Below, in pieces: positions 1 through 64,000 of a DNA stretch of 64,000 nt. Source of the stretch: Alphaproteobacteria bacterium (lineage in GTDB: Bacteria > Pseudomonadota > Alphaproteobacteria > Sphingomonadales > Kordiimonadaceae). Where the stretch lies: NCBI GenBank assembly GCA_013372975.1, contig JABXIS010000044.1, positions 40,959-104,958 on the forward strand, read 5' to 3'. The notes under the pieces are model-generated. The model made no database searches and was not told where the DNA came from. It saw only the letters and a program-made list of their open reading frames with translations. Both the position numbers and the translations under genes were made by a program. Positions within the stretch are counted from its first letter, which is position 1. Every line of letters begins with the position of its first letter.

Positions 1-261
1 CTGACAAAGCTGGCTGTTGATCCCGATGTTCAGCAGGGCGGCATGGGGCGTGCCCTTTGTGAGAAGGTCATCGAACGTTTTCAGGCACGTGGCGGCAAAA
101 CACTTTATCTGGAGACAAACACCAAGCTGGTACCTGCAATTCGCCTGTACGAAAAACTGAACTTCGTTGCGATGGACCCGCCTGAGCCAAGCCCCTATGA
201 GCGTGCAAACTATTATATGGAATGGATGGGAGCCAACAATGACCGTGCAGCAGCAGAATAA
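1..261 (+). CDS. GNAT acetyltransferase, 5'-truncated by window edge
   Basis: Frame is open from base 1 (LTKLAVDPDVQQGGMGRALCEK...LYLETNTKLVPAIRLYEKLNF), with GNAT motifs A and B. Confidence 0.85.
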   Translation: MTKLAVDPDVQQGGMGRALCEKVIERFQARGGKTLYLETNTKLVPAIRLYEKLNFVAMDPPEPSPYERANYYMEWMGANNDRAAAE

Positions 262-736
262 TGCGCGTGAGAGGGTTTCAATCGTTCCCTATACCCCGGA
301 ATACAAGCAAGCCTTTCATGATCTGAACATGGCATGGCTGGAAAAATATTTTACCGTCGAGCCAGTGCACCGGCACGCACTGGAAAACCCGGAAAGCGAG
401 ATATTGAAGGGCGGTGGCGAGATATTTTTCGCCATCCGCGACGGTAAGGCGCTTGGAACCGTGGCCATGCGAGCAGCCGGCAACGGCGTTTTTGAACTGA
501 CCAAATTGGGGGTCGATCCATCCGCACAGGGCTTCGGGCTTGGATATCTGCTTTGTGAAGCCGTAATTGACGTATTCAAGGCTAAAAAGGGCACACGCCT
601 GTATCTTGAAACGCATACCAAACTCAAGCCAGCCATGCGGCTATATGAAAAACTGAATTTCAAACTGATGCCAAAGCCAGAAGATGCCCACTATCAGGGC
701 ACAGACTGCTATATGATTTGGAGCCCTGACCAATGA
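239..736 (+). CDS. GNAT acetyltransferase, paralog of the upstream gene
   Basis: LTKLGVDPSAQGFGLG and LYLETHTKLKPAMRLYEKLNF; ATG 239 preferred over 167. Confidence 0.85.
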   Translation: MTVQQQNNARERVSIVPYTPEYKQAFHDLNMAWLEKYFTVEPVHRHALENPESEILKGGGEIFFAIRDGKALGTVAMRAAGNGVFELTKLGVDPSAQGFGLGYLLCEAVIDVFKAKKGTRLYLETHTKLKPAMRLYEKLNFKLMPKPEDAHYQGTDCYMIWSPDQ

Positions 737-1197
737 CAGAACGCCAACTCACAATCACCGCAGCAGAATCCCCGAGCGACCTAGCTGCAGTGAAGGCAAT
801 CTTTCGTGCCTTTGTCGAATTCCTGCCAATCGATCTCTCCTTTCAAGATATCGAGGGAGAAATGGCACGCTTCCCTGGCGATTTCGTTCACTTGCTGATC
901 GCCAAGTATGGTGATGCACCCGTGGGGGCCGTTGCCCTCAAGGACCATGGCGAAGGAATATGCGAGATGAAGCGATTGTATGTTCTACCAGAGGGAAGAG
1001 GGACAGGCGCCGGGCAAAAAATGTGCGAACGATTGCTGTCGGATGCAAAAGGCTTAGGATTTCACACGATGCTACTGGATAGCCTGACGCGGCTGGAGGC
1101 TGCGGTAAACCTCTATAGAAAGCTGGGCTTTGAAGAAATCCAGCCTTACAATTTCAATCCGGAAGATGATGTGGTTTATATGCAGCGTTTGCTGTAA
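733..1197 (+). CDS. GNAT acetyltransferase
   Basis: EMKRLYVLPEGRGTGAG and AVNLYRKLGF motifs; ATGA overlap with previous gene. Confidence 0.88.
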   Translation: MTERQLTITAAESPSDLAAVKAIFRAFVEFLPIDLSFQDIEGEMARFPGDFVHLLIAKYGDAPVGAVALKDHGEGICEMKRLYVLPEGRGTGAGQKMCERLLSDAKGLGFHTMLLDSLTRLEAAVNLYRKLGFEEIQPYNFNPEDDVVYMQRLL

Positions 1198-1215
1198 CGG
1201 CCTACACACCTTTTC

Positions 1216-1240
1216 TTAAACATCGAACTCTAAACTGGCC
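1216..1240 (+). promoter_or_regulatory. Upstream motif shared by both OppA genes, copy 1
   Basis: ttaaacatcgaactctaaactggcc is 20/25 identical to 2894-2918; both copies end 24 nt before the ATG. Confidence 0.6.
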
Positions 1241-1264
1241 TTTCACTGCGAAGAGGAATGGTCA

Positions 1265-2836
1265 ATGCAAGCACGCTTGGCGAAGCTTGTTCTACTGATA
1301 GCAGGGGCTTGGGCAATGATGTGCTTCTTGCCCTTATCTCAGGCAACGGCAGAAACGATATTGCGCCGTGCCGTAAGCAGCATGCCCGAAGAGTTGGACC
1401 CCCAAAAACAAAGCCAGTCAGTGCAGCGCCAGATACTGAACGACATTTTCGTGGGCCTCACCGAAATTGATCAGACAGGCCAGATTGTGCCGGGCGCAGC
1501 CGAAAGCTGGCAAATAGCCGATGGCGGAAAAACTTACATTTTCAAACTGCGAAAGAACGGACGCTGGCAGGATGGGATGCCTGTTCATGCGCAGGATTTT
1601 GTGCTCGCATTTGAACGCCTGTTCAATCTTGGCAACGCTGCCCGACAGGTGGGGCTGTTTAGCGCTATTTCAGTTACTTCCACACAAGCGAATATTATTC
1701 GTCCGGCGGTTGACGCCCTAGATGCCCTGACCTTGCAAATCAATCTCCATCAACCGTTTCCGCACTTTCTTTTCGTCCTGGCCAAACCGCCTGCGTTCCC
1801 TGTGCCCAGCCACCTATATGAATCATTGGGTGAAGACTGGGTGTTACCAGAGAACCTGATCGGCAATGGCGCTTACCAACTGGCAAGCATTGAAAAAAAA
1901 GGGCATATCATACACTTGAACAGGAGCCCCTATTTTCACAAGTTTCGACCAGATGCGGCGGAAAAGGTTCAGTATCTAAGTCCATCAGGAACCATGACGA
2001 TAGGACGCCTTATGGCCGCTGGCCTTGCGGAAATATCTTCACAGATTCCGCCCTTTCAGCGCCAGGCAGTTCAGAATTTGCCGGGGTTCGCCTTACAGTC
2101 TCAGCCAACACCATCCCTGATCTCCATCCTCATCAATACCAACTTGCAAGCACTGAAGCCTCTTTCAGTCCGGAAGGCGCTCTACTTCGCAGTTGACCGC
2201 AATGCGATCAATCACACACTGAACGCTGATTTCATTCCTGTGCGTGGCCTTGTGCCGCCACTGGAGGGATATGACAGTCTCTTGCCTGATCCTGTCGCCC
2301 GGGAAACAGCAATTGCAATGGCGCAAGAGCTGATGCAGGCGCAGGGGTATACGTCGTCAAATCCCCTCAACCTTGTACTCACAATACCCGACATATTGTC
2401 CGAGAAAACATTGGCCGCCCAGATCAAACGTGATCTGTCCCGCATCTATGTGCAGCTCGACATCATATCCTTGCCTTTTGGCGAACTTGTCCAGAATATG
2501 GGAAAAGGAGACTTCGAGCTCGTTCGGCGCAACTGGGTGGCAGACTATCCGGACCCTTATAATTTCCTTCATATTTATCGCCGTCAGTTCAACCCGGTCT
2601 TGTTCCCGGGTGACGACCCAAATCTGGATACCCTTTTTACCGCAGCAGAAAATTCACCGGAAAACCGGCTGCCGTTACTTCGGAAAGCAGAAGCTCACCT
2701 TCTGGAACAATATCTTGTTATCCCGCTTTTCATGCGCACCACTCAATATCTTGTATCTGATCGAATTTCAGGCTGGTCCAATACACCTTGGGCCGCCAAT
2801 GCCAGTCACTGGCTGACAATCAAGCAAGCCCCTTAA
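1265..2836 (+). CDS. Peptide ABC transporter substrate-binding protein (OppA/family 5 SBP)
   Basis: Signal peptide; LDPQK, PGAAESW, YIFKLR, GNGAY and RRNWVADYPDPYNFL motifs. Confidence 0.9.
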   Translation: MQARLAKLVLLIAGAWAMMCFLPLSQATAETILRRAVSSMPEELDPQKQSQSVQRQILNDIFVGLTEIDQTGQIVPGAAESWQIADGGKTYIFKLRKNGRWQDGMPVHAQDFVLAFERLFNLGNAARQVGLFSAISVTSTQANIIRPAVDALDALTLQINLHQPFPHFLFVLAKPPAFPVPSHLYESLGEDWVLPENLIGNGAYQLASIEKKGHIIHLNRSPYFHKFRPDAAEKVQYLSPSGTMTIGRLMAAGLAEISSQIPPFQRQAVQNLPGFALQSQPTPSLISILINTNLQALKPLSVRKALYFAVDRNAINHTLNADFIPVRGLVPPLEGYDSLLPDPVARETAIAMAQELMQAQGYTSSNPLNLVLTIPDILSEKTLAAQIKRDLSRIYVQLDIISLPFGELVQNMGKGDFELVRRNWVADYPDPYNFLHIYRRQFNPVLFPGDDPNLDTLFTAAENSPENRLPLLRKAEAHLLEQYLVIPLFMRTTQYLVSDRISGWSNTPWAANASHWLTIKQAP

Positions 2837-2893
2837 GCACAAACGGTCGCAAATCAGGTCTTTGGTTTAGCTATCCTAGCCAGCAAGACTTTG

Positions 2894-2918
2894 TTAAACA
2901 CCGCAATCTAGACTGCCC
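2894..2918 (+). promoter_or_regulatory. Upstream motif shared by both OppA genes, copy 2
   Basis: ttaaacaccgcaatctagactgccc is 20/25 identical to 1216-1240. Confidence 0.6.
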
Positions 2919-2942
2919 TGATTGGCAGTATGAGGATCCGGT

Positions 2943-4526
2943 ATGAAGCGTGTTTTTGGGCTATTATTTTTTCTTGGATTTGTGTCTTCATTTTTCCTTC
3001 AACCCAGCCCTTTGAATGCGGAGCAAAATCAGCCCACCCTCAGGCGCGCTACCCCCACTATCCCGAAAATTCTTGACCCTCAAAAGCAGAGCCACACCAC
3101 GGAACGCAGGCTCCTTACCGAGACCTTCACCGGGTTGGTTTCGCTTGACCCAGCAGGTAAAATTATTCCGGGCGTGGCGGAAAGTTGGACAGTATCGGCG
3201 GATGGCAGGCAATATACCTTCCGGCTGCGCGAAGATGCCAAATGGCATGATGGCGCACCTGTCGTCGCGGCAGATTTTGTGCTCGCTTTCAGACGTCTGT
3301 TTGCGCTTGGGAAAAAGGCGCCGATGGCAAATATGTATGCAGATATCGTCGGGAGCGACGCCGCTATTCAAGATTTGCAAGCCTTGGCCGACCCGGCTCT
3401 AGCAGTACTTGCTGTAGGTAGCCATACTCTGGAGATTAGCCTTCGGCGTCAATTCCAGCACTTCTTGCATACGTTGACGAGGCCACCCGCTTTCCCTGTG
3501 CCAAGCCATCTATACAAAACACTCGGGGAAGAATGGTCGAAATACGAAAATATTGTTGGCAATGGGCCATACCGTTTCGATCGCGTTATTCCCAATGAAA
3601 GTATCCGCCTGACAAAGGCATCGACATTCTATGCCGCTGAAACGGTATCCATTGAGACGGTCGAGCATGTGAATATTGGCCAAGGCATAACCATTGGCCG
3701 GTTTATGGCCGCAGGAAAGGCTGATATTTCTGCGCCCATTGGCCCCTACCAGATAGATGCCGTTCGAAACCTGCCGGGATATCATGTAGAATTGCAGCAC
3801 AACCCCTCACTTACTTTACTGCAGATCAATAGCATGGTTGAAAAGCTGGCGGATGCTCGGGTCCGGAAAGCGCTCTATCTTGCAGCCGACAGGCAAGCGG
3901 CTATTCAGATGATCAAAGCCGATTACACACCGCAATATGGCCTTGTGGCCCCCCTTGAGGAATACGAAAGCCTGGTTGGCGCGCTGCCCGATCAAGACGC
4001 CAATCTTGAGACAGCACGCGCACTGATGGAAGCCGCAGGATACGACAAAGGCAAGATGCTAGAAGTGACACTGTTGGTCTCCGACACAATTTCGTCCCAG
4101 ACATTGGCGGCCCAGATCAAACGTGACTGGGCAAAAATTTATGTGGATATGAAATTGGAGCAGGTTCGCTTCACTGAAGTGAACAAACGCACCACAACAG
4201 GCGAGTTTGAAATCGTCCGCCGCAACTGGGTCGCCGATTATCCAGATCCCTATAATTTCCTGCAGCTCTATACACCGCAGTTCAACGCTACGCTGTTCCC
4301 GTCACTTGAGCCTGCCCTTGCACAGTTGCTTGAGAGAGCTGATGCAGCCAGAGGTGGGCGCAATGCACTGCTGGCAAAAGCGGAAAAGATGATGCTGGAC
4401 ACGTATCCCGCTGTGCCCCTTTTCCTGCGTGCCGACCCCTATCTGGTGTCTGATAAGGTCGAAGGCTGGTCAACCGCCCCATTTGCTACAAACAACAGTC
4501 GTTGGCTGAAGTGGCGTGACCATTAA
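2943..4526 (+). CDS. Peptide ABC transporter substrate-binding protein (OppA/family 5 SBP), tandem paralog
   Basis: Signal peptide; LDPQK, PGVAESW, YTFRLR, GNGPY and RRNWVADYPDPYNFL motifs. Confidence 0.9.
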   Translation: MKRVFGLLFFLGFVSSFFLQPSPLNAEQNQPTLRRATPTIPKILDPQKQSHTTERRLLTETFTGLVSLDPAGKIIPGVAESWTVSADGRQYTFRLREDAKWHDGAPVVAADFVLAFRRLFALGKKAPMANMYADIVGSDAAIQDLQALADPALAVLAVGSHTLEISLRRQFQHFLHTLTRPPAFPVPSHLYKTLGEEWSKYENIVGNGPYRFDRVIPNESIRLTKASTFYAAETVSIETVEHVNIGQGITIGRFMAAGKADISAPIGPYQIDAVRNLPGYHVELQHNPSLTLLQINSMVEKLADARVRKALYLAADRQAAIQMIKADYTPQYGLVAPLEEYESLVGALPDQDANLETARALMEAAGYDKGKMLEVTLLVSDTISSQTLAAQIKRDWAKIYVDMKLEQVRFTEVNKRTTTGEFEIVRRNWVADYPDPYNFLQLYTPQFNATLFPSLEPALAQLLERADAARGGRNALLAKAEKMMLDTYPAVPLFLRADPYLVSDKVEGWSTAPFATNNSRWLKWRDH

Positions 4527-4552
4527 AAAAGGCGGGACAATGCCCGCCTTTT
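4527..4552. terminator. Bidirectional intrinsic terminator
   Basis: aaaaggcggg-acaatg-cccgcctttt between convergent genes. Confidence 0.85.
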
Positions 4553-4573
4553 CAAAACACCTATCATCGACAT

Positions 4574-5968
4574 TTAGTCGCCAGAAACGATCCGGTCCAT
4601 CAGCTGCTTCACGCTTGGGATAAAGCCGTTGGAATAAAACGGATCGGATGCGAAACGAAACGCATTGTGCCCAGCAAAAACAAGGTTGTTGTCCACACAG
4701 CCATCGTGCGCCACATCTTCCAAAGTCTTCTGGATACAGAAGCTGCGTGGGTCAGCAAGGCGGCCTGTTGAGTTCTTCTCGTTGGTTGCCCAAGAAGAAA
4801 AACGACACTGGCTCAAGCAGCCAACACAGTCAGCCTGGTCCTTGCGGATTTCAGCGCATTTGTCGGGCGTCACGAAGATCAGGCTACCGTCCGGCGTTTT
4901 CATCGCCCGCTCGAACCCTTCCTTGATCCAGCCAAGGGCTTTGCCTTCGTCAGCGCGGCGCACGATATATTTCTTGCGCTCAACCGTCAGCTCTGTATCG
5001 AACTCTTCGTCCTTCTCGGCGCGGAATTCAATCTGGCGGTCATTGCGCTGCACCAGCTCGCCAATGAAGCTGTTTTTAAGCGCGGACGAGAAAAAGCCGG
5101 TCGGGCTGAAGTTCTGCAACAGAACATCACCTGGCTTAAGGCCGAGGAGCTTCTTCTTCCATTTATCGGAAATCGGGCTTTCTTTGGTCACCAGCGGGCG
5201 CGTCCCGAACTGGAACATGATTGGACCGAGTTCTTTATTATCGATCCAGTCTTTCCATTCCTTCAGGTTCCAAACGCCACCGGCCATAATGATCGGAACA
5301 TGATCGAGGCCAAGCTTGCGCATGATCTGCCTGAGCTCAAGCACGCGTGGGTATGGATCACCCGGCTTGGTGGGATCTTCGGCATTCGAAAGGCCATTGT
5401 GGCCGCCAGCTAGCCATGGATCTTCATACACAACGCCGCCAAGCCGTTCTGCGAAATTCTTGTAAGCACGCTTCCAGAGAAGGCCAAAAGCACGACCAGA
5501 GGAAACGATCGGATAATAGTGTGCACCATATCTGGCTGTCAGCTCACCCAATTTGAAGGGCATGCCTGCGCCAGATGTCACACCATGGATCATGCCTTTG
5601 GTTTTCTCGAGCACTTCGTGCAGGATACGCTGCGCGCTGCCGACTTCCCAAAGCATGTTGATATTGATGAGGCCTTCACCGCGGGAAAGCTCCCAAGCCT
5701 TGCGGACCTGATCGATCGTACCCTTGATGGAATATTGCACCATCTCTTCGTGGCGGTCCGTGCGTGTGCGGCCCAGATATTCATGTGGCTCGACATTGCC
5801 GTGCGCATCATACTGATCAGCGATCACAGCCGAAATCGTACCGATACCACCCGCCGCGGCCCAAGGCCCGGAACTAGCCCCTGTGGAAATGGCTACGCCT
5901 TTACCACCTTCAATAAGAGGCAGAACCTCTTTGCCGCCAACACGAATGCTATTCAAACTGAAACTCAT
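4574..5968 (-). CDS. Nitronate monooxygenase-family flavoprotein with Cys cluster (FabX/UfaA-like)
   Basis: IEGGKGVAIS, LAGGHNG and AGG FMN-barrel motifs; C-terminal CVGCLSQC...FCIQ. Confidence 0.8.
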   Translation of the reverse strand: MSFSLNSIRVGGKEVLPLIEGGKGVAISTGASSGPWAAAGGIGTISAVIADQYDAHGNVEPHEYLGRTRTDRHEEMVQYSIKGTIDQVRKAWELSRGEGLININMLWEVGSAQRILHEVLEKTKGMIHGVTSGAGMPFKLGELTARYGAHYYPIVSSGRAFGLLWKRAYKNFAERLGGVVYEDPWLAGGHNGLSNAEDPTKPGDPYPRVLELRQIMRKLGLDHVPIIMAGGVWNLKEWKDWIDNKELGPIMFQFGTRPLVTKESPISDKWKKKLLGLKPGDVLLQNFSPTGFFSSALKNSFIGELVQRNDRQIEFRAEKDEEFDTELTVERKKYIVRRADEGKALGWIKEGFERAMKTPDGSLIFVTPDKCAEIRKDQADCVGCLSQCRFSSWATNEKNSTGRLADPRSFCIQKTLEDVAHDGCVDNNLVFAGHNAFRFASDPFYSNGFIPSVKQLMDRIVSGD

Positions 5969-6091
5969 TTAACTCTCCCGAAACCCCAACCTGTTACCAA
6001 CCCTTGAAACAGATCCTCCTGAGGGGATGAAACCGGCGTGATGGTACCATACGCCGGTTTCAATTCAATTAAGCAGTTCTACGTCCTGCAA

Positions 6092-8257
6092 TTAGTCGCG
6101 ACGACCGCCGCCCTTTTTAGGGGACTCTTTAGGCGGACGTGCATCAGGGTTTTCTTCACCAGTTTCCTGATCAACAACCCGCATAGACAAGCGAACCTTG
6201 CCGCGACCATCAATCTCGAGGCATTTCACATACACTTCGTCACCTTCGTTCACAACGTCGGTCACTTTTTCCACGCGCTCTTCAACAAGCTCGGAGATGT
6301 GTACGAGGCCGTCACGGCTGCCCATGAAGTTCACGAATGCACCGAAGTCCATGATGCGAACAACTTTACCCTTGTAGATCACGCCTACTTCAGGCTCAGC
6401 AACAATACCGTTGATCCAGGCTTTGGCAGCTTCAATCTCGCTTGCAACAGAAGATGCAATCTTGATTGTGCCGTCGTCCTCGATGTTCACTTTAGCACCG
6501 GTTACTTCAACGATCTCGCGGATCACTTTACCACCCGTACCAATCACTTCACGGATCTTGTCCGTTGGGATCTTCATGGTTTCGATGCGTGGTGCGTGCT
6601 CGGAAAGCTCCGTACGTGCACCAGTAAGTGCCTTGTTCATCTCGTCAAGGATGTGGGCACGGCCGCCAGCAGCCTGCTCAAGTGCCTTTTCCATGATCTC
6701 TTTGGTAATGCCAGTGATCTTGATGTCCATCTGCAGTGCAGTAACACCTTTTTCAGTACCGGCTACCTTGAAGTCCATGTCGCCAAGGTGGTCTTCGTCG
6801 CCCAGGATGTCAGAAAGAACAGCGAAATCGTCGCCTTCTTTGATCAGACCCATGGCGATACCAGAAACCGGACGGCTGATCGGAACACCCGCATCCATCA
6901 TGGAGAGAGCTGCGCCACAAACAGTTGCCATGGAGGACGAACCGTTGGATTCAGTGATCTCGGAAACCAGACGAATGGTGTAAGGGAATTCTTCAGCAGT
7001 TGGCAGAACCGCACGAACAGCGCGGAAAGCCAGCTTGCCGTGACCAACTTCACGACGGCCAGTAAAACCAACACGGCCACACTCGCCCACAGAGAATGGT
7101 GGGAAGTTATAGTGCAGCATGAAGTTTGAGCGCCAGCTACCTTCGAGGGCATCGATGATCTGCTCATCTTCGCCGGTGCCGAGGGTTGCAACAACCAGTG
7201 CCTGTGTTTCACCGCGGGTGAAAAGCGAGGAACCGTGGCTGCGTGGCAATACGCCAACTTCAGACATGATCGAACGAACGTCCGCGAGGCCGCGGCCATC
7301 GATACGTTTGCCAGTCTCAAGGATGTTGCCGCGAACGATCTTGCTCTCAAGCTTCTTGGTCAGGTCACCAACCATTTGCTCTGTCAGCTGGTCATTTGCT
7401 TCCAGAACAGGTGCAACCGCTTCCTTGATCTTCGCTTTCGCTTCGTTGATCTTGGTTACACGATCTTGCTTGGTAGTGATTTCGTAAGCAGCACGCAGGT
7501 CAGCTTCACCTGCGTCAGCAATTGCTTTCACCAGATCATCCTTGTTCGGGCCTTCTTCAAGCTCCCAAGGGTCTTTCGCAGCAACTTCAGCAAGTTCGAT
7601 GATCGCATCGATCACTTTTTGCTGTGCTTCGTGGCCGAAGTTAACAGCGCCAAGCATAACGTCTTCAGACAGCTCTTTTGCTTCGGATTCAACCATCAGA
7701 ACCGCGTCTTTTGTGCCTGCAACAACAAGTTCAAGCTCAGACTCTTTCACTTCTTCAAGTGATGGGTTCAGAATGTATTCACCGTCTTTGTAGCCAACTT
7801 TCGCACCACCGATCGGGCCAAAGAATGGCAGGCCGGAAAGCGTAAGGGCAGCAGACGCACCGATCATGGCAACGATATCGCTATCGTTCTCCAGATCGTG
7901 GCTGAGAACTGTACAGATAACCTGTACTTCGTTTTTGAAGCCCGATGGAAACAGCGGGCGGATCGGACGGTCGATCAGACGGGAAACCAGTGTTTCCTTC
8001 TCGGATGGACGGCCTTCACGCTTGAAAAAGCCGCCAGGGATTTTACCGGCAGCGTAGAATTTCTCGATATAGTTTACGGTCAGTGGGAAAAAGTCCTGAC
8101 CCGGCTTAACCGATTTGGCACCAACAACGGTACACAGCACTTCGGTGTCGCCATATTTGGCCATTACGGCCCCATCCGCTTGTCTTGCAACGTGGCCAGT
8201 TTCCAGAGAGAGGGTACGGCCGCCCCATTCGATTTCTTTGCGATGAATATTGAACAT
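6092..8257 (-). CDS. pnp: Polyribonucleotide nucleotidyltransferase
   Basis: [25 protein letters not shown] and DMDFKVAG motifs; KH and S1 domains. Confidence 0.99.
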
Positions 8258-8429
8258 TTTCTAACCTTTCAGCGATTGTCCGGGTATCGCACCACATCTG
8301 CCAGACAACCTCGGCACCTTCCCTATGAAGATGCCCCGCTTAAATAAAAATCCCAGGCCTCCCGGATTAGAAGCCAAGGTGTGTTTGCTAGGCTTTGGGG
8401 AAAATAGAAAACGGACCCCCAAAAGCGAA

Positions 8430-8457
8430 GAAGGCCGGTTCCCTTGAACCGGCCTTC
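8430..8457 (-). terminator. Hairpin/terminator after rpsO
   Basis: Perfect 12-bp stem gaaggccggttc-cctt-gaaccggccttc. Confidence 0.7.
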
Positions 8458-8467
8458 CCGAACTGTA

Positions 8468-8737
8468 TTACTTCCGAAGACCCAGACGACCGATCAGCGT
8501 CGTGTAACGCCCGTGGTCTTTGCCCTTCAGATAGTCCAGCAGCTTACGACGCTGGTTTACCATCTTGATCAGACCGCGACGGGAATGGTGATCCCCTTTG
8601 TGGTCTTTGAAGTGCTCGGTCAGAGTAGCGATACGCGAAGAAAGAATTGCAACCTGCACCTCAGGGGAGCCAGTGTCGCCTTCTTGAGTGGCGTATTCTT
8701 TGATCAGTTCTTGTTTCCGTTCAGCAGTGATCGACAT
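8468..8737 (-). CDS. rpsO: 30S ribosomal protein S15
   Basis: [12 protein letters not shown]...[10 protein letters not shown]...DHHSRRGL; 89 aa from ATG 8737. Confidence 0.99.
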
Positions 8738-8756
8738 CGATCTTCTCCTAAAAAAA

Positions 8757-9656
8757 TTACATATTGAAGACCCGCAAGGACCGGACAATTCCGGTGTCGC
8801 TCTCGGCTACCGCCAGTGGCGTTTCGCCAACCATGAGAACATACGTTCCTTGCTTGAGCTCAGGTCTTGCGAGGGTCATACCGCATCGGATGCGTTTCGC
8901 CTCATCTTCCGTTACGGCGAGCGCCGAGATGTCGTCCAGCGCCGTCGTGATCGGACACACATAGTCCTGAGCGGGCGCACTATGGCCCAACTCCTCCAGC
9001 TTTTCCAGCGAAATCGCGTCCTTCAGGCCAAACGGCCCAACGCGAAGGCGCCGTAGCGTCACCACATGGCCGCAACTCCCCACAGCGCGGGCAATGTCAC
9101 GCGCCAGCGAACGCACATACGTGCCCTTGCCACAGCTTACATGTAAGGCTGCCTCGCCTTTTTCTTCATCAAAGTTTTCTAGCGTAAGTGATTGAATTTC
9201 AACAGGTCTTGCCTTCAACTCCACCTGTTCACCATCCCGCGCCAATTTGTAGGCACGCTGCCCATCCACCTTGATGGCACTATAGGCCGGTGGAATTTGA
9301 TCGATGGTGCCGATGAAATGGTGCAAAACCTCAAGAATTTCAGATTCTTGCGGGATACGGCCGCCCTCTTCAATAATTTCGCCTTCAAGGTCGTCCGAAT
9401 CGGTTGCTGTGCCGAATTTAACGGTGAAGGCATATTCCTTTGTGGCGTCCACGATGAAGGGCATTGTTTTGGTGGCTTCACCTAGACCAATCGGCAAGAT
9501 GCCACTGGCGAGAGGGTCCAGCGTGCCACCGTGTCCTACTTTTTGTGCCTTGGTCAGAAACTTGACCTTGCCGACAACCTTGGAGCTGGTGATGCCAAGC
9601 GGCTTGTCGATAACCAACCAGCCATCAACTTTTTCACCCTTACGCCGACGCGCCAT
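8757..9656 (-). CDS. truB: tRNA pseudouridine(55) synthase
   Basis: [21 protein letters not shown] and [12 protein letters not shown] motifs. Confidence 0.98.
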
Positions 9657-9658
9657 GC

Positions 9659-10063
9659 CTATTCTTCCTCGTCGTGGCCTTGAGTGTCGCGGGTCACACG
9701 TGGGTCGCGCAGGAGCGCATCAATATGGCTGGCTTCATCGAAGCTTTCATCCAACTTGAACTTCAGGCGCGGCATATATTTCATATGCACGACCTTGCTC
9801 ATTTCGCCGCGAATGAACGCGCTGTTTTTATTAAGCGCCTTCGTGATTTTTTCCTCCGGGTCGCCACCAAGCGGCATCACAAACACAGTGGCATTCCTGA
9901 GGTCTGGGCTAACCCTCACCTCGGATACTGTCACCGACGCGCGCACGAGATCAGGGTCCTGCACGTCGCCACGTGTAAGGATGGCTGAAATCGCATGGCG
10001 CACATTCTCGCCTACACGTAACAAGCGGAGGCTGGGTTCACCGGAATGATGAGATTTGGACAT
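9659..10063 (-). CDS. rbfA: Ribosome-binding factor A
   Basis: VSEVRVSPDLRNATVF and MPRLKF motifs; between infB and truB. Confidence 0.97.
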   Translation of the reverse strand: MSKSHHSGEPSLRLLRVGENVRHAISAILTRGDVQDPDLVRASVTVSEVRVSPDLRNATVFVMPLGGDPEEKITKALNKNSAFIRGEMSKVVHMKYMPRLKFKLDESFDEASHIDALLRDPRVTRDTQGHDEEE

Positions 10064-10136
10064 AGTACTGTTCCTAAACGATCAAGGGCGGCCCACGAAG
10101 GACCGCCCCGAAACTTGGGATCGGTCTTACCCGAAA

Positions 10137-12779
10137 CTAGAGCGTGCGCTCGATTTCTTCCAGTTCATATACTTCGAGGACATCACCGGCCTTGAAGTCA
10201 TGATAATTTTCAAATGTCAGACCACATTCCTGACCGGCACGCACTTCCTTCACATCGTCCTTGAAGCGGCGAAGGTTGTCGATCTGGCCTTCGTAGATGA
10301 TCACATCATCACGCAGGATACGGGCCTTGAGGTCGTTGCGGATGGAACCCTCCACCACAAAACAACCGGCTGCCTTGCCGGCCTTGCCAGCCTGGAAGGC
10401 TTCGCGGATTTCCGCCTGGCCGATAACATTCTCTTTGTATTCCGGGCCAAGCTGACCAGCCATCGCTGCTTTTACTTCGTCAATCAGGTCATAGATCACC
10501 GAGTAATATTTGATGGTGATGCCTTCAGCTTCAGCGGCCTCACGTGCCTGTTTGTTCGGGCGTACGTTGAAGCCCATAACAAGCGCGCGGCTTGCCTGCG
10601 CGAGCGTGATATCAGATTCGGTGATACCGCCCACAGCACCGTGGATCACACGACATTGAATTTCATCATTGCCTGCTTTTTCAAGCGCCTGCGTAATAGC
10701 TTCCACAGAGCCCTGCACATCTGCCTTGATCACAACTTCAAACGTTTGAAGGCCTTCGTTCTCCTTCATCTGGGTGAAGATGCTCTCAAGCGTTTTCGGT
10801 GCGGCTGCAGCAGCTTGGCGCTTCTTGCGAACCTGATCCTGGCGATATGCCGTTACTTCACGTGCCCGGCCTTCGTTTTCCACCACAGCGAACTCATCAC
10901 CCGCATCCGGTGTACCATTGAGGCCCAACACTTCTACAGGCACACTTGGGCCAGCCTCAGTAACTTGGTCACCCTTGTCGTTGATCAGGGCCCGTACACG
11001 GCCCCATTCGGCGCCAGCGACGAAGATGTCGCCCACACGGATTGTACCACGCTGAACAAGCACGGTAGCAACTGGGCCGCGACCTTTGTCGAGCTTGGCT
11101 TCCACAACAACGCCCTCGGCTGTGCGCTCCGGGTTGGCTTTCAACTCAAGAATCTCAGCTTGAAGGATGATTGCTTCCTTCAGTTTGTCGAGCCCCGCAC
11201 CCGTTTTGGCGGAAACTTCCACTTCCTGAACGTCACCGGAGAAAGTTTCGGTTACCACTTCGTGCTGCAGCAGTTCGTTGCGCACACGGTCCGGGTTCGC
11301 GCCTTCACGGTCCATCTTGTTGATCGCCACGATGATCGGCACGCCCGCTGCTTTCGCATGGTTGATCGCCTCGATTGTTTGCGGCATCACGCCGTCGTCT
11401 GCGGCAACCACCAGGATCACGATATCAGTTGCGCTCGCGCCCCGTGCCCGCATCTGGGTAAAGGCGGCGTGGCCCGGTGTATCAAGGAATGTGATCTTGT
11501 TGTCGTTCACGCTAACCTGATAGGCACCGATATGCTGGGTAATACCGCCAGCTTCGCCGGACACCACATTTGCTTTACGAAGCGCATCAAGGAGCGAGGT
11601 TTTACCGTGGTCTACGTGGCCCATTACGGTCACGATTGGCGCACGGGCCTGCAGATCCTCTTCGCGGTCCTCTTCACCTACGAGGCCGATTTCAACATCA
11701 GCATCGCTTACGCGCTTGGCTGTGTGGCCCATCTCTGTAACCACCAACTCGGCAGTATCCTGATCCAGGACCTGGTTGATGGTCGCCATCACACCCATGC
11801 CCATCAGAACCTTGATCACCGCAACAGCTTTTTCAGCCATACGGTTAGCCAGTTCCTGCACTGTGATCGCCTCAGGGATCGTCACCTCGCGAGCCTGGCG
11901 TTGCTGTTGCTGACCACCACCCATTTCGGCCTGGCGTTTTTTGGCTTGTGCACGCTTGTATGCGGCCAATGAACGCTGGCGTTCGCTACCATCACCCATA
12001 GCGCTTGAGATCGTCAGACGACCACCTTTACGACGGTCATCGCCCCGGCCACCACGACCACGCTGGTTGCGATCATCGCCACCAGGGCCGCTCTTGCGCT
12101 CTTTCCCACGTTTTGGCTTGCCTTTACGCTCGTTGCTATCATCAGTGCTTGCTGCGGCACGGGCTTCGCTTGCCTTCTTCAACTGCACTGCGCGGGCTTC
12201 AAGTTCAGCTTTCTTACGTGCTTCAGCTTCTGCCTTTTCTTTAATTTTCAGGCTCTCTTCAGCTTTCTTCGCAGCCTCAACCTCAGCCTTCTTCGCAGCA
12301 TCGGCAGCCTTTTTCTTCTTGGCGTCGTCTTCCGCCTTGGCGCGGGCCTCAGCTTCATCGTCATGGGCCGCTTCCGCCGCCGCGGCCTCGGCTGCCTCAC
12401 GCTTCTTGCGCTCTGCCGCTTCAGCTGCTTCACGCGCTTCACGTTCTGCCTGTTCCTTGGCTTCTTCCTCAGCACGCTTCTTCGCTTCTTCAAGCGCCTT
12501 CAGGCGTGTCTCATGTTCGGCGTTTGAGAGCTTGCCTGCACTCTCACCGGCAGGCTTTTTCGGCACAAAAGTTTTCTGGGGCTTTGGTGCCACCACTTCT
12601 GCTTCTGGGCCCGCCGTATCCGTCGCACCTTTCTTCAGGATGCGCTTTTTCTTGCGCTCAACAACAACTGCCTTGCTGCGCCCATGGCTGAAGCTTTGAC
12701 GAACTTGGCCGGTCTCTACCCCTTTGCTTACGCCAAGAGTGCCGCGGCCAGATAAAGTCAGTTTTTTCTCGTCAGTCAT
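10137..12779 (-). CDS. infB: Translation initiation factor IF-2
   Basis: [17 protein letters not shown] and NKMD GTPase motifs; likely start MTDEKK at 12779. Confidence 0.99.
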
Positions 12780-12780
12780 A

Positions 12781-13428
12781 CTAATCTTCGTTCCTCTGCC
12801 CCTCAGCTTGAGAAGGCGCTTCACAAGTCAGCGGGTCTATCCCGCGCATTCCAAACAACCGATTCAGATCGGTCTTCAACTTTTCTGTGCCCCCGCTTTC
12901 AAACAAAAGCACATGGACCACATTTTCCCGGCCCAACGCCTTTGAAAGCGCTTCCCGGTCAAACAATACTGCTTCCGGCACATCAGCACCAACCGCAGCT
13001 TTTATCTTGCGGCGCCCATCTTCGGCACCATCCGTCGCGCTCACCAGAAGCGACGGCAATCCAGAGCCCTTCTTGCTCAGCGCGGCCTTGATCTTGTCAA
13101 AGCCTGTCACCAGATGCCCAGCTCGTTGCTCCAGCCCCATACGGTCCAGGCAACGCCGCACCAGCAATCGATCAATCTGCGCATCCAAATCTTCTGGCAC
13201 CGCATTCTTTGGCACCGAAGCTTTAAGCGACCGACTTGCCGCCTTGGCAAGCTGCCCGCTTTCAATAGCAGATCTGACCAACTTCCCGTCTGCGCTAATC
13301 CACAAGCCGCGACCGGGAAGTCTGGCAGCCACATCCGGCACCAAGGTGCCATCCGGGCTCATCGCAAGCCGGACCAGAGTATCCTCCGGCCCCGACTCCA
13401 TCTTTAGTATACACCGCCGTTCGCGCAT
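12781..13428 (-). CDS. YlxR/DUF448 (RnpM-like) fused to an L7Ae-like RNA-binding domain
   Basis: MRERRCI...[12 protein letters not shown] plus LVTGFDKI...LGRENVVHV; start uncertain (13428 or TTG 13440). Confidence 0.85.
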
Positions 13429-13462
13429 TTCTTGCCTCAAACTTGCGGCCCCCGAAGCTGGC

Positions 13463-15085
13463 TTACGCTTCGCCTTCGGTTTCAGCGTCAGCTGCGTCAG
13501 CTGCAGCAGCCTCTTCTTCTGCCTCGGCGTCTTCAGCAGCTTCATTGCCGCCGAAAGCTTCCTCTGCAGAAATCCAACCCAGAACAACACGCGCAGACAT
13601 GATCATGTCACTTGCTTCGTCTTCTGTCAGGCTGAAACCGCGGAGGATACCGTCTTCCTTGCTTGTCAGCTCGTCAGCAGCACAGCCAGCGAAATCTTCC
13701 AAAGTTTTCACTTCGTCTTCACCAAGCTTGACCAACATCTGAGGCGTCAGCCCTTCCACGTCTGCCAGATCATCGGAAACGCCCATTTCACGGCGCTTTT
13801 CGTCAGCGGCACGCGCTTCAGCTTCCAGGAAATCGCCGGCACGGCGCTGCAATTCAGCAACCAGATCATCATCAAAACCTTCAACAGCCAGAAGCTCTTC
13901 CGGTTCAACGTAGGCGATCTCTTCCACTTCAGTGAAGCCTTCAGCCACAAGGAGATGCGCCAGTGTGTCATCCACATCCAGTGCTTCAACGAAGCGCTTG
14001 GATTGGGTCATAAACTCTTCCTGGCGACGCTCGCTTTCCTCAGCTTCCGTCATGATGTCGATGGTCCAGCCAGTCAGCTGGGATGCCAGACGCACGTTCT
14101 GGCCACGGCGACCGATTGCCAGCGAAAGCTGATCATCAGGCACAACCACCTCAACGCGGGAACGCTCTTCATCCAGAACTACTTTGGACACTTCAGCAGG
14201 CTGAAGCGCATTCACGATGAAGGATGCAACATCACCAGACCATGGAATGATATCAATTTTCTCGCCCTGAAGCTCGTTCACAACGGCTTGCACGCGGGAA
14301 CCTCGCATACCAACACATGCGCCTACCGGATCAATGCTGCCATCGTTGGAGATTACAGCGATTTTTGCGCGGCTACCCGGATCACGGGCAACAGAGCGAA
14401 TCTCGATAATGCCGTCATAAATTTCTGGCACTTCCTGTGCAAACAGGGCAGCCATGAAATCAGGCTTGGTGCGAGACATGAAAATCTGTGGGCCACGGTT
14501 CTCACGGCGCACTTCGTAAATGTAACCGCGAATACGTTCGTTCTGGCGGATATGCTCACGCGGGATCACCTGGTCGCGGCGCATAATGGCTTCTGCACGA
14601 CCCAGATCAACAATCACGTTGCCATATTCAACACGCTTCACAACGCCGGTGATAGTTTCACCCACACGGTCCTTGAATTCGTCGTACTGGCGCTGACGTT
14701 CTGCATCGCGCACCTTCTGAACGATAACCTGCTTTGCTGTTTGAGCTGCGATACGGCCAAAGTCCATCGGCGGCAGGCTTGATGCGAGATAATCGCCGAT
14801 TTCTGCGTCAGGCTTGTCTTCCTTGGCATCTTCAAGGCTGATTTCTACCGCAGGATTTTCAACTTCCTCAACAACCTCGAGAACACGAAACAGGCGGATA
14901 TCGCCAGTGTTCTTGTCGATCTGCGCCCGAATTTCGTTCTCGGCACCATAACGGGACCGTGCGGCCTTCTGGATTGCCTCTTCCATGGCCTCAAGAACGA
15001 TATCCTTATCAATCGCCTTTTCACGCGCCACTAGATCTGCAATTTGCAGCAGTTCCAACCTGTTTGCACTGACAGCTGCAGCCAT
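13463..15085 (-). CDS. nusA: Transcription termination/antitermination factor NusA
   Basis: FGRIAAQTAKQVI, ARDPGSRAKIAV and AIGRRGQNVRLAS motifs. Confidence 0.99.
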   Translation of the reverse strand: MAAAVSANRLELLQIADLVAREKAIDKDIVLEAMEEAIQKAARSRYGAENEIRAQIDKNTGDIRLFRVLEVVEEVENPAVEISLEDAKEDKPDAEIGDYLASSLPPMDFGRIAAQTAKQVIVQKVRDAERQRQYDEFKDRVGETITGVVKRVEYGNVIVDLGRAEAIMRRDQVIPREHIRQNERIRGYIYEVRRENRGPQIFMSRTKPDFMAALFAQEVPEIYDGIIEIRSVARDPGSRAKIAVISNDGSIDPVGACVGMRGSRVQAVVNELQGEKIDIIPWSGDVASFIVNALQPAEVSKVVLDEERSRVEVVVPDDQLSLAIGRRGQNVRLASQLTGWTIDIMTEAEESERRQEEFMTQSKRFVEALDVDDTLAHLLVAEGFTEVEEIAYVEPEELLAVEGFDDDLVAELQRRAGDFLEAEARAADEKRREMGVSDDLADVEGLTPQMLVKLGEDEVKTLEDFAGCAADELTSKEDGILRGFSLTEDEASDMIMSARVVLGWISAEEAFGGNEAAEDAEAEEEAAAADAADAETEGEA

Positions 15086-15147
15086 CATCTTCACTCCGTC
15101 GCTTTCAGAGCACGACGCCATAATGGCGCCCTGCCAGCATAAAACCC

Positions 15148-15684
15148 TTAGGCCCCGTCGCCATCCTCCGGGGCAGCCTTCGCCTGCTTTTGCACAGCCT
15201 CAAGCAATTCATCAGTTAGGATCAGCTTGGCCTTGGCAACATCGCCAAATTCCAAAGACACCTCACCTTCATCGTCAGTATCCACCACAATCATATTGCC
15301 ATCGAATGACACCATGCGGCCACGGAAACGACGACGCCCGTCCATCTGCATACCCAACTCAACCTTGACCTCAAAACCAACCCAGCGCTCAAAATCCTTT
15401 GCGCGCGTGAGTGGCCGATCAATCCCTGGTGAACTTACCTCAAGGAGATATTCACCGGGCAATGGGTCTTCCACATCAAGAATGAGCGAAACCTCACGAG
15501 ACAATGTTGCACAATCATCCACACTCATCGTGCCATCTGGCCGCTCGGCCATCACCTGGAGGGTAGGCTTGCGGCCGCCGCCATAGGTTACACGAACGAG
15601 TTCAAAACCGAGCGCCTCGACGGTCGGTTCAATGAGTTCAGCAATATTGTTCGCAGCGTCGCTCACGAGTTCTGTCCTTTCCAT
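15148..15684 (-). CDS. rimP: Ribosome maturation factor RimP
   Basis: LEVSSPGIDRPL motif; immediately upstream of nusA. Confidence 0.97.
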   Translation of the reverse strand: MERTELVSDAANNIAELIEPTVEALGFELVRVTYGGGRKPTLQVMAERPDGTMSVDDCATLSREVSLILDVEDPLPGEYLLEVSSPGIDRPLTRAKDFERWVGFEVKVELGMQMDGRRRFRGRMVSFDGNMIVVDTDDEGEVSLEFGDVAKAKLILTDELLEAVQKQAKAAPEDGDGA

Positions 15685-15743
15685 GCTTCAACGCGGGCCA
15701 AACCAGAAGCCCAACTGCGCTCTAGGTATGGGGTATCGCGGGC

Positions 15744-15761
15744 AGTGGGTTTGAACCCACT
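15744..15761 (-). promoter_or_regulatory. rimP leader hairpin
   Basis: Perfect inverted repeat agtgggtt-tg-aacccact about 60 nt upstream of rimP. Confidence 0.55.
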
Positions 15762-15853
15762 CCTGGAATAAACATCCAATACTCTAGGAGAAGCGCGCTC
15801 TGTATACAGCGAACAGGGGTTCAGGGCAACCCTGAATCTTCGGGCGTTACCGG

Positions 15854-16588
15854 TTAGCTTGCGGCAACCTCCGCGCGCGGAACGCGGCGAAAGCGGAAAT
15901 AGGTCGCACGCCCTTCGAGGGCCTTGGCTTCGTAGCGAGTTTCGGGCCAATCATCAGGACGATTTAGCCAGTCATCCGGCCCTTCTGCCAACCACTCAAA
16001 GTCATTGCGCTGAGCCATTTGAAGCATAGTCCATTCCCGGTAGATCGGGTGATCTGTTCCAACCCGGAATTCTGCGCCGTCCTTCATGATTCGGGCCAAA
16101 TCATCCAGATTGTGCTGGTTTACAAACCGGCGGCGGGCATGCCGCGCCTTTGGCCAGGGATCAGGATGCAAAAGAAACAATCGGTCAATGCTTGCGTCTG
16201 GCAACTTCCAGATCACATGCCGCGCATCATCTCCATAGACCCGGATATTCTGGATATCGCTTTCCTCAATGTGGGTCAGCAGGCCGACAACGCCATTGAG
16301 GTACGGCTCACATCCGATGAGCGACACGTCAGGGTGTGCCTGAGCCTGCCAGGCAAGATGCTCGCCCTTTCCGAAACCGATCTCGAGCCAAAGCGCCTTG
16401 ACCGGTTTACCAAACACCATGTCCGCATCAAGGACCGCATCACCTTCGGGAATCTTCACTGAGATTGACGGCAGGAAATCGTCCAACAGGCCTTGCTGGC
16501 GCTGGGAAAAGCTCTGCCCCTTGCGGCGCCCGAAAAAGCGCTGCTCCGGCAACTTGAAGTCTTTGGTTGTTTTTGGTGTATCGCTCAT
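15854..16588 (-). CDS. trmB: tRNA (guanine-N7)-methyltransferase
   Basis: LEIGFGKGEHL, GCEPY, PDPWPKARH and TRYEAKA motifs. Confidence 0.97.
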   Translation of the reverse strand: MSDTPKTTKDFKLPEQRFFGRRKGQSFSQRQQGLLDDFLPSISVKIPEGDAVLDADMVFGKPVKALWLEIGFGKGEHLAWQAQAHPDVSLIGCEPYLNGVVGLLTHIEESDIQNIRVYGDDARHVIWKLPDASIDRLFLLHPDPWPKARHARRRFVNQHNLDDLARIMKDGAEFRVGTDHPIYREWTMLQMAQRNDFEWLAEGPDDWLNRPDDWPETRYEAKALEGRATYFRFRRVPRAEVAAS

Positions 16589-16614
16589 GGCCGCCCCTAT
16601 AGCGCATGAAAGCC

Positions 16615-18255
16615 TTACGGCAAAGCCACTTTTTTTGCGTCTTCCGAACCGCTATTGCCTCGCCAACAATAGAATGCCCGTGCAAGCAGAACCAAGCTAT
16701 TGAAGATCATAAGCAAAATGATCTTCGCGCCGGTTGCAATAGCGGGCGCTTCAACTGCCACGGGCAAAGGACTGTCCAGAACGCCTTGACGCCCAACCGG
16801 CAACTGGCTGATCGTGCGGCCATATCCGTCAATTACGGCGCTTACGCCGGTGCTGGCTGCACGCACAAGCGGCAGGCCTTCCTCAATTGCCCTCAAACGT
16901 GCGAGCGCCAGATGTTGATATGGCCCCTCGCTGGTACCGAACCACCCATCATTCGTGATATTCAAAAGCCACGCAGGCGTCTCACGATCCCTAAGTACCC
17001 TGCCCGGAAATATAGCTTCGTAACAAACAAGCGGTGAAAATCCGGGTATACCTGGCAAATGAATTGTCTGGCGGGTACGGCCCGGTGTCCAGGCTCCCCC
17101 GGCAAGGTTGGACAAACCAATGGACTTCAGCCAACTCTCAAAAGGCAGAAACTCGCCAAAGGGCACTAAATGGTTTTTGTCATATCGGGCGTAGATATCC
17201 GCATCCGAATTGATTGCAAACAGACTATTGTAATAATCATAGTCACCATCTGCTCGCTGTCGGTATCGTGGCGAACCCGTTATGGCGAAAGCGCCATAGT
17301 CCAGAAGCTTGGACATGCGCCAACGGTGAAGCGACCCTTCCCTGTCAAAATTCTCGCGCTGAACGGCAGTTTCCGGCCAGATCAATAACCGAATACCTTT
17401 GGCTTTGCCTTCCTCGTTGCCTGCGCGCGACAGGCTCATATGCTTGTCGAAATGGTCTTCAATCAGATAGGAAAGCCATTTTTCGCGTTGCTGCACATTG
17501 GCCTGCACAAGGCGCATCGTAACGCCCAGATGATACCGCGTTTGCGCGGTATCGACGCGTACAGCACCCAGCACAGCCAGCACGCCTATTATCAATGCGC
17601 CCAATGCCGAGGGTAAAATCATACGCTGCCAGGAACCCTGATCCGCCAAGCAAGCCAAACTTCCGGCAACGAGCACTGTCAGGAAGGAGAGGCCATATAC
17701 GCTAAGATAATGGGTAGCCTGCGCCATATAGAGCCAATCTGCCCATATGGCCCCCGCCAGATGCCAGGGAAATCCTGTAAACCACATACCACGCGCCACT
17801 TCAAACACTGTCCAGACACAAGCAAACAGTAGAATGCGAAGAATGGAGCGCGACCAAAGCTTGAATGCTACCCAGAAAGTTACACCGGTATAAAGCGCCA
17901 TCACGGCACAAAGCATGATCACTGCCGGCGCAGCAAACACTTCCGGCACATTGGCTTGCGCCTTGAATGATTCTGCAATCCACGACAACCCAACTGCAAA
18001 AAGCCCAAAACCGATCCACCATCCAATACGGAAAGCTTCGCGGCCACTTTGTGCCCGATCCAGAAAAATCACCATCAACGGCATGCTGATGAACACTGCA
18101 GGAAAGAAATTGACGGGCGCAAAAGCACGAGACAGCAGAACGCCAACCGAAAAATAGAAGGCCGGCATGGCAAAACGGTGTTGCGCCGCCAGCCAATCAA
18201 AAAGGCGCGACAGATGCGCGCCCAATACGGACAGATCTCGATCTTGCCTGTTCAT
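16615..18255 (-). CDS. lnt: Apolipoprotein N-acyltransferase
   Basis: TGFPW and catalytic WPET, YDKNHLVPFGE, CYEAIF; NDGWF. Confidence 0.97.
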   Translation of the reverse strand: MNRQDRDLSVLGAHLSRLFDWLAAQHRFAMPAFYFSVGVLLSRAFAPVNFFPAVFISMPLMVIFLDRAQSGREAFRIGWWIGFGLFAVGLSWIAESFKAQANVPEVFAAPAVIMLCAVMALYTGVTFWVAFKLWSRSILRILLFACVWTVFEVARGMWFTGFPWHLAGAIWADWLYMAQATHYLSVYGLSFLTVLVAGSLACLADQGSWQRMILPSALGALIIGVLAVLGAVRVDTAQTRYHLGVTMRLVQANVQQREKWLSYLIEDHFDKHMSLSRAGNEEGKAKGIRLLIWPETAVQRENFDREGSLHRWRMSKLLDYGAFAITGSPRYRQRADGDYDYYNSLFAINSDADIYARYDKNHLVPFGEFLPFESWLKSIGLSNLAGGAWTPGRTRQTIHLPGIPGFSPLVCYEAIFPGRVLRDRETPAWLLNITNDGWFGTSEGPYQHLALARLRAIEEGLPLVRAASTGVSAVIDGYGRTISQLPVGRQGVLDSPLPVAVEAPAIATGAKIILLMIFNSLVLLARAFYCWRGNSGSEDAKKVALP

Positions 18256-18284
18256 TGCCCTTGCCTGTCGCCCTGAAAGCTTTG

Positions 18285-19217
18285 TTATTTGGCAGCTTCT
18301 GATTCCGTGGTAGCAGGTGCCTCATGAATTCGCACCTTATGTATTCGGCGCGGATCAGCATCCACCACTTCGAAGCGGAAACCGCTTTCGTGAACCATAA
18401 CCTCACCAATCTCTGGCACGCAACCCGCGAGTGAAAAGACAAGGCCGCCAACTGTATCCACGTCTTCGTCCAGCTCTTGCGGCAGCAGATCTACACCGAT
18501 AACCTCTTCCAGCTCTTCCACTTCCAGGCGGGCGTCCACGTCGTAGCCACCATTTTCCAGAGGAGTCAGGTAAGGGTCTTCGACCTCGTCATGCTCATCT
18601 TCAATTTCACCAAAGATCTCCTCCACCATATCCTCGACAGTCAGGAGGCCGTCAGTGCCGCCGTATTCATCCACGACAATTACCATATGGGTACGGGAAA
18701 GCCGCATTTTGGCCAACAGATCGATGACTTTCATCGACGGCGGCACAAACAATACTGGCCGTTGGATGGCTGAGACCTTGAAGTTTTCTTCGTCAATGTT
18801 TTCCGAAACACATTTAAGTGCGTCTTTCACATGCACCATACCAAGAACATTATCGAGCGTGTCCCGGTACACCGGCATGCGGGAATGATTAACCTCCGCA
18901 AAGCGCTTGATCAGGTCAGAAAAGGCAATATCACTGGGCACACCTACGATATCGGCACGCGGCACCATGATATCGTCGGCCCGCAACCCGCCATAATTCA
19001 GCACATTGAAAAGCATCTCCCGCTCCTCGTCCCCAAGGGCAGGCATGCGGGTCTCTTCCTCGTGTTCTTCAATCGCTTCCTTGAGGCTGTCACTCAGGGA
19101 TACTTCGCTGCTGCGCCCACTGAAAAGTTCTCTCAGTGTGCGCCAGAGGCCACCCTGCTCCTTTTCCTGGGCAGAGCCGTCCGTATCGGCAGGTGGTCTC
19201 GGTGTCTGGTCGTTCAC
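18285..19217 (-). CDS. corC: CBS-pair plus transporter-associated domain protein (CorC/HlyC family)
   Basis: DIMVPRADI, HSRMPVY, VVDEYGGTDGL and DTVGGL motifs. Confidence 0.9.
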   Translation of the reverse strand: MNDQTPRPPADTDGSAQEKEQGGLWRTLRELFSGRSSEVSLSDSLKEAIEEHEEETRMPALGDEEREMLFNVLNYGGLRADDIMVPRADIVGVPSDIAFSDLIKRFAEVNHSRMPVYRDTLDNVLGMVHVKDALKCVSENIDEENFKVSAIQRPVLFVPPSMKVIDLLAKMRLSRTHMVIVVDEYGGTDGLLTVEDMVEEIFGEIEDEHDEVEDPYLTPLENGGYDVDARLEVEELEEVIGVDLLPQELDEDVDTVGGLVFSLAGCVPEIGEVMVHESGFRFEVVDADPRRIHKVRIHEAPATTESEAAK

Positions 19218-19233
19218 TCTATTATTCCACTGT

Positions 19234-19797
19234 CTAATCAGGAATTACATAGGGATCATTGATCCCGAGGCTCGCGAGTATTTCGCGCTCCAATGCTTCC
19301 ATTTCTTCTGCGTCTTCTTCTTCGATATGGTCGAAACCCATCAAATGTAAAACCCCATGCACACATAAATGTGCCAAATGGTGATGTACTTGTTTGTTTT
19401 GGTCCTGCGCTTCCGCAACCACTACCGGGCCAGCAATGATCAGATCACCAAGCATGACGGGTGGCCCACCGGCCTCAGAAAAATCAAAGCTGTCAAACAA
19501 GTCATCCGGCTCAACGCCGGGGAAAGAAAGAACATTTGTCGGTTTGTCCTTGCCGCGATAATCGTGGTTGAGTTTCCGGCTTTCGGCGTTGTCCACCACA
19601 CGCACACTCAACTCCATCGGCACATGAACACGCGCCACTGTTACAGTAAGTGCACCAGCAACGGCCGCCTCGATCACTGGCCTGACGAAAACAGCCTCGC
19701 CGAGGCTGTTGTCCATCAGATCAAAATCAAAGGTAAGACCGGACAGGGCCGAAATATCCGCCCGGCCGGAGATACTGGATGAAGGGTCGTCGTTCAT
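19234..19797 (-). CDS. ybeY: rRNA maturation endoribonuclease YbeY
   Basis: [14 protein letters not shown] and [11 protein letters not shown] motifs. Confidence 0.97.
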
Positions 19798-19814
19798 GTG
19801 TCTACCTTGCGGGC

Positions 19815-20891
19815 CTATCGTCCGTCATCATCGCCATAAGCGTCGACGATCCGGCCTACGAGTGGATGGCGCACAACATCCCGGATTCCAAAGCGGGTTA
19901 CAGCGATGCCGTCAATACCGCGCAAGATGTCAAGCGCATTCCTGAGGCCCGAGCGGGCGCCACTTGGCAGATCCACCTGCGTTACGTCACCACATATGGC
20001 CATCCGGCTGTTTTCGCCAAATCGCGTGAGAAACATCTTCATCTGCATGGGCGTTGTGTTTTGTGCCTCGTCCAGAATTACAAAAGCGTTTGAAAGCGTA
20101 CGCCCCCGCATATAAGCCAAAGGAGCGATCTCGATCTGCCCGGAAGCGATGCGTTTTTCTACCTGCTCTGCAGGCATCATGTCATAAAGTGCGTCATAAA
20201 GCGGGCGCAGGTATGGATCGACTTTGTCCTTGAGATCCCCCGGCAGGAAGCCCAGATTTTCACCAGCTTCAACGGCAGGCCTTGAAAGAATAATACGGTC
20301 AATTTCACCGGCAAGCATGCGCGCAACGGCCATGGCAACAGCGAGGTAGGTTTTACCTGTACCCGCAGGGCCAACACCAAAGACCATCTCATGCTTCATC
20401 AGATTGCGAATATAATCCGCCTGCCCTGGTGAACGCGGCATAATCACCCGGTTGCGGGTGGTGATCTTAAGCTCATTGTCATTTTTTTGTTTGGCTGCCG
20501 GATTGGCTGGCAACCCTGCCTCGCGGGCGGGCTGCACCTGCACACCCTCTGCCATCCTGATGGCACCATCGACCTCGCCAATATCGACCGGCTGGCCGCG
20601 ACTGGCCATGCCATAAAGGTCCGCCAGCACAGATTTGGCAATGCCAATCCTGTCCTCGGTTCCCTCGATCGCGATGCGATTGCCCCGATTGATCAGCACG
20701 ACCCCCAGACGCTGTTCGATACGCGTCAGGTTGCGATCATGCTGGCCGAATACGATAGCAGCCAATCGATTGTCTTCGAATTCAACCACTTTTTTGTGGT
20801 TGGATGATGATATGCCCGAACGGGCAGACGCTGAGCTAGCCTTGGCGTACATATTGTGCTGTTTGCGGCTCCTTGAGGCCAACGCCCGCAA
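19815..20891 (-). CDS. phoH: PhoH-family ATPase (YbeZ-like)
   Basis: [19 protein letters not shown] and DEAQN motifs; start may be ATG 20852. Confidence 0.95.
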
Positions 20892-20896
20892 TGCGG

Positions 20897-22324
20897 TTAC
20901 TGCAGGGCGCTAACAAGTTCCCCTTTAAGGCTGTTTGGGCCGGCTTCAACGATTTTCACCCGAACCAACTGCCCCATGAAGTCAGTGTATGGTTTATCGG
21001 CGTCTACGTCCAGCGCATTGTCACCCCCGGTTACATCAACATGCACTGCCTGCAGGTACGGACTGCGCCCCAGAAGCTGACCGGGCTGTTTTCCAACACG
21101 CTCCAGAAGTACTTCCATTTCCTTGCCGATAGAGGCTTCATTAAATTCCAGTTGATGCTCGTTCAACAAGGCCTGCAAGCGGGCAAGGCGTTCAGACTTA
21201 ACATCTTCCGGCACCTGGTCTTCATTCACGCTGGCTGGTGTTCCAGGGCGAGGGCTGTATTTAAAGCTGTAGGCTTGCGCGTATTTGACCCGGCGCACCA
21301 GATCAAGTGTGGCCTCAAAATCTTCATCAGTTTCACCTGGGAAACCAACAATAAAGTCTGACGAAAGCGCGAGGTCAGGGCGGGCCGCACGGAGCCTGTC
21401 AATGATTGCGAAATATTCTTCGCGGGAATGCTTGCGATTCATGGCATCGAGAATAGCATCCGATCCGCTTTGCACCGGCAGGTGCAGGTATGGCATGCAG
21501 CTATCGATATCGCGGTGCGCATCGATCAGCTCCTGATCCATATCGCGTGGGTGCGAGGTGGTATAACGAATGCGCTTGAGGCCATCAATTGCGTCCAGCT
21601 CGCGGATCAACGCGCCAAGGGTGGCCGTTCCACCGTTGCCATCATCACCATGGAACGCGTTCACATTCTGGCCAAGAAGGGTAATCTCCACGACGCCTTT
21701 GCCAACAAGTTGTTTAGCCTCTGCAACAATGTCCGCAACAGGGCGGCTATATTCAGCACCGCGGGTGTAGGGGACAACACAGAAGGCGCAGAATTTGTCA
21801 CAGCCTTCCTGCACCGTCAGGAACGCCGCAGGGCCATCAAAATCGCTGTCCGTTGGCAGATGGTCAAACTTGGTGTCCACCGGGAATTCTGTATCAAGCA
21901 CACGCGCAGACCGGCGACCGCCTGTCCGCTGCTCTTCCGCTGACTTCAACATGTCTGGCAAGCGGTGATAGGTTTGCGGGCCGAGCACCATATCAATCGC
22001 AGGTGCGCGCTTCATCATTTCCGGGCCTTCCGCCTGCGCCACACAGCCGGCAACAGCGATATACATGTTTTTGCCTTCGGCCGCCTTTGCGTCCTTCTCG
22101 GCGCGCAAACGTCCGATTTCGGAATAAACCTTTTCTGCGGCTTTTTCACGGATATGGCAGGTATTCAGAATCACAAGATCGGCGCCATCAGCCTCTTCCG
22201 CCACTTCGTAACCGTGGGGCTTCAGCACGTCAGCCATACGCTTGCTGTCATACACATTCATCTGACAACCATAGGTCTTGATGAAAACTTTTTTGCTCAA
22301 GGTCTTAACTCCTGCCACCGGCAT
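20897..22324 (-). CDS. miaB: tRNA methylthiotransferase MiaB
   Basis: [20 protein letters not shown] and radical-SAM CDKFCAFC; C-terminal TRAM domain. Confidence 0.98.
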
Positions 22325-22435
22325 CAGGGACCAGCCCTCGGCCGCATCCCTTAAAAAAGGTGCCGGAACCTAGTCCAGCAACATGCCAAGAGTCAAGGAT
22401 TGCAGGGGGCCAGAGCGCCAAAGCGCTCAAAATTG

Positions 22436-23371
22436 TCAGGCAGGCTCGACATGGTTGTCCAGAAGCGGAACATTGGCCCCTGCTTTTTCAGCCCCGGCGG
22501 GGCGCAATAACTGTGGCCCTAACCTCATTTCCGCCCGGTGTGCGCGCTCAAGCCCGACCCTGATCTCTTCTTCACAATAAGCTGCCAGCGCTTTGCGGGA
22601 ACCGGCCTCAGCCAGAGAAATCGGCGCGTGAAATTCGATCATGGCTTCAATGCGGGCACGTCCCATTACCTGCCTGAGATGCTGGAACAACTCCACATCT
22701 CCAAGCCAAGCCACCCACGGCTTTTGGGACCGCACTAGAGGCATGCCATTGACCTCTGTATAGGCGAGCGTAACCGGCTGAATCAGCAAATGGTGATCAC
22801 AGGCATCATCTGCGCGCTCTGCAACGGAAAAAAGCGCTGACTTGAAAGGCGCCAAACGCATGCCATCGGTTGATGTTCCTTCCGGGAACAGGATCAAGCT
22901 ATGCCCCTGCTTCACTCTCTCAACCAACGCGTCACGCTGCTTGAGGCTTTCAGTGCGACGCATCCGGTTTACAAAAATGGTTTTATGCAAGCTGCACAGG
23001 GACCCGATGAACCCCCAACCCGCAACCTCGGATTTTGCAATGAAACTTGCATTTTCAAGATGCCCGCCCAACACAATGATGTCGAGCCAGGAGATATGAT
23101 TTGCAGCATAGAGAATGGAACCCGTGTGATGCCGGTGGGCATCAAGGTTTCTTTTTTCCACCCGGATTCTGATGCCCAGTATACGGCACATAGTACGGTG
23201 CCAAAGGCCTGCCACAGGCCACCAGGCCTGTGGGAAAAACTTCACAAGAATAAATTGAAGCGGCAGCAATGCGATGGAAGTGCCAATAACGGCCAGAAGC
23301 CTTACAAATCCCAAGAATGTCCAGCCTTCGCCGTCCAGATTGGACCTCAAGCCGCCATATTCCTCCGCCAT
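22436..23371 (-). CDS. Lysophospholipid acyltransferase (PlsC/OlsA family)
   Basis: NHISWLD (HX4D) and FPEGTS motifs. Confidence 0.92.
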   Translation of the reverse strand: MAEEYGGLRSNLDGEGWTFLGFVRLLAVIGTSIALLPLQFILVKFFPQAWWPVAGLWHRTMCRILGIRIRVEKRNLDAHRHHTGSILYAANHISWLDIIVLGGHLENASFIAKSEVAGWGFIGSLCSLHKTIFVNRMRRTESLKQRDALVERVKQGHSLILFPEGTSTDGMRLAPFKSALFSVAERADDACDHHLLIQPVTLAYTEVNGMPLVRSQKPWVAWLGDVELFQHLRQVMGRARIEAMIEFHAPISLAEAGSRKALAAYCEEEIRVGLERAHRAEMRLGPQLLRPAGAEKAGANVPLLDNHVEPA

Positions 23372-23401
23372 GCCATTACTCCGGGCACCCGAAGGTGCAC
23401 T

Positions 23402-23824
23402 TTAATCTTCCTTGATTGGCACGCCATAAAGCTCCATCCGGTGATCCACCAGCCGAAAGCCCATCTTGCGTGCAATCTGTTCTTGCAATTTTTCTATTTC
23501 ATCATTGTGAAACTCAAGCACTTCACCTGTTTCCACATTGATCAAATGGTCATGATGTTCGTCAGAAACTTGCTCATACCGCGACCGACCATCACGAAAA
23601 TCATGCCGCTCAAGAATACCAGCTTCTTCAAACAAGCGCACGGTGCGGTAGACTGTAGCAATACTAATGCCCTCATCAATCGCTGTAGAACGGCGATACA
23701 CCTCTTCTACATCAGGATGGTCTTCAGCATCGGAAAGGACCTTGGCAATTACCCGCCGCTGGTCTGTCATCCGCATGCCTTTCTGTTGACACAGGTCCTC
23801 GATGTTGGGCTGTTCCATATTCAT
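23402..23824 (-). CDS. fur: Fur-family regulator (Fur/Mur)
   Basis: MTDQRRVIA, DHPDVEE, ISIATVYRT and HHDHL motifs; start 23824 or 23818. Confidence 0.95.
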   Translation of the reverse strand: MNMEQPNIEDLCQQKGMRMTDQRRVIAKVLSDAEDHPDVEEVYRRSTAIDEGISIATVYRTVRLFEEAGILERHDFRDGRSRYEQVSDEHHDHLINVETGEVLEFHNDEIEKLQEQIARKMGFRLVDHRMELYGVPIKED

Positions 23825-23966
23825 GAGCTCACGACACTCCTGATTGCTGTCATATGTTGGGAATATGTTCGGAAGATGGCACAGCATAGCGCCAAGGGCA
23901 AGCCACGCATCACAGAATAATGCATGGCCTGCCCAGACCTTTAAAAACGTCGAAACTTTCTAGCCG

Positions 23967-24377
23967 CTACTTCTTGCGGCTACGGCCCAAACCAATTTTT
24001 TTGGCCAGCTCACGCCGTTGCTCGGCATAGTTTGGCGCAACCATCGGATAGTCGCCCGGCAACCCCCAACGCTCCCGATACTCTTCCGGGCTCATATCAT
24101 ATTGGGTTTTAAGATGGCGTTTCAGCATTTTCAGCTTCTTTCCATCTTCAAGGCAAATCATGTAGTTGGGCGTAATTGATTTCTTGATTGGAACCGCAGG
24201 TTCCGGTCGGGTTTCAGCTGCTGCATTCTCGCCCCCCAGCGCATGCAACGTTTGAAAAACCTTTTCGATCAGTTGCGGCAACTCTGCAACATCAACCGAA
24301 TTATTGGCCACATGCGACGATACGATTTCGGCCGTCAATGCCAACAATTCTTCTTTCATTACTTCTTTTTGTTCCAT
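23967..24377 (-). CDS. mucR: MucR/Ros zinc-finger transcriptional regulator
   Basis: ICLEDGKKLKMLKRHL and YPMVAPNYAEQR motifs. Confidence 0.95.
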   Translation of the reverse strand: MEQKEVMKEELLALTAEIVSSHVANNSVDVAELPQLIEKVFQTLHALGGENAAAETRPEPAVPIKKSITPNYMICLEDGKKLKMLKRHLKTQYDMSPEEYRERWGLPGDYPMVAPNYAEQRRELAKKIGLGRSRKK

Positions 24378-24486
24378 AACCCTCTTTCCGGCTACCAGGC
24401 TTATGGTTAAACCAAATCAGTGTTTTGCTTTTATTGCCGAAACTGTCTGTATACAGTGCCGAAAACCATGTTAAAGGGCCACCCCA

Positions 24487-24786
24487 ATGCAGTACCGCGA
24501 CATACCATGCTCTCTAGACCTTCGCGGCGCCACATGCCCCATGGCTTTTGTCAAAGCAAAAATCCACCTGGACAAACTCGTATCTGGCGAAAGAACAACC
24601 ATCCTTTTTGAACAAATCCCCTCGAACGAACCTCTGGTTCGCTCGATCCGTTCACTAGGACACAAAGTTTTGTCAGAAACTTCCATCGCTGATGCGCCGC
24701 AAACAAAGATCGACACATGCAGCCAAGTCCTTCCCCCTGACACAGATGTACAATTAACCATACTGGAAGTTGAAGTAAAGATATAA
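24487..24786 (+). CDS. TusA/SirA-family sulfurtransferase
   Basis: LDLRGATCPMAFVKAK. Confidence 0.8.
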   Translation: MQYRDIPCSLDLRGATCPMAFVKAKIHLDKLVSGERTTILFEQIPSNEPLVRSIRSLGHKVLSETSIADAPQTKIDTCSQVLPPDTDVQLTILEVEVKI

Positions 24787-24819
24787 ACAATAACTATATT
24801 TATATTACTGTAATCTTTT

Positions 24820-25302
24820 CTACTGAGTTATAATCAAAGCGAAACAAAGTGCGTCTTTACGACTACCACTCAAAGTTTGATAATAACCGGCGCGCCGACC
24901 GATATTTTCAAATCCATTTGCTTCATACAGTTTGATCGCAGCCTTGTTATCTTCTCGGACTTCAAGGAAGAACTTCTCCGCTTTCAAGGCCTTAAGAAAT
25001 GAGATGATTTTCTTGATAATCGCAGCGCCAGCACCACATTTCTGCCGTTGCGGCTCCACGGCTATTGTAATCAGTTCAGCCTCGTCACAAACCAACCGGA
25101 TAACCCCGAAGCCGATGGGTTCTTCCCCCTGTTGCGCGACAAAAACATGCACTCCCTGCATTTCAACTATGTCGCGAAAATCACCCGCTTTCCACCCAGC
25201 ATCGCCTTGCGGGAGAAACGCCGACAGATGCAGCTTTGAAAGCAGGCTCAAAAGCTGTTCTGATGTGCCCGTTATTTCTGAAACGTGGAGTTCGGTGGTC
25301 AT
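24820..25302 (-). CDS. rimI: RimI-type GNAT acetyltransferase
   Basis: FLEVREDNKAAIKLYEANGF...RRAGYY; follows tsaB. Confidence 0.88.
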   Translation of the reverse strand: MTTELHVSEITGTSEQLLSLLSKLHLSAFLPQGDAGWKAGDFRDIVEMQGVHVFVAQQGEEPIGFGVIRLVCDEAELITIAVEPQRQKCGAGAAIIKKIISFLKALKAEKFFLEVREDNKAAIKLYEANGFENIGRRAGYYQTLSGSRKDALCFALIITQ

Positions 25303-25961
25303 TGTTCAGTAGGCAACAATGCCTTGCCCTTTTTCGCATCGGCATCTCGCAGATAAGCGGGTTCAGGTGGATACATGTCAGGCTCGATAGACGCACCCAA
25401 CTGCCCCAACATCGAAGGATCGACAGAATCGATTGACGCTACGGCGCCAACCAGCGAAGCGCCGCTGCCTACGACAGCACCGGGCCGGCTGGCGATCATT
25501 TCGGCGATAACTTCTGCATCCAAACAGGCCGCCGGGCCAAGCTGGGCGGGCAAACCATTGGGGGCAAGACCTTCAAAAGCCTGATAAAATCCCTGGCCAC
25601 CACGCCCCATGACGATGGCATGAATCACACCGCCGGTCTCACCGGCCTGTGCAGCCATCACCGGCAAGCTCATCAACCCCACACACGGTATTCCCTTTGC
25701 TACGGCAAGCCCACGCGCGACAGACAGCCCAATGCGAAGGCCTGTGAATGTACCGGGTCCGGTAGAGACCACCAGACGCGACAAATCCTCGAACGACCTG
25801 CTCGCCTCAGCCAAAAGATCTGAAACCATGGGCAGCAACCGCTCGGCATGGCCACGTCCAAGTCTTTCCGATCGACGAGCGAGCGTATGCCCGCCGCTCA
25901 CCAGAGCGGCAGAGCATGTCACTTCGCAAGTATCAATAGCCAGGATGAGCGGGATAGCCAC
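25299..25961 (-). CDS. tsaB: t6A biosynthesis protein TsaB
   Basis: ILAIDT, GHAERL and GPGTFTGLRIG motifs. Confidence 0.97.
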   Translation of the reverse strand: MAIPLILAIDTCEVTCSAALVSGGHTLARRSERLGRGHAERLLPMVSDLLAEASRSFEDLSRLVVSTGPGTFTGLRIGLSVARGLAVAKGIPCVGLMSLPVMAAQAGETGGVIHAIVMGRGGQGFYQAFEGLAPNGLPAQLGPAACLDAEVIAEMIASRPGAVVGSGASLVGAVASIDSVDPSMLGQLGASIEPDMYPPEPAYLRDADAKKGKALLPTEQ

Positions 25962-25975
25962 GTATGTTTTCCGGT

Positions 25976-26578
25976 TCAGAGAATTTGGGCGGCATCATCA
26001 AATGCCAAACGCGGACTACGTGGGAAGATGCGCTCCTCTGAACCATATCCAAGCGAACAAATAAAATTGGCCTTCAGGGTCGTCTCTGCGAAAAATTCTT
26101 TATCCACAGCATCTTTGTCGAAGCCTGACATAGGACCACAATCCAGCCCCAGCGTGCGCGCCGCCAGCATTAGATAAGCACCCTGCAATGTGCCGTTACG
26201 GAAAGCAGTCTCTTCAGAAACCGCTGGGTCGGAGAACCAGTTTTTTGCATCGGGTTCATGAGGGAACAGTTCGGGCAGTTTTTCTGCAAATGCTGTATCG
26301 GTGGCAATGATTACGGTTACAGGGGCTTGCATCACCTTTGCCTGGTTACCTTCCATCAGGTGGGGTTTCAGCCGCTCTTTGGCTTCTGCCGTTTTCACAA
26401 AAACAAACCGCGCCGGGCAGCAATTGGCACTGGTGGCACCCATCTTCAACAGGTCATATAAGGCCTGAAGCTGCTCGTCAGAAACTGCCTTATCAGTCCA
26501 GACATTCACTGTCCGCGCTTCGGTGAATAATTGCGCCTGTGCGTTTTTGTCGAGTGGTGCTTTAAACCCTACCTGCAT
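25976..26578 (-). CDS. Nitroreductase-family protein (RutE/malonic semialdehyde reductase-like)
   Basis: [18 protein letters not shown] and [11 protein letters not shown] motifs; ATG 26578 has an SD. Confidence 0.9.
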
Positions 26579-26691
26579 TACCAATCCCTTTCCTGTACTT
26601 GCCACAAATCCAGCAATAAGTTTCAAGTGAAACATTTGCCCCCTCTTGCCACCGCGAGCCAAACAAGGCAAGACTGCAAGGTGAATATTGG

Positions 26692-27768
26692 ATGCAGCAA
26701 CGCTACACAAGGGGGTTATTGATGACAAGAGCAGCACGTGCCTTGGCGCTTATGCTTTTGACGCTATGCGGTCTCGTCCCCGCCCAGGCGGACCAATCAG
26801 CCGTGGTCCTTCTATACCACCGGTTTGGGGAAGATACGTTGCCTTCCACAAATATTCGGCTCGGTCAGTTTGACGAACACATCGCCCAACTGAAGGCTGG
26901 TGGGTACAATTTTATGCCTCTCGGGGAAATCGCTCGCAGACTGAAGGCGAAAGAATCGCTGCCAGAAAGAACGGTCGCAATCACTGTTGATGATGCTTAC
27001 AAATCTGTCTTTCTGGAAGGCTGGCCGCGACTGAAGGCGGCAGGGATTCCCATGACCCTTTTTGTCTCCACAGACCCTGTGGATGCCGCCAGCAGCCAAT
27101 CCAGCAGCAACTATATGACATGGGACGATGTCCGCACTTTGAAAGCTGAAGGCGTTGAGATAGCCCATCACACAGCCAGTCATTTGCACATGCCACACGC
27201 CGGCGCAGAAGCAGCGCTTGCAGATGTGCGGCGCGCCAGCGAAAGGTTTGAGGCAGAATTAGGGGCTGTTCCCGCGCTCTTCGCATACCCATACGGCGAA
27301 TATGATTCAGACATCAAGGCAGCGATTGAAGCCGAGGGATTTGAAGCCGCCTTTGCTCAGTTTTCGGGGCCTGCCGCTACCTGGAGTGACTCTTTCGCCT
27401 TGCCACGCTTTCCTGTGAACGAACGATATGGCGACATGCCCCGTTTCAAGCTAATTTCTCAAGCTTTGGCCTTGCCGGTATCCGACATTGTGCCTGCAAG
27501 TGCATTGGTCGAAGAAGGCCGTAACCCGCCGATATTTGGATTCACCGTGGATGAAACAGTTCGTGGTCTTGGCGCACTCGCATGCTACCCCAGCCATCTC
27601 GGGAAACCGGCCGATCTCATCAGGATTGACCGCAGCAGGATCGAAGTCAGGTTTGATCAGCCATTTCCGAAAGGGCGAAACAGGATCAATTGCACAATGC
27701 CCGCTGGCGGCGGACGTTGGTACTGGCACGGCCAGTTCTTCCTCGTACCCGGCGGGAAACTCGACTAA
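26692..27768 (+). CDS. Secreted polysaccharide deacetylase (CE4) with C-terminal domain
   Basis: LLYHRF, TVDDAY, HHTASH and FAYPYGE motifs; signal peptide. Confidence 0.9.
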
Positions 27769-27788
27769 CGGAGATAAAGTAGGCTCGC

Positions 27789-28352
27789 CTATTCAACAGC
27801 GCGAACATCTACTACTTCAGGCACATAATATTTCAGCAGGTTTTCGATCCCGTGCTTGAGCGTAATGGTGGAGCTTGGGCACCCAGCACACGCACCTTGC
27901 ATGGTCAAATACACCACACCTTCCTTGAAACCGCGGTAGATGATGTCTCCGCCATCGCCAGCCACGGCGGGCCGGATTTTTTCATCAAGCAAATTTTTGA
28001 TTTGTTCGATGATGTCCGCATCAGCTTCGTCTTCTTCAACTGCTGCCGAAGTATCCACAGCACCTTCATGGGAAAGTACAGGCGCGCCACTTGCAAAAAA
28101 CTGCATCAAACCTGCCAGGACTTGCGGCTTCAGATCAGCCCAATCCTGGTCATCGACCTTGGTGATCGTGATAAAGTCATGCCCCAAAAATACACCTGCA
28201 ACGCCGTTGATACCAAACATGGCATCGGCAAGCGGGGACGCCTCGGCGCCGTCAGCACTGGCAAAGTTCGCTGTTCCGACTTCGAGAACAACCCGTCCTG
28301 GGATAAATTTCAAGGTTTCCGGGTTTGGCGTAACTTCAGTTTCAATAAACAT
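27789..28352 (-). CDS. nfuA: NfuA/NifU-family Fe-S carrier
   Basis: MFIETEVTPNP, IRPAVAGDGGD and GACAGCPSS motifs. Confidence 0.95.
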   Translation of the reverse strand: MFIETEVTPNPETLKFIPGRVVLEVGTANFASADGAEASPLADAMFGINGVAGVFLGHDFITITKVDDQDWADLKPQVLAGLMQFFASGAPVLSHEGAVDTSAAVEEDEADADIIEQIKNLLDEKIRPAVAGDGGDIIYRGFKEGVVYLTMQGACAGCPSSTITLKHGIENLLKYYVPEVVDVRAVE

Positions 28353-28378
28353 GACTAAATCCTTCTTGATTTGGCCTT

Positions 28379-28408
28379 GATGTGGGCCTTCAACCGCAAA
28401 AGGTCAAG
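28379..28408 (-). promoter_or_regulatory. Putative RpoH (sigma32)-type promoter for nfuA
   Basis: Minus strand reads CTTGAC-N16-CCCACATC. Confidence 0.45.
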
Positions 28409-28457
28409 CCCTAAAACCGCGCTACACCTTTGCGCGGCAAAGCAACGCACCTTTGCA

Positions 28458-29042
28458 TTAGGAAGCTGCACCCCATGTTTCGACGTCTTCTTCCAATCCG
28501 CGCAGGCAGGTTTCCAGCGGCAACCTCTGGCCAGATACCCGGCAAAGCACCAAGGCGCCTTGGATACGCCCCAATACATCATCAGCCCAATCGTTCGCAT
28601 CTTGCCTGCTCGCGCCGGCCTCAACCAGGCATGATGAAAGCCCTTTGCGCCACATCTCAACTGCGGCACCGATTCGACTGGAAAACAAATCGAGGCCACT
28701 CCCAAGCAAAAGGCTATTCATCAAGCAAAAAGGGGGCGCACCATCATAATAATTGGCTGTGCCTTGGAAGGAGGCGAGAAGCTTTTGAACGCCGGATTTA
28801 GGCGCCTCCTGCGCAAGAGGAGAAAGAACCAGCGTTTGCAAGCGGGCCCCGGACTGGGCCAGCACATATGCCGCCATCTCATCTTTTCCCTTGGGGAAAT
28901 GATGATACAAGCTGGCTTTCGACAAGCCCGTGGCTTCGGATAGCATTTTCATGCTGGCACCCTCATAACCGTTTTCCTTGAAAACAGTTTCCAGGCGTTT
29001 TGCCAATTGCGATTTGGTATATTTTGCGGGTCGCGTCATCAA
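28458..29042 (-). CDS. TetR/AcrR-family regulator
   Basis: N-terminal HTH GYEGASM...GLSKASLYHHFPKGK. Confidence 0.93.
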   Translation of the reverse strand: MMTRPAKYTKSQLAKRLETVFKENGYEGASMKMLSEATGLSKASLYHHFPKGKDEMAAYVLAQSGARLQTLVLSPLAQEAPKSGVQKLLASFQGTANYYDGAPPFCLMNSLLLGSGLDLFSSRIGAAVEMWRKGLSSCLVEAGASRQDANDWADDVLGRIQGALVLCRVSGQRLPLETCLRGLEEDVETWGAAS

Positions 29043-29068
29043 GGCCTCACATCGTCAACCTATTATAT

Positions 29069-29082
29069 ACCAATCGTTCGGT
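29069..29082. promoter_or_regulatory. Candidate TetR operator
   Basis: Imperfect palindrome accaatcgttcggt just upstream of the tetR start. Confidence 0.4.
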
Positions 29083-29190
29083 TAAAAACAACTACCGAAA
29101 CCAAGGTTATGAAACCACTCTCTGAAGCTTCCAAACTTTGCCGCATTCTCAAGGCATGATACAAAGCAGCCAAAGCAACAGGAAAAAAGC

Positions 29191-31167
29191 GTGACATCCG
29201 GAAAATCCAGAAGAAATAACGCGGTGCGACAGCAAGGCAGCCCAAAAACAGGCGGCCCAGGCAAACAACCTAGACGGCCTCTCTTCAAGAGGCTTGCCTA
29301 TGGCGCGGCTGTCGTTGGCGTTTGGTGCGCAATTCTCGGCATCATCGGGCTGGGATATCTGGCCCACGACCTGCCAGACCTGGATAACCTCCCTGCCCCG
29401 GGCGCAAGAGATCAGGCAGTGATCATCAAGGCTGCCAACGGGGCTACCCTGGTACGCAATGGTCCGATTTATGGCGACTGGATTCGCTATAACGAAACAC
29501 CCGAGGTTTTGATCCGTGCCTTCACCTCCGTCGAAGACAGGCATTTCTTCGACCACAGCGGCATTGATAGTCGCGGCCTTGCCCGGGCGGTTGTCACCAA
29601 TGTAAAGCGCGGACGCGTTAGCGCGGGCGGTAGCACCATTACCCAACAGTTGGCGAAAAATCTTTTCCTGTCGTCTGACCGAACCATCACCCGCAAGGCT
29701 CGTGAACTGCTTCTTGCTTTCTGGCTGGAGCAGAAGTTTTCCAAAGAACAGATCATGACCCTCTATCTTAACCGGGTCTATTTTGGCGGCGGCGCATACG
29801 GCATTGATGCTGCCTCGAGAAAATTTTTCGGGCACTCAGCACGCACGCTTTCCATCGCTGAATCAGCCATGCTCGCGGGGCTTGTCAAAGCCCCTTCCCG
29901 CCTGGCTCCACACATCAACCCGGATGGCGCCTGGGGCCGTGCCAAGATCGTTTTGGGCACTATGGCAGAGACCGGGGCACTTTCGAAAGCTGCAGCAGAA
30001 AAAATTCAGGGGCAGCCACCTACAATCAGGGGCGCAGCAGCCGGCGCGGATGTCCGTTATTTCACAGATTGGGTTTTAACCGAAATCCCGACTCTTGTAC
30101 CAAAAGCCAGAGGCCGCTCCCTCGTTATCTACACCACGCTTGATCCAGGCATCCAGCGCGCAGCCGCTATGGCACTTGACCGCGGCCTCAGCGGTGAAGG
30201 CCAAAAAAGGGACGCTAGCCAGGGGGCCCTTGTAGCGCTTGAGCATGATGGTGCAGTGAGGGCACTTGTGGGCGGCGCGAGCTACGGGAAAAGTCAGTAT
30301 AACCGGGCGGTGCAAGCTCTCAGGCAGCCTGGCTCCGCCTTCAAACTGTTCTCCTATCTGGCGGCGTTGGAAACAGGCATAAAACCCGAAGATACCTATA
30401 ACGATACGGCCATCAGCATCGAGGGCTGGTCCCCCAAAAACTACAGCGGGACCTATTCGGGCACTATGACCGTCCGCGAGGCCTTCGCCCGTTCGATCAA
30501 CACTGTTGCGGTTCAAGTAGCAGAAAAGGTAGGGCGTGACCGAGTGGCCTCGATGGCAAAACGGCTGGGCATCTCTACCAAAGTTGAAGCACTGCCAAGC
30601 CTACCTTTAGGCACGGAGGAGGTGAAATTGATCGACTTGGCTGGTGCCTACGCCGCTGTCGCAAATGGCGGCTTTGAAGCAAAGCCCTACGGCGTTCTAG
30701 AGATCACCACCCTGGAGGGAGAGGTAATCTACCGTGCCATTCCGAGCCGCCCCCGCCCTGTATTGACCTACCCAGTGGTAGAAGACATGGCGAGTATGCT
30801 TTCCTCCGTTGTGGAGTGGGGTTCAGGCCGCAACGCAAAAATTGACAGAAGTGCTGCTGGAAAATCAGGCACAAGCCAAGACAGTCGTGATGCCGTATTT
30901 GCAGGTTTCACCAGCGACATGACAGCGGCGGTTTGGGTCGGAAATGATGACGGCACGCCGATGAAAGGAGTGACTGGAGGCGGCCTTCCGGCGCGCATAT
31001 GGTCTGACTTCATGCTAGAGGCCCATGCCGGCGCCCCAATCAGGCCGCTACTGGCAGATGCTGGCATGTATGCTGCATCGGCAGAAGAAGCCGAAGATCT
31101 GGGACAGGAAGCACCAAAACAGCCTGAAAAGAAAAAAGGTTTCTTCAAACGGCTGTTCGGCGGATAA
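29191..31167 (+). CDS. Class A penicillin-binding protein (PBP1A family)
   Basis: EDRHF, GGSTITQQLAKN and RKARE transglycosylase motifs; SAFK, SIN and KSG transpeptidase motifs. Confidence 0.95.
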   Translation: MTSGKSRRNNAVRQQGSPKTGGPGKQPRRPLFKRLAYGAAVVGVWCAILGIIGLGYLAHDLPDLDNLPAPGARDQAVIIKAANGATLVRNGPIYGDWIRYNETPEVLIRAFTSVEDRHFFDHSGIDSRGLARAVVTNVKRGRVSAGGSTITQQLAKNLFLSSDRTITRKARELLLAFWLEQKFSKEQIMTLYLNRVYFGGGAYGIDAASRKFFGHSARTLSIAESAMLAGLVKAPSRLAPHINPDGAWGRAKIVLGTMAETGALSKAAAEKIQGQPPTIRGAAAGADVRYFTDWVLTEIPTLVPKARGRSLVIYTTLDPGIQRAAAMALDRGLSGEGQKRDASQGALVALEHDGAVRALVGGASYGKSQYNRAVQALRQPGSAFKLFSYLAALETGIKPEDTYNDTAISIEGWSPKNYSGTYSGTMTVREAFARSINTVAVQVAEKVGRDRVASMAKRLGISTKVEALPSLPLGTEEVKLIDLAGAYAAVANGGFEAKPYGVLEITTLEGEVIYRAIPSRPRPVLTYPVVEDMASMLSSVVEWGSGRNAKIDRSAAGKSGTSQDSRDAVFAGFTSDMTAAVWVGNDDGTPMKGVTGGGLPARIWSDFMLEAHAGAPIRPLLADAGMYAASAEEAEDLGQEAPKQPEKKKGFFKRLFGG

Positions 31168-31254
31168 GGCGCGACCGCATGCATGCGACTATTTGGCCCC
31201 TTGCGATGACCGAAGCCTTCCTCCACATAGGTTGGGAAAGAAAGGGACGCCGGG

Positions 31255-31659
31255 ATGCCATTACCTCTTGAACCAAACATCAGCCGCACAATGGTCCACG
31301 CATTTGTCGTGGATTTTTATAGCCGCGTACGGAATCACGACATCCTTGGGCCCATCTTTGAAGAACGTCTGGAAGGCCATTGGGACGCGCATTTCGAGAA
31401 ACTGACGGATTTCTGGATGACCGTGTTGGGCGGCATTCCAGCCTACAAAGGCAATCCATTTGGGGCACATCATCAGGTTGTCAATGAGGGCAAACACAGA
31501 ATGGCCCCGGGACATTTCGATCACTGGCTCAATCTGTTTGACGCATCTACCAATGAAACCTTGCCCGAACCGCTGGCCGCGATCGCGCAAGTTAAGGCCC
31601 GGCGTATAGCTGATAGCCTTCGCCAAGGACTTTTCTATCGCCCCAAGGCCGCCGAATAA
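31255..31659 (+). CDS. Group III truncated hemoglobin
   Basis: FYSRVRNHDILGPIF, HFEKLTDFW and HFDHWLNLF motifs. Confidence 0.9.
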   Translation: MPLPLEPNISRTMVHAFVVDFYSRVRNHDILGPIFEERLEGHWDAHFEKLTDFWMTVLGGIPAYKGNPFGAHHQVVNEGKHRMAPGHFDHWLNLFDASTNETLPEPLAAIAQVKARRIADSLRQGLFYRPKAAE

Positions 31660-32358
31660 TCAGATTTTCACAGCAAACAAAGCAGCGCCATGCTTTTTCA
31701 ACCACCGCCTGTGCACTTCAAAGTCAGGAATGCAGCGCTCGACATGTGCCCAAAACCGGTCTGAGTGATTCATTTCCAGCAAATGCGCTACTTCGTGTGC
31801 TGCCACATAATGGAGGACATCTGGCGGCGCCATCAGAAGGCGCCAGTTAAATCGCAAGGTCCCGCGCGAGGAGCAACTGCCCCACCGGCTCCTCATATCT
31901 CCAATACTGACTCGCACATATCGCGCACCCAATATTTCGGCGTATGTCGCCGATGCGGCTATCATCCGGGTTTTGGCTTCCGCCCTGAGCCAGTTATTCA
32001 GACGTCGCGCAGCATGATCTTTCGGCCCGCCGACGACGATAGCATCGTCAACTAACCTTACCCCCCTTGGCGCAATGCCTGTGAACTGTACCCTGCGTGA
32101 ATAACCTTCGACATCAAGCATCGAACCGTCACTCACCGGCACAATCGCGTGCGCCTTGCCGCGCTCGTCGCAAATCCAGTCCACATGTTGATCCAGAAAT
32201 CTCCGAGCTGAGGTAGCCGATGCACGCTTTGGCATGGTCAGTCGCACTTCTCCGCTTGTTGGACACACACGCAAAATCATGCGCCTCGCCTGTGCATTGC
32301 GGCGCACCCGCACTTCAACGTCTTCGTCACCAAGTTCAAGAAAAATTGGCTGGGTCAA
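31660..32358 (-). CDS. YgjP/SprT-like metallopeptidase-family protein
   Basis: RWGSCSS, LMAPPDV and HEVAH motifs. Confidence 0.9.
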   Translation of the reverse strand: MTQPIFLELGDEDVEVRVRRNAQARRMILRVCPTSGEVRLTMPKRASATSARRFLDQHVDWICDERGKAHAIVPVSDGSMLDVEGYSRRVQFTGIAPRGVRLVDDAIVVGGPKDHAARRLNNWLRAEAKTRMIAASATYAEILGARYVRVSIGDMRSRWGSCSSRGTLRFNWRLLMAPPDVLHYVAAHEVAHLLEMNHSDRFWAHVERCIPDFEVHRRWLKKHGAALFAVKI

Positions 32359-32924
32359 GAGCTGGAATCCCCTTGCCCTTGTTCACTCCACCAACGCCAC
32401 AATCTTACGTGGCCTACTCCTTGGGTCGCGTGCTGATTGGCAAAGTGAACCCCAACAGCATAGCCCACGTAGGCAGCCAAAAACGCCAAACCAATGGTCA
32501 TCGGGCCGTGCCCCAAATCCCAATATTGGAACCAGGTCAGTGCTGAAACCAGATTTTTGATGCTGTTGATCAGAAAGCCGACAAACAGATTAATCAGGTC
32601 AGGGATGAACCAATGTTCAAGAGCAATAATTTTGGCAAAAAAAGAAAAAACTTCGCCGACCTCAATGTAGGCATAGGTGTATAACGTGGCGGTTCCATAG
32701 AAGCCGCCGCCAAATCCCATCCACTTCTTGACGGCAAAATTCTCTTCCTTTTTCTTCTGCTTCTTTCGCTCAGCCTTGATTTCCTTGAGCCTGACTTCGA
32801 ATTCTTTCCGGTTCGAGAAAGCATCAATTCGGCCGCTGTCACGCAGCCAACCTACAAGCAGGTAAGACACCAGCCCTACAGGCAGCGCCAATTTGAAAAT
32901 TGCCAAAATAATGGTGCTAAACAT
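32355..32924 (-). CDS. Hypothetical membrane protein
   Basis: Hydrophobic segments and GFGGGFYG motif; overlaps ygjP start by 4 nt. Confidence 0.7.
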   Translation of the reverse strand: MFSTIILAIFKLALPVGLVSYLLVGWLRDSGRIDAFSNRKEFEVRLKEIKAERKKQKKKEENFAVKKWMGFGGGFYGTATLYTYAYIEVGEVFSFFAKIIALEHWFIPDLINLFVGFLINSIKNLVSALTWFQYWDLGHGPMTIGLAFLAAYVGYAVGVHFANQHATQGVGHVRLWRWWSEQGQGDSSS

Positions 32925-32971
32925 GCGGCATCATTGTCGGATCATGGCATGCAAGTCAAAGAAAAGAAGCG

Positions 32972-33403
32972 TCAAGCAGGCCAATCCACCAGATGGTCCT
33001 CATAATCGCCAGCTTCGCGTTCATCCACATAACGTCCTTTAACGGAATGCCCCGCTTTATGGACGCTATTGGGGTCACCCGAAACCAGAGGATGCCATTC
33101 TGTCAGGTCTTTGCCTTCATATAGCAAGCGATAGGCGCATGTAGAGGGCATCCACGGAAGCTGCTCCAGAAGCGCAGGGCTCATCACCACGCAATTGCCC
33201 ACATATCTTTGACGGGTCAGATACTTGCCACAGCGGATGGTGTCCGCGTCCAGAAAGCGGCACGCCACTTCGGTGAAGTGAATCTCACCGGTATCTTCAT
33301 CCTCAAGCTTGTGAAGACAGCATTTGCCGCAGCCATCACACAGGGACTCCCATTCCTCCCGGGACATTTCCTGCAGGGATTTTTCTTTCCAGAACGCCAT
33401 CAA
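32972..33403 (-). CDS. YcgN-family cysteine-cluster protein
   Basis: WESLCDGCGKCCLHKL and WMPSTCAYR motifs. Confidence 0.92.
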   Translation of the reverse strand: MMAFWKEKSLQEMSREEWESLCDGCGKCCLHKLEDEDTGEIHFTEVACRFLDADTIRCGKYLTRQRYVGNCVVMSPALLEQLPWMPSTCAYRLLYEGKDLTEWHPLVSGDPNSVHKAGHSVKGRYVDEREAGDYEDHLVDWPA

Positions 33404-33411
33404 TTGCCCTT

Positions 33412-33993
33412 TTACAAAACTGGTTTCAGCGAAGCGGCCATATCCGCGGGCGTATCACGTGACGTGAAAATACGCTGATATTCCCCGTTTGGCCCCATCA
33501 CAAAGATCACGCTCTGGTGGTCCATCAGGTAACCATCCATGCCTTCCTGCAACCGTTTTTTATAATATACGCGATATTGTTTGGCTGCGGCAGCAATCTC
33601 TTCTGGTGTGCCTGTAAGCGCGATCAGGCTCGGGTGAAAGTCCACCACATAATCTGCCAGCGCCTCCACCGTATCGCGCTCTGGGTCCACGGAAATAAAC
33701 AGTGGCTGAAGTGTTGACGTATCCAGCCCTTCATTTTCCAACATCGTAAGCGCCGCCGACATCTTACCCAGCTCAATCGGGCAAACGTCCGGACAAAAAC
33801 TGTAGCCGAAATAAATCAGCATATATTTACCAAGAAAGTCGCGATTGGACACTGTTTCGCCAGTATGTGCTGTCAAGACAAAGGGACCGCCTGGGCCTTT
33901 AATGGTTTCCTGCCCACCCATATACCGCGTTGCCAAAATATATCCACCAATGACAACAACGGCCAACCAGGTCGCGATACGTATCACTTTCAT
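33412..33993 (-). CDS. SCO/SenC copper chaperone
   Basis: FGYSFCPDVCP (CxxxC) and MDHQS. Confidence 0.93.
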   Translation of the reverse strand: MKVIRIATWLAVVVIGGYILATRYMGGQETIKGPGGPFVLTAHTGETVSNRDFLGKYMLIYFGYSFCPDVCPIELGKMSAALTMLENEGLDTSTLQPLFISVDPERDTVEALADYVVDFHPSLIALTGTPEEIAAAAKQYRVYYKKRLQEGMDGYLMDHQSVIFVMGPNGEYQRIFTSRDTPADMAASLKPVL

Positions 33994-34144
33994 GCAACTT
34001 CTCCATAAATTGATCGTGCCCCGGTGCGTTTTTCATGGCATTGGGGTTGAGATCGCGCATGTCTTATAGAAATATGTGCGCACCATGTCACGGGTGAACG
34101 GCCCTTGTACGATTGACATGACATTTTTTTGATACGGAGTTTTC

Positions 34145-34717
34145 ATGTTTGCGTTGAAACGTTTTTTGATTGTCGCTGGCTTCACCTGCCTTCTCCTTCC
34201 GGTTTTTGGCATGGGCGCCGTCGCGCAATCACCTCAATATGAACTCCTTAAGGCAGTGGATAGCCAAGACATCAAAAAGGCAACGGAACTGCTGGCTCAA
34301 GGCATTTCGCCAGACACTCGCAGACGTTCAGACAGGTTCCCTGCACTTTTGATTGCCGTAGAAAAAAACAATATGGCGATGATGAAGCTTCTTCTGGATA
34401 ATGGCGCCAACGTCAATGTGGGCGACCCGGAACGTGGCGAAACAGCGCTCATGAAACGTGCATTGGCGGGCGACGTAAACGGAGTGCAGCTGCTACTGAG
34501 CTACGGCGCCGATGCTAACCGCGCCGATATTGGCCAGGAAACCGCACTTATGAAAGCCGTGCGAGCACGAAAATTCAAGATGGTACAAACATTACTCGAA
34601 GCAGGTGCAGACCCCAATGTTCAGGACTTCACTGGCAAAACTGCACTGGAATACGCCAAGTTGAGCCGCAATCGCCGTATGGTACGCCTTCTGGAAGACG
34701 CGGGGGCGACATATTAA
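34145..34717 (+). CDS. Secreted ankyrin-repeat protein
   Basis: Signal peptide; repeated GANVN/GETALM/QETALM/GKTAL units. Confidence 0.9.
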   Translation: MFALKRFLIVAGFTCLLLPVFGMGAVAQSPQYELLKAVDSQDIKKATELLAQGISPDTRRRSDRFPALLIAVEKNNMAMMKLLLDNGANVNVGDPERGETALMKRALAGDVNGVQLLLSYGADANRADIGQETALMKAVRARKFKMVQTLLEAGADPNVQDFTGKTALEYAKLSRNRRMVRLLEDAGATY

Positions 34718-34724
34718 CCATCAA

Positions 34725-35624
34725 TTGATCATAACAGGGGAAGCTTGGCCGTATTTTTTGATGATCTTCGGCCTTGCAATCTTGTTTGATCTTATCCTGG
34801 GCAGTAAACAGCTCGCAGGCTGGTTACCCAGCATCGACAAGATTTTCGTTGAATTCGCGTCCTTCTTCAAGCGAAAGCTGGACCGCACTAATCGTAGCAA
34901 TGGCGAAAGGTTTGTACGTGGCGTGATCGTAGTACTGGCGATCCTGCCGGCATTATTCCTTTTGGGGAAATGGCTGCTGCCTTTAAGCCTACAAAATGGC
35001 GTCACTGAGGCCATTTCGATGTTGGCATTGATGCCGTTGATTGGCCAACGCAAACATTGGGATAACCTGCTAGGCAAAGAAGATACGCCCGAACAGGAAG
35101 CGGCCACTCAATCCCTTGTCATCGGTTTCGCTGACAATATCATTGTCAATGGCATATTGTTCGCCGCGGGCGGCTTTGCACTCTTGTTGCCTTACAGGTT
35201 CTTGAGGGCACAAATATCATACACCCCCGCCGTATATGCAGAACGCCCTCAAAGCCCTTACCTGGCGCTAAGCTGGCGACTCGCTGAATTATTGGCGCTG
35301 GCTGGCAGTTTGTTGGCATCGTTCCTTTTAGCCCTGGCGCATATATTCATTCCCGGCACGAGACTTTCCGCTCTCATTGGCCTGTTCGCCTACAGGAATG
35401 CCGCGATGCCTTCCCGCTTCTGGCCGCTTTCGGTAGCGGCAAGGGGATTGGGCCTTTCTTTCCGATTTTCGGCAACCAAGGGTAAACAGTGGATTGGTGC
35501 AAATGAAGGACGGGCGCGTCAGAACAATAGTGACAGACGGCGCGTAGCGCTTCTTCTGGTTGCCGCCATGTTGCTCGCAATATTGGTATCGACCATGTTA
35601 TTGACAGCAACATTCACCCGGTAG
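34725..35624 (+). CDS. Divergent CobD/CbiB/AmpE-like membrane protein
   Basis: Multi-TM; DLILG...LERK-like N-terminus and GFADNII segment resemble the CbiB fold; TTG start. Confidence 0.55.
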   Translation: MIITGEAWPYFLMIFGLAILFDLILGSKQLAGWLPSIDKIFVEFASFFKRKLDRTNRSNGERFVRGVIVVLAILPALFLLGKWLLPLSLQNGVTEAISMLALMPLIGQRKHWDNLLGKEDTPEQEAATQSLVIGFADNIIVNGILFAAGGFALLLPYRFLRAQISYTPAVYAERPQSPYLALSWRLAELLALAGSLLASFLLALAHIFIPGTRLSALIGLFAYRNAAMPSRFWPLSVAARGLGLSFRFSATKGKQWIGANEGRARQNNSDRRRVALLLVAAMLLAILVSTMLLTATFTR

Positions 35625-35640
35625 CACAGGGAAGATTGAC

Positions 35641-36990
35641 ATGCCGAACACGCACCCATCTTTCACCAATGAGCCGGCCATATTGGCGCCCGAACTGGCA
35701 GATGCAGGCGGCGTTCGGCTGGGAACCCTGGTGCTGATCCGCTGGATGGCTGTGGCTGGGCAATTGCTTGCATTGGCAGTCGTACATTTTGGCATGAACT
35801 TCGATGTTCGACCGGGCCTTACTGTGCCCGTAGTCCTGGCATCCGCTGCACTCAATCTCTGGTTCACGCTGAAGGGCGATCCCAATGTGCGTCTCAATGA
35901 AAGACAATCTGCCGCGCATCTGGCATTTGATCTGTTCCACCTTGCGGCACTCCTTTTCACTACAGGTGGCCTTTCCAACCCATTTGCCATGCTGCTGCTA
36001 GCACCTGTTGGGGTGTCATCTTCGATTCTCAGTCAGCGCAGCACGAAGTTTCTGATCGGGCTTTCCCTTATTCTTGTTACGGCGCTGGCCGTCACACCTT
36101 TTGATTTGCCGTGGAACGGTAGCCCACCCGCTATTCCTGACACACTTGCTGCTGGCATTTGGATCAGCTTGTGTTTCACCCTCATATTCCTTGCACTCTT
36201 TATGGCGCGTGTAGGGCACGAAGGTCGTAGCCATGCGCGCGCCCTCGCGGCAACGCAGGTTGCCCTTGAAAGAGAGCAGCGATTGTCCGCCCTTGGTACT
36301 CTTGCCGCTGCCGCTGCACACGAGCTGGGAACGCCGCTGGGCACCATCATGCTGGCATCAAAAGAAATGCTCACGCACTGGGACGGAGACGATCTAGGCA
36401 AAGCTGATCTGGAATTGATTGTATCAGAAACGGCGCGATGCCGCGACATCCTGGCGGAACTGAGGAAACACCGGCAAGCGGGGGATAGTAATCATTTTGT
36501 TCTAGTAGAATTTGAGGCCTTGCTCCGCGAGGCTGCAGCGCCCCATGAAAATCGAGGAGTGACGGTCAACTATCTTGCAGCGGGCGACGGCATATTGAAG
36601 GTCAGGCGAGGCCCTGATCTTGTGCATGCCATCCGCAACATGGTTGAGAATGCAACAGGATATGCGCGGTCGACCGTCCAGGTCAGCGCTGGGTGGGACG
36701 ACGAGGCAATATCTGTTTCCATCTCCGATGACGGGCCCGGCTTTGACCCGCAGATCGTCAAGCGGCTGGGAGAGCCATATGTATCCACCCGCCAACCTAC
36801 TCCTGGCAAGGATGGCGGGCTGGGCCTTGGACTTTTTATTGCGAAAACGTTGCTTGAGCGATCCGGGGCCACTATTACGTTTGAGAATAATTCTGCAGGC
36901 GGCGCCCAAATTTTGATTGAATGGCCCCGCAACGCTCTTGAAGCAGCAACACAAGCTCCGGTAAAAAAAGAGCAGACCAATAGAGATTAA
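35641..36990 (+). CDS. regB: Redox sensor histidine kinase RegB/PrrB/ActS
   Basis: GGLSNPF quinone motif, AAHELGTPL H-box, CRDIL redox Cys, DDGPGF and GLGLF. Confidence 0.96.
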   Translation: MPNTHPSFTNEPAILAPELADAGGVRLGTLVLIRWMAVAGQLLALAVVHFGMNFDVRPGLTVPVVLASAALNLWFTLKGDPNVRLNERQSAAHLAFDLFHLAALLFTTGGLSNPFAMLLLAPVGVSSSILSQRSTKFLIGLSLILVTALAVTPFDLPWNGSPPAIPDTLAAGIWISLCFTLIFLALFMARVGHEGRSHARALAATQVALEREQRLSALGTLAAAAAHELGTPLGTIMLASKEMLTHWDGDDLGKADLELIVSETARCRDILAELRKHRQAGDSNHFVLVEFEALLREAAAPHENRGVTVNYLAAGDGILKVRRGPDLVHAIRNMVENATGYARSTVQVSAGWDDEAISVSISDDGPGFDPQIVKRLGEPYVSTRQPTPGKDGGLGLGLFIAKTLLERSGATITFENNSAGGAQILIEWPRNALEAATQAPVKKEQTNRD

Positions 36991-37000
36991 GGACTCTGAT

Positions 37001-37546
37001 ATGGCGGATGGTAACGATCAAACAAAAAAACGCCTGCTGGTCGTCGAGGACGATAAAGCATTCCGTGGCAGACTGGCGCTGTCGATGGAACGCCGGGGTT
37101 TCGAAGTATTTGCGGCAGAAGGCATTGAAGAAGGCGCCAGGCTGGCGGCGGCTGAAAAGCCGGAATATGCTGTAATCGATATGCGGCTGGAAGATGGCAA
37201 TGGTTTGGACCTTGTGCCAGAACTTCGCCAAATAAATGCTGATATGCGAATTGTGATCCTCACAGGCTACGGGAATATTGCGAGCGCGGTAGCTGCAGTA
37301 AAGGCCGGCGCCGTTGACTATCTGGCAAAACCTGCGGATCCGGATCTTATTGCCAATACGTTGCTTTCAACGGAAGGTACTCTGCCTCCACCACCGGAAA
37401 ACCCCATGTCTGCAGATCGGGTGAAATGGGAGCATATTCAGCGTGTGTATGAAATGTGTGACCGCAATGTTTCCGAAACTGCGCGGCGGCTGAATATGCA
37501 CAGGCGTACGCTGCAGCGCATATTGGCAAAACGATCACCGCAATAG
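37001..37546 (+). CDS. regA: Response regulator RegA/PrrA/ActR
   Basis: PPENPMSADRVKWEHIQRVYEMCDRNVSETARRLNMHRRTLQRILAKR. Confidence 0.98.
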   Translation: MADGNDQTKKRLLVVEDDKAFRGRLALSMERRGFEVFAAEGIEEGARLAAAEKPEYAVIDMRLEDGNGLDLVPELRQINADMRIVILTGYGNIASAVAAVKAGAVDYLAKPADPDLIANTLLSTEGTLPPPPENPMSADRVKWEHIQRVYEMCDRNVSETARRLNMHRRTLQRILAKRSPQ

Positions 37547-38869
37547 TTACAATTCCGCCTCTGGTGCGACAGCACGACCCTGAAACAGGGTTATGCCCAT
37601 CAAATGGCCAAGGTCAATATCGCCTGGCTCGTGACATCCATCAAGAATGACACGCGCCTGGCCTACTCGATCAACTTTGCGGTGAATAGCGTCTTCTGTG
37701 TCATCTCGCAACCAATCAGCCACCGCGCCCTCAGGCTTCACCAGCTTTACAAAAGATCCCCGAAACTTTTCATATTCGATTGCCAGAAACGAGAGCGGAT
37801 GAAGATCTGCGATTGAGATTCTGTATCCCAAATCCATGACTTTGCTGCTAGCCATATCGTAGGCCACAGGGTTCGCAATGATATCAACCGCACCAAATTC
37901 CAGTACGATCTTTGATCGCGGGGCAACGCCAACAGACTCATCAAATTGGGTGAATGAATCGGACAAAACAGCAGCGGCAGTCACCCGGATGCTGGATGCC
38001 AACGAATTTTCATTCGACATGGTGGGAGTGGAAGCCAAAACACGCTTGGCAATATAATCTTCCAGATACCCATCCAGCCAGCGATTCGCACCGAGAACAC
38101 GGCCCTTCAGCAATACTTCATACAGCAGGCGGCGCGGTATCCACTTATGGATAAGGACCGGCATCATCTCGCCCTCGCCAATGATTGCCATGATCGACTG
38201 TTTCCTGAGCTGGCCCGCGATATCGGCGCCATGCAACGCCTTGGTAATTGCCAACAATAGGTCGGGGTCAAGTTCCCGGTCCTCAAAGGTATGGGCGGGA
38301 GCATCAATAGGCATCATCCGCACATGACGTCGCGGTGCCTTAACAGGCGCAGACGGAATGTTTTCCGGTTTATTCAGAATACCAGTCTTGGACTTCGGAG
38401 CCTTGACCTCGAAGGCATCTTCCTTGTCATCCCGAAACTCGGCCCCTGCTTCAAGGGCCACGGAAAGCCGCTCGACATAGGTCATGAAACCTTGGAAATC
38501 TTTTTCCAGGTCAAACCAGGAAACGAAATCGTCATTAACACCTTGAATAGGGTCCAAGCTTGCAATCAAGGACGATTGACGCATTTTGCGGCGAATATTA
38601 TTCAGCGGCGGGTCGATATCATCAACCGAAGCATCCTTCACGATCATCACAATATCGGTGTTAGGAAGCGAGAAAATAGTCGCACCAAACTTCGTGACCA
38701 AGCCACGCAAGGCCGATGCCGAAAAGATACGGTAGTGCTCCTGTTGAAACTCCCGCTCAAGTGCAGACAGCTTCACATGGACGGCGCGGCGACCTTCGCC
38801 ATGACGGCGAAGCCCTCGCACATAGTCAACCATGCGCTCAACCGAACTGTTTTTTGTGCTCACGTTCAA
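37547..38869 (-). CDS. Soluble protein with degenerate EAL-like C-terminal domain
   Basis: KQSI, IVLEF and GITLFQGR positions align with the EAL fold, but EAL and DDFG motifs are absent; no TM segment. Confidence 0.6.
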   Translation of the reverse strand: MNVSTKNSSVERMVDYVRGLRRHGEGRRAVHVKLSALEREFQQEHYRIFSASALRGLVTKFGATIFSLPNTDIVMIVKDASVDDIDPPLNNIRRKMRQSSLIASLDPIQGVNDDFVSWFDLEKDFQGFMTYVERLSVALEAGAEFRDDKEDAFEVKAPKSKTGILNKPENIPSAPVKAPRRHVRMMPIDAPAHTFEDRELDPDLLLAITKALHGADIAGQLRKQSIMAIIGEGEMMPVLIHKWIPRRLLYEVLLKGRVLGANRWLDGYLEDYIAKRVLASTPTMSNENSLASSIRVTAAAVLSDSFTQFDESVGVAPRSKIVLEFGAVDIIANPVAYDMASSKVMDLGYRISIADLHPLSFLAIEYEKFRGSFVKLVKPEGAVADWLRDDTEDAIHRKVDRVGQARVILDGCHEPGDIDLGHLMGITLFQGRAVAPEAEL

Positions 38870-38916
38870 TCAGATCCCATACAAATTGGCGCTAATTAAA
38901 GAATAAATACATTAAT

Positions 38917-39726
38917 TTACCGTGAAAAACGCTTCACCTGATGCAACCACCAACCGCCTTCATTTATCGAATAAACAGGCCTGTAATGCAAAATCTGTGT
39001 GTGAGGCAATACGGAATCAATCTGATTATCAAGAATATAGGTTTCGCCGTCCAATTCGACCGAAAGAACGGCATGTGCAACCCGCAAATTCTCGTCCTGC
39101 AATATCACCAACCTCATATTGTCAGCAGGCAGGCCGAGGCGCTTCAGCGTGATATATTTGCTGATTGCATAATCTTCACAGTCGCCATCTTTCAGGAAGA
39201 ATTCATCAGGTGTCGCCCAATAGTCGGGGATACCCCAGTTTACAGGGTCAACGATATAGGGGGATTTATTCATATAATCATTGACCGCTGACAGGAGATC
39301 CACACCTTCACTGTCTGAATGACTTTCTATAAAAGCGTTCCAAGCATCGCGGCCACATTGGATACGGGCAAGACCTCGACAGGGCGGCCCCTTGACAGGC
39401 ACGGCATCCGGGTCTTCCTCTTTTCGGGGCAAATTATGACGCCGCCACATCTCGGTCCACTTATCAAACGATTTCATATTCTTTGAAGGTATTTCTCGGC
39501 TGCCAAACAGCCCTTCCGAAACAAGTTTTGCTGACACGGGCGCGGCGGCAAATACAGAGGCCCCAAACGCAAGCATCACCACAAAAACTTTGTCTCTCCA
39601 ACCTTTCATGTCATCCTTCATCATCGTTTTCAGCTGGTACAATCCCAATGCCCAAACCCCAAAGACGGGGAAAAACATTTGAGCTTCCCTACATTCTGTT
39701 CCAACATAGTGTCCTGTCTGGAACAC
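38917..39726 (-). CDS. Periplasmic transglutaminase-like cysteine protease (LapG/BTLCP)
   Basis: GDCEDYAISK (Cys), AHAVL (His) and LDNQ (Asp); signal peptide; true start probably downstream at MMKDD/MKGW. Confidence 0.92.
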   Translation of the reverse strand: MFQTGHYVGTECREAQMFFPVFGVWALGLYQLKTMMKDDMKGWRDKVFVVMLAFGASVFAAAPVSAKLVSEGLFGSREIPSKNMKSFDKWTEMWRRHNLPRKEEDPDAVPVKGPPCRGLARIQCGRDAWNAFIESHSDSEGVDLLSAVNDYMNKSPYIVDPVNWGIPDYWATPDEFFLKDGDCEDYAISKYITLKRLGLPADNMRLVILQDENLRVAHAVLSVELDGETYILDNQIDSVLPHTQILHYRPVYSINEGGWWLHQVKRFSR

Positions 39727-39829
39727 GCCAAGCCTAATGGCAATGTGTCACCAGAATTTTAATGTTGCCACCATTGAAACAGGCGGATGGTGTGCGTGAA
39801 AAGACCTTAGGGGCAGGGGCACAAAAGAT

Positions 39830-41890
39830 ATGGCAGACGCCAGGCAATCCGGTAAATCCGTTCTCGCTGCAGCAGGTGCAATCTTTGCGGTTGCGGCGAT
39901 TGGCTTTTTTCTGATCTTTCGCTTTGCTCAATCCGAGGCCGAACAGAACCTTTTACGCTGGCAGGACAGACTCAATCTTGTTGCGGACAGCCGCAATCTT
40001 GATGTTTCCTCCTGGCTGAACAAACACATTGGCAGCGTTGAGGAATTGGCTGGCGACGCAACCATTCAACTCTATGCAAGCCAAGCAGCCAACACCGACA
40101 GTGAATTTGCCGAAGGACAAAGAGGGTATGTCTTTTCCCTCCTCACTGCAGCGGCGGAACGTGAAGGATTTCATGAACAGCGGGCGATTGATGAGGTTGC
40201 CGCGAATATAAAACGCCCACAAAGGGCTGGGTTGGCGCTATTGCGGGGGGACGGTCGTCCACTGGTTGCAACAGCTGGCATGCCCATACTGCGCCCGGGC
40301 GAATGGCCTGCTGATGCGCGTGGTTCCTTCGTTGCCTTGGGCCCTCGCCTCGAAGACAAGACACCTCTTGTTCTGTTTGGAGCACGCGTAACAGGCGACG
40401 CCATGAACGCCCCAACAGAAGAAGACATCTGGGTGGTTGGCGCCCGTCCACTGAATGAAGATTTTCTGACCACCTTGGAACAGCCGGGCGCGGCCAGTAA
40501 AACCGCTGAAACATATCTCGTGGTACCACAGGAAGGCGATGTCATCATTCCCCTGACCCCTTTGAAAAAAGGAGGGCGCATCGGTGACCCCCGTGTCGAC
40601 GAAGCTGCAGCGTTTGCAGCACGTGAACCAGGCGGGTTTGGTCGTCATCAAAATTATGCCGACGTAGAAGTTCTGGTTACTGGTAGAGAGCTGACAGCAC
40701 CTGTCCCATGGATACTTGTCCGCACAATCAATGCAGATGAAGCCATGGCTGAAATAAATGAACGCCGGAACAGCTTGATCATTACGCTCTCGCTTGCAGC
40801 ACTATTTGTTATAGCGGCACTTGTCATGGTTTGGCGGCATGGTGTGTCGCAGCGATTGGCTGCATCCTATGCAGAACAAGCGTCTTTATCCCAGAAGAAT
40901 GAAGCCCTCAGCCGGTTCCTGCAATCTGTCAGTGATAGCCAGCCTACAGCCATTGCCGCACTCGATGCGGATATGAAGGTTCATTTCGCCAACAAACGGC
41001 TGGGTGATGTAGCGGGCCTTCCGGTAGAAGACTTACGCGCTCGCCGCCTGGATACAGCGTTCCCTAGCGAAGTCGCAGATACTCTTCGGGTTGCAGCTCA
41101 GGAAGCAAGTAGCGGTAAGGAGAGCAGCAGCCACCTCAAACTCACGCAGGGTGGTGAAGAGCGCACTTTCCAGACCCAGATGCTACCTCTCCAGGCAGAA
41201 GGGGACAGCACGGCTTCCACTCTTCTGGTGATGCAAGACATTTCCAGCCTTGTGGCTGCGAAGGAGCAGTCTGAAACCCTGTTCAAACAGTTGGTCAGCA
41301 CGCTCACACAGATCATCGATGCCCGCGATCCATGGAGCAAAGAACATTCCAGCCGTGTGGCCGATGTGGCCTATACAATCGCTGAAGAAATGGGCTGGGA
41401 TAAAGACGGGATTGAAAGCGTCCGGATCGCCGGTCAACTTGTGAATTTGGGCAAAATTTTTGTCCCATCAAGCATTTTGACTAAACAAACACCTCTTACA
41501 GACGAAGAATTGGCCCTTGTCAGGGACAGCATGCAAAAAGGCGCCACCCTCGTTGCAGGGCTGGACTTCAAAGGGCCAGTAGCGGCAATCCTGGGCCAGA
41601 TGAGGGAACACTGGGATGGCAGTGGTGAACCGGCTGGTCTTACAGACGAAAAAATCGAGCCCGGCGCGCGCATTCTAAGCGTGGCGAATGCCTTTGTGGG
41701 CATGGTCTCGGCGCGAGCTCACCGTTCTGGCCTCGGCTTTGACAAAGCAATGGACATTTTGAACGGCGATGCTGGCAAACGTTATGAGCGCCGTACTGTT
41801 GCAGCCCTTCAGAACATTCTGGAAAATAAAGGCGGACGGGATCGCTGGCAGCCCTATACAACCTTGCCCGAGCAGGATGAGAATACCTGA
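39830..41890 (+). CDS. Inner-membrane Cache-PAS-HD-GYP protein, catalytically degenerate
   Basis: Two TMs flank a periplasmic domain, then PAS, then HD-GYP fold with HD>VN, HHE>MRE, GYP>GEP, AD>AN; RAHR retained. Confidence 0.85.
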   Translation: MADARQSGKSVLAAAGAIFAVAAIGFFLIFRFAQSEAEQNLLRWQDRLNLVADSRNLDVSSWLNKHIGSVEELAGDATIQLYASQAANTDSEFAEGQRGYVFSLLTAAAEREGFHEQRAIDEVAANIKRPQRAGLALLRGDGRPLVATAGMPILRPGEWPADARGSFVALGPRLEDKTPLVLFGARVTGDAMNAPTEEDIWVVGARPLNEDFLTTLEQPGAASKTAETYLVVPQEGDVIIPLTPLKKGGRIGDPRVDEAAAFAAREPGGFGRHQNYADVEVLVTGRELTAPVPWILVRTINADEAMAEINERRNSLIITLSLAALFVIAALVMVWRHGVSQRLAASYAEQASLSQKNEALSRFLQSVSDSQPTAIAALDADMKVHFANKRLGDVAGLPVEDLRARRLDTAFPSEVADTLRVAAQEASSGKESSSHLKLTQGGEERTFQTQMLPLQAEGDSTASTLLVMQDISSLVAAKEQSETLFKQLVSTLTQIIDARDPWSKEHSSRVADVAYTIAEEMGWDKDGIESVRIAGQLVNLGKIFVPSSILTKQTPLTDEELALVRDSMQKGATLVAGLDFKGPVAAILGQMREHWDGSGEPAGLTDEKIEPGARILSVANAFVGMVSARAHRSGLGFDKAMDILNGDAGKRYERRTVAALQNILENKGGRDRWQPYTTLPEQDENT

Positions 41891-41894
41891 TCCA

Positions 41895-42362
41895 CTAGGG
41901 AATGAGCCGAATTTGCACAGAAGCAAGGCGTAGTGCTGCCGCTCTGGCTGCCATCAGCGTTAGCGTTTTTCGCCTTGTCGGATTCACTTTTCGCATTGCC
42001 GCGGGCCTCAGGATATCCGCTCCATACGCGTCACCAACTATCACCCCCGCAATATCCGGCAAGCTTTCTGGTGCGTCCAGCAGCTCACGCGGGAAAGATG
42101 CATCCACCGCAAAATAGAATTCGTCGCAATATTCCAGATAGTCCTGCCATTTATTGTCAGCCCTGAAATCTGCCGGGCCAGACTTTACCTCGACAACGAC
42201 AGCCTTGCCACGTCTATCCAGACCCAAAATATCTACACGCCTGCCATTGGTAAGGCTCACCTCGGGAATGGGGGCATATCCCAATTCCATAAGCAACCGC
42301 ATAGCCCCGCGCGTGATATCCGGCGTCGTTGTGTTAACTGTATTAATACTTTCTTGTCGCAT
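41895..42362 (-). CDS. mmcB: DNA repair endonuclease MmcB family
   Basis: EVSLTNGRRVDI, VEVKSGPADF..D.KW.DYLEYCD motifs; LexA box upstream. Confidence 0.9.
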   Translation of the reverse strand: MRQESINTVNTTTPDITRGAMRLLMELGYAPIPEVSLTNGRRVDILGLDRRGKAVVVEVKSGPADFRADNKWQDYLEYCDEFYFAVDASFPRELLDAPESLPDIAGVIVGDAYGADILRPAAMRKVNPTRRKTLTLMAARAAALRLASVQIRLIP

Positions 42363-42424
42363 CGATTGGCCCTCTGGCTTGAGGCAAAAGCATGCAGAGG
42401 GTGGATTTTGAAATCAAGGAAATA

Positions 42425-42439
42425 GAACAAAAAGCGAAC
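42425..42439 (-). promoter_or_regulatory. Alphaproteobacterial LexA (SOS) box
   Basis: GAAC-aaaaagc-GAAC (GTTC-N7-GTTC on the mmcB strand), 62 nt upstream of mmcB. Confidence 0.85.
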
Positions 42440-42463
42440 AAATGTCCAGAAAACGGAAAGAAA

Positions 42464-42853
42464 TTAGCCTTCTTCCCTCACGATTTCAGCAAGGCGACCG
42501 ACAAGTGCCTTACCTTTTTCACCGCCATCACCGGTGATTCGGTTTTGAAGGACCACCTCAAAGGCACGAACATGCGACTCCGCAACCCGTTTGCCGAGAG
42601 TTTCGTTCAGACCTTTCAGGTAGACGCAGAATGACAAGCCAATTTCTGTCATCAACTGGAAATTGAAGCTGCTTCCCATGCCCTTGATATTGTGCGCCAG
42701 GTCATGCAAGCGATCAGCTTTACCACTATCCGCTGGTTCTTGATCCGGTAATGCATCCACTATTTCACGCATTTCGCGCACGGCGTCCGAAGTCCAGTCA
42801 ATAAACTGACCAACTAGTTCTTCATCGTCTGCGTATGATGCATCATTGGACAC
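42464..42853 (-). CDS. Stand-alone Hpt-domain protein
   Basis: LHDLAHNIKGMGSSF (HxxKG). Confidence 0.85.
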   Translation of the reverse strand: MSNDASYADDEELVGQFIDWTSDAVREMREIVDALPDQEPADSGKADRLHDLAHNIKGMGSSFNFQLMTEIGLSFCVYLKGLNETLGKRVAESHVRAFEVVLQNRITGDGGEKGKALVGRLAEIVREEG

Positions 42854-43027
42854 AGAAATTCGCCCTTCACTTGTTTAAAACCTGTCATAGGCTATCTAAA
42901 TTAGAAGCATTGACAAGATATATTGCAGTTGGCGACCAAATCACGGTGATATTCACGGTTTTCCTTGCATTAAGGTGGCCGCCTTCGATAAACCAAGGCA
43001 AACACATTCCGACCAAGGAGTAAACGG

Positions 43028-43243
43028 GTGACACCCAACGAGATCGCAAGACTGCAGGCCTACCTTCAAGGTAAGTTCAATAATAACATGATCAAACTGA
43101 TGCGCCGCCCAAAGGCGCCGGATTCTGTTGAGATGATGCTGGGCGATGAATTTCTCGGTGTTGTATACAGAGATGAGGACGAGGGCGAAGTGTCCTATTC
43201 CATGAACATCTGCGTTCTGGAAGAAGACCTTCCAAAAGTTTAA
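43028..43243 (+). CDS. DUF3126-family protein
   Basis: EIARLQAYLQGKF...EFLGVVYRDEDEGEVSY. Confidence 0.88.
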   Translation: MTPNEIARLQAYLQGKFNNNMIKLMRRPKAPDSVEMMLGDEFLGVVYRDEDEGEVSYSMNICVLEEDLPKV

Positions 43244-43359
43244 GGGCTTCATCACAGATCGATAAAGCCGGCCTCCAGAGTCGGCTTTTCTGTTTTCGGC
43301 TCTTGCAGCTTTTCATCGTTTGCTATTACCTATGGCTGTGTCCAATCAAGGGAACCGTT

Positions 43360-43578
43360 ATGCTTTATCTCATCGCACTGATTATCCCGCCATTAGCCTT
43401 GCTTCTATGTGGCAAACCGTTTCAGGCAATCCTAAGTGCTATCGTCTGGATATTGGCCTGGATTTTCGCGATTTTCGGTGCGGGCTTTATAATGTGGGTT
43501 GTGTTAGCCGTATGGGCCATCATGGTGGTACGCGATCGAAACACGCGAAAACTGATGGAAGAGATGCGGAAAGGCTGA
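43360..43578 (+). CDS. Small membrane protein, YqaE/Pmp3-like
   Basis: MLYLIALIIPPLALLLCGKPFQA. Confidence 0.75.
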   Translation: MLYLIALIIPPLALLLCGKPFQAILSAIVWILAWIFAIFGAGFIMWVVLAVWAIMVVRDRNTRKLMEEMRKG

Positions 43579-44238
43579 TTGACCAAGGTTGCCTTTTTGG
43601 AAAATGCATCCAGATCAAGTGAAACAGTTTCACTTCAGAGAACATGCATGCAAGCGGGTATTCGGTCCTTATTACCAGGTGAAGCCAGCCTGATTGGCAA
43701 TGTTGTCGCCAAGGCATTTGCCGATGATCCTGTCAATCTTTGGGCTTTCAATGGTACCAAAGCGATGCCGGCGGCCTTCACCGCAATGGCGCGTCATTAT
43801 TACCTTCGCCGCGGTTTTGGACACGTTACGGGCGATGGGAAGTCAGGCACCCTGTGGGTACCCCCGGGCATCTCCAAAAACTATGGAGTCACTGGAAATG
43901 TTTCTCTAGCTACAGCTATCCTTATGAAAGGCGGCCTAAAGGCCCTCAGGCGCGGCATTGCAATTGACAATGCGCTCATGAAAAAGCACCCAGTTCAGCC
44001 ACACTATTATCTATTTGCCATTGCAGTAGATCCCAACGCCCAAGGAATGGGATATGGCAGCCAATTAATGGCTCAGGCCCTGAGAAAAATCGACGCGGAT
44101 CACAAGCCTGCGTTTCTTGAAAACTCCAAGGCAGCGAACATCCCTTTTTATGAACGCCACGGCTTCCGGATTCTTGAAAAAATTGCTCCTGTTCCCGGCT
44201 GTCCGCCGATGTGGCTCATGTGGCGTGACGCCCAATAG
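43579..44238 (+). CDS. GNAT acetyltransferase
   Basis: AVDPNAQGMGYGS and NIPFYERHGF motifs; start may be ATG 43648. Confidence 0.88.
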   Translation: MTKVAFLENASRSSETVSLQRTCMQAGIRSLLPGEASLIGNVVAKAFADDPVNLWAFNGTKAMPAAFTAMARHYYLRRGFGHVTGDGKSGTLWVPPGISKNYGVTGNVSLATAILMKGGLKALRRGIAIDNALMKKHPVQPHYYLFAIAVDPNAQGMGYGSQLMAQALRKIDADHKPAFLENSKAANIPFYERHGFRILEKIAPVPGCPPMWLMWRDAQ

Positions 44239-44241
44239 CCG

Positions 44242-44709
44242 TTGAACGCTGTTTTCGCACGATGGTTGCATCTTACACAAATAACACGTATAGGTTTAAG
44301 TCAATGCTACCCAAAAAGACGAGGTTTGGCTGTGTTGCAGGAGCACTTTCAATCTATCACGGTATATTTTGATCTCCAGTCTGACCGAAGATCCGCAATA
44401 AGAGAAGCATATCAGAAATACGGCCTGCGGGTTCGCGTCTTGCCTCAATATCTTGCCTTCAGTGTCGGCATTCTCGCTGAACCCTTCTTTACCCTTGTTG
44501 GCGCAAACCATGCGCCTGCAGAGGCATCCACTATTGTGTCTCGGTTGTTGTTCGCGATGGTTATTGGCCTGTTGCTACTGCCAAACGTCTATAAGGCCAT
44601 CTTCAACCCGGCTAAGGCCGTGGGCCTTCAGATGCTGATACTGTGCCTGTTGGGACTGGGATGGCAGTCGCTATTCAAAGTGGTTGGCACTGCCGCTATT
44701 GGTTCTTAA
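44242..44709 (+). CDS. Hypothetical membrane protein
   Basis: About 3 hydrophobic segments; likely start GTG 44332. Confidence 0.5.
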   Translation: MNAVFARWLHLTQITRIGLSQCYPKRRGLAVLQEHFQSITVYFDLQSDRRSAIREAYQKYGLRVRVLPQYLAFSVGILAEPFFTLVGANHAPAEASTIVSRLLFAMVIGLLLLPNVYKAIFNPAKAVGLQMLILCLLGLGWQSLFKVVGTAAIGS

Positions 44710-44754
44710 AGCCCAGGCTAACCTGCTTGGCCAATACATATAAAAAGCAGACAT

Positions 44755-44785
44755 AAAAAAACCCGCTCGAGGAGCGGGTTTTTTT
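44755..44785. terminator. Bidirectional terminator; probable original tRNA-Arg terminator
   Basis: aaaaaaacccgctc-gag-gagcgggttttttt, a 14-bp stem adjoining the displaced tRNA 3' half. Confidence 0.88.
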
Positions 44786-44836
44786 GAGTGGCGCACCGGG
44801 GAGGATTCGAACCCCCGGCCCCCAGATTCGTAGTCT
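44782..44836 (-). repeat. att direct repeat (displaced tRNA-Arg 3' half)
   Basis: 55 bp identical to 49830-49884. Confidence 0.97.
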
Positions 44837-44940
44837 TGGTTTCAGGCTACACATGCACACCCACCGCACTCCAAAAGCCCTTAATTCCTGTATAGATACG
44901 CTCATCAATATTTTTCACCGCCCATTGAAACCCAGTGAAG

Positions 44941-44979
44941 TGGTAGCTAAATGGTAGCTAGAGAGATTTCTAGCAACCA
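44941..44979. repeat. Integrase arm-type sites, left cluster
   Basis: tggtagctaaa (44941-51), tggtagctaga (44952-62) and inverted tctagcaacca (44969-79). Confidence 0.75.
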
Positions 44980-44996
44980 CATCAAAGGGCGCAGCC

Positions 44997-46370
44997 ATGG
45001 CCGCAAAGAAAGCAAAAATATCCAAGCGCGTGGTAGACACCTTGAAGCCCGGCGAAACAGTCTGGGATACCGAAATTGCAGGCTTTGGCATTCGCTGCCA
45101 AACACGCGACAAAGTTTACATCCTCAAAAAGCGAATAAATGGCCGTCAGCGGTGGCTAACGATTGGCAAACATGGAGAGCCATTTACAGCCGACTTGGCC
45201 CGTGACGAGGCCCTAATCCTGCTTGGAGACATCAAAAAGGGCAACGACCCCGCCTTGGAGCGCGAAAAACGCAAGAACCAGCCAACCGTTGCCAACCTAA
45301 TGCAGCGATATTTGGAAGAACACGCATTCGAACATAAAAAGGCTTCCTCCGCTAAAGAGGATGAGGCGAACATCAGAAACCATATCGTGCCCCATTTGGG
45401 GAACAGGCAAGTGATTGACCTCACAGTCTCTGACATTGACGCCCTGAAACGCGCCATCAAGGCCGGGGGCGGCATAAGTCAAATAGCAAAAGACGAACCC
45501 GCCCCGCGCCTTAAGGGAGGTCCCGGCGCGGCGAATAGATGCCTCGCCCTGTTATCCAAGGCCATGAACCTAGCCATCAAATGGGGGTGGCGGGCAGACA
45601 ATCCGGTAAGCCATGTTTCGAAATACAAAGAAAACAAAATCGAGCGGTTTTTGTCTGAAACAGAAATCGCTGCAATCGCCGGGGCACTACGCAAGGCAGA
45701 ACTTGATGGCGCGAGCCCCTATGCAATTGCCGCTATCCGGCTCCTTATGTTCACAGGCGCAAGAAGGGGCGAAATTCTTACCCTCAAGTGGTCTGAAGTG
45801 CATTTCGATAAAGACCTGATTTTGCTTGGTGACTCCAAAACAGGGGCAAAGCCAATTTACCTGAACGCCCCAGCAAAAGATGTTTTGGCCGGATTACCAA
45901 AGCAAAAAGATAATCCTTATGTGATTTGTGGAACAAACCAGGGTAAGCACCTCACCAACCTTAAGCGCCTTTGGCAGAATGTGCGAAACCAAGCAACACT
46001 GGATATTTGGGCAAATACCGTTCCGGCACTGAATGAGTTTTTACAGTCCCAAAAGGAAACCCCACCGGCGCAGGCTATATCTGCCACCGCAAGATATGCC
46101 AAGAAGGAAGGCTTGGAATTACCCTCAGGCGTGCTGGACGTACGTATCCACGATTTGCGGCATACATTTGCCAGCGTTGGAGCAATGGGCGGCTTGTCTC
46201 TCCATATGATTGGAAAGCTACTTGGGCACAAACAGGCCGGAACCACTCAGAGATATGCGCATTTGGCTGACAACCCAATACTGGATGCAAGCAATAAAAT
46301 TAGTGCGAAACTAGCGGATTGCATGAATCTAGATACATTAACTGCCAAAACCGAAATACAGAGGGGTTAA
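44997..46370 (+). CDS. Tyrosine recombinase/integrase with N-terminal arm-binding domain
   Basis: TGARRGE (R), SKTG (K), HDLRH, LGH and RYAHL (Y) catalytic residues intact. Confidence 0.97.
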   Translation: MAAKKAKISKRVVDTLKPGETVWDTEIAGFGIRCQTRDKVYILKKRINGRQRWLTIGKHGEPFTADLARDEALILLGDIKKGNDPALEREKRKNQPTVANLMQRYLEEHAFEHKKASSAKEDEANIRNHIVPHLGNRQVIDLTVSDIDALKRAIKAGGGISQIAKDEPAPRLKGGPGAANRCLALLSKAMNLAIKWGWRADNPVSHVSKYKENKIERFLSETEIAAIAGALRKAELDGASPYAIAAIRLLMFTGARRGEILTLKWSEVHFDKDLILLGDSKTGAKPIYLNAPAKDVLAGLPKQKDNPYVICGTNQGKHLTNLKRLWQNVRNQATLDIWANTVPALNEFLQSQKETPPAQAISATARYAKKEGLELPSGVLDVRIHDLRHTFASVGAMGGLSLHMIGKLLGHKQAGTTQRYAHLADNPILDASNKISAKLADCMNLDTLTAKTEIQRG

Positions 46371-46373
46371 CTC

Positions 46374-47234
46374 ATGCGAGAGCTTTTTCAGAGCAAGCCA
46401 ATAAACCCCCGATATATAAATCTATTCATTCCCACTGGATGGAGGTATCTATTTGAGGTTCCGACTGAATGGGCTCAGGAAGTCTGCGATTTCTCTGAAG
46501 ATGACCAAAAGAATATACGCCTCCTCGAACAAAAGAAGCGTTGCGAGCATACTCTCCAAAAAGTACCCGCTACCATAATTAGCGGCAATGATTGGCAGAT
46601 AAGAGCCGCGAGGAACCGAGAAGCCAGAGAAAGCTTAGAAAATTCATTGCACAGAGCGACCGCAGAAATCGCCGAAAGAAAAATCGAAATTGAGCAATCC
46701 CAAAAGCGGCTAGGGGCATTCCAGAAACAAGTACTGTTTTTTCAGAATTCCATTCGACAGCAATATGCAGAAGGCATGTATAAAGCCCAGCTCACTACAC
46801 CCAGCGGGCTTATTCTAGACATAGACACCACGTTTTTTCGTAGAAACGACATTCACGAGATGTGGCGCAAAGGCGTTGGGTTCGCGATGGCTCGCGACAT
46901 TACTGGTTACGGCCAAAGCAAGGCAGATGGGCTTGTTCTCGCCAACATAGATGACCTTGAAAAGCTAAAAGCCATCTTGCTTGAAACGCCAAGGGGCGGA
47001 GGACACAGCCAAAAAGCTCATCTTCGTAGAGAATTAGCGAACTGGATGAAGATAGAGCTTCCCAAGCTTCCAAAAAGCCTCTCCTTCGACGCCATTTTTG
47101 AACTGGCGAAGGAATGCTTCAAAGACCACCCAGGCAACATCAGCAAATCCTTGTTTCGGGAAGTCTGGAAAAAAGAAGCACCTCCCGAGCGAAAAGAGCC
47201 TGGTGCGAAACCCAAGAAATCCCCCGAAAAATAA
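46374..47234 (+). CDS. Hypothetical protein of the element (coiled coil, basic C-terminus)
   Basis: 286-aa ORF starting 3 nt after the integrase stop. Confidence 0.75.
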   Translation: MRELFQSKPINPRYINLFIPTGWRYLFEVPTEWAQEVCDFSEDDQKNIRLLEQKKRCEHTLQKVPATIISGNDWQIRAARNREARESLENSLHRATAEIAERKIEIEQSQKRLGAFQKQVLFFQNSIRQQYAEGMYKAQLTTPSGLILDIDTTFFRRNDIHEMWRKGVGFAMARDITGYGQSKADGLVLANIDDLEKLKAILLETPRGGGHSQKAHLRRELANWMKIELPKLPKSLSFDAIFELAKECFKDHPGNISKSLFREVWKKEAPPERKEPGAKPKKSPEK

Positions 47235-47351
47235 TCATCTGGTTTTTTAGAAAAGCATCAACATTCCTCGTCTTTTTTTCCAACGCCTCATACGGGCACA
47301 ATTCCTTTCACACAGGCTTCTTCGCCTCCATCAAATTGAAAGGAACCCTAC

Positions 47352-47555
47352 ATGAGCAAGCTGCTCTCAGAACTACAGGCCTCAGAGTATTTAGGAAGCA
47401 TTCCACCCAAAACACTGGCCCGATGGCGACTGGAAGGCGGCCACATTCCATATGTGAAGTGTGGGAAAGCGGTACGCTATCGCCAGTGCGACCTGGACGC
47501 CTACATCGAAGCGAACGTGCGCACCTCCACTTCCGAAAAGGGGGCCGCGCAATGA
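47352..47555 (+). CDS. Excisionase/AlpA-like HTH protein
   Basis: LSELQASEYLGSIPPKTLARWRLEGGHIPYVKCGKAVRYRQCDLDAYI. Confidence 0.9.
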   Translation: MSKLLSELQASEYLGSIPPKTLARWRLEGGHIPYVKCGKAVRYRQCDLDAYIEANVRTSTSEKGAAQ

Positions 47556-47779
47556 AAAGGTTTCAGAAATTAAAAACCCCAAGTGTCGTTGCAGCGACAC
47601 AAGGGGCAAATCAGAAAACCTCAGCAGATTTTCAAAGACATGATAAGCGGGTTTTCTCGCACCGCCAAGCCCACAATTTCTCCCTGCGGTGGATTACGCG
47701 AAAATGCGGCATTCCTTCGCACCTTGCACCCACCATCGCCTTTCTAGCAGGCATCAAGGGAGGGCAGGCCAATGACTAA
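47552..47779 (+). CDS. Small hypothetical protein of the element
   Basis: ATGA overlap with the HTH gene; overlaps the next start; 75 aa. Confidence 0.6.
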   Translation: MKRFQKLKTPSVVAATQGANQKTSADFQRHDKRVFSHRQAHNFSLRWITRKCGIPSHLAPTIAFLAGIKGGQAND

Positions 47780-48065
47780 GTATAAAATCACCGTCATAAT
47801 CGTTCGAGAAAACAGCGCCGCTACCAAGATTTTCTGTGGCCGCGTTGCTTGGGCCCTTAACGAGCTCATTCGCGTAGGTGAAAGGGGGGTTACACCCATC
47901 ACCCACCCTGCGCCAAGGTGGTCAGCCTATATCCACATTCTTCGCGGCGAAGGGCTGATAATTGAAACGATTCATGAAAAGCATGGCGGTCGCTTTCCCG
48001 GCACACATGGCCGCTACATATTGCGAAGCATTGTTCATCTCGTTCACGCCAACGACAATGATTGA
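47772..48065 (+). CDS. Small winged-helix-like protein
   Basis: AWALNELIRVGERGVT...PRWSAYIHILR.EGLIIET...GRY.L. Confidence 0.75.
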   Translation: MTKYKITVIIVRENSAATKIFCGRVAWALNELIRVGERGVTPITHPAPRWSAYIHILRGEGLIIETIHEKHGGRFPGTHGRYILRSIVHLVHANDND

Positions 48066-48637
48066 GCATTTCCATGGCATTCGGAAAAGCAAACAACACA
48101 GGCCGTTCCAGCAATAAGCATAACGGCAACAGGGGGGACGCGCTGCGCCCCCCGAAAGGCCAGCAATGGATTTGGCATACACAAGAAATGCTAGAATCCC
48201 CAGCATGGCAGGCACTATCGATTTATGCGAGGCAGTTTCTTGGCGCTCTTGAAATTGAGCACATGAATCATGCTGGCCAAGCAAACGGGCGGCTAATGGC
48301 AACCTATGACCAGTTGGTAGCTTCCGGCATTACAAGAAACAAAATCAGGCAAGCGATAGAGGAAACAGAATATCTTGGCTTTATCGAAGTCACCCGTCCC
48401 GGTGGGCGATGGGCCAACTCAAATCAGCCCAGCATGTATAGGCTCACCTATTTTGGTACCATTGAGGGCCAGCATGGCTTTCCTCCAACCAACGAATGGA
48501 AAAAAACCACAGTTAAGAAAATTGCTGCTTGGAAAGAAATACTGAAGCATAAAAGACGGCGTTCCAGAGGCTCAAAAAACATGTTTGGCAGTTCCACAAT
48601 TGAAACTACGATAGTACCAATGGAGGCACTACCATAA
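48062..48637 (+). CDS. HTH protein, putative replication initiator
   Basis: MLESPAWQALS...NGRL...IRQAIEE..YLGFIEVTR.GG...PSMYRLT; imperfect repeat pair at its 3' end. Confidence 0.6.
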   Translation: MSISMAFGKANNTGRSSNKHNGNRGDALRPPKGQQWIWHTQEMLESPAWQALSIYARQFLGALEIEHMNHAGQANGRLMATYDQLVASGITRNKIRQAIEETEYLGFIEVTRPGGRWANSNQPSMYRLTYFGTIEGQHGFPPTNEWKKTTVKKIAAWKEILKHKRRRSRGSKNMFGSSTIETTIVPMEALP

Positions 48638-48721
48638 TGCACTTTCTGGCACTCCGCATTTAAGTGGGGCCCCAGGAAACGGCGGGTTTGTTGCTTAAGG
48701 CCATAGTACCAGCGGGGGCAC
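48611..48721 (+). repeat. Imperfect 19-nt direct repeat pair (iteron-like)
   Basis: atagtaccaatggaggcac (48611-29) vs atagtaccagcgggggcac (48703-21), 16/19 identical. Confidence 0.55.
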
Positions 48722-48850
48722 CGCTTATATATTTTGGTTCTATTCGCGTTTAGACTAGGCTGCCCGAAATATTATGTTGCCCGCCACCGCAATAGAGTTT
48801 TTTCACACCTTTACGCGCACGCGCGCGCGAGGCATGTTGAAAGGCTGCCG

Positions 48851-49252
48851 ATGCTAAGAAATCTAATATTGTTGTTTGCTTTTGCGTCGCTTGTTGCTTG
48901 TGGTGAAGCTCATCCCAATGAGGTTGAGGTCGAATATGTTTACGATGGCGACACAATTACAGTTGTACGCCTCGGAGACCAGGAACATGTCCGAATCAGA
49001 CTGATGGGCTACGACACAGCGGAAATAAAGTCGTCCAAATGCGCTCGTGAAAAGGCACTAGCCCTCGAACAAAAAGATGCGCTGGCTTCTCTTATCGGAG
49101 ACTCCATCATCCTCCAAGTTGAGGGAAAGGATAGATATGGCCGGACATTGGCCTGGGGTTTCACAGCCGTGGGTCAGTCTGTCAGCGAGTATATGATTTC
49201 AGAGCACAACGCCCGTCCTTACGATGGCGGTAAACGTCGCTCTTGGTGCTAG
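48851..49252 (+). CDS. Thermonuclease (SNase-family) lipoprotein
   Basis: Lipobox LVAC; YDGDTI, RLMGYDTAE and DRYGRTL motifs. Confidence 0.88.
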   Translation: MLRNLILLFAFASLVACGEAHPNEVEVEYVYDGDTITVVRLGDQEHVRIRLMGYDTAEIKSSKCAREKALALEQKDALASLIGDSIILQVEGKDRYGRTLAWGFTAVGQSVSEYMISEHNARPYDGGKRRSWC

Positions 49253-49325
49253 CACCCATTCCGCCAAACATCTTCTTAGCCCACGGATTCGTGTTATGGT
49301 CCTAGAGACTGGTAAGGATTCTCGC

Positions 49326-49769
49326 ATGAGACACAACAAGCTCGCCACAACAGGGATTAGCTTTCTTCTTCTTGCGCTGCCTCTAAACGCAGATGACGAG
49401 CCCCCGATAGACAAAGATGACGTTTACACTTTGGCGCAACAGTTTGCTAGCTGTGCTGGCTTATATGACGCCTTGGCACAATCCGTTCAAGACCAAATAG
49501 GTAATTCGGCTATGGTGGAACAATTCAAGGGCATGGCGAATGGTGCGCAGATTACTGCCCAATATGTCGCTCAACAGGCCATTGACACTGAGAAGGCAAA
49601 AGAATTTGCCTCGAATGGCCGAAAAACGTTTTCTGCATCTTGGGGTTTACGCGTTGACCCAGAACCTGACAAGGCCGCACAACAAGAAATGAATATTTGC
49701 TTAGAGCTGAATCCTTTCCAAGCCGATGTAGTCGAAAGGGCGAGAAAAAAGGCTTACGGATTTAATTGA
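49326..49769 (+). CDS. Secreted hypothetical protein
   Basis: Signal peptide MRHNKLATTGISFLLLALPLNA; two Cys. Confidence 0.75.
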   Translation: MRHNKLATTGISFLLLALPLNADDEPPIDKDDVYTLAQQFASCAGLYDALAQSVQDQIGNSAMVEQFKGMANGAQITAQYVAQQAIDTEKAKEFASNGRKTFSASWGLRVDPEPDKAAQQEMNICLELNPFQADVVERARKKAYGFN

Positions 49770-49791
49770 TGGTTGCTAATTGGTAGCTAGA
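49770..49791. repeat. Integrase arm-type sites, right cluster
   Basis: tggttgctaat plus tggtagctaga; 20/22 identical to 44941-44962. Confidence 0.75.
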
Positions 49792-49794
49792 AAC

Positions 49795-49828
49795 AAAAAA
49801 GGGCTTCAGCAAAATTTGCTAAGCCCTT
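49795..49828 (-). terminator. Element-supplied terminator for the restored tRNA
   Basis: aagggctt-c-agcaa...ttgct-aagccctt stem followed by a T-tract on the minus strand. Confidence 0.75.
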
Positions 49829-49829
49829 G

Positions 49830-49884
49830 TTTTGAGTGGCGCACCGGGGAGGATTCGAACCCCCGGCCCCCAGATTCGTAGTCT
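49830..49884 (-). repeat. att direct repeat within the intact tRNA
   Basis: 55 bp identical to 44782-44836. Confidence 0.97.
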
Positions 49885-49913
49885 GGTGCTCTATCCAGCT
49901 GAGCTACCGGTGC
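49837..49913 (-). tRNA. tRNA-Arg(ACG)
   Basis: 77-nt cloverleaf GCACCGGTAGCTCAGCTGGATAGAGCACCAGACT-ACG-AATCTGG...GGTTCGAATCC...CGCCA with encoded CCA. Confidence 0.98.
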
Positions 49914-50073
49914 ATTGCCATCAAATTTTCACCAAAAGCGTTATCGCCTCGTGGTGTGCGGCGGAACCTAATCAGATTGCATTTATATTGCAAGAGAGAA
50001 ATCGCATTTTCTTGTTTTGACCATATTTCGCCGATAAGTTACGTTCCTCAAGTGGCGGAAAAATAAGGCTTTT

Positions 50074-50634
50074 ATGGTGAAAAAACAGGGAAAAATTGCA
50101 TCAATTTTTATCGCTTCCGCGATTCTGACAGCTTGTTCCACAGGCAAGGCAGATTGGCCGAATCTTTCGGACCCCGTCCCTGATGCATTAGAACGGCAAC
50201 GCGCCATTGAAACATCGGGCACGGCCAACATCATTCCGGGGCAAAAGCCAAGCGCTCCTGAACGGCCAAGTCTGATCGGCGATTCTGACGCTGTACCAAC
50301 GGCTGACCCTACGCCGGAGAGCGTCGAGGAGGCTACAACGCTATTTCAAAATATTAAAAAGGCGCTTCGAGAAGAAACCTTGTCCTATCGCGAAACCAAG
50401 GCAAAATTAGCAGATTCCGACAACCCTGAAAGCAAACAGGATGCCTGGTTTGCGGCACAACTGGCGCTAACACGCCTGAGCCGTACGGCAAGCCGCCTGG
50501 AAACAATAGTCGCTCTAAAGATGCCGGACCTGGCTGCTGCAGCGATCTCCGAATCAGATATCATTGATCGGTTTGTTGTCGGAGAACGTCAGTTTCTGAT
50601 GGACGCGGAACCCGAGGCGGGCAGGCATCAGTAA
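50074..50634 (+). CDS. Hypothetical lipoprotein
   Basis: Lipobox ILTAC. Confidence 0.7.
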   Translation: MVKKQGKIASIFIASAILTACSTGKADWPNLSDPVPDALERQRAIETSGTANIIPGQKPSAPERPSLIGDSDAVPTADPTPESVEEATTLFQNIKKALREETLSYRETKAKLADSDNPESKQDAWFAAQLALTRLSRTASRLETIVALKMPDLAAAAISESDIIDRFVVGERQFLMDAEPEAGRHQ

Positions 50635-50642
50635 CCAGTAGG

Positions 50643-51533
50643 CTAACCCAATGCTTTCTCAACTGCCCGTGCGAGGCAGTCTGCGGCAAGTGTCCCCACA
50701 ACGGCCATAATCGCCGCCATCTCGCCATCGACTGGTTTCGCGCCGGTTGCCAGTGCGAACACGGTATCACCATCATAAGGCGTGTGGATAGGCCGGATCG
50801 AACGGGCCAACCCGTCCTGCGCCATCATTGCAAGCCGTTTGCATGCTGCCTTGTCAAAATCAAGATTGGTTGCAACCGCTGCAATGGTCGTATTCGCACC
50901 AACCAACCCGAGCTTCGGCAAATCTACGACACCATGTTCGGTTTCTTTCTTGCTTATGACGGATCCGAAACTATTCACGGCTACTATCGCGCCAATCCGA
51001 ATACCGTCATCTGTTTCCAAACTAGCTGAACCGACCCCGCCGGGCACGGCGCCGGCACGGGCGCCAAAACCGGCACCCACGCGTCCCTGTGGTACATCCA
51101 GGGATATTTCGGCCACTGCCCTGCGCCCCAGATCAGCATATGGCGAAATCTCGCCCCAGTTTTTGTCGCCACCATTCATGAGATCAAAAAGGATGGCCGA
51201 GGGCACAACCGGCACCGCGCGCGGGCCCAACGGCAAACCAATACCTTTTTCGCTTAGCGCGGCGGTAACGCCATCGGCTGCTGCCAAGCCAAAAACAGAA
51301 CCACCTGAAAGAACCAAGCCATGAACCCGCTCGACAAGACAAGTGGGGTCCAGTGCTTCGGTATCGCGCGTGCCAGGACCACCGCCCCGCACATCTACTC
51401 CCATCGCTACAGGTGCATCCGGAATAATCACTGTTGTTCCGGTTCGAACGACCTCATCTACAGCGTGCCCGACCTTAAGCCCCCCAACGTCTGCAATTGT
51501 ATCAGCCTTACCTGCGTTTGCTTTCACTTGCAT
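50643..51533 (-). CDS. P1/S58 (DmpA-like) peptidase
   Basis: VDVRGGGPGTRDT, LSGGSVFGL, NTTI and HTPYDGD motifs. Confidence 0.9.
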   Translation of the reverse strand: MQVKANAGKADTIADVGGLKVGHAVDEVVRTGTTVIIPDAPVAMGVDVRGGGPGTRDTEALDPTCLVERVHGLVLSGGSVFGLAAADGVTAALSEKGIGLPLGPRAVPVVPSAILFDLMNGGDKNWGEISPYADLGRRAVAEISLDVPQGRVGAGFGARAGAVPGGVGSASLETDDGIRIGAIVAVNSFGSVISKKETEHGVVDLPKLGLVGANTTIAAVATNLDFDKAACKRLAMMAQDGLARSIRPIHTPYDGDTVFALATGAKPVDGEMAAIMAVVGTLAADCLARAVEKALG

Positions 51534-51548
51534 TTCATCGCCCCTGAT

Positions 51549-52949
51549 TTAACCGCTGTTTTCCTCGCCGGGCATACAGATCATAAAGGTTGTGCCGTCC
51601 GTGCTGGTTTCGGCAAGTCCTATCTGGCCGCCATGCGCTAGAACAATGTCACGCGCTGTTGCCAATCCGAGGCCGGTGCCGCCGGCGCGGCTGGATTGAA
51701 ATGCTTTGAAAAGAGTTGGCCTTATTGCTTCGGGAATTCCTGGACCCTTGTCGGATACTTTGATGTGAACAGTGCCATCTGGATCCCTGGAAGCGCTCAC
51801 ACAGATTTCACCTGCCTCACCTTGCACTTCACGGGCGTTGCGACACAAATTCAATAGCACCCGGTGGAACTGTTCTTCATCCACATAAACCGCCAAGTCT
51901 GCATCCATTTTACAATTGAATGTAAACTGATCGTCCTCATCCAGCCCAAGCGATACAGCGACTTCTGTCACCAAATCACCCAGCACAACCCATTTTTTTT
52001 CAGGAATTGGGTCGTCCGCTTTACCGTGCCGGATCGTGCTTTCACACAAGGCAACAGCCCTGCTGACGGAATTCACCAGCCGCCGCGTCACCTTCTGTAC
52101 ACCCGGATGATCAACGCGCTGAAGCGAATCAGAGGCCAGTTGCGCAGTTGCCAAAATATTCCGCAGGTCGTGGTTGATCTTGGCCACCGCCTCGCCAAGG
52201 GCCGCAAGATTGGATTTCTGCTTCAGGTTTTGCCTGAGCTCATCCTGCATACGCACCAACTCGCGCTCCACCAAACCGATCTCATCAGGTCGCCGATTCT
52301 GGCGCCCCGGCGATTGAACAGCTTCCGGTTTTTGCCTGAAAGTTACGATCCGGTCCTTTAACCGGCGCATTGGGCGTACCAGCATCCAATGGAGCGCAAG
52401 ATACACAAGAATGCCAGTAAAGAGCGAAGTGATCAGGGAAAGAACCAGCACATTATTGGAATAGTTCCTGAGTGCCTGATAGAGACCCGATTCGTGCAGC
52501 GTAATCTCGAGCATACGCGTGCCTGGCACCATAGGGTCACCAAGCACACGAATCGCCCTGTTTCCACCTTCTTCCAGCGTGCCGAATGCGTCCATGATCA
52601 ACATTCCCAACGATGGATTGCGCAAATCGAAGGTTGCGGACACTTCCTCGGGCATAACGTTGAAGCCCAGAAGCAGGCTTTTGTCATCGCGCCGCATGAT
52701 AATGGCAATCACGCCAGACTGTGCCAGAAGTCGCTCTTCGAGCTCGGGACTCACCATGTTGCCGGGCGCCGCCTCCAGCGCAAGAGCTGCGATCTGGGCG
52801 TTCTCCAGCCGGGTTTCCAGATAATCCTGCCTAAATGCCGCAATAGACGTAGGATAAATAAGCGCCGAGATCACCATCACAAACAGGAAGGTGAGGACCA
52901 ATAGTCGAGATCGGAGACTCGAAGTCAGTGGTTTATAATGCTCGGGCAT
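51549..52949 (-). CDS. Membrane sensor histidine kinase (HAMP-HisKA-HATPase)
   Basis: INHDLRN H-box; NLCRNA, DKGPGI and GTGLGL motifs. Confidence 0.93.
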   Translation of the reverse strand: MPEHYKPLTSSLRSRLLVLTFLFVMVISALIYPTSIAAFRQDYLETRLENAQIAALALEAAPGNMVSPELEERLLAQSGVIAIIMRRDDKSLLLGFNVMPEEVSATFDLRNPSLGMLIMDAFGTLEEGGNRAIRVLGDPMVPGTRMLEITLHESGLYQALRNYSNNVLVLSLITSLFTGILVYLALHWMLVRPMRRLKDRIVTFRQKPEAVQSPGRQNRRPDEIGLVERELVRMQDELRQNLKQKSNLAALGEAVAKINHDLRNILATAQLASDSLQRVDHPGVQKVTRRLVNSVSRAVALCESTIRHGKADDPIPEKKWVVLGDLVTEVAVSLGLDEDDQFTFNCKMDADLAVYVDEEQFHRVLLNLCRNAREVQGEAGEICVSASRDPDGTVHIKVSDKGPGIPEAIRPTLFKAFQSSRAGGTGLGLATARDIVLAHGGQIGLAETSTDGTTFMICMPGEENSG

Positions 52950-53166
52950 AAACGCTGTTGAATCTTATCCTGCAGAGAAAAGCAAGTAAACTAATAGGCT
53001 TGTTGCTACAGTTTTGCCGAAAGAGCCACCAAACAGCACCACTGTCATCTCTATATATAGGGCCACACTGGCTTTCCCAACAGGAGGATCACGCCAAAAT
53101 ATGGCCAAACACGGTCCAAATATGCTAGAAAGCCCAGACAAGCGCGAAATACTGGCATATGTGCTG

Positions 53167-53195
53167 TTGACTTCACCAAACTTGGCGGTTATACA
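53167..53195 (+). promoter_or_regulatory. Sigma70 promoter of rpmH operon
   Basis: TTGACT-17-TATACA followed by GC-rich discriminator gcgcgc. Confidence 0.7.
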
Positions 53196-53263
53196 GCGCG
53201 CTCGAATTTGAACGCCGGGCCGCGGAAAACCGCAGAGCAAGGCGAATAACTGGAGTAAGTCAA

Positions 53264-53398
53264 GTGAAACGGACCTTTCAACCAAGTGTGCTGGTGCGTA
53301 AACGTCGTCACGGTTTCCGTGCACGTAAAGCTACTGTAGGTGGTCGCGCCGTACTGCGGGCACGCCGTGCTAAAGGCCGGAAGCGCCTGTCGGCGTAA
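53264..53398 (+). CDS. rpmH: 50S ribosomal protein L34 (absent from the ORF track)
   Basis: GTG start; [44 protein letters not shown] (44 aa). Confidence 0.98.
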
Positions 53399-53438
53399 AG
53401 GTCTTGGGCGCCCTATGGGCACCTTTATCACACATGAT

Positions 53439-53479
53439 GAAAGCTGACCGAGAGATATCCGGTCGGCTTTCGTTGTTTT
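53439..53479 (+). terminator. Terminator between rpmH and rnpA
   Basis: gaaagctgaccg...cggtcggctttc followed by gttgttttt. Confidence 0.7.
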
Positions 53480-53501
53480 TGGACTTGAGTAATTCACGCA
53501 A

Positions 53502-53909
53502 ATGATAGCGACGCAAACATCAACCTCGGCCCCAAAGCTGGCCCGGATCACCAAGCGACCGGACTATCTGGCCGTGGCTGCCACGCGACGCAAATGGGTA
53601 ACACCCAGCTTCATTTTGCAGGCCATGCCTGGCGAGGGTGATTCGGCACCACGCGCCGGCTTTACTGTTTCCAAGAAGGTTGGGAAGGCTGTAATCCGAT
53701 CAAAAGCACGCCGGCGCCTCAAGGAAGCAACACGTGCCATTTTGCCGCAACATGGCTTGCAGGGATGGTCTTATGTGCTGATCGGACGCACCGCCGCCAC
53801 CGACTATAATTTCGAGAAAATGCAGGCCGACCTGAAGTGGGCCCTTGCAAAACTGGCGTCGGGTGCCGATCTAAAGGGCGGAAAACCAAGGCATTCAAAA
53901 GCCAAATAG
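53502..53909 (+). CDS. rnpA: RNase P protein component
   Basis: [25 protein letters not shown]. Confidence 0.96.
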
Positions 53910-53919
53910 GATACAGGCG

Positions 53920-54294
53920 ATGCATCAGAAAAAGGAGAAGGCTTCCCGAAGCATGAGCCCCCTTGCCCTGATTCTTCATGGCCTTGTCCGGTTCTATCAG
54001 ATTGCTATCTCTCCTTTTCTGGCACCACGGTGCCGGTTCCAGCCCACCTGCAGCAGCTATGCGCTCGAAGCAGTGCGTCTTCATGGTGGACTTAAGGGCG
54101 GATGGCTGGCAATAAAGCGCATCGCCAAATGCCACCCTTGGGGTGGATTCGGTTACGATCCTGTGCCACAAAGCGGACATCCCAGCGATGAACCTGCCGT
54201 GTCAGCGCCGCGTGATCGTGATTATGGGTGTAAAACAAATGAAAAGGCTGGCACCGACCGGCCAGATGACCAGGGTAAGACGTCTCATGGGTGA
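53920..54294 (+). CDS. yidD: Membrane protein insertion efficiency factor YidD
   Basis: [11 protein letters not shown] and CHPWGG.GYDPVP motifs. Confidence 0.96.
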
Positions 54295-56014
54295 CAATAA
54301 AAATTTTCTGCTGTTCGTTGCAATTTCGATGGCAATTTTGTTTGGCTACAATTTCTTTTATTTGCAGCCGAAACAGGAAGCCTATCAGGCTTATCTGGAC
54401 GAACAGGCAGCGCTTGCCCCTCAGGAAGAAACAGTTGCGCCACGTGAAGCTGCGCCGATTGATGTAGAACGCGCTGAAACAGCAGCTCAGCAATCGCCAG
54501 CCCTTGAAGACGCCGGCAGCGTGGCGATCAGCAACCCTGAGCTGGAAGGTAGCCTGTCGCTTCGCGGAGCCCGCTTTGACGATATCTTGCTGGTTAATCA
54601 CAAGGTAAGCATGGAAGAAGGCGCTGACAAAGTGCGCCTTTTGTCACCAATGGCCAACCCCGACGCCTATTATGTACGGTTTGGCTGGACGGCAAGTGGC
54701 CAGAACGCCGGCTTCGTGCCAACAGCTTCAAGCGCCTGGACTGCAGACAACGATGCATTGGCACCCGGCCAACCAACAACGCTGGCGTGGGACAATGGAG
54801 ATGGTGTGCGCTACCTGATGAAAGTGGAACTGGACGACAAGTTCATGTTCACTGTCACCCAAACGGTGATCAACTCTACTGACGAACCGCTTCAGATGGC
54901 GCCATATGGTATGATCAGCCGCAAGGGTGAGCCAAAGACAGACGGCCTTTATATCCTGCATGAAGGTCCGCTTGGTGTATTCGAAGGCACACTCAAAGAG
55001 GCGACCTATAAAGATCTGGCCGATGACGGCAATTTTGAAGTCAGTTCCACTGGCGGCTGGATGGGCATAACAGACAAATTCTGGATGACCACCCTGATCC
55101 CGGATCAGCAGGCCGAACTGTCCAACGCCCGCATGATGAAAACCAATACCGGCTACCGGGTGGATTATGTTCAGAACTGGCAGTCAGTGCCGGCTGGCGG
55201 CACGCTTGAAACCACCAACCGCTTCTACGCAGGCGCGAAGATTGTTAACACGATCGAAGACTATCAGGCGCAATATGACATCACCCTGTTTGATCGCGCA
55301 ATCGATTGGGGCTGGCTGTGGTTCTTCACCAAACCAATCTTTGCAGGCCTGCACTGGCTATTTGGTCTGACCGGGAACTACGGCATCGCCATTCTTGCTA
55401 TGACAGTCATTCTGAAACTGCTCCTGTTCCCACTCGCGAACAAATCCTATGTATCCATGAGCCACATGAAAGACGCCCAGCCCAAGATCAAGAAGCTGCA
55501 GGAACGCTATAAAGACGACAAGCAGAAACTGCAGCAGGAAATGATGGCGCTTTACCAGAAAGAGAAGATCAACCCGATGGCAGGGTGCCTGCCGATGATC
55601 CCGCAGATCTTCATCTTCTTTGCGCTCTATAAAACGCTGTATGTAACAATCGAGATGCGACATCAGCCATTCTTCGGCTGGATCACAGACCTTTCAGCAC
55701 CTGATCCGCTAACACCGGTGAATCTGTTCGGCCTCATTCCGTGGGACCCACCGCAGATGATTGCGATCGGTGTGCTACCAATCCTGATGGGCGTTACCAT
55801 GTGGCTGCAGCAGAAGCTGAACCCGCAAACCACGATGGACCCTACCCAGCAGAAGGTAATGAGCTTCCTGCCAATTATCTTTACATTTGTGATGGCCGGG
55901 TTCAGCGCGGGCCTCGTGCTATACTGGACATGGAACAACCTACTGTCGATTGCGCAGCAGTCTTTCATCATGAAGCGCGAGCACGCTCGCCGAGAAGCCA
56001 AAGGCAAGGCATAA
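54287..56014 (+). CDS. yidC: Membrane protein insertase YidC
   Basis: [29 protein letters not shown] and [10 protein letters not shown] motifs; start ATG 54287. Confidence 0.98.
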
Positions 56015-56015
56015 G

Positions 56016-56669
56016 GTGGAAGAAGAACGCTACACACAAGCAGATCTTGAACGTGGCAGGCTTTTGTTTGCCGGCCACGTTGACTTTGTCATGGGGGCTG
56101 TATCCCTCAAGACATTGCCAAACGCTGACCGCCCAGAGGTAGCGTTTGCTGGCCGGTCCAATGTGGGAAAATCAAGTCTCGTGAATGCGCTAACGGGCCG
56201 GAAAACCCTGGCACGCACATCGAACACTCCTGGCCGTACACAAGAACTGAATTTCTTCGAAATGGGCCAGGAGATGAATACACCCGCCTATTTGGTAGAT
56301 CTGCCCGGTTATGGCTATGCCAAGATCGAACGCAAGAAGGTGAATGCCTGGACACGGCTGGTGAAAGACTATCTGCGCGGCAGGCCGAACCTTCGGCGTG
56401 TGCTTCTCTTGATCGACAGCCGTCATGGCCTCAAGGAAAATGACCGCGAGATCATGAAGATGCTTGATGAAGCTGCCGTGAATTATCAGATCGTGTTAAC
56501 GAAGCTTGATAAGCTCAAGGTTGCTGACCGCGAGAAGATCCTGAAGAAGACACAGGCGGATGCGAAAACGTTCATCGCGTGCCACCCAATTGTAATGGCG
56601 ACCTCGTCCGAAAAAGGCTGGGGCCTTACAGAACTGCGAGCAGAAGTTGGGCAACTAACAGCCTTCTAA
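56016..56669 (+). CDS. engB: GTP-binding protein EngB/YihA
   Basis: GRSNVGKSSL, DLPGYG and TKLDK motifs. Confidence 0.97.
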   Translation: MEEERYTQADLERGRLLFAGHVDFVMGAVSLKTLPNADRPEVAFAGRSNVGKSSLVNALTGRKTLARTSNTPGRTQELNFFEMGQEMNTPAYLVDLPGYGYAKIERKKVNAWTRLVKDYLRGRPNLRRVLLLIDSRHGLKENDREIMKMLDEAAVNYQIVLTKLDKLKVADREKILKKTQADAKTFIACHPIVMATSSEKGWGLTELRAEVGQLTAF

Positions 56670-56680
56670 GCGCCACCCTC

Positions 56681-57025
56681 TCAGGGGGTAGCAAAAGCCG
56701 CCAGCGTCTCTTCCGAAATTTCATTAAACTGATTGAGAAGCCCGTCCAGGTCAGGCAGGGCTTCAGCCTTCGCAGCAAATTCCAGCGCCTGACAGGCATC
56801 ACCTAGCCGCATGGCACCAAAGCTTCGCACTGCGCTTTTCAGTGCATGTGCTTGCACCTCAAGCATTTCAAGGTCACCTGTATTGGCGTGAACTGCCAAC
56901 TTTGACCCTGTGCTCTTTATTTCTGCCTTAAGCGAATCCAATAAAAACGCTGCAGACTCTTTGCCGACTTCTGCGGCCAGCCTGTCTAATACAGGCTTGT
57001 CCACCAGTGGTGTATGACCCCCCAT
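56681..57025 (-). CDS. Stand-alone Hpt-domain protein
   Basis: AHALKSAVRSFGAMRL...CQALE. Confidence 0.85.
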   Translation of the reverse strand: MGGHTPLVDKPVLDRLAAEVGKESAAFLLDSLKAEIKSTGSKLAVHANTGDLEMLEVQAHALKSAVRSFGAMRLGDACQALEFAAKAEALPDLDGLLNQFNEISEETLAAFATP

Positions 57026-57086
57026 AAGATCACTCCTCTCTTGCGCACCAATTGTGCCAGCCTTTTAACGCGTTGCCAAGAAGTCT

Positions 57087-57347
57087 CTATGACTTCGCCG
57101 CGTCAGGATTAGTCAACCGAAAGACTCCCTTCAGTCCCTCCGGCGAAACCACCTTCTTTTTGCGCAGAAAAACGAGCTTGTTTTCATGCCAAAGTTTGAT
57201 CGACTCGGAACGAATTCGAGGCAAATACTTACGCCAATCTTCGTCACCTTCGACTAATGCTTGTGCAATATCCCGCGGGGCGACACTTTTTGTGCCTGCA
57301 ATTTGCTCAAGAATCATCTGCCGCACGTCATCATCAGAACGAGCCAT
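57087..57347 (-). CDS. DUF3253-like small winged-helix protein
   Basis: SVAPRDIAQAL...WRKYLPRIR...KGVFRL. Confidence 0.8.
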   Translation of the reverse strand: MARSDDDVRQMILEQIAGTKSVAPRDIAQALVEGDEDWRKYLPRIRSESIKLWHENKLVFLRKKKVVSPEGLKGVFRLTNPDAAKS

Positions 57348-57446
57348 ATCATTTCCCCTTCTCGGTAAACCTGTCCGCCGCTTTTTCCTTTCCCCTATCG
57401 CCTTTGCGGGCTAGTGTCCCCTGAATTCCAAGCGAGGGAGCCCAGA

Positions 57447-58439
57447 ATGAAAAAAACGTTCAAGGCCGCAGCTGTTATTGCTGCGCTTAGCGTAGCAGCC
57501 TGTAGTGGCGAAAGCGACGAGAAGAAAGAAGCAGATGGCGGCAGCAATACCGCCGCGCAGTCTGAAACACAATCTGAAACACAAACACCTGAACAGAAAG
57601 CAAGTGACACAATGAGTGAAAGAGAGGCGTTCCGCGCTGAAAACCTGGAATATCTTGAGGCTAACAAGGCGAAGGAAGGCGTTATCGTAACCGAAAGCGG
57701 TTTGCAGTATCGTGTGATTGAAAGTGGCGAAGGCAAAAGCCCGTCCGCGGCAGACTATGTTACCGTTCATTATGCTGGCCGCCTGATTGACGGCTCCGAA
57801 TTCGACAGCAGCTACAAGCGTGGCGAGCCCGCTACATTCCCGGCTGGCCGTCTGATTCCGGGCTGGACTGAGGCGCTGCAACTGATGAAAGAAGGCGATA
57901 AATGGGAACTCGCTATTCCTGCTGACATTGGTTACGGCGATTCTGGCGCAGGCGGCGTAATCCCAGGCAATGCGACGCTGGTGTTCGACGTTGAGCTGAT
58001 CGAAGTTCTGACCATGGAACAGGTTCAGCAAAAGGCCGAAGAAATGGCCATGAAGCATAAAACCGAGCAGCTTGCTTTCCTTGAAGAGAACGCAAAAAAA
58101 GACGGCATCACCGTTCTCGAAAGCGGGCTCCAGTACCGTGTGATCGAAGAAGGTACTGGCGCAAGCCCTGAAGAAACGTCAATGGTTACTGTGCACTATG
58201 CCGGCACCATGATTGACGGCACTGAGTTTGACAGCAGCTACAAGCGTGGCGAACCTGCGCAGTTCCCGCTCGATGGTGTTATCAAAGGTTGGACCGAAGG
58301 GGTTCAACTGATGAAAGAAGGGGCGAAATATGAATTCTTCATCCCTTATGACCTGGCGTATGGCGAACGCGGTTCCCGCTCCATCCCACCATTCTCGACC
58401 CTGATTTTCACTGTCGAACTGGTATCGGTAGATAGCTAG
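57447..58439 (+). CDS. Lipoprotein FKBP-type PPIase with two FKBP domains
   Basis: Lipobox VAAC; two copies of SGLQYRVI...VTVHYAG...EFDSSYKRGEP...GWTE. Confidence 0.93.
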   Translation: MKKTFKAAAVIAALSVAACSGESDEKKEADGGSNTAAQSETQSETQTPEQKASDTMSEREAFRAENLEYLEANKAKEGVIVTESGLQYRVIESGEGKSPSAADYVTVHYAGRLIDGSEFDSSYKRGEPATFPAGRLIPGWTEALQLMKEGDKWELAIPADIGYGDSGAGGVIPGNATLVFDVELIEVLTMEQVQQKAEEMAMKHKTEQLAFLEENAKKDGITVLESGLQYRVIEEGTGASPEETSMVTVHYAGTMIDGTEFDSSYKRGEPAQFPLDGVIKGWTEGVQLMKEGAKYEFFIPYDLAYGERGSRSIPPFSTLIFTVELVSVDS

Positions 58440-58642
58440 GACAACAAACAGAGGACGCCATAACAGCGCTCAAGCACATGCTGGAAAAACAGATAAAGCA
58501 GCAAATCCAGCAGGGCCAAGCCGCCGAAGAGGGGCAAAGCGATATATTTGAGCGCTGCCAATATGGCGCCAATCGTTATCCGGGGTGGTGCAATGCGCCA
58601 CCCCATTATTTTTTTTACTGGCTTTTGTCTCGTGAAGAACAT
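58436..58642 (-). CDS. Small membrane protein
   Basis: One long TM; C-terminal CYGVLC. Confidence 0.55.
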   Translation of the reverse strand: MFFTRQKPVKKIMGWRIAPPRITIGAILAALKYIALPLFGGLALLDLLLYLFFQHVLERCYGVLCLLS

Positions 58643-58670
58643 GAAGTGACCTTATCAAGGGGACTGACCC

Positions 58671-59630
58671 TTGCCTAGAGCGACACTGACCACAAACCAG
58701 TTTCTCGATCATCGCCTGTGGGACACTCTGCCTGCAGACAGGCCGATCGCATTGCAGCAACATTGGGCCTACGGCGAAACCCTGAAGGCAATTGGCGCAG
58801 ATGTTTCGCAAACTATATTTGAGATAGAGGGGAAAGCCGTCGCTTTTGCGTTATTGGGACACCGCTCCTTCTACCGTGCGCTTGATGTAACATCGCTGAT
58901 GCGTGGCCCACTATGGGTAACTCCCCCCACCGAAGCGCAACAACAAACGGTGTTTCGTTCCTTAAAAAAGGCCTTCAACCCTTGGAAATGGAAATTCCTG
59001 GCTTTTCAACCCGACTTGCCCGACACCCCCACCGCACAAAAAACTTTGAAAGCCGAAAGCTTCCGACAGATCATGACAGGCCACAGCACTGTCTGGATTG
59101 ACCTGTCTGCCGACGAGGAAGCTTTGCGCGCAAATTTACAGGGTAAGTGGCGCAACCAACTGGTAAAGGCCGAAAAGGCAAACCTAACCATTAGTTTTGG
59201 AGGCAGGAAAGCCCACCAATATTCTTGGCTTCTGGAACAGGAAAAAGCCCAACAGGAAACTCGTGGCTACAGTGCCATTCCTACAGGCTTTGTAAGCCTA
59301 TACGCCGATATTGCACAACGATTCGCACCAGCGAACCAAACCTTGGGTGTTCTTTCTGTCAGTTGCTTACAGGAGCGCGCCAAGGTTGCCGGCGCTATTT
59401 TCTTGTTACATGGCAACAGCGCAACCTACCACTTGGGCTGGTCAGGCGATGCTGGCCGTGCAGTCAACGCCCAGAACAAGGTGTTATGGAGCGGCATGTT
59501 GGCCCTAAAAGAGCGCGGTATCCGTTTTCTGGACCTGGGCGGGATAAATACAGTCGACGGTGCGGGCATTGCCCGTTTCAAATTGGGCTTGGGGGCCAGC
59601 CCAACAACATACGCCGGCACTTGGGTTTAG
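58671..59630 (+). CDS. FemAB/FemX-like double-GNAT protein
   Basis: LQQHWAYG, RGPLW, LQGKWRNQLVKA, LDLGG and FKLGLG motifs; TTG start. Confidence 0.75.
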   Translation: MPRATLTTNQFLDHRLWDTLPADRPIALQQHWAYGETLKAIGADVSQTIFEIEGKAVAFALLGHRSFYRALDVTSLMRGPLWVTPPTEAQQQTVFRSLKKAFNPWKWKFLAFQPDLPDTPTAQKTLKAESFRQIMTGHSTVWIDLSADEEALRANLQGKWRNQLVKAEKANLTISFGGRKAHQYSWLLEQEKAQQETRGYSAIPTGFVSLYADIAQRFAPANQTLGVLSVSCLQERAKVAGAIFLLHGNSATYHLGWSGDAGRAVNAQNKVLWSGMLALKERGIRFLDLGGINTVDGAGIARFKLGLGASPTTYAGTWV

Positions 59631-59641
59631 GTCAGAACGCC

Positions 59642-60238
59642 CTACTCTTTCTTTTCAATGAACTCCTGCTCACCCTGATCAAGAATGATCTCCGTCTCAC
59701 GCACTGTTTCACCTGACTTGCCCAGAACAATCCATACCAGCAGACCAGACAACACCAATATTGCCAGTGCTAAAATCATCAAGATCGACTGGTTTCTTGA
59801 AGGCTCGTAAGTGACAACTTGGTCACGATTTTCCAGCTCACCGACCTGGTTGAAGGTAGGTCCATTCTCTGGCACATCCACGTCCAGTTCACCCACCGGG
59901 GCAATGAGAGCATATCCTCGCTTAGGAATTGTTTTGATAAATTGCGGCGACTTTGCTGTATCCCCCAACGCATGACGCAGCTTGGATATTGCCTGCGTCA
60001 ACGCTTCATCACCTGTATAGGGAAGATTTGAGACTTCTGCCAGCAACAGTTCTCGCGCCACTGGTTCGCCATGGGCTGCGGCAAGGCGCGTTAGCAATCT
60101 GATCAGGCGTGGTTCCAGCCGAATTTCACTGTCATCCGGCCTGATAAGTGCATGGTGTAAACTATCTACCGCCACACTACCGATCTGGAATCTCTTTCCA
60201 TAAAGCCTTGAAAATTCAGCTGTTTCGTTTCTCGTCAA
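59642..60238 (-). CDS. CadC/ToxR-like membrane-anchored winged-helix regulator
   Basis: LEPRLIRLL, ALTQAISKLRHALGD and IKTIPKRGY; single C-terminal TM with short tail. Confidence 0.85.
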   Translation of the reverse strand: MTRNETAEFSRLYGKRFQIGSVAVDSLHHALIRPDDSEIRLEPRLIRLLTRLAAAHGEPVARELLLAEVSNLPYTGDEALTQAISKLRHALGDTAKSPQFIKTIPKRGYALIAPVGELDVDVPENGPTFNQVGELENRDQVVTYEPSRNQSILMILALAILVLSGLLVWIVLGKSGETVRETEIILDQGEQEFIEKKE

Positions 60239-60361
60239 CGTTTCTCAACCTTTTCGTCAGGACAATTCAGCCCAATATTTGGCAAGCAACCTTCAATTAC
60301 GGTGATCCGTAACCCAATGTCAAACAAGCATCAATAATGACCAACACGAAGGCGAGACATA

Positions 60362-61459
60362 ATGCGACCTGGATTAACTATCATACCGATCATACTGGGC
60401 TTCCTGATATCTTCTACAACACTTAGGGCAACTGAAATCCCCCAATCCATAGACCAAGCCGCTGTCGAGAGCATTCTCAAAGAAGCCGCGGAAAAAGGAT
60501 TCGAGGGTATCGTCGGGATTTCTGACGAAGATGGAATTTTCTATCTACGTGCCTATGGCGATGCCGTTAAAGGAGTAACGCCATACGATGAAGGCACGCT
60601 TGCCGATATTGCTTCAATCACCAAACAGTTTACCGGGGCGGCGATTTTGAAACTGAGAGAGCAAGGCAAATTGAAGCTTGATGATCGATTGGATCGCTTC
60701 TTTATGGATATCCCCGCTGACAAGGCCGCTATAACAATACATCAATTGCTGACACACACAGCTGGCATGCCAGCACCCGGCTCAATAGGCAGGGATGAAG
60801 AAGCTATTGGTCGCGATGATTATTTGCGTCGCCTGTTTGCTGCGCCACTTCAACATCGACCTGGTACTGTTCATGAGTATTCCAATGAAGGATATTCACT
60901 ATTGGCTGCAATCATCGAGTTGGCTTCCGGGCTTTCCTACGAGAGCTACCTGTTCGAGAATATCTGGAAACCAGCGGGCATGTATCACACAGGCTATTCC
61001 CGGCCTGACTGGAGCGGTCATTCAATTCCAGAGATCGAGAAACCGGTTGCCGGGCTTGTATCCCAGAAACAGCTTTTGGACAGCACGCAGGGTCAATTCT
61101 GGCATCTTATGGGGAATGGCGGACTTCTCAGCACTGTCGGAGATATGCTCATATGGCATCGGGCGCTTCTTGGCGCTGACATTCTAAACGAAGAATCGAA
61201 GAAACTATTGTTCGCGCCGCATGTGTCCGAGGGTGAAGAAGGCTTTTATTATGGATATGGCTGGGCAATTGAACCGGGCCATCCGGCCGGATCGCTGGTA
61301 TGGCACAATGGCGGCAGCTATTTCAGCCGCGCAGAATTCTGGCGCTTGCCCAAAAGTGGCTACGGTATCTTCATAGCCACCCATACTGATGCCGTAGAAC
61401 CCTATTTCACCGCTGACGCCCTGGCGAGGCTTATGGGGGGTTCCAAGAAAGAGCGGTAG
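60362..61459 (+). CDS. Secreted serine hydrolase, beta-lactamase family
   Basis: SITK (SxxK), YSN, LLTHTAG and WHNG motifs; signal peptide. Confidence 0.9.
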   Translation: MRPGLTIIPIILGFLISSTTLRATEIPQSIDQAAVESILKEAAEKGFEGIVGISDEDGIFYLRAYGDAVKGVTPYDEGTLADIASITKQFTGAAILKLREQGKLKLDDRLDRFFMDIPADKAAITIHQLLTHTAGMPAPGSIGRDEEAIGRDDYLRRLFAAPLQHRPGTVHEYSNEGYSLLAAIIELASGLSYESYLFENIWKPAGMYHTGYSRPDWSGHSIPEIEKPVAGLVSQKQLLDSTQGQFWHLMGNGGLLSTVGDMLIWHRALLGADILNEESKKLLFAPHVSEGEEGFYYGYGWAIEPGHPAGSLVWHNGGSYFSRAEFWRLPKSGYGIFIATHTDAVEPYFTADALARLMGGSKKER

Positions 61460-61577
61460 AAAACCGACTGGCATCAGAAACTGGTTTCTCTCCAGCACCC
61501 GCAGGCGGCAAATTCGCTCCCTGCGGGCATTTTTCTGAGAATATAGGCCACTATATGAAGATTTGGGTTGGAATCCG

Positions 61578-61600
61578 AAATTGTGATATTATAACTATGC
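61578..61600 (+). promoter_or_regulatory. Zur-like box
   Basis: Core tgtgatattataact matches TGTTATAWTATAACA at 13/15. Confidence 0.6.
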
Positions 61601-61626
61601 AAGATTGCTTGTTATGAGGTTATGAT

Positions 61627-62715
61627 TTGGAACTGGCCCTGATCTTATCTGTTCTGGTGCTATTGGCTGCGCCCCTTTTGGCGCGACTGGTATCGAGGAC
61701 ACCTGCGCTCAAGAGCGCGCTTGATGGCTTTGTCCTGATCACCGTACTAGGCCTGATCGCCTTGACCCTTTTGCCCGAAGCGCTGGCACATGGTGGCGCC
61801 ATTGGCATTTTGATCGCCATCTTTGGTTTCTCGATGCCGTGGATAGCAGAATTCTTGTTCCACCGAGCGGAAGAAATGACACACCGGGTTGTGCTGCTGG
61901 TTGCTGCTCTGGCTCTCGTTGTACATGCCGCGTCGGATGGTGCGATTTTGGCCTTTGCTGATGGCCACGAACATGGGCAATTTGTTGCAACTGGCATTCT
62001 CTTGCACCGTGTTGGCGTGGCAATCGCTGTCTGGTGGCTGCTACGGCCAGTGCTGACCACCTGGGCTGGTGTTGCTGTGCTGGCAGCTCTTGGCGTTATG
62101 ACCATTGTTGGTTACCTGATGGTGATGTTTGCATCATGGAACGACATACCTCTAGTGGGCTATTGGCAGGCGTTCGCGGCAGGTTCGCTATTACATGTGG
62201 TCCTGCATCCGCTTGAAGATCACAACACCACACCAAGCAAACAAACCCGGCTTGCACACCGGCTGGGCACTGGGGCCGGATTATTGTTCCTGACGCTTTT
62301 GATTGGAGCGCATTATCTACATCATGCCCCTTCAGAGGTTGTCATGATGTCGGCACACGATACGCACCATGTGATTGACCTCATGGCTGTTGTAGGCCGC
62401 CTGATGGCACCCTTGCTTATCCTTGTCCTGCTGTGCACAGCAACCTTGAAAAAGATCTATGGTGCCTCCCTCAAGGAGATTTACGCAGCACTTCAAAACG
62501 TTGCACCATGGACATTGGCGCTTTGGTTTGCGGCCACAGTTGTCGCTGAATTGCTACCTATGGATATTCCTGCGCCAAAGGGCGGGCAGGTTCTTTTCGG
62601 AATTTGGCTGGCGTCTACCAGCCTTGTCCTTGTGCACACCGGCGCCCGGGCATTTTTCTCCACCCTTTTACCGCGTTTTGCTCTCCACAAACACAGCCAC
62701 GATCACAGCCACTAA
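61627..62715 (+). CDS. ZIP-like His-rich metal transporter
   Basis: HAASDG, LLHR and AFAAGSLLHV TM motifs; HEH, HHA and HKHSHDHSH segments. Confidence 0.65.
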   Translation: MELALILSVLVLLAAPLLARLVSRTPALKSALDGFVLITVLGLIALTLLPEALAHGGAIGILIAIFGFSMPWIAEFLFHRAEEMTHRVVLLVAALALVVHAASDGAILAFADGHEHGQFVATGILLHRVGVAIAVWWLLRPVLTTWAGVAVLAALGVMTIVGYLMVMFASWNDIPLVGYWQAFAAGSLLHVVLHPLEDHNTTPSKQTRLAHRLGTGAGLLFLTLLIGAHYLHHAPSEVVMMSAHDTHHVIDLMAVVGRLMAPLLILVLLCTATLKKIYGASLKEIYAALQNVAPWTLALWFAATVVAELLPMDIPAPKGGQVLFGIWLASTSLVLVHTGARAFFSTLLPRFALHKHSHDHSH

Positions 62716-62788
62716 GCTGTTTGATTGTAGTGTTTCCTTGCCTGCCGTCCGATTTGGCGCTAGAGCAGCCCTGTAACAAGGAACTGAT

Positions 62789-63553
62789 ATGCGTTTTGAC
62801 GGCAAAAGAATAATCGTTACAGGCGGTACGTCCGGTTTTGGTGAGTCTATCGTGAAGGCATTTGCCCATGAAGGCGCTACCGTACATTTTTGCGGGTTGA
62901 TCGACGAAGAAGGGGAACGGGTTGTCGCGGATGTCCTGGCGGCTGGTGGTTCCGCGTCATATCACCATGCCGACGTGCGACATGAAGAGGCCGTAAAATC
63001 GTTCATTCTGGCGGCGACAGATAATGGCACAACGCTCGATATCGCAGTAAACAATGCCGGCATCAGCCATTCATCTGCCCGATTCGCAGATCAGGAAATG
63101 GCCATGGTCGAAGATGTATTTCAGACCAACGTGATGGGGGTTTGGTACGCCATGCGCCATGAAATCCCGATAATGCTGAAGGCTGACAAGGGCGCGATCA
63201 TCAATACTGGCAGCATTCTTTCCCGCTCTGGTGCGGAATGGATGGCCGCGTACGGTACCAGCAAACATGCTGTTGTTGGTCTGACTAAAAGCGCAGCTCT
63301 CGATTACGCTGACCACGGCATTCGCATCAATGCTGTCTCGCCAGGGCCAATGCTGACCCCAATGTTTGAGCGAGCGCTAGCCGATATTGGTGGCGACATG
63401 AGCAAGTTTGCGGGCGGCTTGCCTAAAGGGGGCCCCGCCGATCCGAATGATGTGGCAAAAACCGTATTGTATCTTGCTAGCGAAGAAGCAGGCTATATGA
63501 ACGGTGCCAATGTAATCGTGGATGGTGGTACTTCCAGCGGTTATCATGCATAA
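62789..63553 (+). CDS. SDR-family oxidoreductase
   Basis: TGGTSGFG, NNAG, YGTSK and NAVSPG motifs. Confidence 0.95.
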   Translation: MRFDGKRIIVTGGTSGFGESIVKAFAHEGATVHFCGLIDEEGERVVADVLAAGGSASYHHADVRHEEAVKSFILAATDNGTTLDIAVNNAGISHSSARFADQEMAMVEDVFQTNVMGVWYAMRHEIPIMLKADKGAIINTGSILSRSGAEWMAAYGTSKHAVVGLTKSAALDYADHGIRINAVSPGPMLTPMFERALADIGGDMSKFAGGLPKGGPADPNDVAKTVLYLASEEAGYMNGANVIVDGGTSSGYHA

Positions 63554-63627
63554 ATCTGCCACAGTTCAGATTGAAACTGGCACTGTAGATTGCCAGATAC
63601 AGTAAACACCCAGAAAGCTGCCACCTT

Positions 63628-64000
63628 ATGAACATGCTTAGCGAATGGTATCGCCGGACCTTCTCCGACCCGCAAATGGTTTTGCTGGTGTTGGTTGCCA
63701 TTGCCAGCGTGATCGCCATCTCGCTTTTCGGGCATATGCTTGCGCCTGCCATTGCAGCGGTTGTCATCGCCTTTCTTCTGGACGGCCCGATTGATTGGCT
63801 AACAAAAAAAGGCTCTCGTCGGTGGGTGTCATTTCTATCAGTTTATCTTGGCTTTCTGATGGTTTCGCTTCTTGCGATGCTAACTGTAGTACCGCTTCTG
63901 TTCAGGCAGATTGCTCAATTTCTTAATGATAGCCCAGCCATGGTGGCCAGCATCCAAGACGCTATGTTGACCTTACAGCAACGCTTTCCCGACATTATTT
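63628..64000 (+). CDS. AI-2E family (PerM-like) transporter, 3'-truncated
   Basis: MNMLSEWYRRTFSDPQ...LAPAIAAVVIAFLLDGPI; frame open to window end; not in ORF track. Confidence 0.85.
   Translation, partial: MNMLSEWYRRTFSDPQMVLLVLVAIASVIAISLFGHMLAPAIAAVVIAFLLDGPIDWLTKKGSRRWVSFLSVYLGFLMVSLLAMLTVVPLLFRQIAQFLNDSPAMVASIQDAMLTLQQRFPDII

Follow-up and report, generated by a model that had tools for sequence, protein, structure and literature searches.

A small, apparently intact integrative element in a tRNA-Arg(ACG) gene, with relatives in other Alphaproteobacteria

The locus described here lies within a 64,000-nt stretch of alphaproteobacterial DNA (the window), and comprises a tRNA-Arg(ACG) gene, a run of open reading frames, and a number of repeats and hairpins. 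The features are as follows (positions in the window).

44762–44785, no strand: bidirectional terminator hairpin, host-derived (sequence read; a scan gave a stem at 44765–44779 followed by a T run)
44779–44836, no strand: distal att copy, the displaced 3' part of the host tRNA-Arg(ACG) (48 nt of tRNA plus 7–10 nt)
44941–44979, no strand: candidate arm-type integrase-binding repeats, int side (repeat search)
44997–46370, + strand: int, P4-type tyrosine integrase, 457 aa, with Arm-DNA-bind_3, SAM-like and catalytic domains (Pfam, PHROGs)
46374–47234, + strand: ORF2, 286 aa, a near-orphan starting 3 nt after int
47352–47555, + strand: AlpA/excisionase-type HTH protein, 67 aa (Pfam, PHROGs, NCBIfam)
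47583–47747, + strand: ORF4, 54 aa, a doubtful gene lacking both a family match and a counterpart in relatives
47772–48065, + strand: HTH_91 winged-helix protein, 97 aa (PF22324, 2e-33; phrog_25676, 4.6e-22)
48074–48637, + strand: ORF6, winged-helix protein, 187 aa (191 aa if started at TTG 48062)
48611–48737, + strand: conserved cis-site at and after the 3' end of ORF6 (repeat and box searches)
48851–49252, + strand: cargo gene 1, SNase-family nuclease, 133 aa (phrog_452 endonuclease, 2.3e-18; PF00565, 1e-4)
49326–49769, + strand: cargo gene 2, 147 aa, with an N-terminal signal peptide and no family in Pfam, PHROGs or NCBIfam
49770–49789, + strand: candidate arm-type repeats, tRNA side (TGGTTGCTA and TGGTAGCTA, direct, 11-nt period)
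49800–49833, no strand: element-borne hairpin with A and T runs at its sides (sequence read)
49827–49884, no strand: proximal att copy, within the intact tRNA gene (direct repeat)
49837–49913, - strand: tRNA-Arg(ACG), intact (ARAGORN; Rfam RF00005, 66.5 bits)

The borders are marked by a direct repeat of 58 nt with one mismatch (44779–44836 and 49827–49884). Its identical core of 55 nt (44782–44836 = 49830–49884; 100% in a blastn self-match) recurs at a spacing of 5,048, so that the direct-repeat search agrees with the original prediction of two identical 55-bp att copies in tRNA-Arg(ACG). As the repeat spans tRNA positions 30–77 (beginning in the 5' strand of the anticodon stem and reaching the CCA end) and a further 7–10 nt, the description of these copies as ending in the anticodon arm was correct, as was the placing of int on the side away from the intact tRNA. 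Here attP recombined with tRNA-Arg(ACG), replacing the 3' half of the tRNA and moving the host copy 5 kb away; this attP included the tRNA sequence from the anticodon stem through to the 3' end, with a terminator belonging to the element behind it. The functional tRNA now takes its 3' 48 nt from the element. The host-derived terminator hairpin, originally located 3' of tRNA-Arg, now stands beside the displaced tRNA fragment, and relatives have the same terminator stretch ahead of the tRNA (query positions 516–545 matched). The hairpin at 49800–49833 probably ends transcription in both directions, that of the reconstituted tRNA on the minus strand and that of the cargo operon on the plus strand.

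Two genomes of the same genus, G023 and G014, carry, in this order, a 71-aa gene, a 91-aa gene, a GNAT gene, tRNA-Arg(ACG), a lipoprotein gene and a 296-aa gene, and the 5-kb insert is absent from this neighbourhood in both. The joined flanks are matched without interruption by DNA of G023, G010, G001 and G014. Its own genome has one copy of the element, whose GC content is not distinct from that of its flanks. The insertion is real, and represents a bounded, apparently intact, site-specific integrative element of 5,048 bp.

All eight predicted ORFs do lie on one strand (+), but ORF4 is doubtful, possibly a non-coding spacer, which leaves seven solid genes. Several were thought to be translationally coupled, and just two pairs are tightly so: int/ORF2 (3-nt gap) and HTH_91/ORF6, which overlap by 4 nt from the TTG start or are 8 nt apart from ATG 48074, the gene caller's choice. 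The proposed integrase, HTH, winged-helix and nuclease identities were recovered by Pfam, PHROGs and NCBIfam as int, HTH_17/AlpA-like, HTH_91 and SNase. The integrase matches PF00589 (4.6e-18), PF13356 (5.7e-10) and PF14659 (1.2e-7) in Pfam and phrog_1 (2.9e-59), and its catalytic signature is intact in translation (ARRGE, HDLRHT, LLGH, QRYAH). Two direct copies of TGGTAGCTA (44941, 44952) and an inverted TGGTTGCTA (44971–44979) lie 18–56 nt upstream of its start, and exact copies of the arm repeats (all three) are confined to the ends of the element within the 64-kb window. ORF2 belongs to no family in Pfam, PHROGs or NCBIfam; its sole match among 5.8 billion clusters is itself, and 1.8 billion representatives yielded one distant match (E 1.7e-4). 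In a relative, L051 (see below), the gene at the same position shows 26% identity to it in its N-terminus, and ORF2 appears to occupy a variable slot beside int. The AlpA-type protein matches PF12728 (HTH_17, 6.6e-8), phrog_66 (excisionase/regulator, 8.8e-6) and TIGR01764 (4.3e-4, under that model's cut-off).

The HTH_91 gene has a good Shine-Dalgarno sequence (GGGAGGG). None of the 52 homologues of ORF6 is named or has Pfam domains, the best being 53–54% identical. Its earlier designation as rep-like had no basis in sequence, as it matches no family. The predicted structure has a winged-helix core (AF2 pLDDT 82), for which the top named fold matches are the N-terminal domains of RepA_N/MDR-plasmid initiators (PDB) and phage replicon-initiation/replisome-organiser proteins (BFVD); none is significant, all having E > 1e-3 and being mixed with MarR/ArsR regulators. 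ORF6 is thus a predicted DNA-binding protein and the hallmark of the family discussed below, a candidate origin-binding initiator or regulator, and with these weak fold matches and the iteron-like sites nearby, rep-like becomes a reasoned possibility. The sites consist of two copies of an element-specific 19-nt repeat 92 bp apart (48611–48629, within the final ORF6 codons, and 48703–48721), then a conserved 14-nt box, CTTATATATTTTGG, at 48724–48737; ATAGTACCA-like 9-mers also occur at 48454 and 48735 (inverted). The box (<=2 mismatches) was found at 25 of 54 ORF6 loci versus 8 of 5361 control windows, and after ORF6 genes it is directly preceded by an element-specific repeat, often dyad-symmetric. 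We give about even chances to the cis-site being a minimal origin, at which a protein resembling an initiator or replisome organiser would bind and enlist the replication enzymes of host or helper. The box also contains CTATAT, which we take to be the -10 consensus of sigma-70 in Alphaproteobacteria, so that the supposed 'origin' may be just a promoter; a regulator-dependent promoter for the downstream operon is a possible function that we regard with some doubt.

Cargo gene 1 encodes a lipoprotein signal (LVAC) and intact DGDT, R..DT.E and YGR motifs, and has a weak PADLOC match to SNc+LTD (1.5e-4). Judged from their sequences, the SNase lipoprotein and the secreted protein appear to form a two-gene secreted cargo. 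No capsid, terminase, primase, helicase or relaxase was found in the element by Pfam, PHROGs and NCBIfam, which bears out the predicted lack of all of these save helicase, for which no claim had been made; nor did these collections give a T4CP, T4SS or other conjugation-related domain, or Pfam and PHROGs a pseudogene or structural-gene fragment. The element also has no partition or copy-control gene and no packaging signal. Its own genome has no match to HK97 capsid, Terminase_6N or TerL_ATPase and no VirB4, and so no resident helper of those types; as the element shares no DNA segment with the rest of that genome, it carries no cos/pac mimic of a resident phage.

ORF6 occurs in 8 of 400 other alphaproteobacterial species sampled and in 3 of 32 genomes of the genus (own included); in both sets it is sporadic, single-copy and always beside HTH_91. 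A homologue is carried by a Methylobacterium phage-plasmid, and none was found in IMG/VR or among INPHARED phages; IMG/VR, we assume, may under-represent elements that have no viral hallmark genes. Elements bearing ORF6, 5.6–16.4 kb in size, sit in other tRNA genes, and in relatives with the shared backbone the identity runs from the tRNA 3' end to the anticodon arm, with int distal to the tRNA. Marine L051 (6,875 bp, tRNA-Asn) carries int, an ORF2-like gene, AlpA, HTH_91, ORF6 and cargo, the gene order of the 5,048-bp element. The same backbone is found in L027 (9,275 bp, tRNA-Arg(TCT)), and Sinorhizobium (S.) meliloti Ak57 has int, a 280-aa gene, AlpA, HTH_91, ORF6 and DUF6074. Two further elements with this backbone are L109 (5,582 bp, tRNA-Ser) and L032 (10,708 bp, tRNA-Glu), the latter with helicase and primase genes directly upstream of ORF6. 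In a 16.4-kb element from the host genus (G005, tRNA-Leu), HTH_91 and ORF6 are accompanied by a 252-aa gene, TerS and a tape-measure gene. Independently delimited elements of 5–11 kb, at least five in number, have the same backbone in distant hosts, with ~45% ORF6 identity and differing non-phage cargo. One family member, 99.97% identical over 2.9 kb, was found in two different chromosomal contexts, the identity beginning exactly in the anticodon stem of tRNA-Thr.

The gene order is therefore present in other Alphaproteobacteria (L051, 6.9 kb; L027, 9.3 kb; Ak57), as the original prediction had thought worth searching for. That prediction held that a lack of syntenic relatives would point to a decayed remnant; delimited relatives with the same backbone exist, so this objection fails, and the element is no isolated remnant. 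For the element as a whole no close relative was found, and with ORF2 a near-orphan there is no sign of recent spread. The suggestion of an undescribed family stands, since the literature searched held no published description of this backbone or family.

Close parallels exist among known elements. PICMIs have the gene order int, iolg, alpA, then up1, prim and up2, are mobilised by a virulent phage, and in PICMI115 the gene in the iolg/icg slot is needed for excision (PMC10803314). Like the present element they are ~5–6 kb long, with six to eight genes on one strand and no capsid or packaging genes, and begin with int and an overlapping or contiguous gene, followed by alpA, genes of no known function, and cargo at the far end; the slot beside int holds 13 unrelated families in PICMI and several unrelated proteins in the family described here. 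However, the mandatory primase of the PICMI model (DUF3987/DUF5906) is replaced by HTH_91, ORF6 and the conserved box, and PICMIs insert downstream of fis in Vibrionaceae rather than in a tRNA gene of another host class. Without primase/rep and the fis site, membership was rejected. A helper phage, induction and concatemer packaging are established for PICMI, whereas the present element is known from sequence. VEIMEs are small capsid-less elements packaged as concatemers in marine virions, including alphaproteobacterial ones, and some have no known replication genes, as here (PMC9618062). They share the small size, the tyrosine integrase with AlpA, the many genes without homologues and integration in Alphaproteobacteria; VEIMEs are defined operationally by virus-particle concatemers, and no ORF6 relative turned up in the viral contig collection. 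PICI and P4-like satellites (PMC10085698) are similarly small, with a P4-type (Arm-DNA-bind_3) integrase, an AlpA-type regulator and a tRNA-type site, and satellite-typical genes occur in larger relatives of the element (TerS in the G005 element, helicase-primase in L032). The element itself, unlike these satellites, has no pri-rep, terS, sid/psu/delta, cpm/ppi (capsid-size redirection) or Stl/CI-type repressor, and PICI and P4 membership was rejected on the absence of primase and packaging genes. Hitcher-type islands, such as the Pseudomonas tmRNA islands moved by jumbo phages, have no recognisable transfer gene (PMC12595487); they too combine a tyrosine integrase, direct repeats, a stable-RNA gene target and cargo, but are larger, carry defence systems, use a tmRNA site and have another backbone, and their transfer was demonstrated experimentally.

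As an explanation of the whole locus, we lean slightly towards a genuine, apparently functional integrative element of a phage-derived small-element family. It is probably capable of both excision and integration. From what is known of such families, the P4-type integrase would bind the arm repeats (TGGTAGCTA) that flank the core, the AlpA-type protein would be the excisionase or trigger, and ORF2 would fill the same variable slot as PICMI iolg/icg. HTH_91 and ORF6 may act as a DNA-recognition module on the site at and just after the ORF6 3' end which, as a promoter, would drive the operon of SNase lipoprotein and secreted protein. Having no primase, helicase, terminase, capsid, relaxase or T4SS part, the element must rely on something else for transfer. 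The most likely vehicle would be a helper phage, possibly virulent or non-resident, in the satellite-like manner of PICMI and VEIMEs; by this analogy, passage between cells by helper phage is a tentative proposal, not far short of an even chance. The view of the locus as a minimalist satellite/IME is thus upheld as to a bounded minimalist element lacking packaging, replication-enzyme and transfer genes, and its helper dependence is a plausible inference only.

It is unlikely that the element is instead a decayed prophage remnant, now immobile or merely excisable, in which the int/early-regulation arm and a right-end moron pair were left by internal deletion of a ~37-kb temperate phage. Such prophages (IMG/VR UViGs, e.g. 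L085) do carry HTH_17 followed by HTH_91 (47–65% identity) in their integrase-proximal early region, and secreted or lipoprotein genes beside an att site are typical prophage morons. Decay also occurs in the family, G442 retaining only HTH_91 and a split ORF6 beside a sulfate permease; the 16.4-kb element, with TerS directly followed by the tape-measure gene, looks deletion-scarred; and near-identical copies of the present element are found nowhere else. Yet the HTH_91 prophages examined continue with primase, RNase H, a NusG-like gene and TerL and have neither ORF6 nor its box, whereas the element ends after ORF6 and bears cargo. It contains no pseudogene or structural-gene fragment, its att copies are identical over 55 nt, and nothing is disrupted in its arm sites, the catalytic residues of its integrase or its gene couplings. 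A backbone shared by the five or more delimited elements, each with different non-phage cargo, is more in keeping with a persistent way of life than with the same deletion having arisen several times.

Many IMEs have an oriT only, and the dyad-like element-specific sequence directly before the 14-nt box resembles an oriT layout, with a nick region beside an inverted repeat. In that case ORF6, alone or together with HTH_91, would be a relaxosome accessory, and a co-resident conjugative element would provide relaxase and T4SS. This is improbable, given that the element and the relatives examined have no relaxase, T4CP or conjugation-related domain, VirB4 is absent from its own genome, the extra genes of relatives are phage-type (TerS, tape measure, primase), and the three plasmid records that match ORF6 all have a non-mobilisable typing, one being a phage-plasmid. 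We hold equally little expectation that the excised circle replicates itself, with ORF6 working on the neighbouring iterons in the manner of a plasmid initiator and recruiting host DnaB/DnaG, and is maintained or spread passively (vesicles, transformation, generalised transduction) with no dedicated helper. The fold matches to RepA_N-type initiators and phage replisome organisers are in keeping with this, as are the site-like repeats in and after the gene, a layout known from RepA_N plasmids and lambda O; and plasmid-like Rep/Par genes, or occurrence in vesicle fractions, have been reported for some VEIMEs (PMC9618062). Against it, those fold matches are all non-significant, partition and copy-control genes are absent, and none of 45 metagenome and 15 genome loci is a free circular contig (no terminal overlaps).

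The HTH_91 prophages, the element with TerS and tape-measure genes, and the ORF6 homologue on a phage-plasmid point to a phage ancestry of the family. On balance, and by a narrow preference, the element would be the smallest delimited member found here (5,048 bp) of a phage-derived, tRNA-integrating alphaproteobacterial family of 5–16 kb.

The element is inserted in the only tRNA gene of the window, tRNA-Arg(ACG), which lies on the minus strand at 49837-49913 (ARAGORN; Rfam 66.5 bits). It is bounded by a direct repeat of 58 nt (44779-44836 and 49827-49884) with one mismatch, an identical core of 55 nt and a spacing of 5,048 bp. The repeat comprises tRNA positions 30-77, from the anticodon stem to the CCA, plus a further 7-10 nt, which bears out the original prediction of identical 55-bp att copies reaching into the anticodon arm. 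Each att copy is preceded by a different hairpin with runs of A and T (44762-44785 and 49800-49833). Since the first of these also precedes the tRNA in related genomes, the second comes from the element, and it is now the terminator of both the rebuilt tRNA and the last element gene.

When the two flanks were joined and compared with 40 relatives, an uninterrupted match running from the host terminator through the tRNA to the right flank was found in four genomes of the same genus. The order in the congeneric genomes G023 and G014 is a 71-aa gene, a 91-aa gene, a GNAT gene, tRNA-Arg(ACG), a lipoprotein gene and a 296-aa gene, with no insert. The features of a tRNA-targeting tyrosine-integrase element are all present, namely a duplicated tRNA 3' end, a catalytic integrase and an unoccupied site in relatives. 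The element integrated by recombination between a tRNA-like attP and tRNA-Arg(ACG), with restoration of the tRNA and its terminator. It is not set apart by GC composition, and occurs as a single copy in the 3.6-Mb genome, where only its integrase has a paralogue. The 64 kb contain three exact copies of the 9-mer TGGTAGCTA, always at the ends of the element; if one mismatch is allowed, three sites lie a short way upstream of int, one of which is inverted, and a further two lie just within the end next to the tRNA. After circularisation they would be the P and P' arm sites on either side of the core.

The GNAT gene is separated from the host terminator and the displaced tRNA fragment by a putative membrane ORF of 155 aa (44242-44709). 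This ORF is missing in G023 and G014, whose GNAT gene stops about 107 nt from tRNA-Arg, and could be strain-specific DNA or the scar of an earlier event at a tRNA hot spot. Elsewhere in the genome (G000, C57:17637-18767) there is a second P4-type integrase, 32% identical to that of the element. A tRNA-like match (C57:6146-6206) lies some 11 kb away from it, and the integrase may point to a further island.

Candidate genes of the element (window positions)
44997-46370, + strand: int, P4-type integrase with Arm-DNA-bind_3, SAM-like and catalytic domains (PF00589, 4.6e-18; phrog_1, 2.9e-59)
46374-47234, + strand: ORF2, a near-orphan that starts 3 nt past int
47352-47555, + strand: alpA, HTH_17/excisionase-type (PF12728)
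47583-47747, + strand: ORF4, doubtful gene without support
47772-48065, + strand: ORF5, HTH_91 winged helix (2e-33)
48074-48637, + strand: ORF6, without family
48851-49252, + strand: cargo 1, SNase-family nuclease with a lipobox and intact catalytic motifs
49326-49769, + strand: cargo 2, 147-aa signal-peptide protein

Eight ORFs on one strand had been predicted; the common orientation holds for every candidate gene, but ORF4 is doubtful. The integrase has the catalytic set R..HxxR..H..Y, with the motifs ARRGE, HDLRHT, LLGH and QRYAH read from the translation. ORF2 belongs to no family in Pfam, PHROGs or NCBIfam; its only match among 5.8 billion clusters was itself, and a search of 1.8 billion representatives gave a single match, at E 1.7e-4. 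In one relative the gene that occupies this position has an N-terminus to which ORF2 is 26% identical; the same-position proteins of the other relatives are unrelated. Searches with Pfam, PHROGs and NCBIfam recognised no primase, helicase, terminase, capsid, portal, relaxase or coupling protein, in agreement with the predicted lack of capsid, terminase, primase and relaxase genes. PADLOC returned a weak SNase-domain match and nothing else in the element. In Rfam the tRNA alone passed, and leader-like matches fell on the terminator hairpin, below threshold.

The 52 homologues of ORF6 have neither names nor Pfam domains, and the closest are 53-54% identical. Scans for related loci recovered 15 ORF6 loci from the genome collection and 45 from the metagenome collection. 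Of 400 other alphaproteobacterial species sampled in a whole-genome search, 8 had the gene. In the genus, three of 32 genomes (including the present one) carry it, always in single copy, and these are exactly the genomes that bear HTH_91. The gene upstream of ORF6 is of three unrelated types (HTH_91, a 98-aa family or DUF6074); in the element HTH_91 lies directly upstream, giving the small partner gene followed by ORF6 that is proposed to define the module. There were no ORF6 matches in INPHARED or IMG/VR, and none of the metagenome loci was on a circular or concatemeric contig. Several relatives could be delimited, their ends being marked by a tRNA and a second copy of that tRNA's 3' part.

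Delimited relatives of the element (locus, size, site, content)
L051, 6,875 bp, tRNA-Asn: int, ORF2-like gene, AlpA, HTH_91, ORF6 and three cargo genes including a Sel1 protein
L027, 9,275 bp, tRNA-Arg(TCT): int (38% identical), HTH_91, ORF6
L032, 10,708 bp, tRNA-Glu: DEAD-type helicase and Toprim primase directly upstream of ORF6
L109, 5,582 bp, tRNA-Ser(GGA): int, ORF6
L039, 13.6 kb, tRNA-Ser(CGA): integrase of a different type

The original prediction had placed the integrase distal to the intact tRNA, and had proposed a search for the same gene order in other Alphaproteobacteria. The former arrangement is shared by the element, L027, L032 and L051, in all of which the repeat extends 48-62 nt inward from the tRNA 3' end. 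The search yielded syntenic relatives such as L051 and S. meliloti Ak57, the latter with int, a 280-aa gene, AlpA, HTH_91, ORF6 and DUF6074. Two replicons with ORF6/HTH_91 matches are labelled as plasmids in the plasmid collection (CP090106.1, S. meliloti Ak57 'pSymB', 3.7 Mb; NZ_CP069303.1, Shinella 'unnamed1', 4.6 Mb). Because of their size they look like mislabelled chromosomes, and their 'plasmid' matches are therefore probably chromosomal islands.

Two ENA metagenome contigs have in common a segment of 2.9 kb at 99.97% identity (L015:6432-9351 and L016:4225-7144), which carries a 252-aa gene, AlpA, a 98-aa gene and ORF6. The start of the identity falls exactly within the tRNA-Thr(TGT) anticodon stem. 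The segment is joined to an intact tRNA-Thr in L016, whereas L015 has only a 3' tRNA fragment, with tRNA-Leu, tig, clpP, clpX and lon as neighbours. This is one and the same element in two chromosomal contexts. From the att site to the first gene neither contig has an integrase gene; an int-less derivative mobilised in trans, or integration at a secondary site, may account for the pair.

Links to phages were found on several sides. IMG/VR prophage contigs of about 36-39 kb carry HTH_91 homologues (47-65% identical) at a distance of 1-3 kb from the contig end, and the locus L085 has the order int, HTH_17, HTH_91, 197-aa gene, primase, 355-aa gene, RNase H and NusG-like gene, with TerL further on. 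In the complete genome of G005, of the same genus, an element of 16,383 bp (L110:180-16650) occupies tRNA-Leu(TAA) with a bounding repeat of 15 nt, and carries int, a 313-aa gene, HTH_91, ORF6, a 252-aa gene, TerS (phrog_309, 3e-36), immediately after it an 802-aa tape-measure protein (phrog_1538, 2e-70), and DUF5681. Capsid, portal and TerL were not found among the ten ORFs tested; this is a satellite-like element with TerS or else a prophage scarred by deletion. A Methylobacterium phage-plasmid of 31.5 kb has the DUF6074 and ORF6 pair together with a tape-measure gene, Toprim/RepA helicase genes and ParA. From the HTH_91 prophages, the G005 element and this phage-plasmid it follows that the backbone is phage-derived, and some relatives carry genes typical of satellites. 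DUF5681 also lies 3' of ORF6 in L030, from a Rickettsiales MAG, and in genome G320 (L107). In G442, also of the genus, HTH_91 and an apparently frameshift-split ORF6 directly follow a sulfate permease gene (L105:10705-11422), and no integrase or AlpA is present; this locus is a decayed remnant of a family member.

The region in and after ORF6 contains a conserved cis-site. A 19-nt sequence in the last codons of ORF6 (48611-48629) is repeated 92 bp downstream (48703-48721), and the second copy is directly followed by CTTATATATTTTGG (48724-48737), which differs at two positions from the family box, CTTCTATATCTTGG. Across the family an element-specific sequence of about 20 nt, often dyad-symmetric, lies in the 3' end of ORF6, where it encodes the conserved C-terminal peptide, and a second copy downstream, mostly 89-92 bp off, precedes the box CTTCTATATCTTGG. 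The element thus has the arrangement proposed as diagnostic, with the box no more than 200 nt past ORF6 and a repeat both ahead of the box and in the ORF6 3' end. A box with at most two mismatches and within 200 nt of the stop was found at 25 of 54 non-redundant ORF6 loci versus 8 of 5,361 control windows, and the box is missing from HTH_91 prophages that lack ORF6. Some relatives, L032 and S. meliloti among them, have four tandem copies at the cis-site, spaced by 23-36 nt. The C-terminal peptide of ORF6 (48605-48637; family consensus TTVVRLxELP) is conserved yet disordered; as it is coded by the upstream DNA-repeat copy, its conservation may be a by-product of constraint on the DNA (dual coding).

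In the AlphaFold model of ORF6 (pLDDT 82) a winged-helix core follows an N-terminus that is basic and disordered, and the C-terminus forms a long helix. Foldseek gave no significant match, and the profile of ORF6 matched nothing meaningful among PDB sequences. The best named fold matches were DNA-binding domains of replication initiators: in the PDB, RepA_N/MDR-plasmid initiators (4pql, 5kbj, 4pt7; E about 0.02-0.08), and in BFVD, at E about 1e-3 to 1e-2, phage proteins named 'replicon initiation' or 'replisome organiser', with MarR-type regulators mixed in among both sets. A HUH or rolling-circle Rep was considered and rejected, as the conserved EHxNH falls in a helix of the winged helix and there is no HUH strand.

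There is about an even chance that the cis-site is a replication origin, with iterons and an AT-rich box in and after the initiator gene. An origin so placed is the arrangement of RepA_N plasmids, lambda O and SaPI rep, and this reading is supported by the fold matches of ORF6 and by the adjacency of helicase-primase genes at the family loci L032 and L098. A promoter in which a regulator site replaces the -35 element, driving the operon downstream, is a substantial but minority possibility. That operon consists of the cargo genes in the element, and of the 252-aa gene, TerS and the tape-measure gene in G005, and the box contains CTATAT, the alphaproteobacterial -10 consensus. A scan with the sigma-70 consensus found promoter-like sites no commoner than in shuffled sequence; the box was missed because it has no -35 element. 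The conserved box is also a formal candidate for an oriT, and IMEs are characterised by a relaxase and/or an oriT that a conjugative helper recognises; the element has no relaxase or T4CP, and VirB4 is absent from the genome. A defective prophage, though possible, is not supported by the content, as no phage structural, lysis or replication remnants and no pseudogenes were found in 44837-49826, where all ORFs are intact.

Among known families the element works most like PICMI, which is characterised by helper-phage-induced excision, rolling-circle replication and concatemer packaging. Both have int and alpA together (PF00589 and PF12728, each accepted by the PICMI model), but that model makes a primase mandatory (DUF3987, PF13148, or DUF5906, PF19263; PMC10803314), and no primase or Toprim domain was detected in any ORF with Pfam, PHROGs or NCBIfam. 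PICMI moreover integrates downstream of fis, not in tRNA-Arg(ACG). Membership was rejected for lack of the primase and the fis site. The pri-rep module, the terS and ppi/cpm genes of PICI and cf-PICI and the capsid/portal genes of cf-PICI are likewise missing, and both assignments were rejected on the absence of pri-rep and of packaging or capsid-redirection genes; TerS occurs only in the 16.4-kb same-genus element of G005. With P4-like satellites only the integrase type and AlpA are common, and membership was rejected since psu, delta, sid, epsilon and alpha (primase-helicase) are lacking. VEIMEs are defined operationally, by concatemeric repeats from virus particles; the element has no relative in IMG/VR. 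No paper describing HTH_91, DUF6074 or the backbone was found among those searched, and a survey of integration hot spots in S. meliloti treats such sequences only as generic islands or incomplete prophages (PMC11476347). The original reading as a minimalist satellite is borne out in part: the element is real and minimalist, and its syntenic relatives place it in a family, but that it is a satellite is a hypothesis.

From what is known of the protein families, the integrase would bind the arm repeats, AlpA would be a directionality factor or trigger, and ORF2 would sit in the slot beside int whose occupant PICMI115 requires in order to excise (PMC10803314). HTH_91 and ORF6 would act on the cis-site, and transfer would require a helper. 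The likeliest vehicle, at somewhat less than even probability, is a phage, because the backbone and the additional genes of relatives are of phage type and PICMI and VEIMEs provide precedents: a PICMI of about 6 kb without packaging gene has its concatemers packaged by a virulent phage (PMC10803314), and VEIMEs indicate that such packaging is common in marine bacteria, including Alphaproteobacteria (PMC9618062). The genome has no Terminase_6N, HK97 capsid, TerL_ATPase or VirB4 gene, and lacking the first three it would not itself house the helper. The genome was also searched for a cos/pac mimic and for any DNA in common with a resident phage; apart from the att repeat, no shared stretch of 20 nt or longer came up. 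That partner gene, ORF6 and box form a new minimal 'borrowed-replisome' origin or helper-recruitment site is possible, if on balance doubtful.

Small integrase-only islands without transfer genes are common, and Alphaproteobacteria are not known to have any phage satellite family that was defined by experiment. At 5 kb, with integration functions, one or two DNA-binding proteins, one cis-site and two cargo genes, the element is near a lower size limit. Its relatives are clear and some have TerS or a helicase-primase added, which makes it a tractable system for the minimum of a hitchhiking element. The ORF6 module with its box is the most useful new handle, and a testable role is offered for the ORF6 family, the Pfam domain HTH_91 and the 14-nt box. 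If the module does borrow a replisome or recruit a helper, elements as small as 5 kb without primase, helicase or terminase could be amplified and packaged by alphaproteobacterial phages, and would form a new satellite family apart from P4-like, PICI, cf-PICI, PLE and PICMI, present in about 2% of the alphaproteobacterial species sampled. If the element is only a regulated integrative cassette, it still shows a secreted nuclease gene delivered to a tRNA site under element-encoded control.
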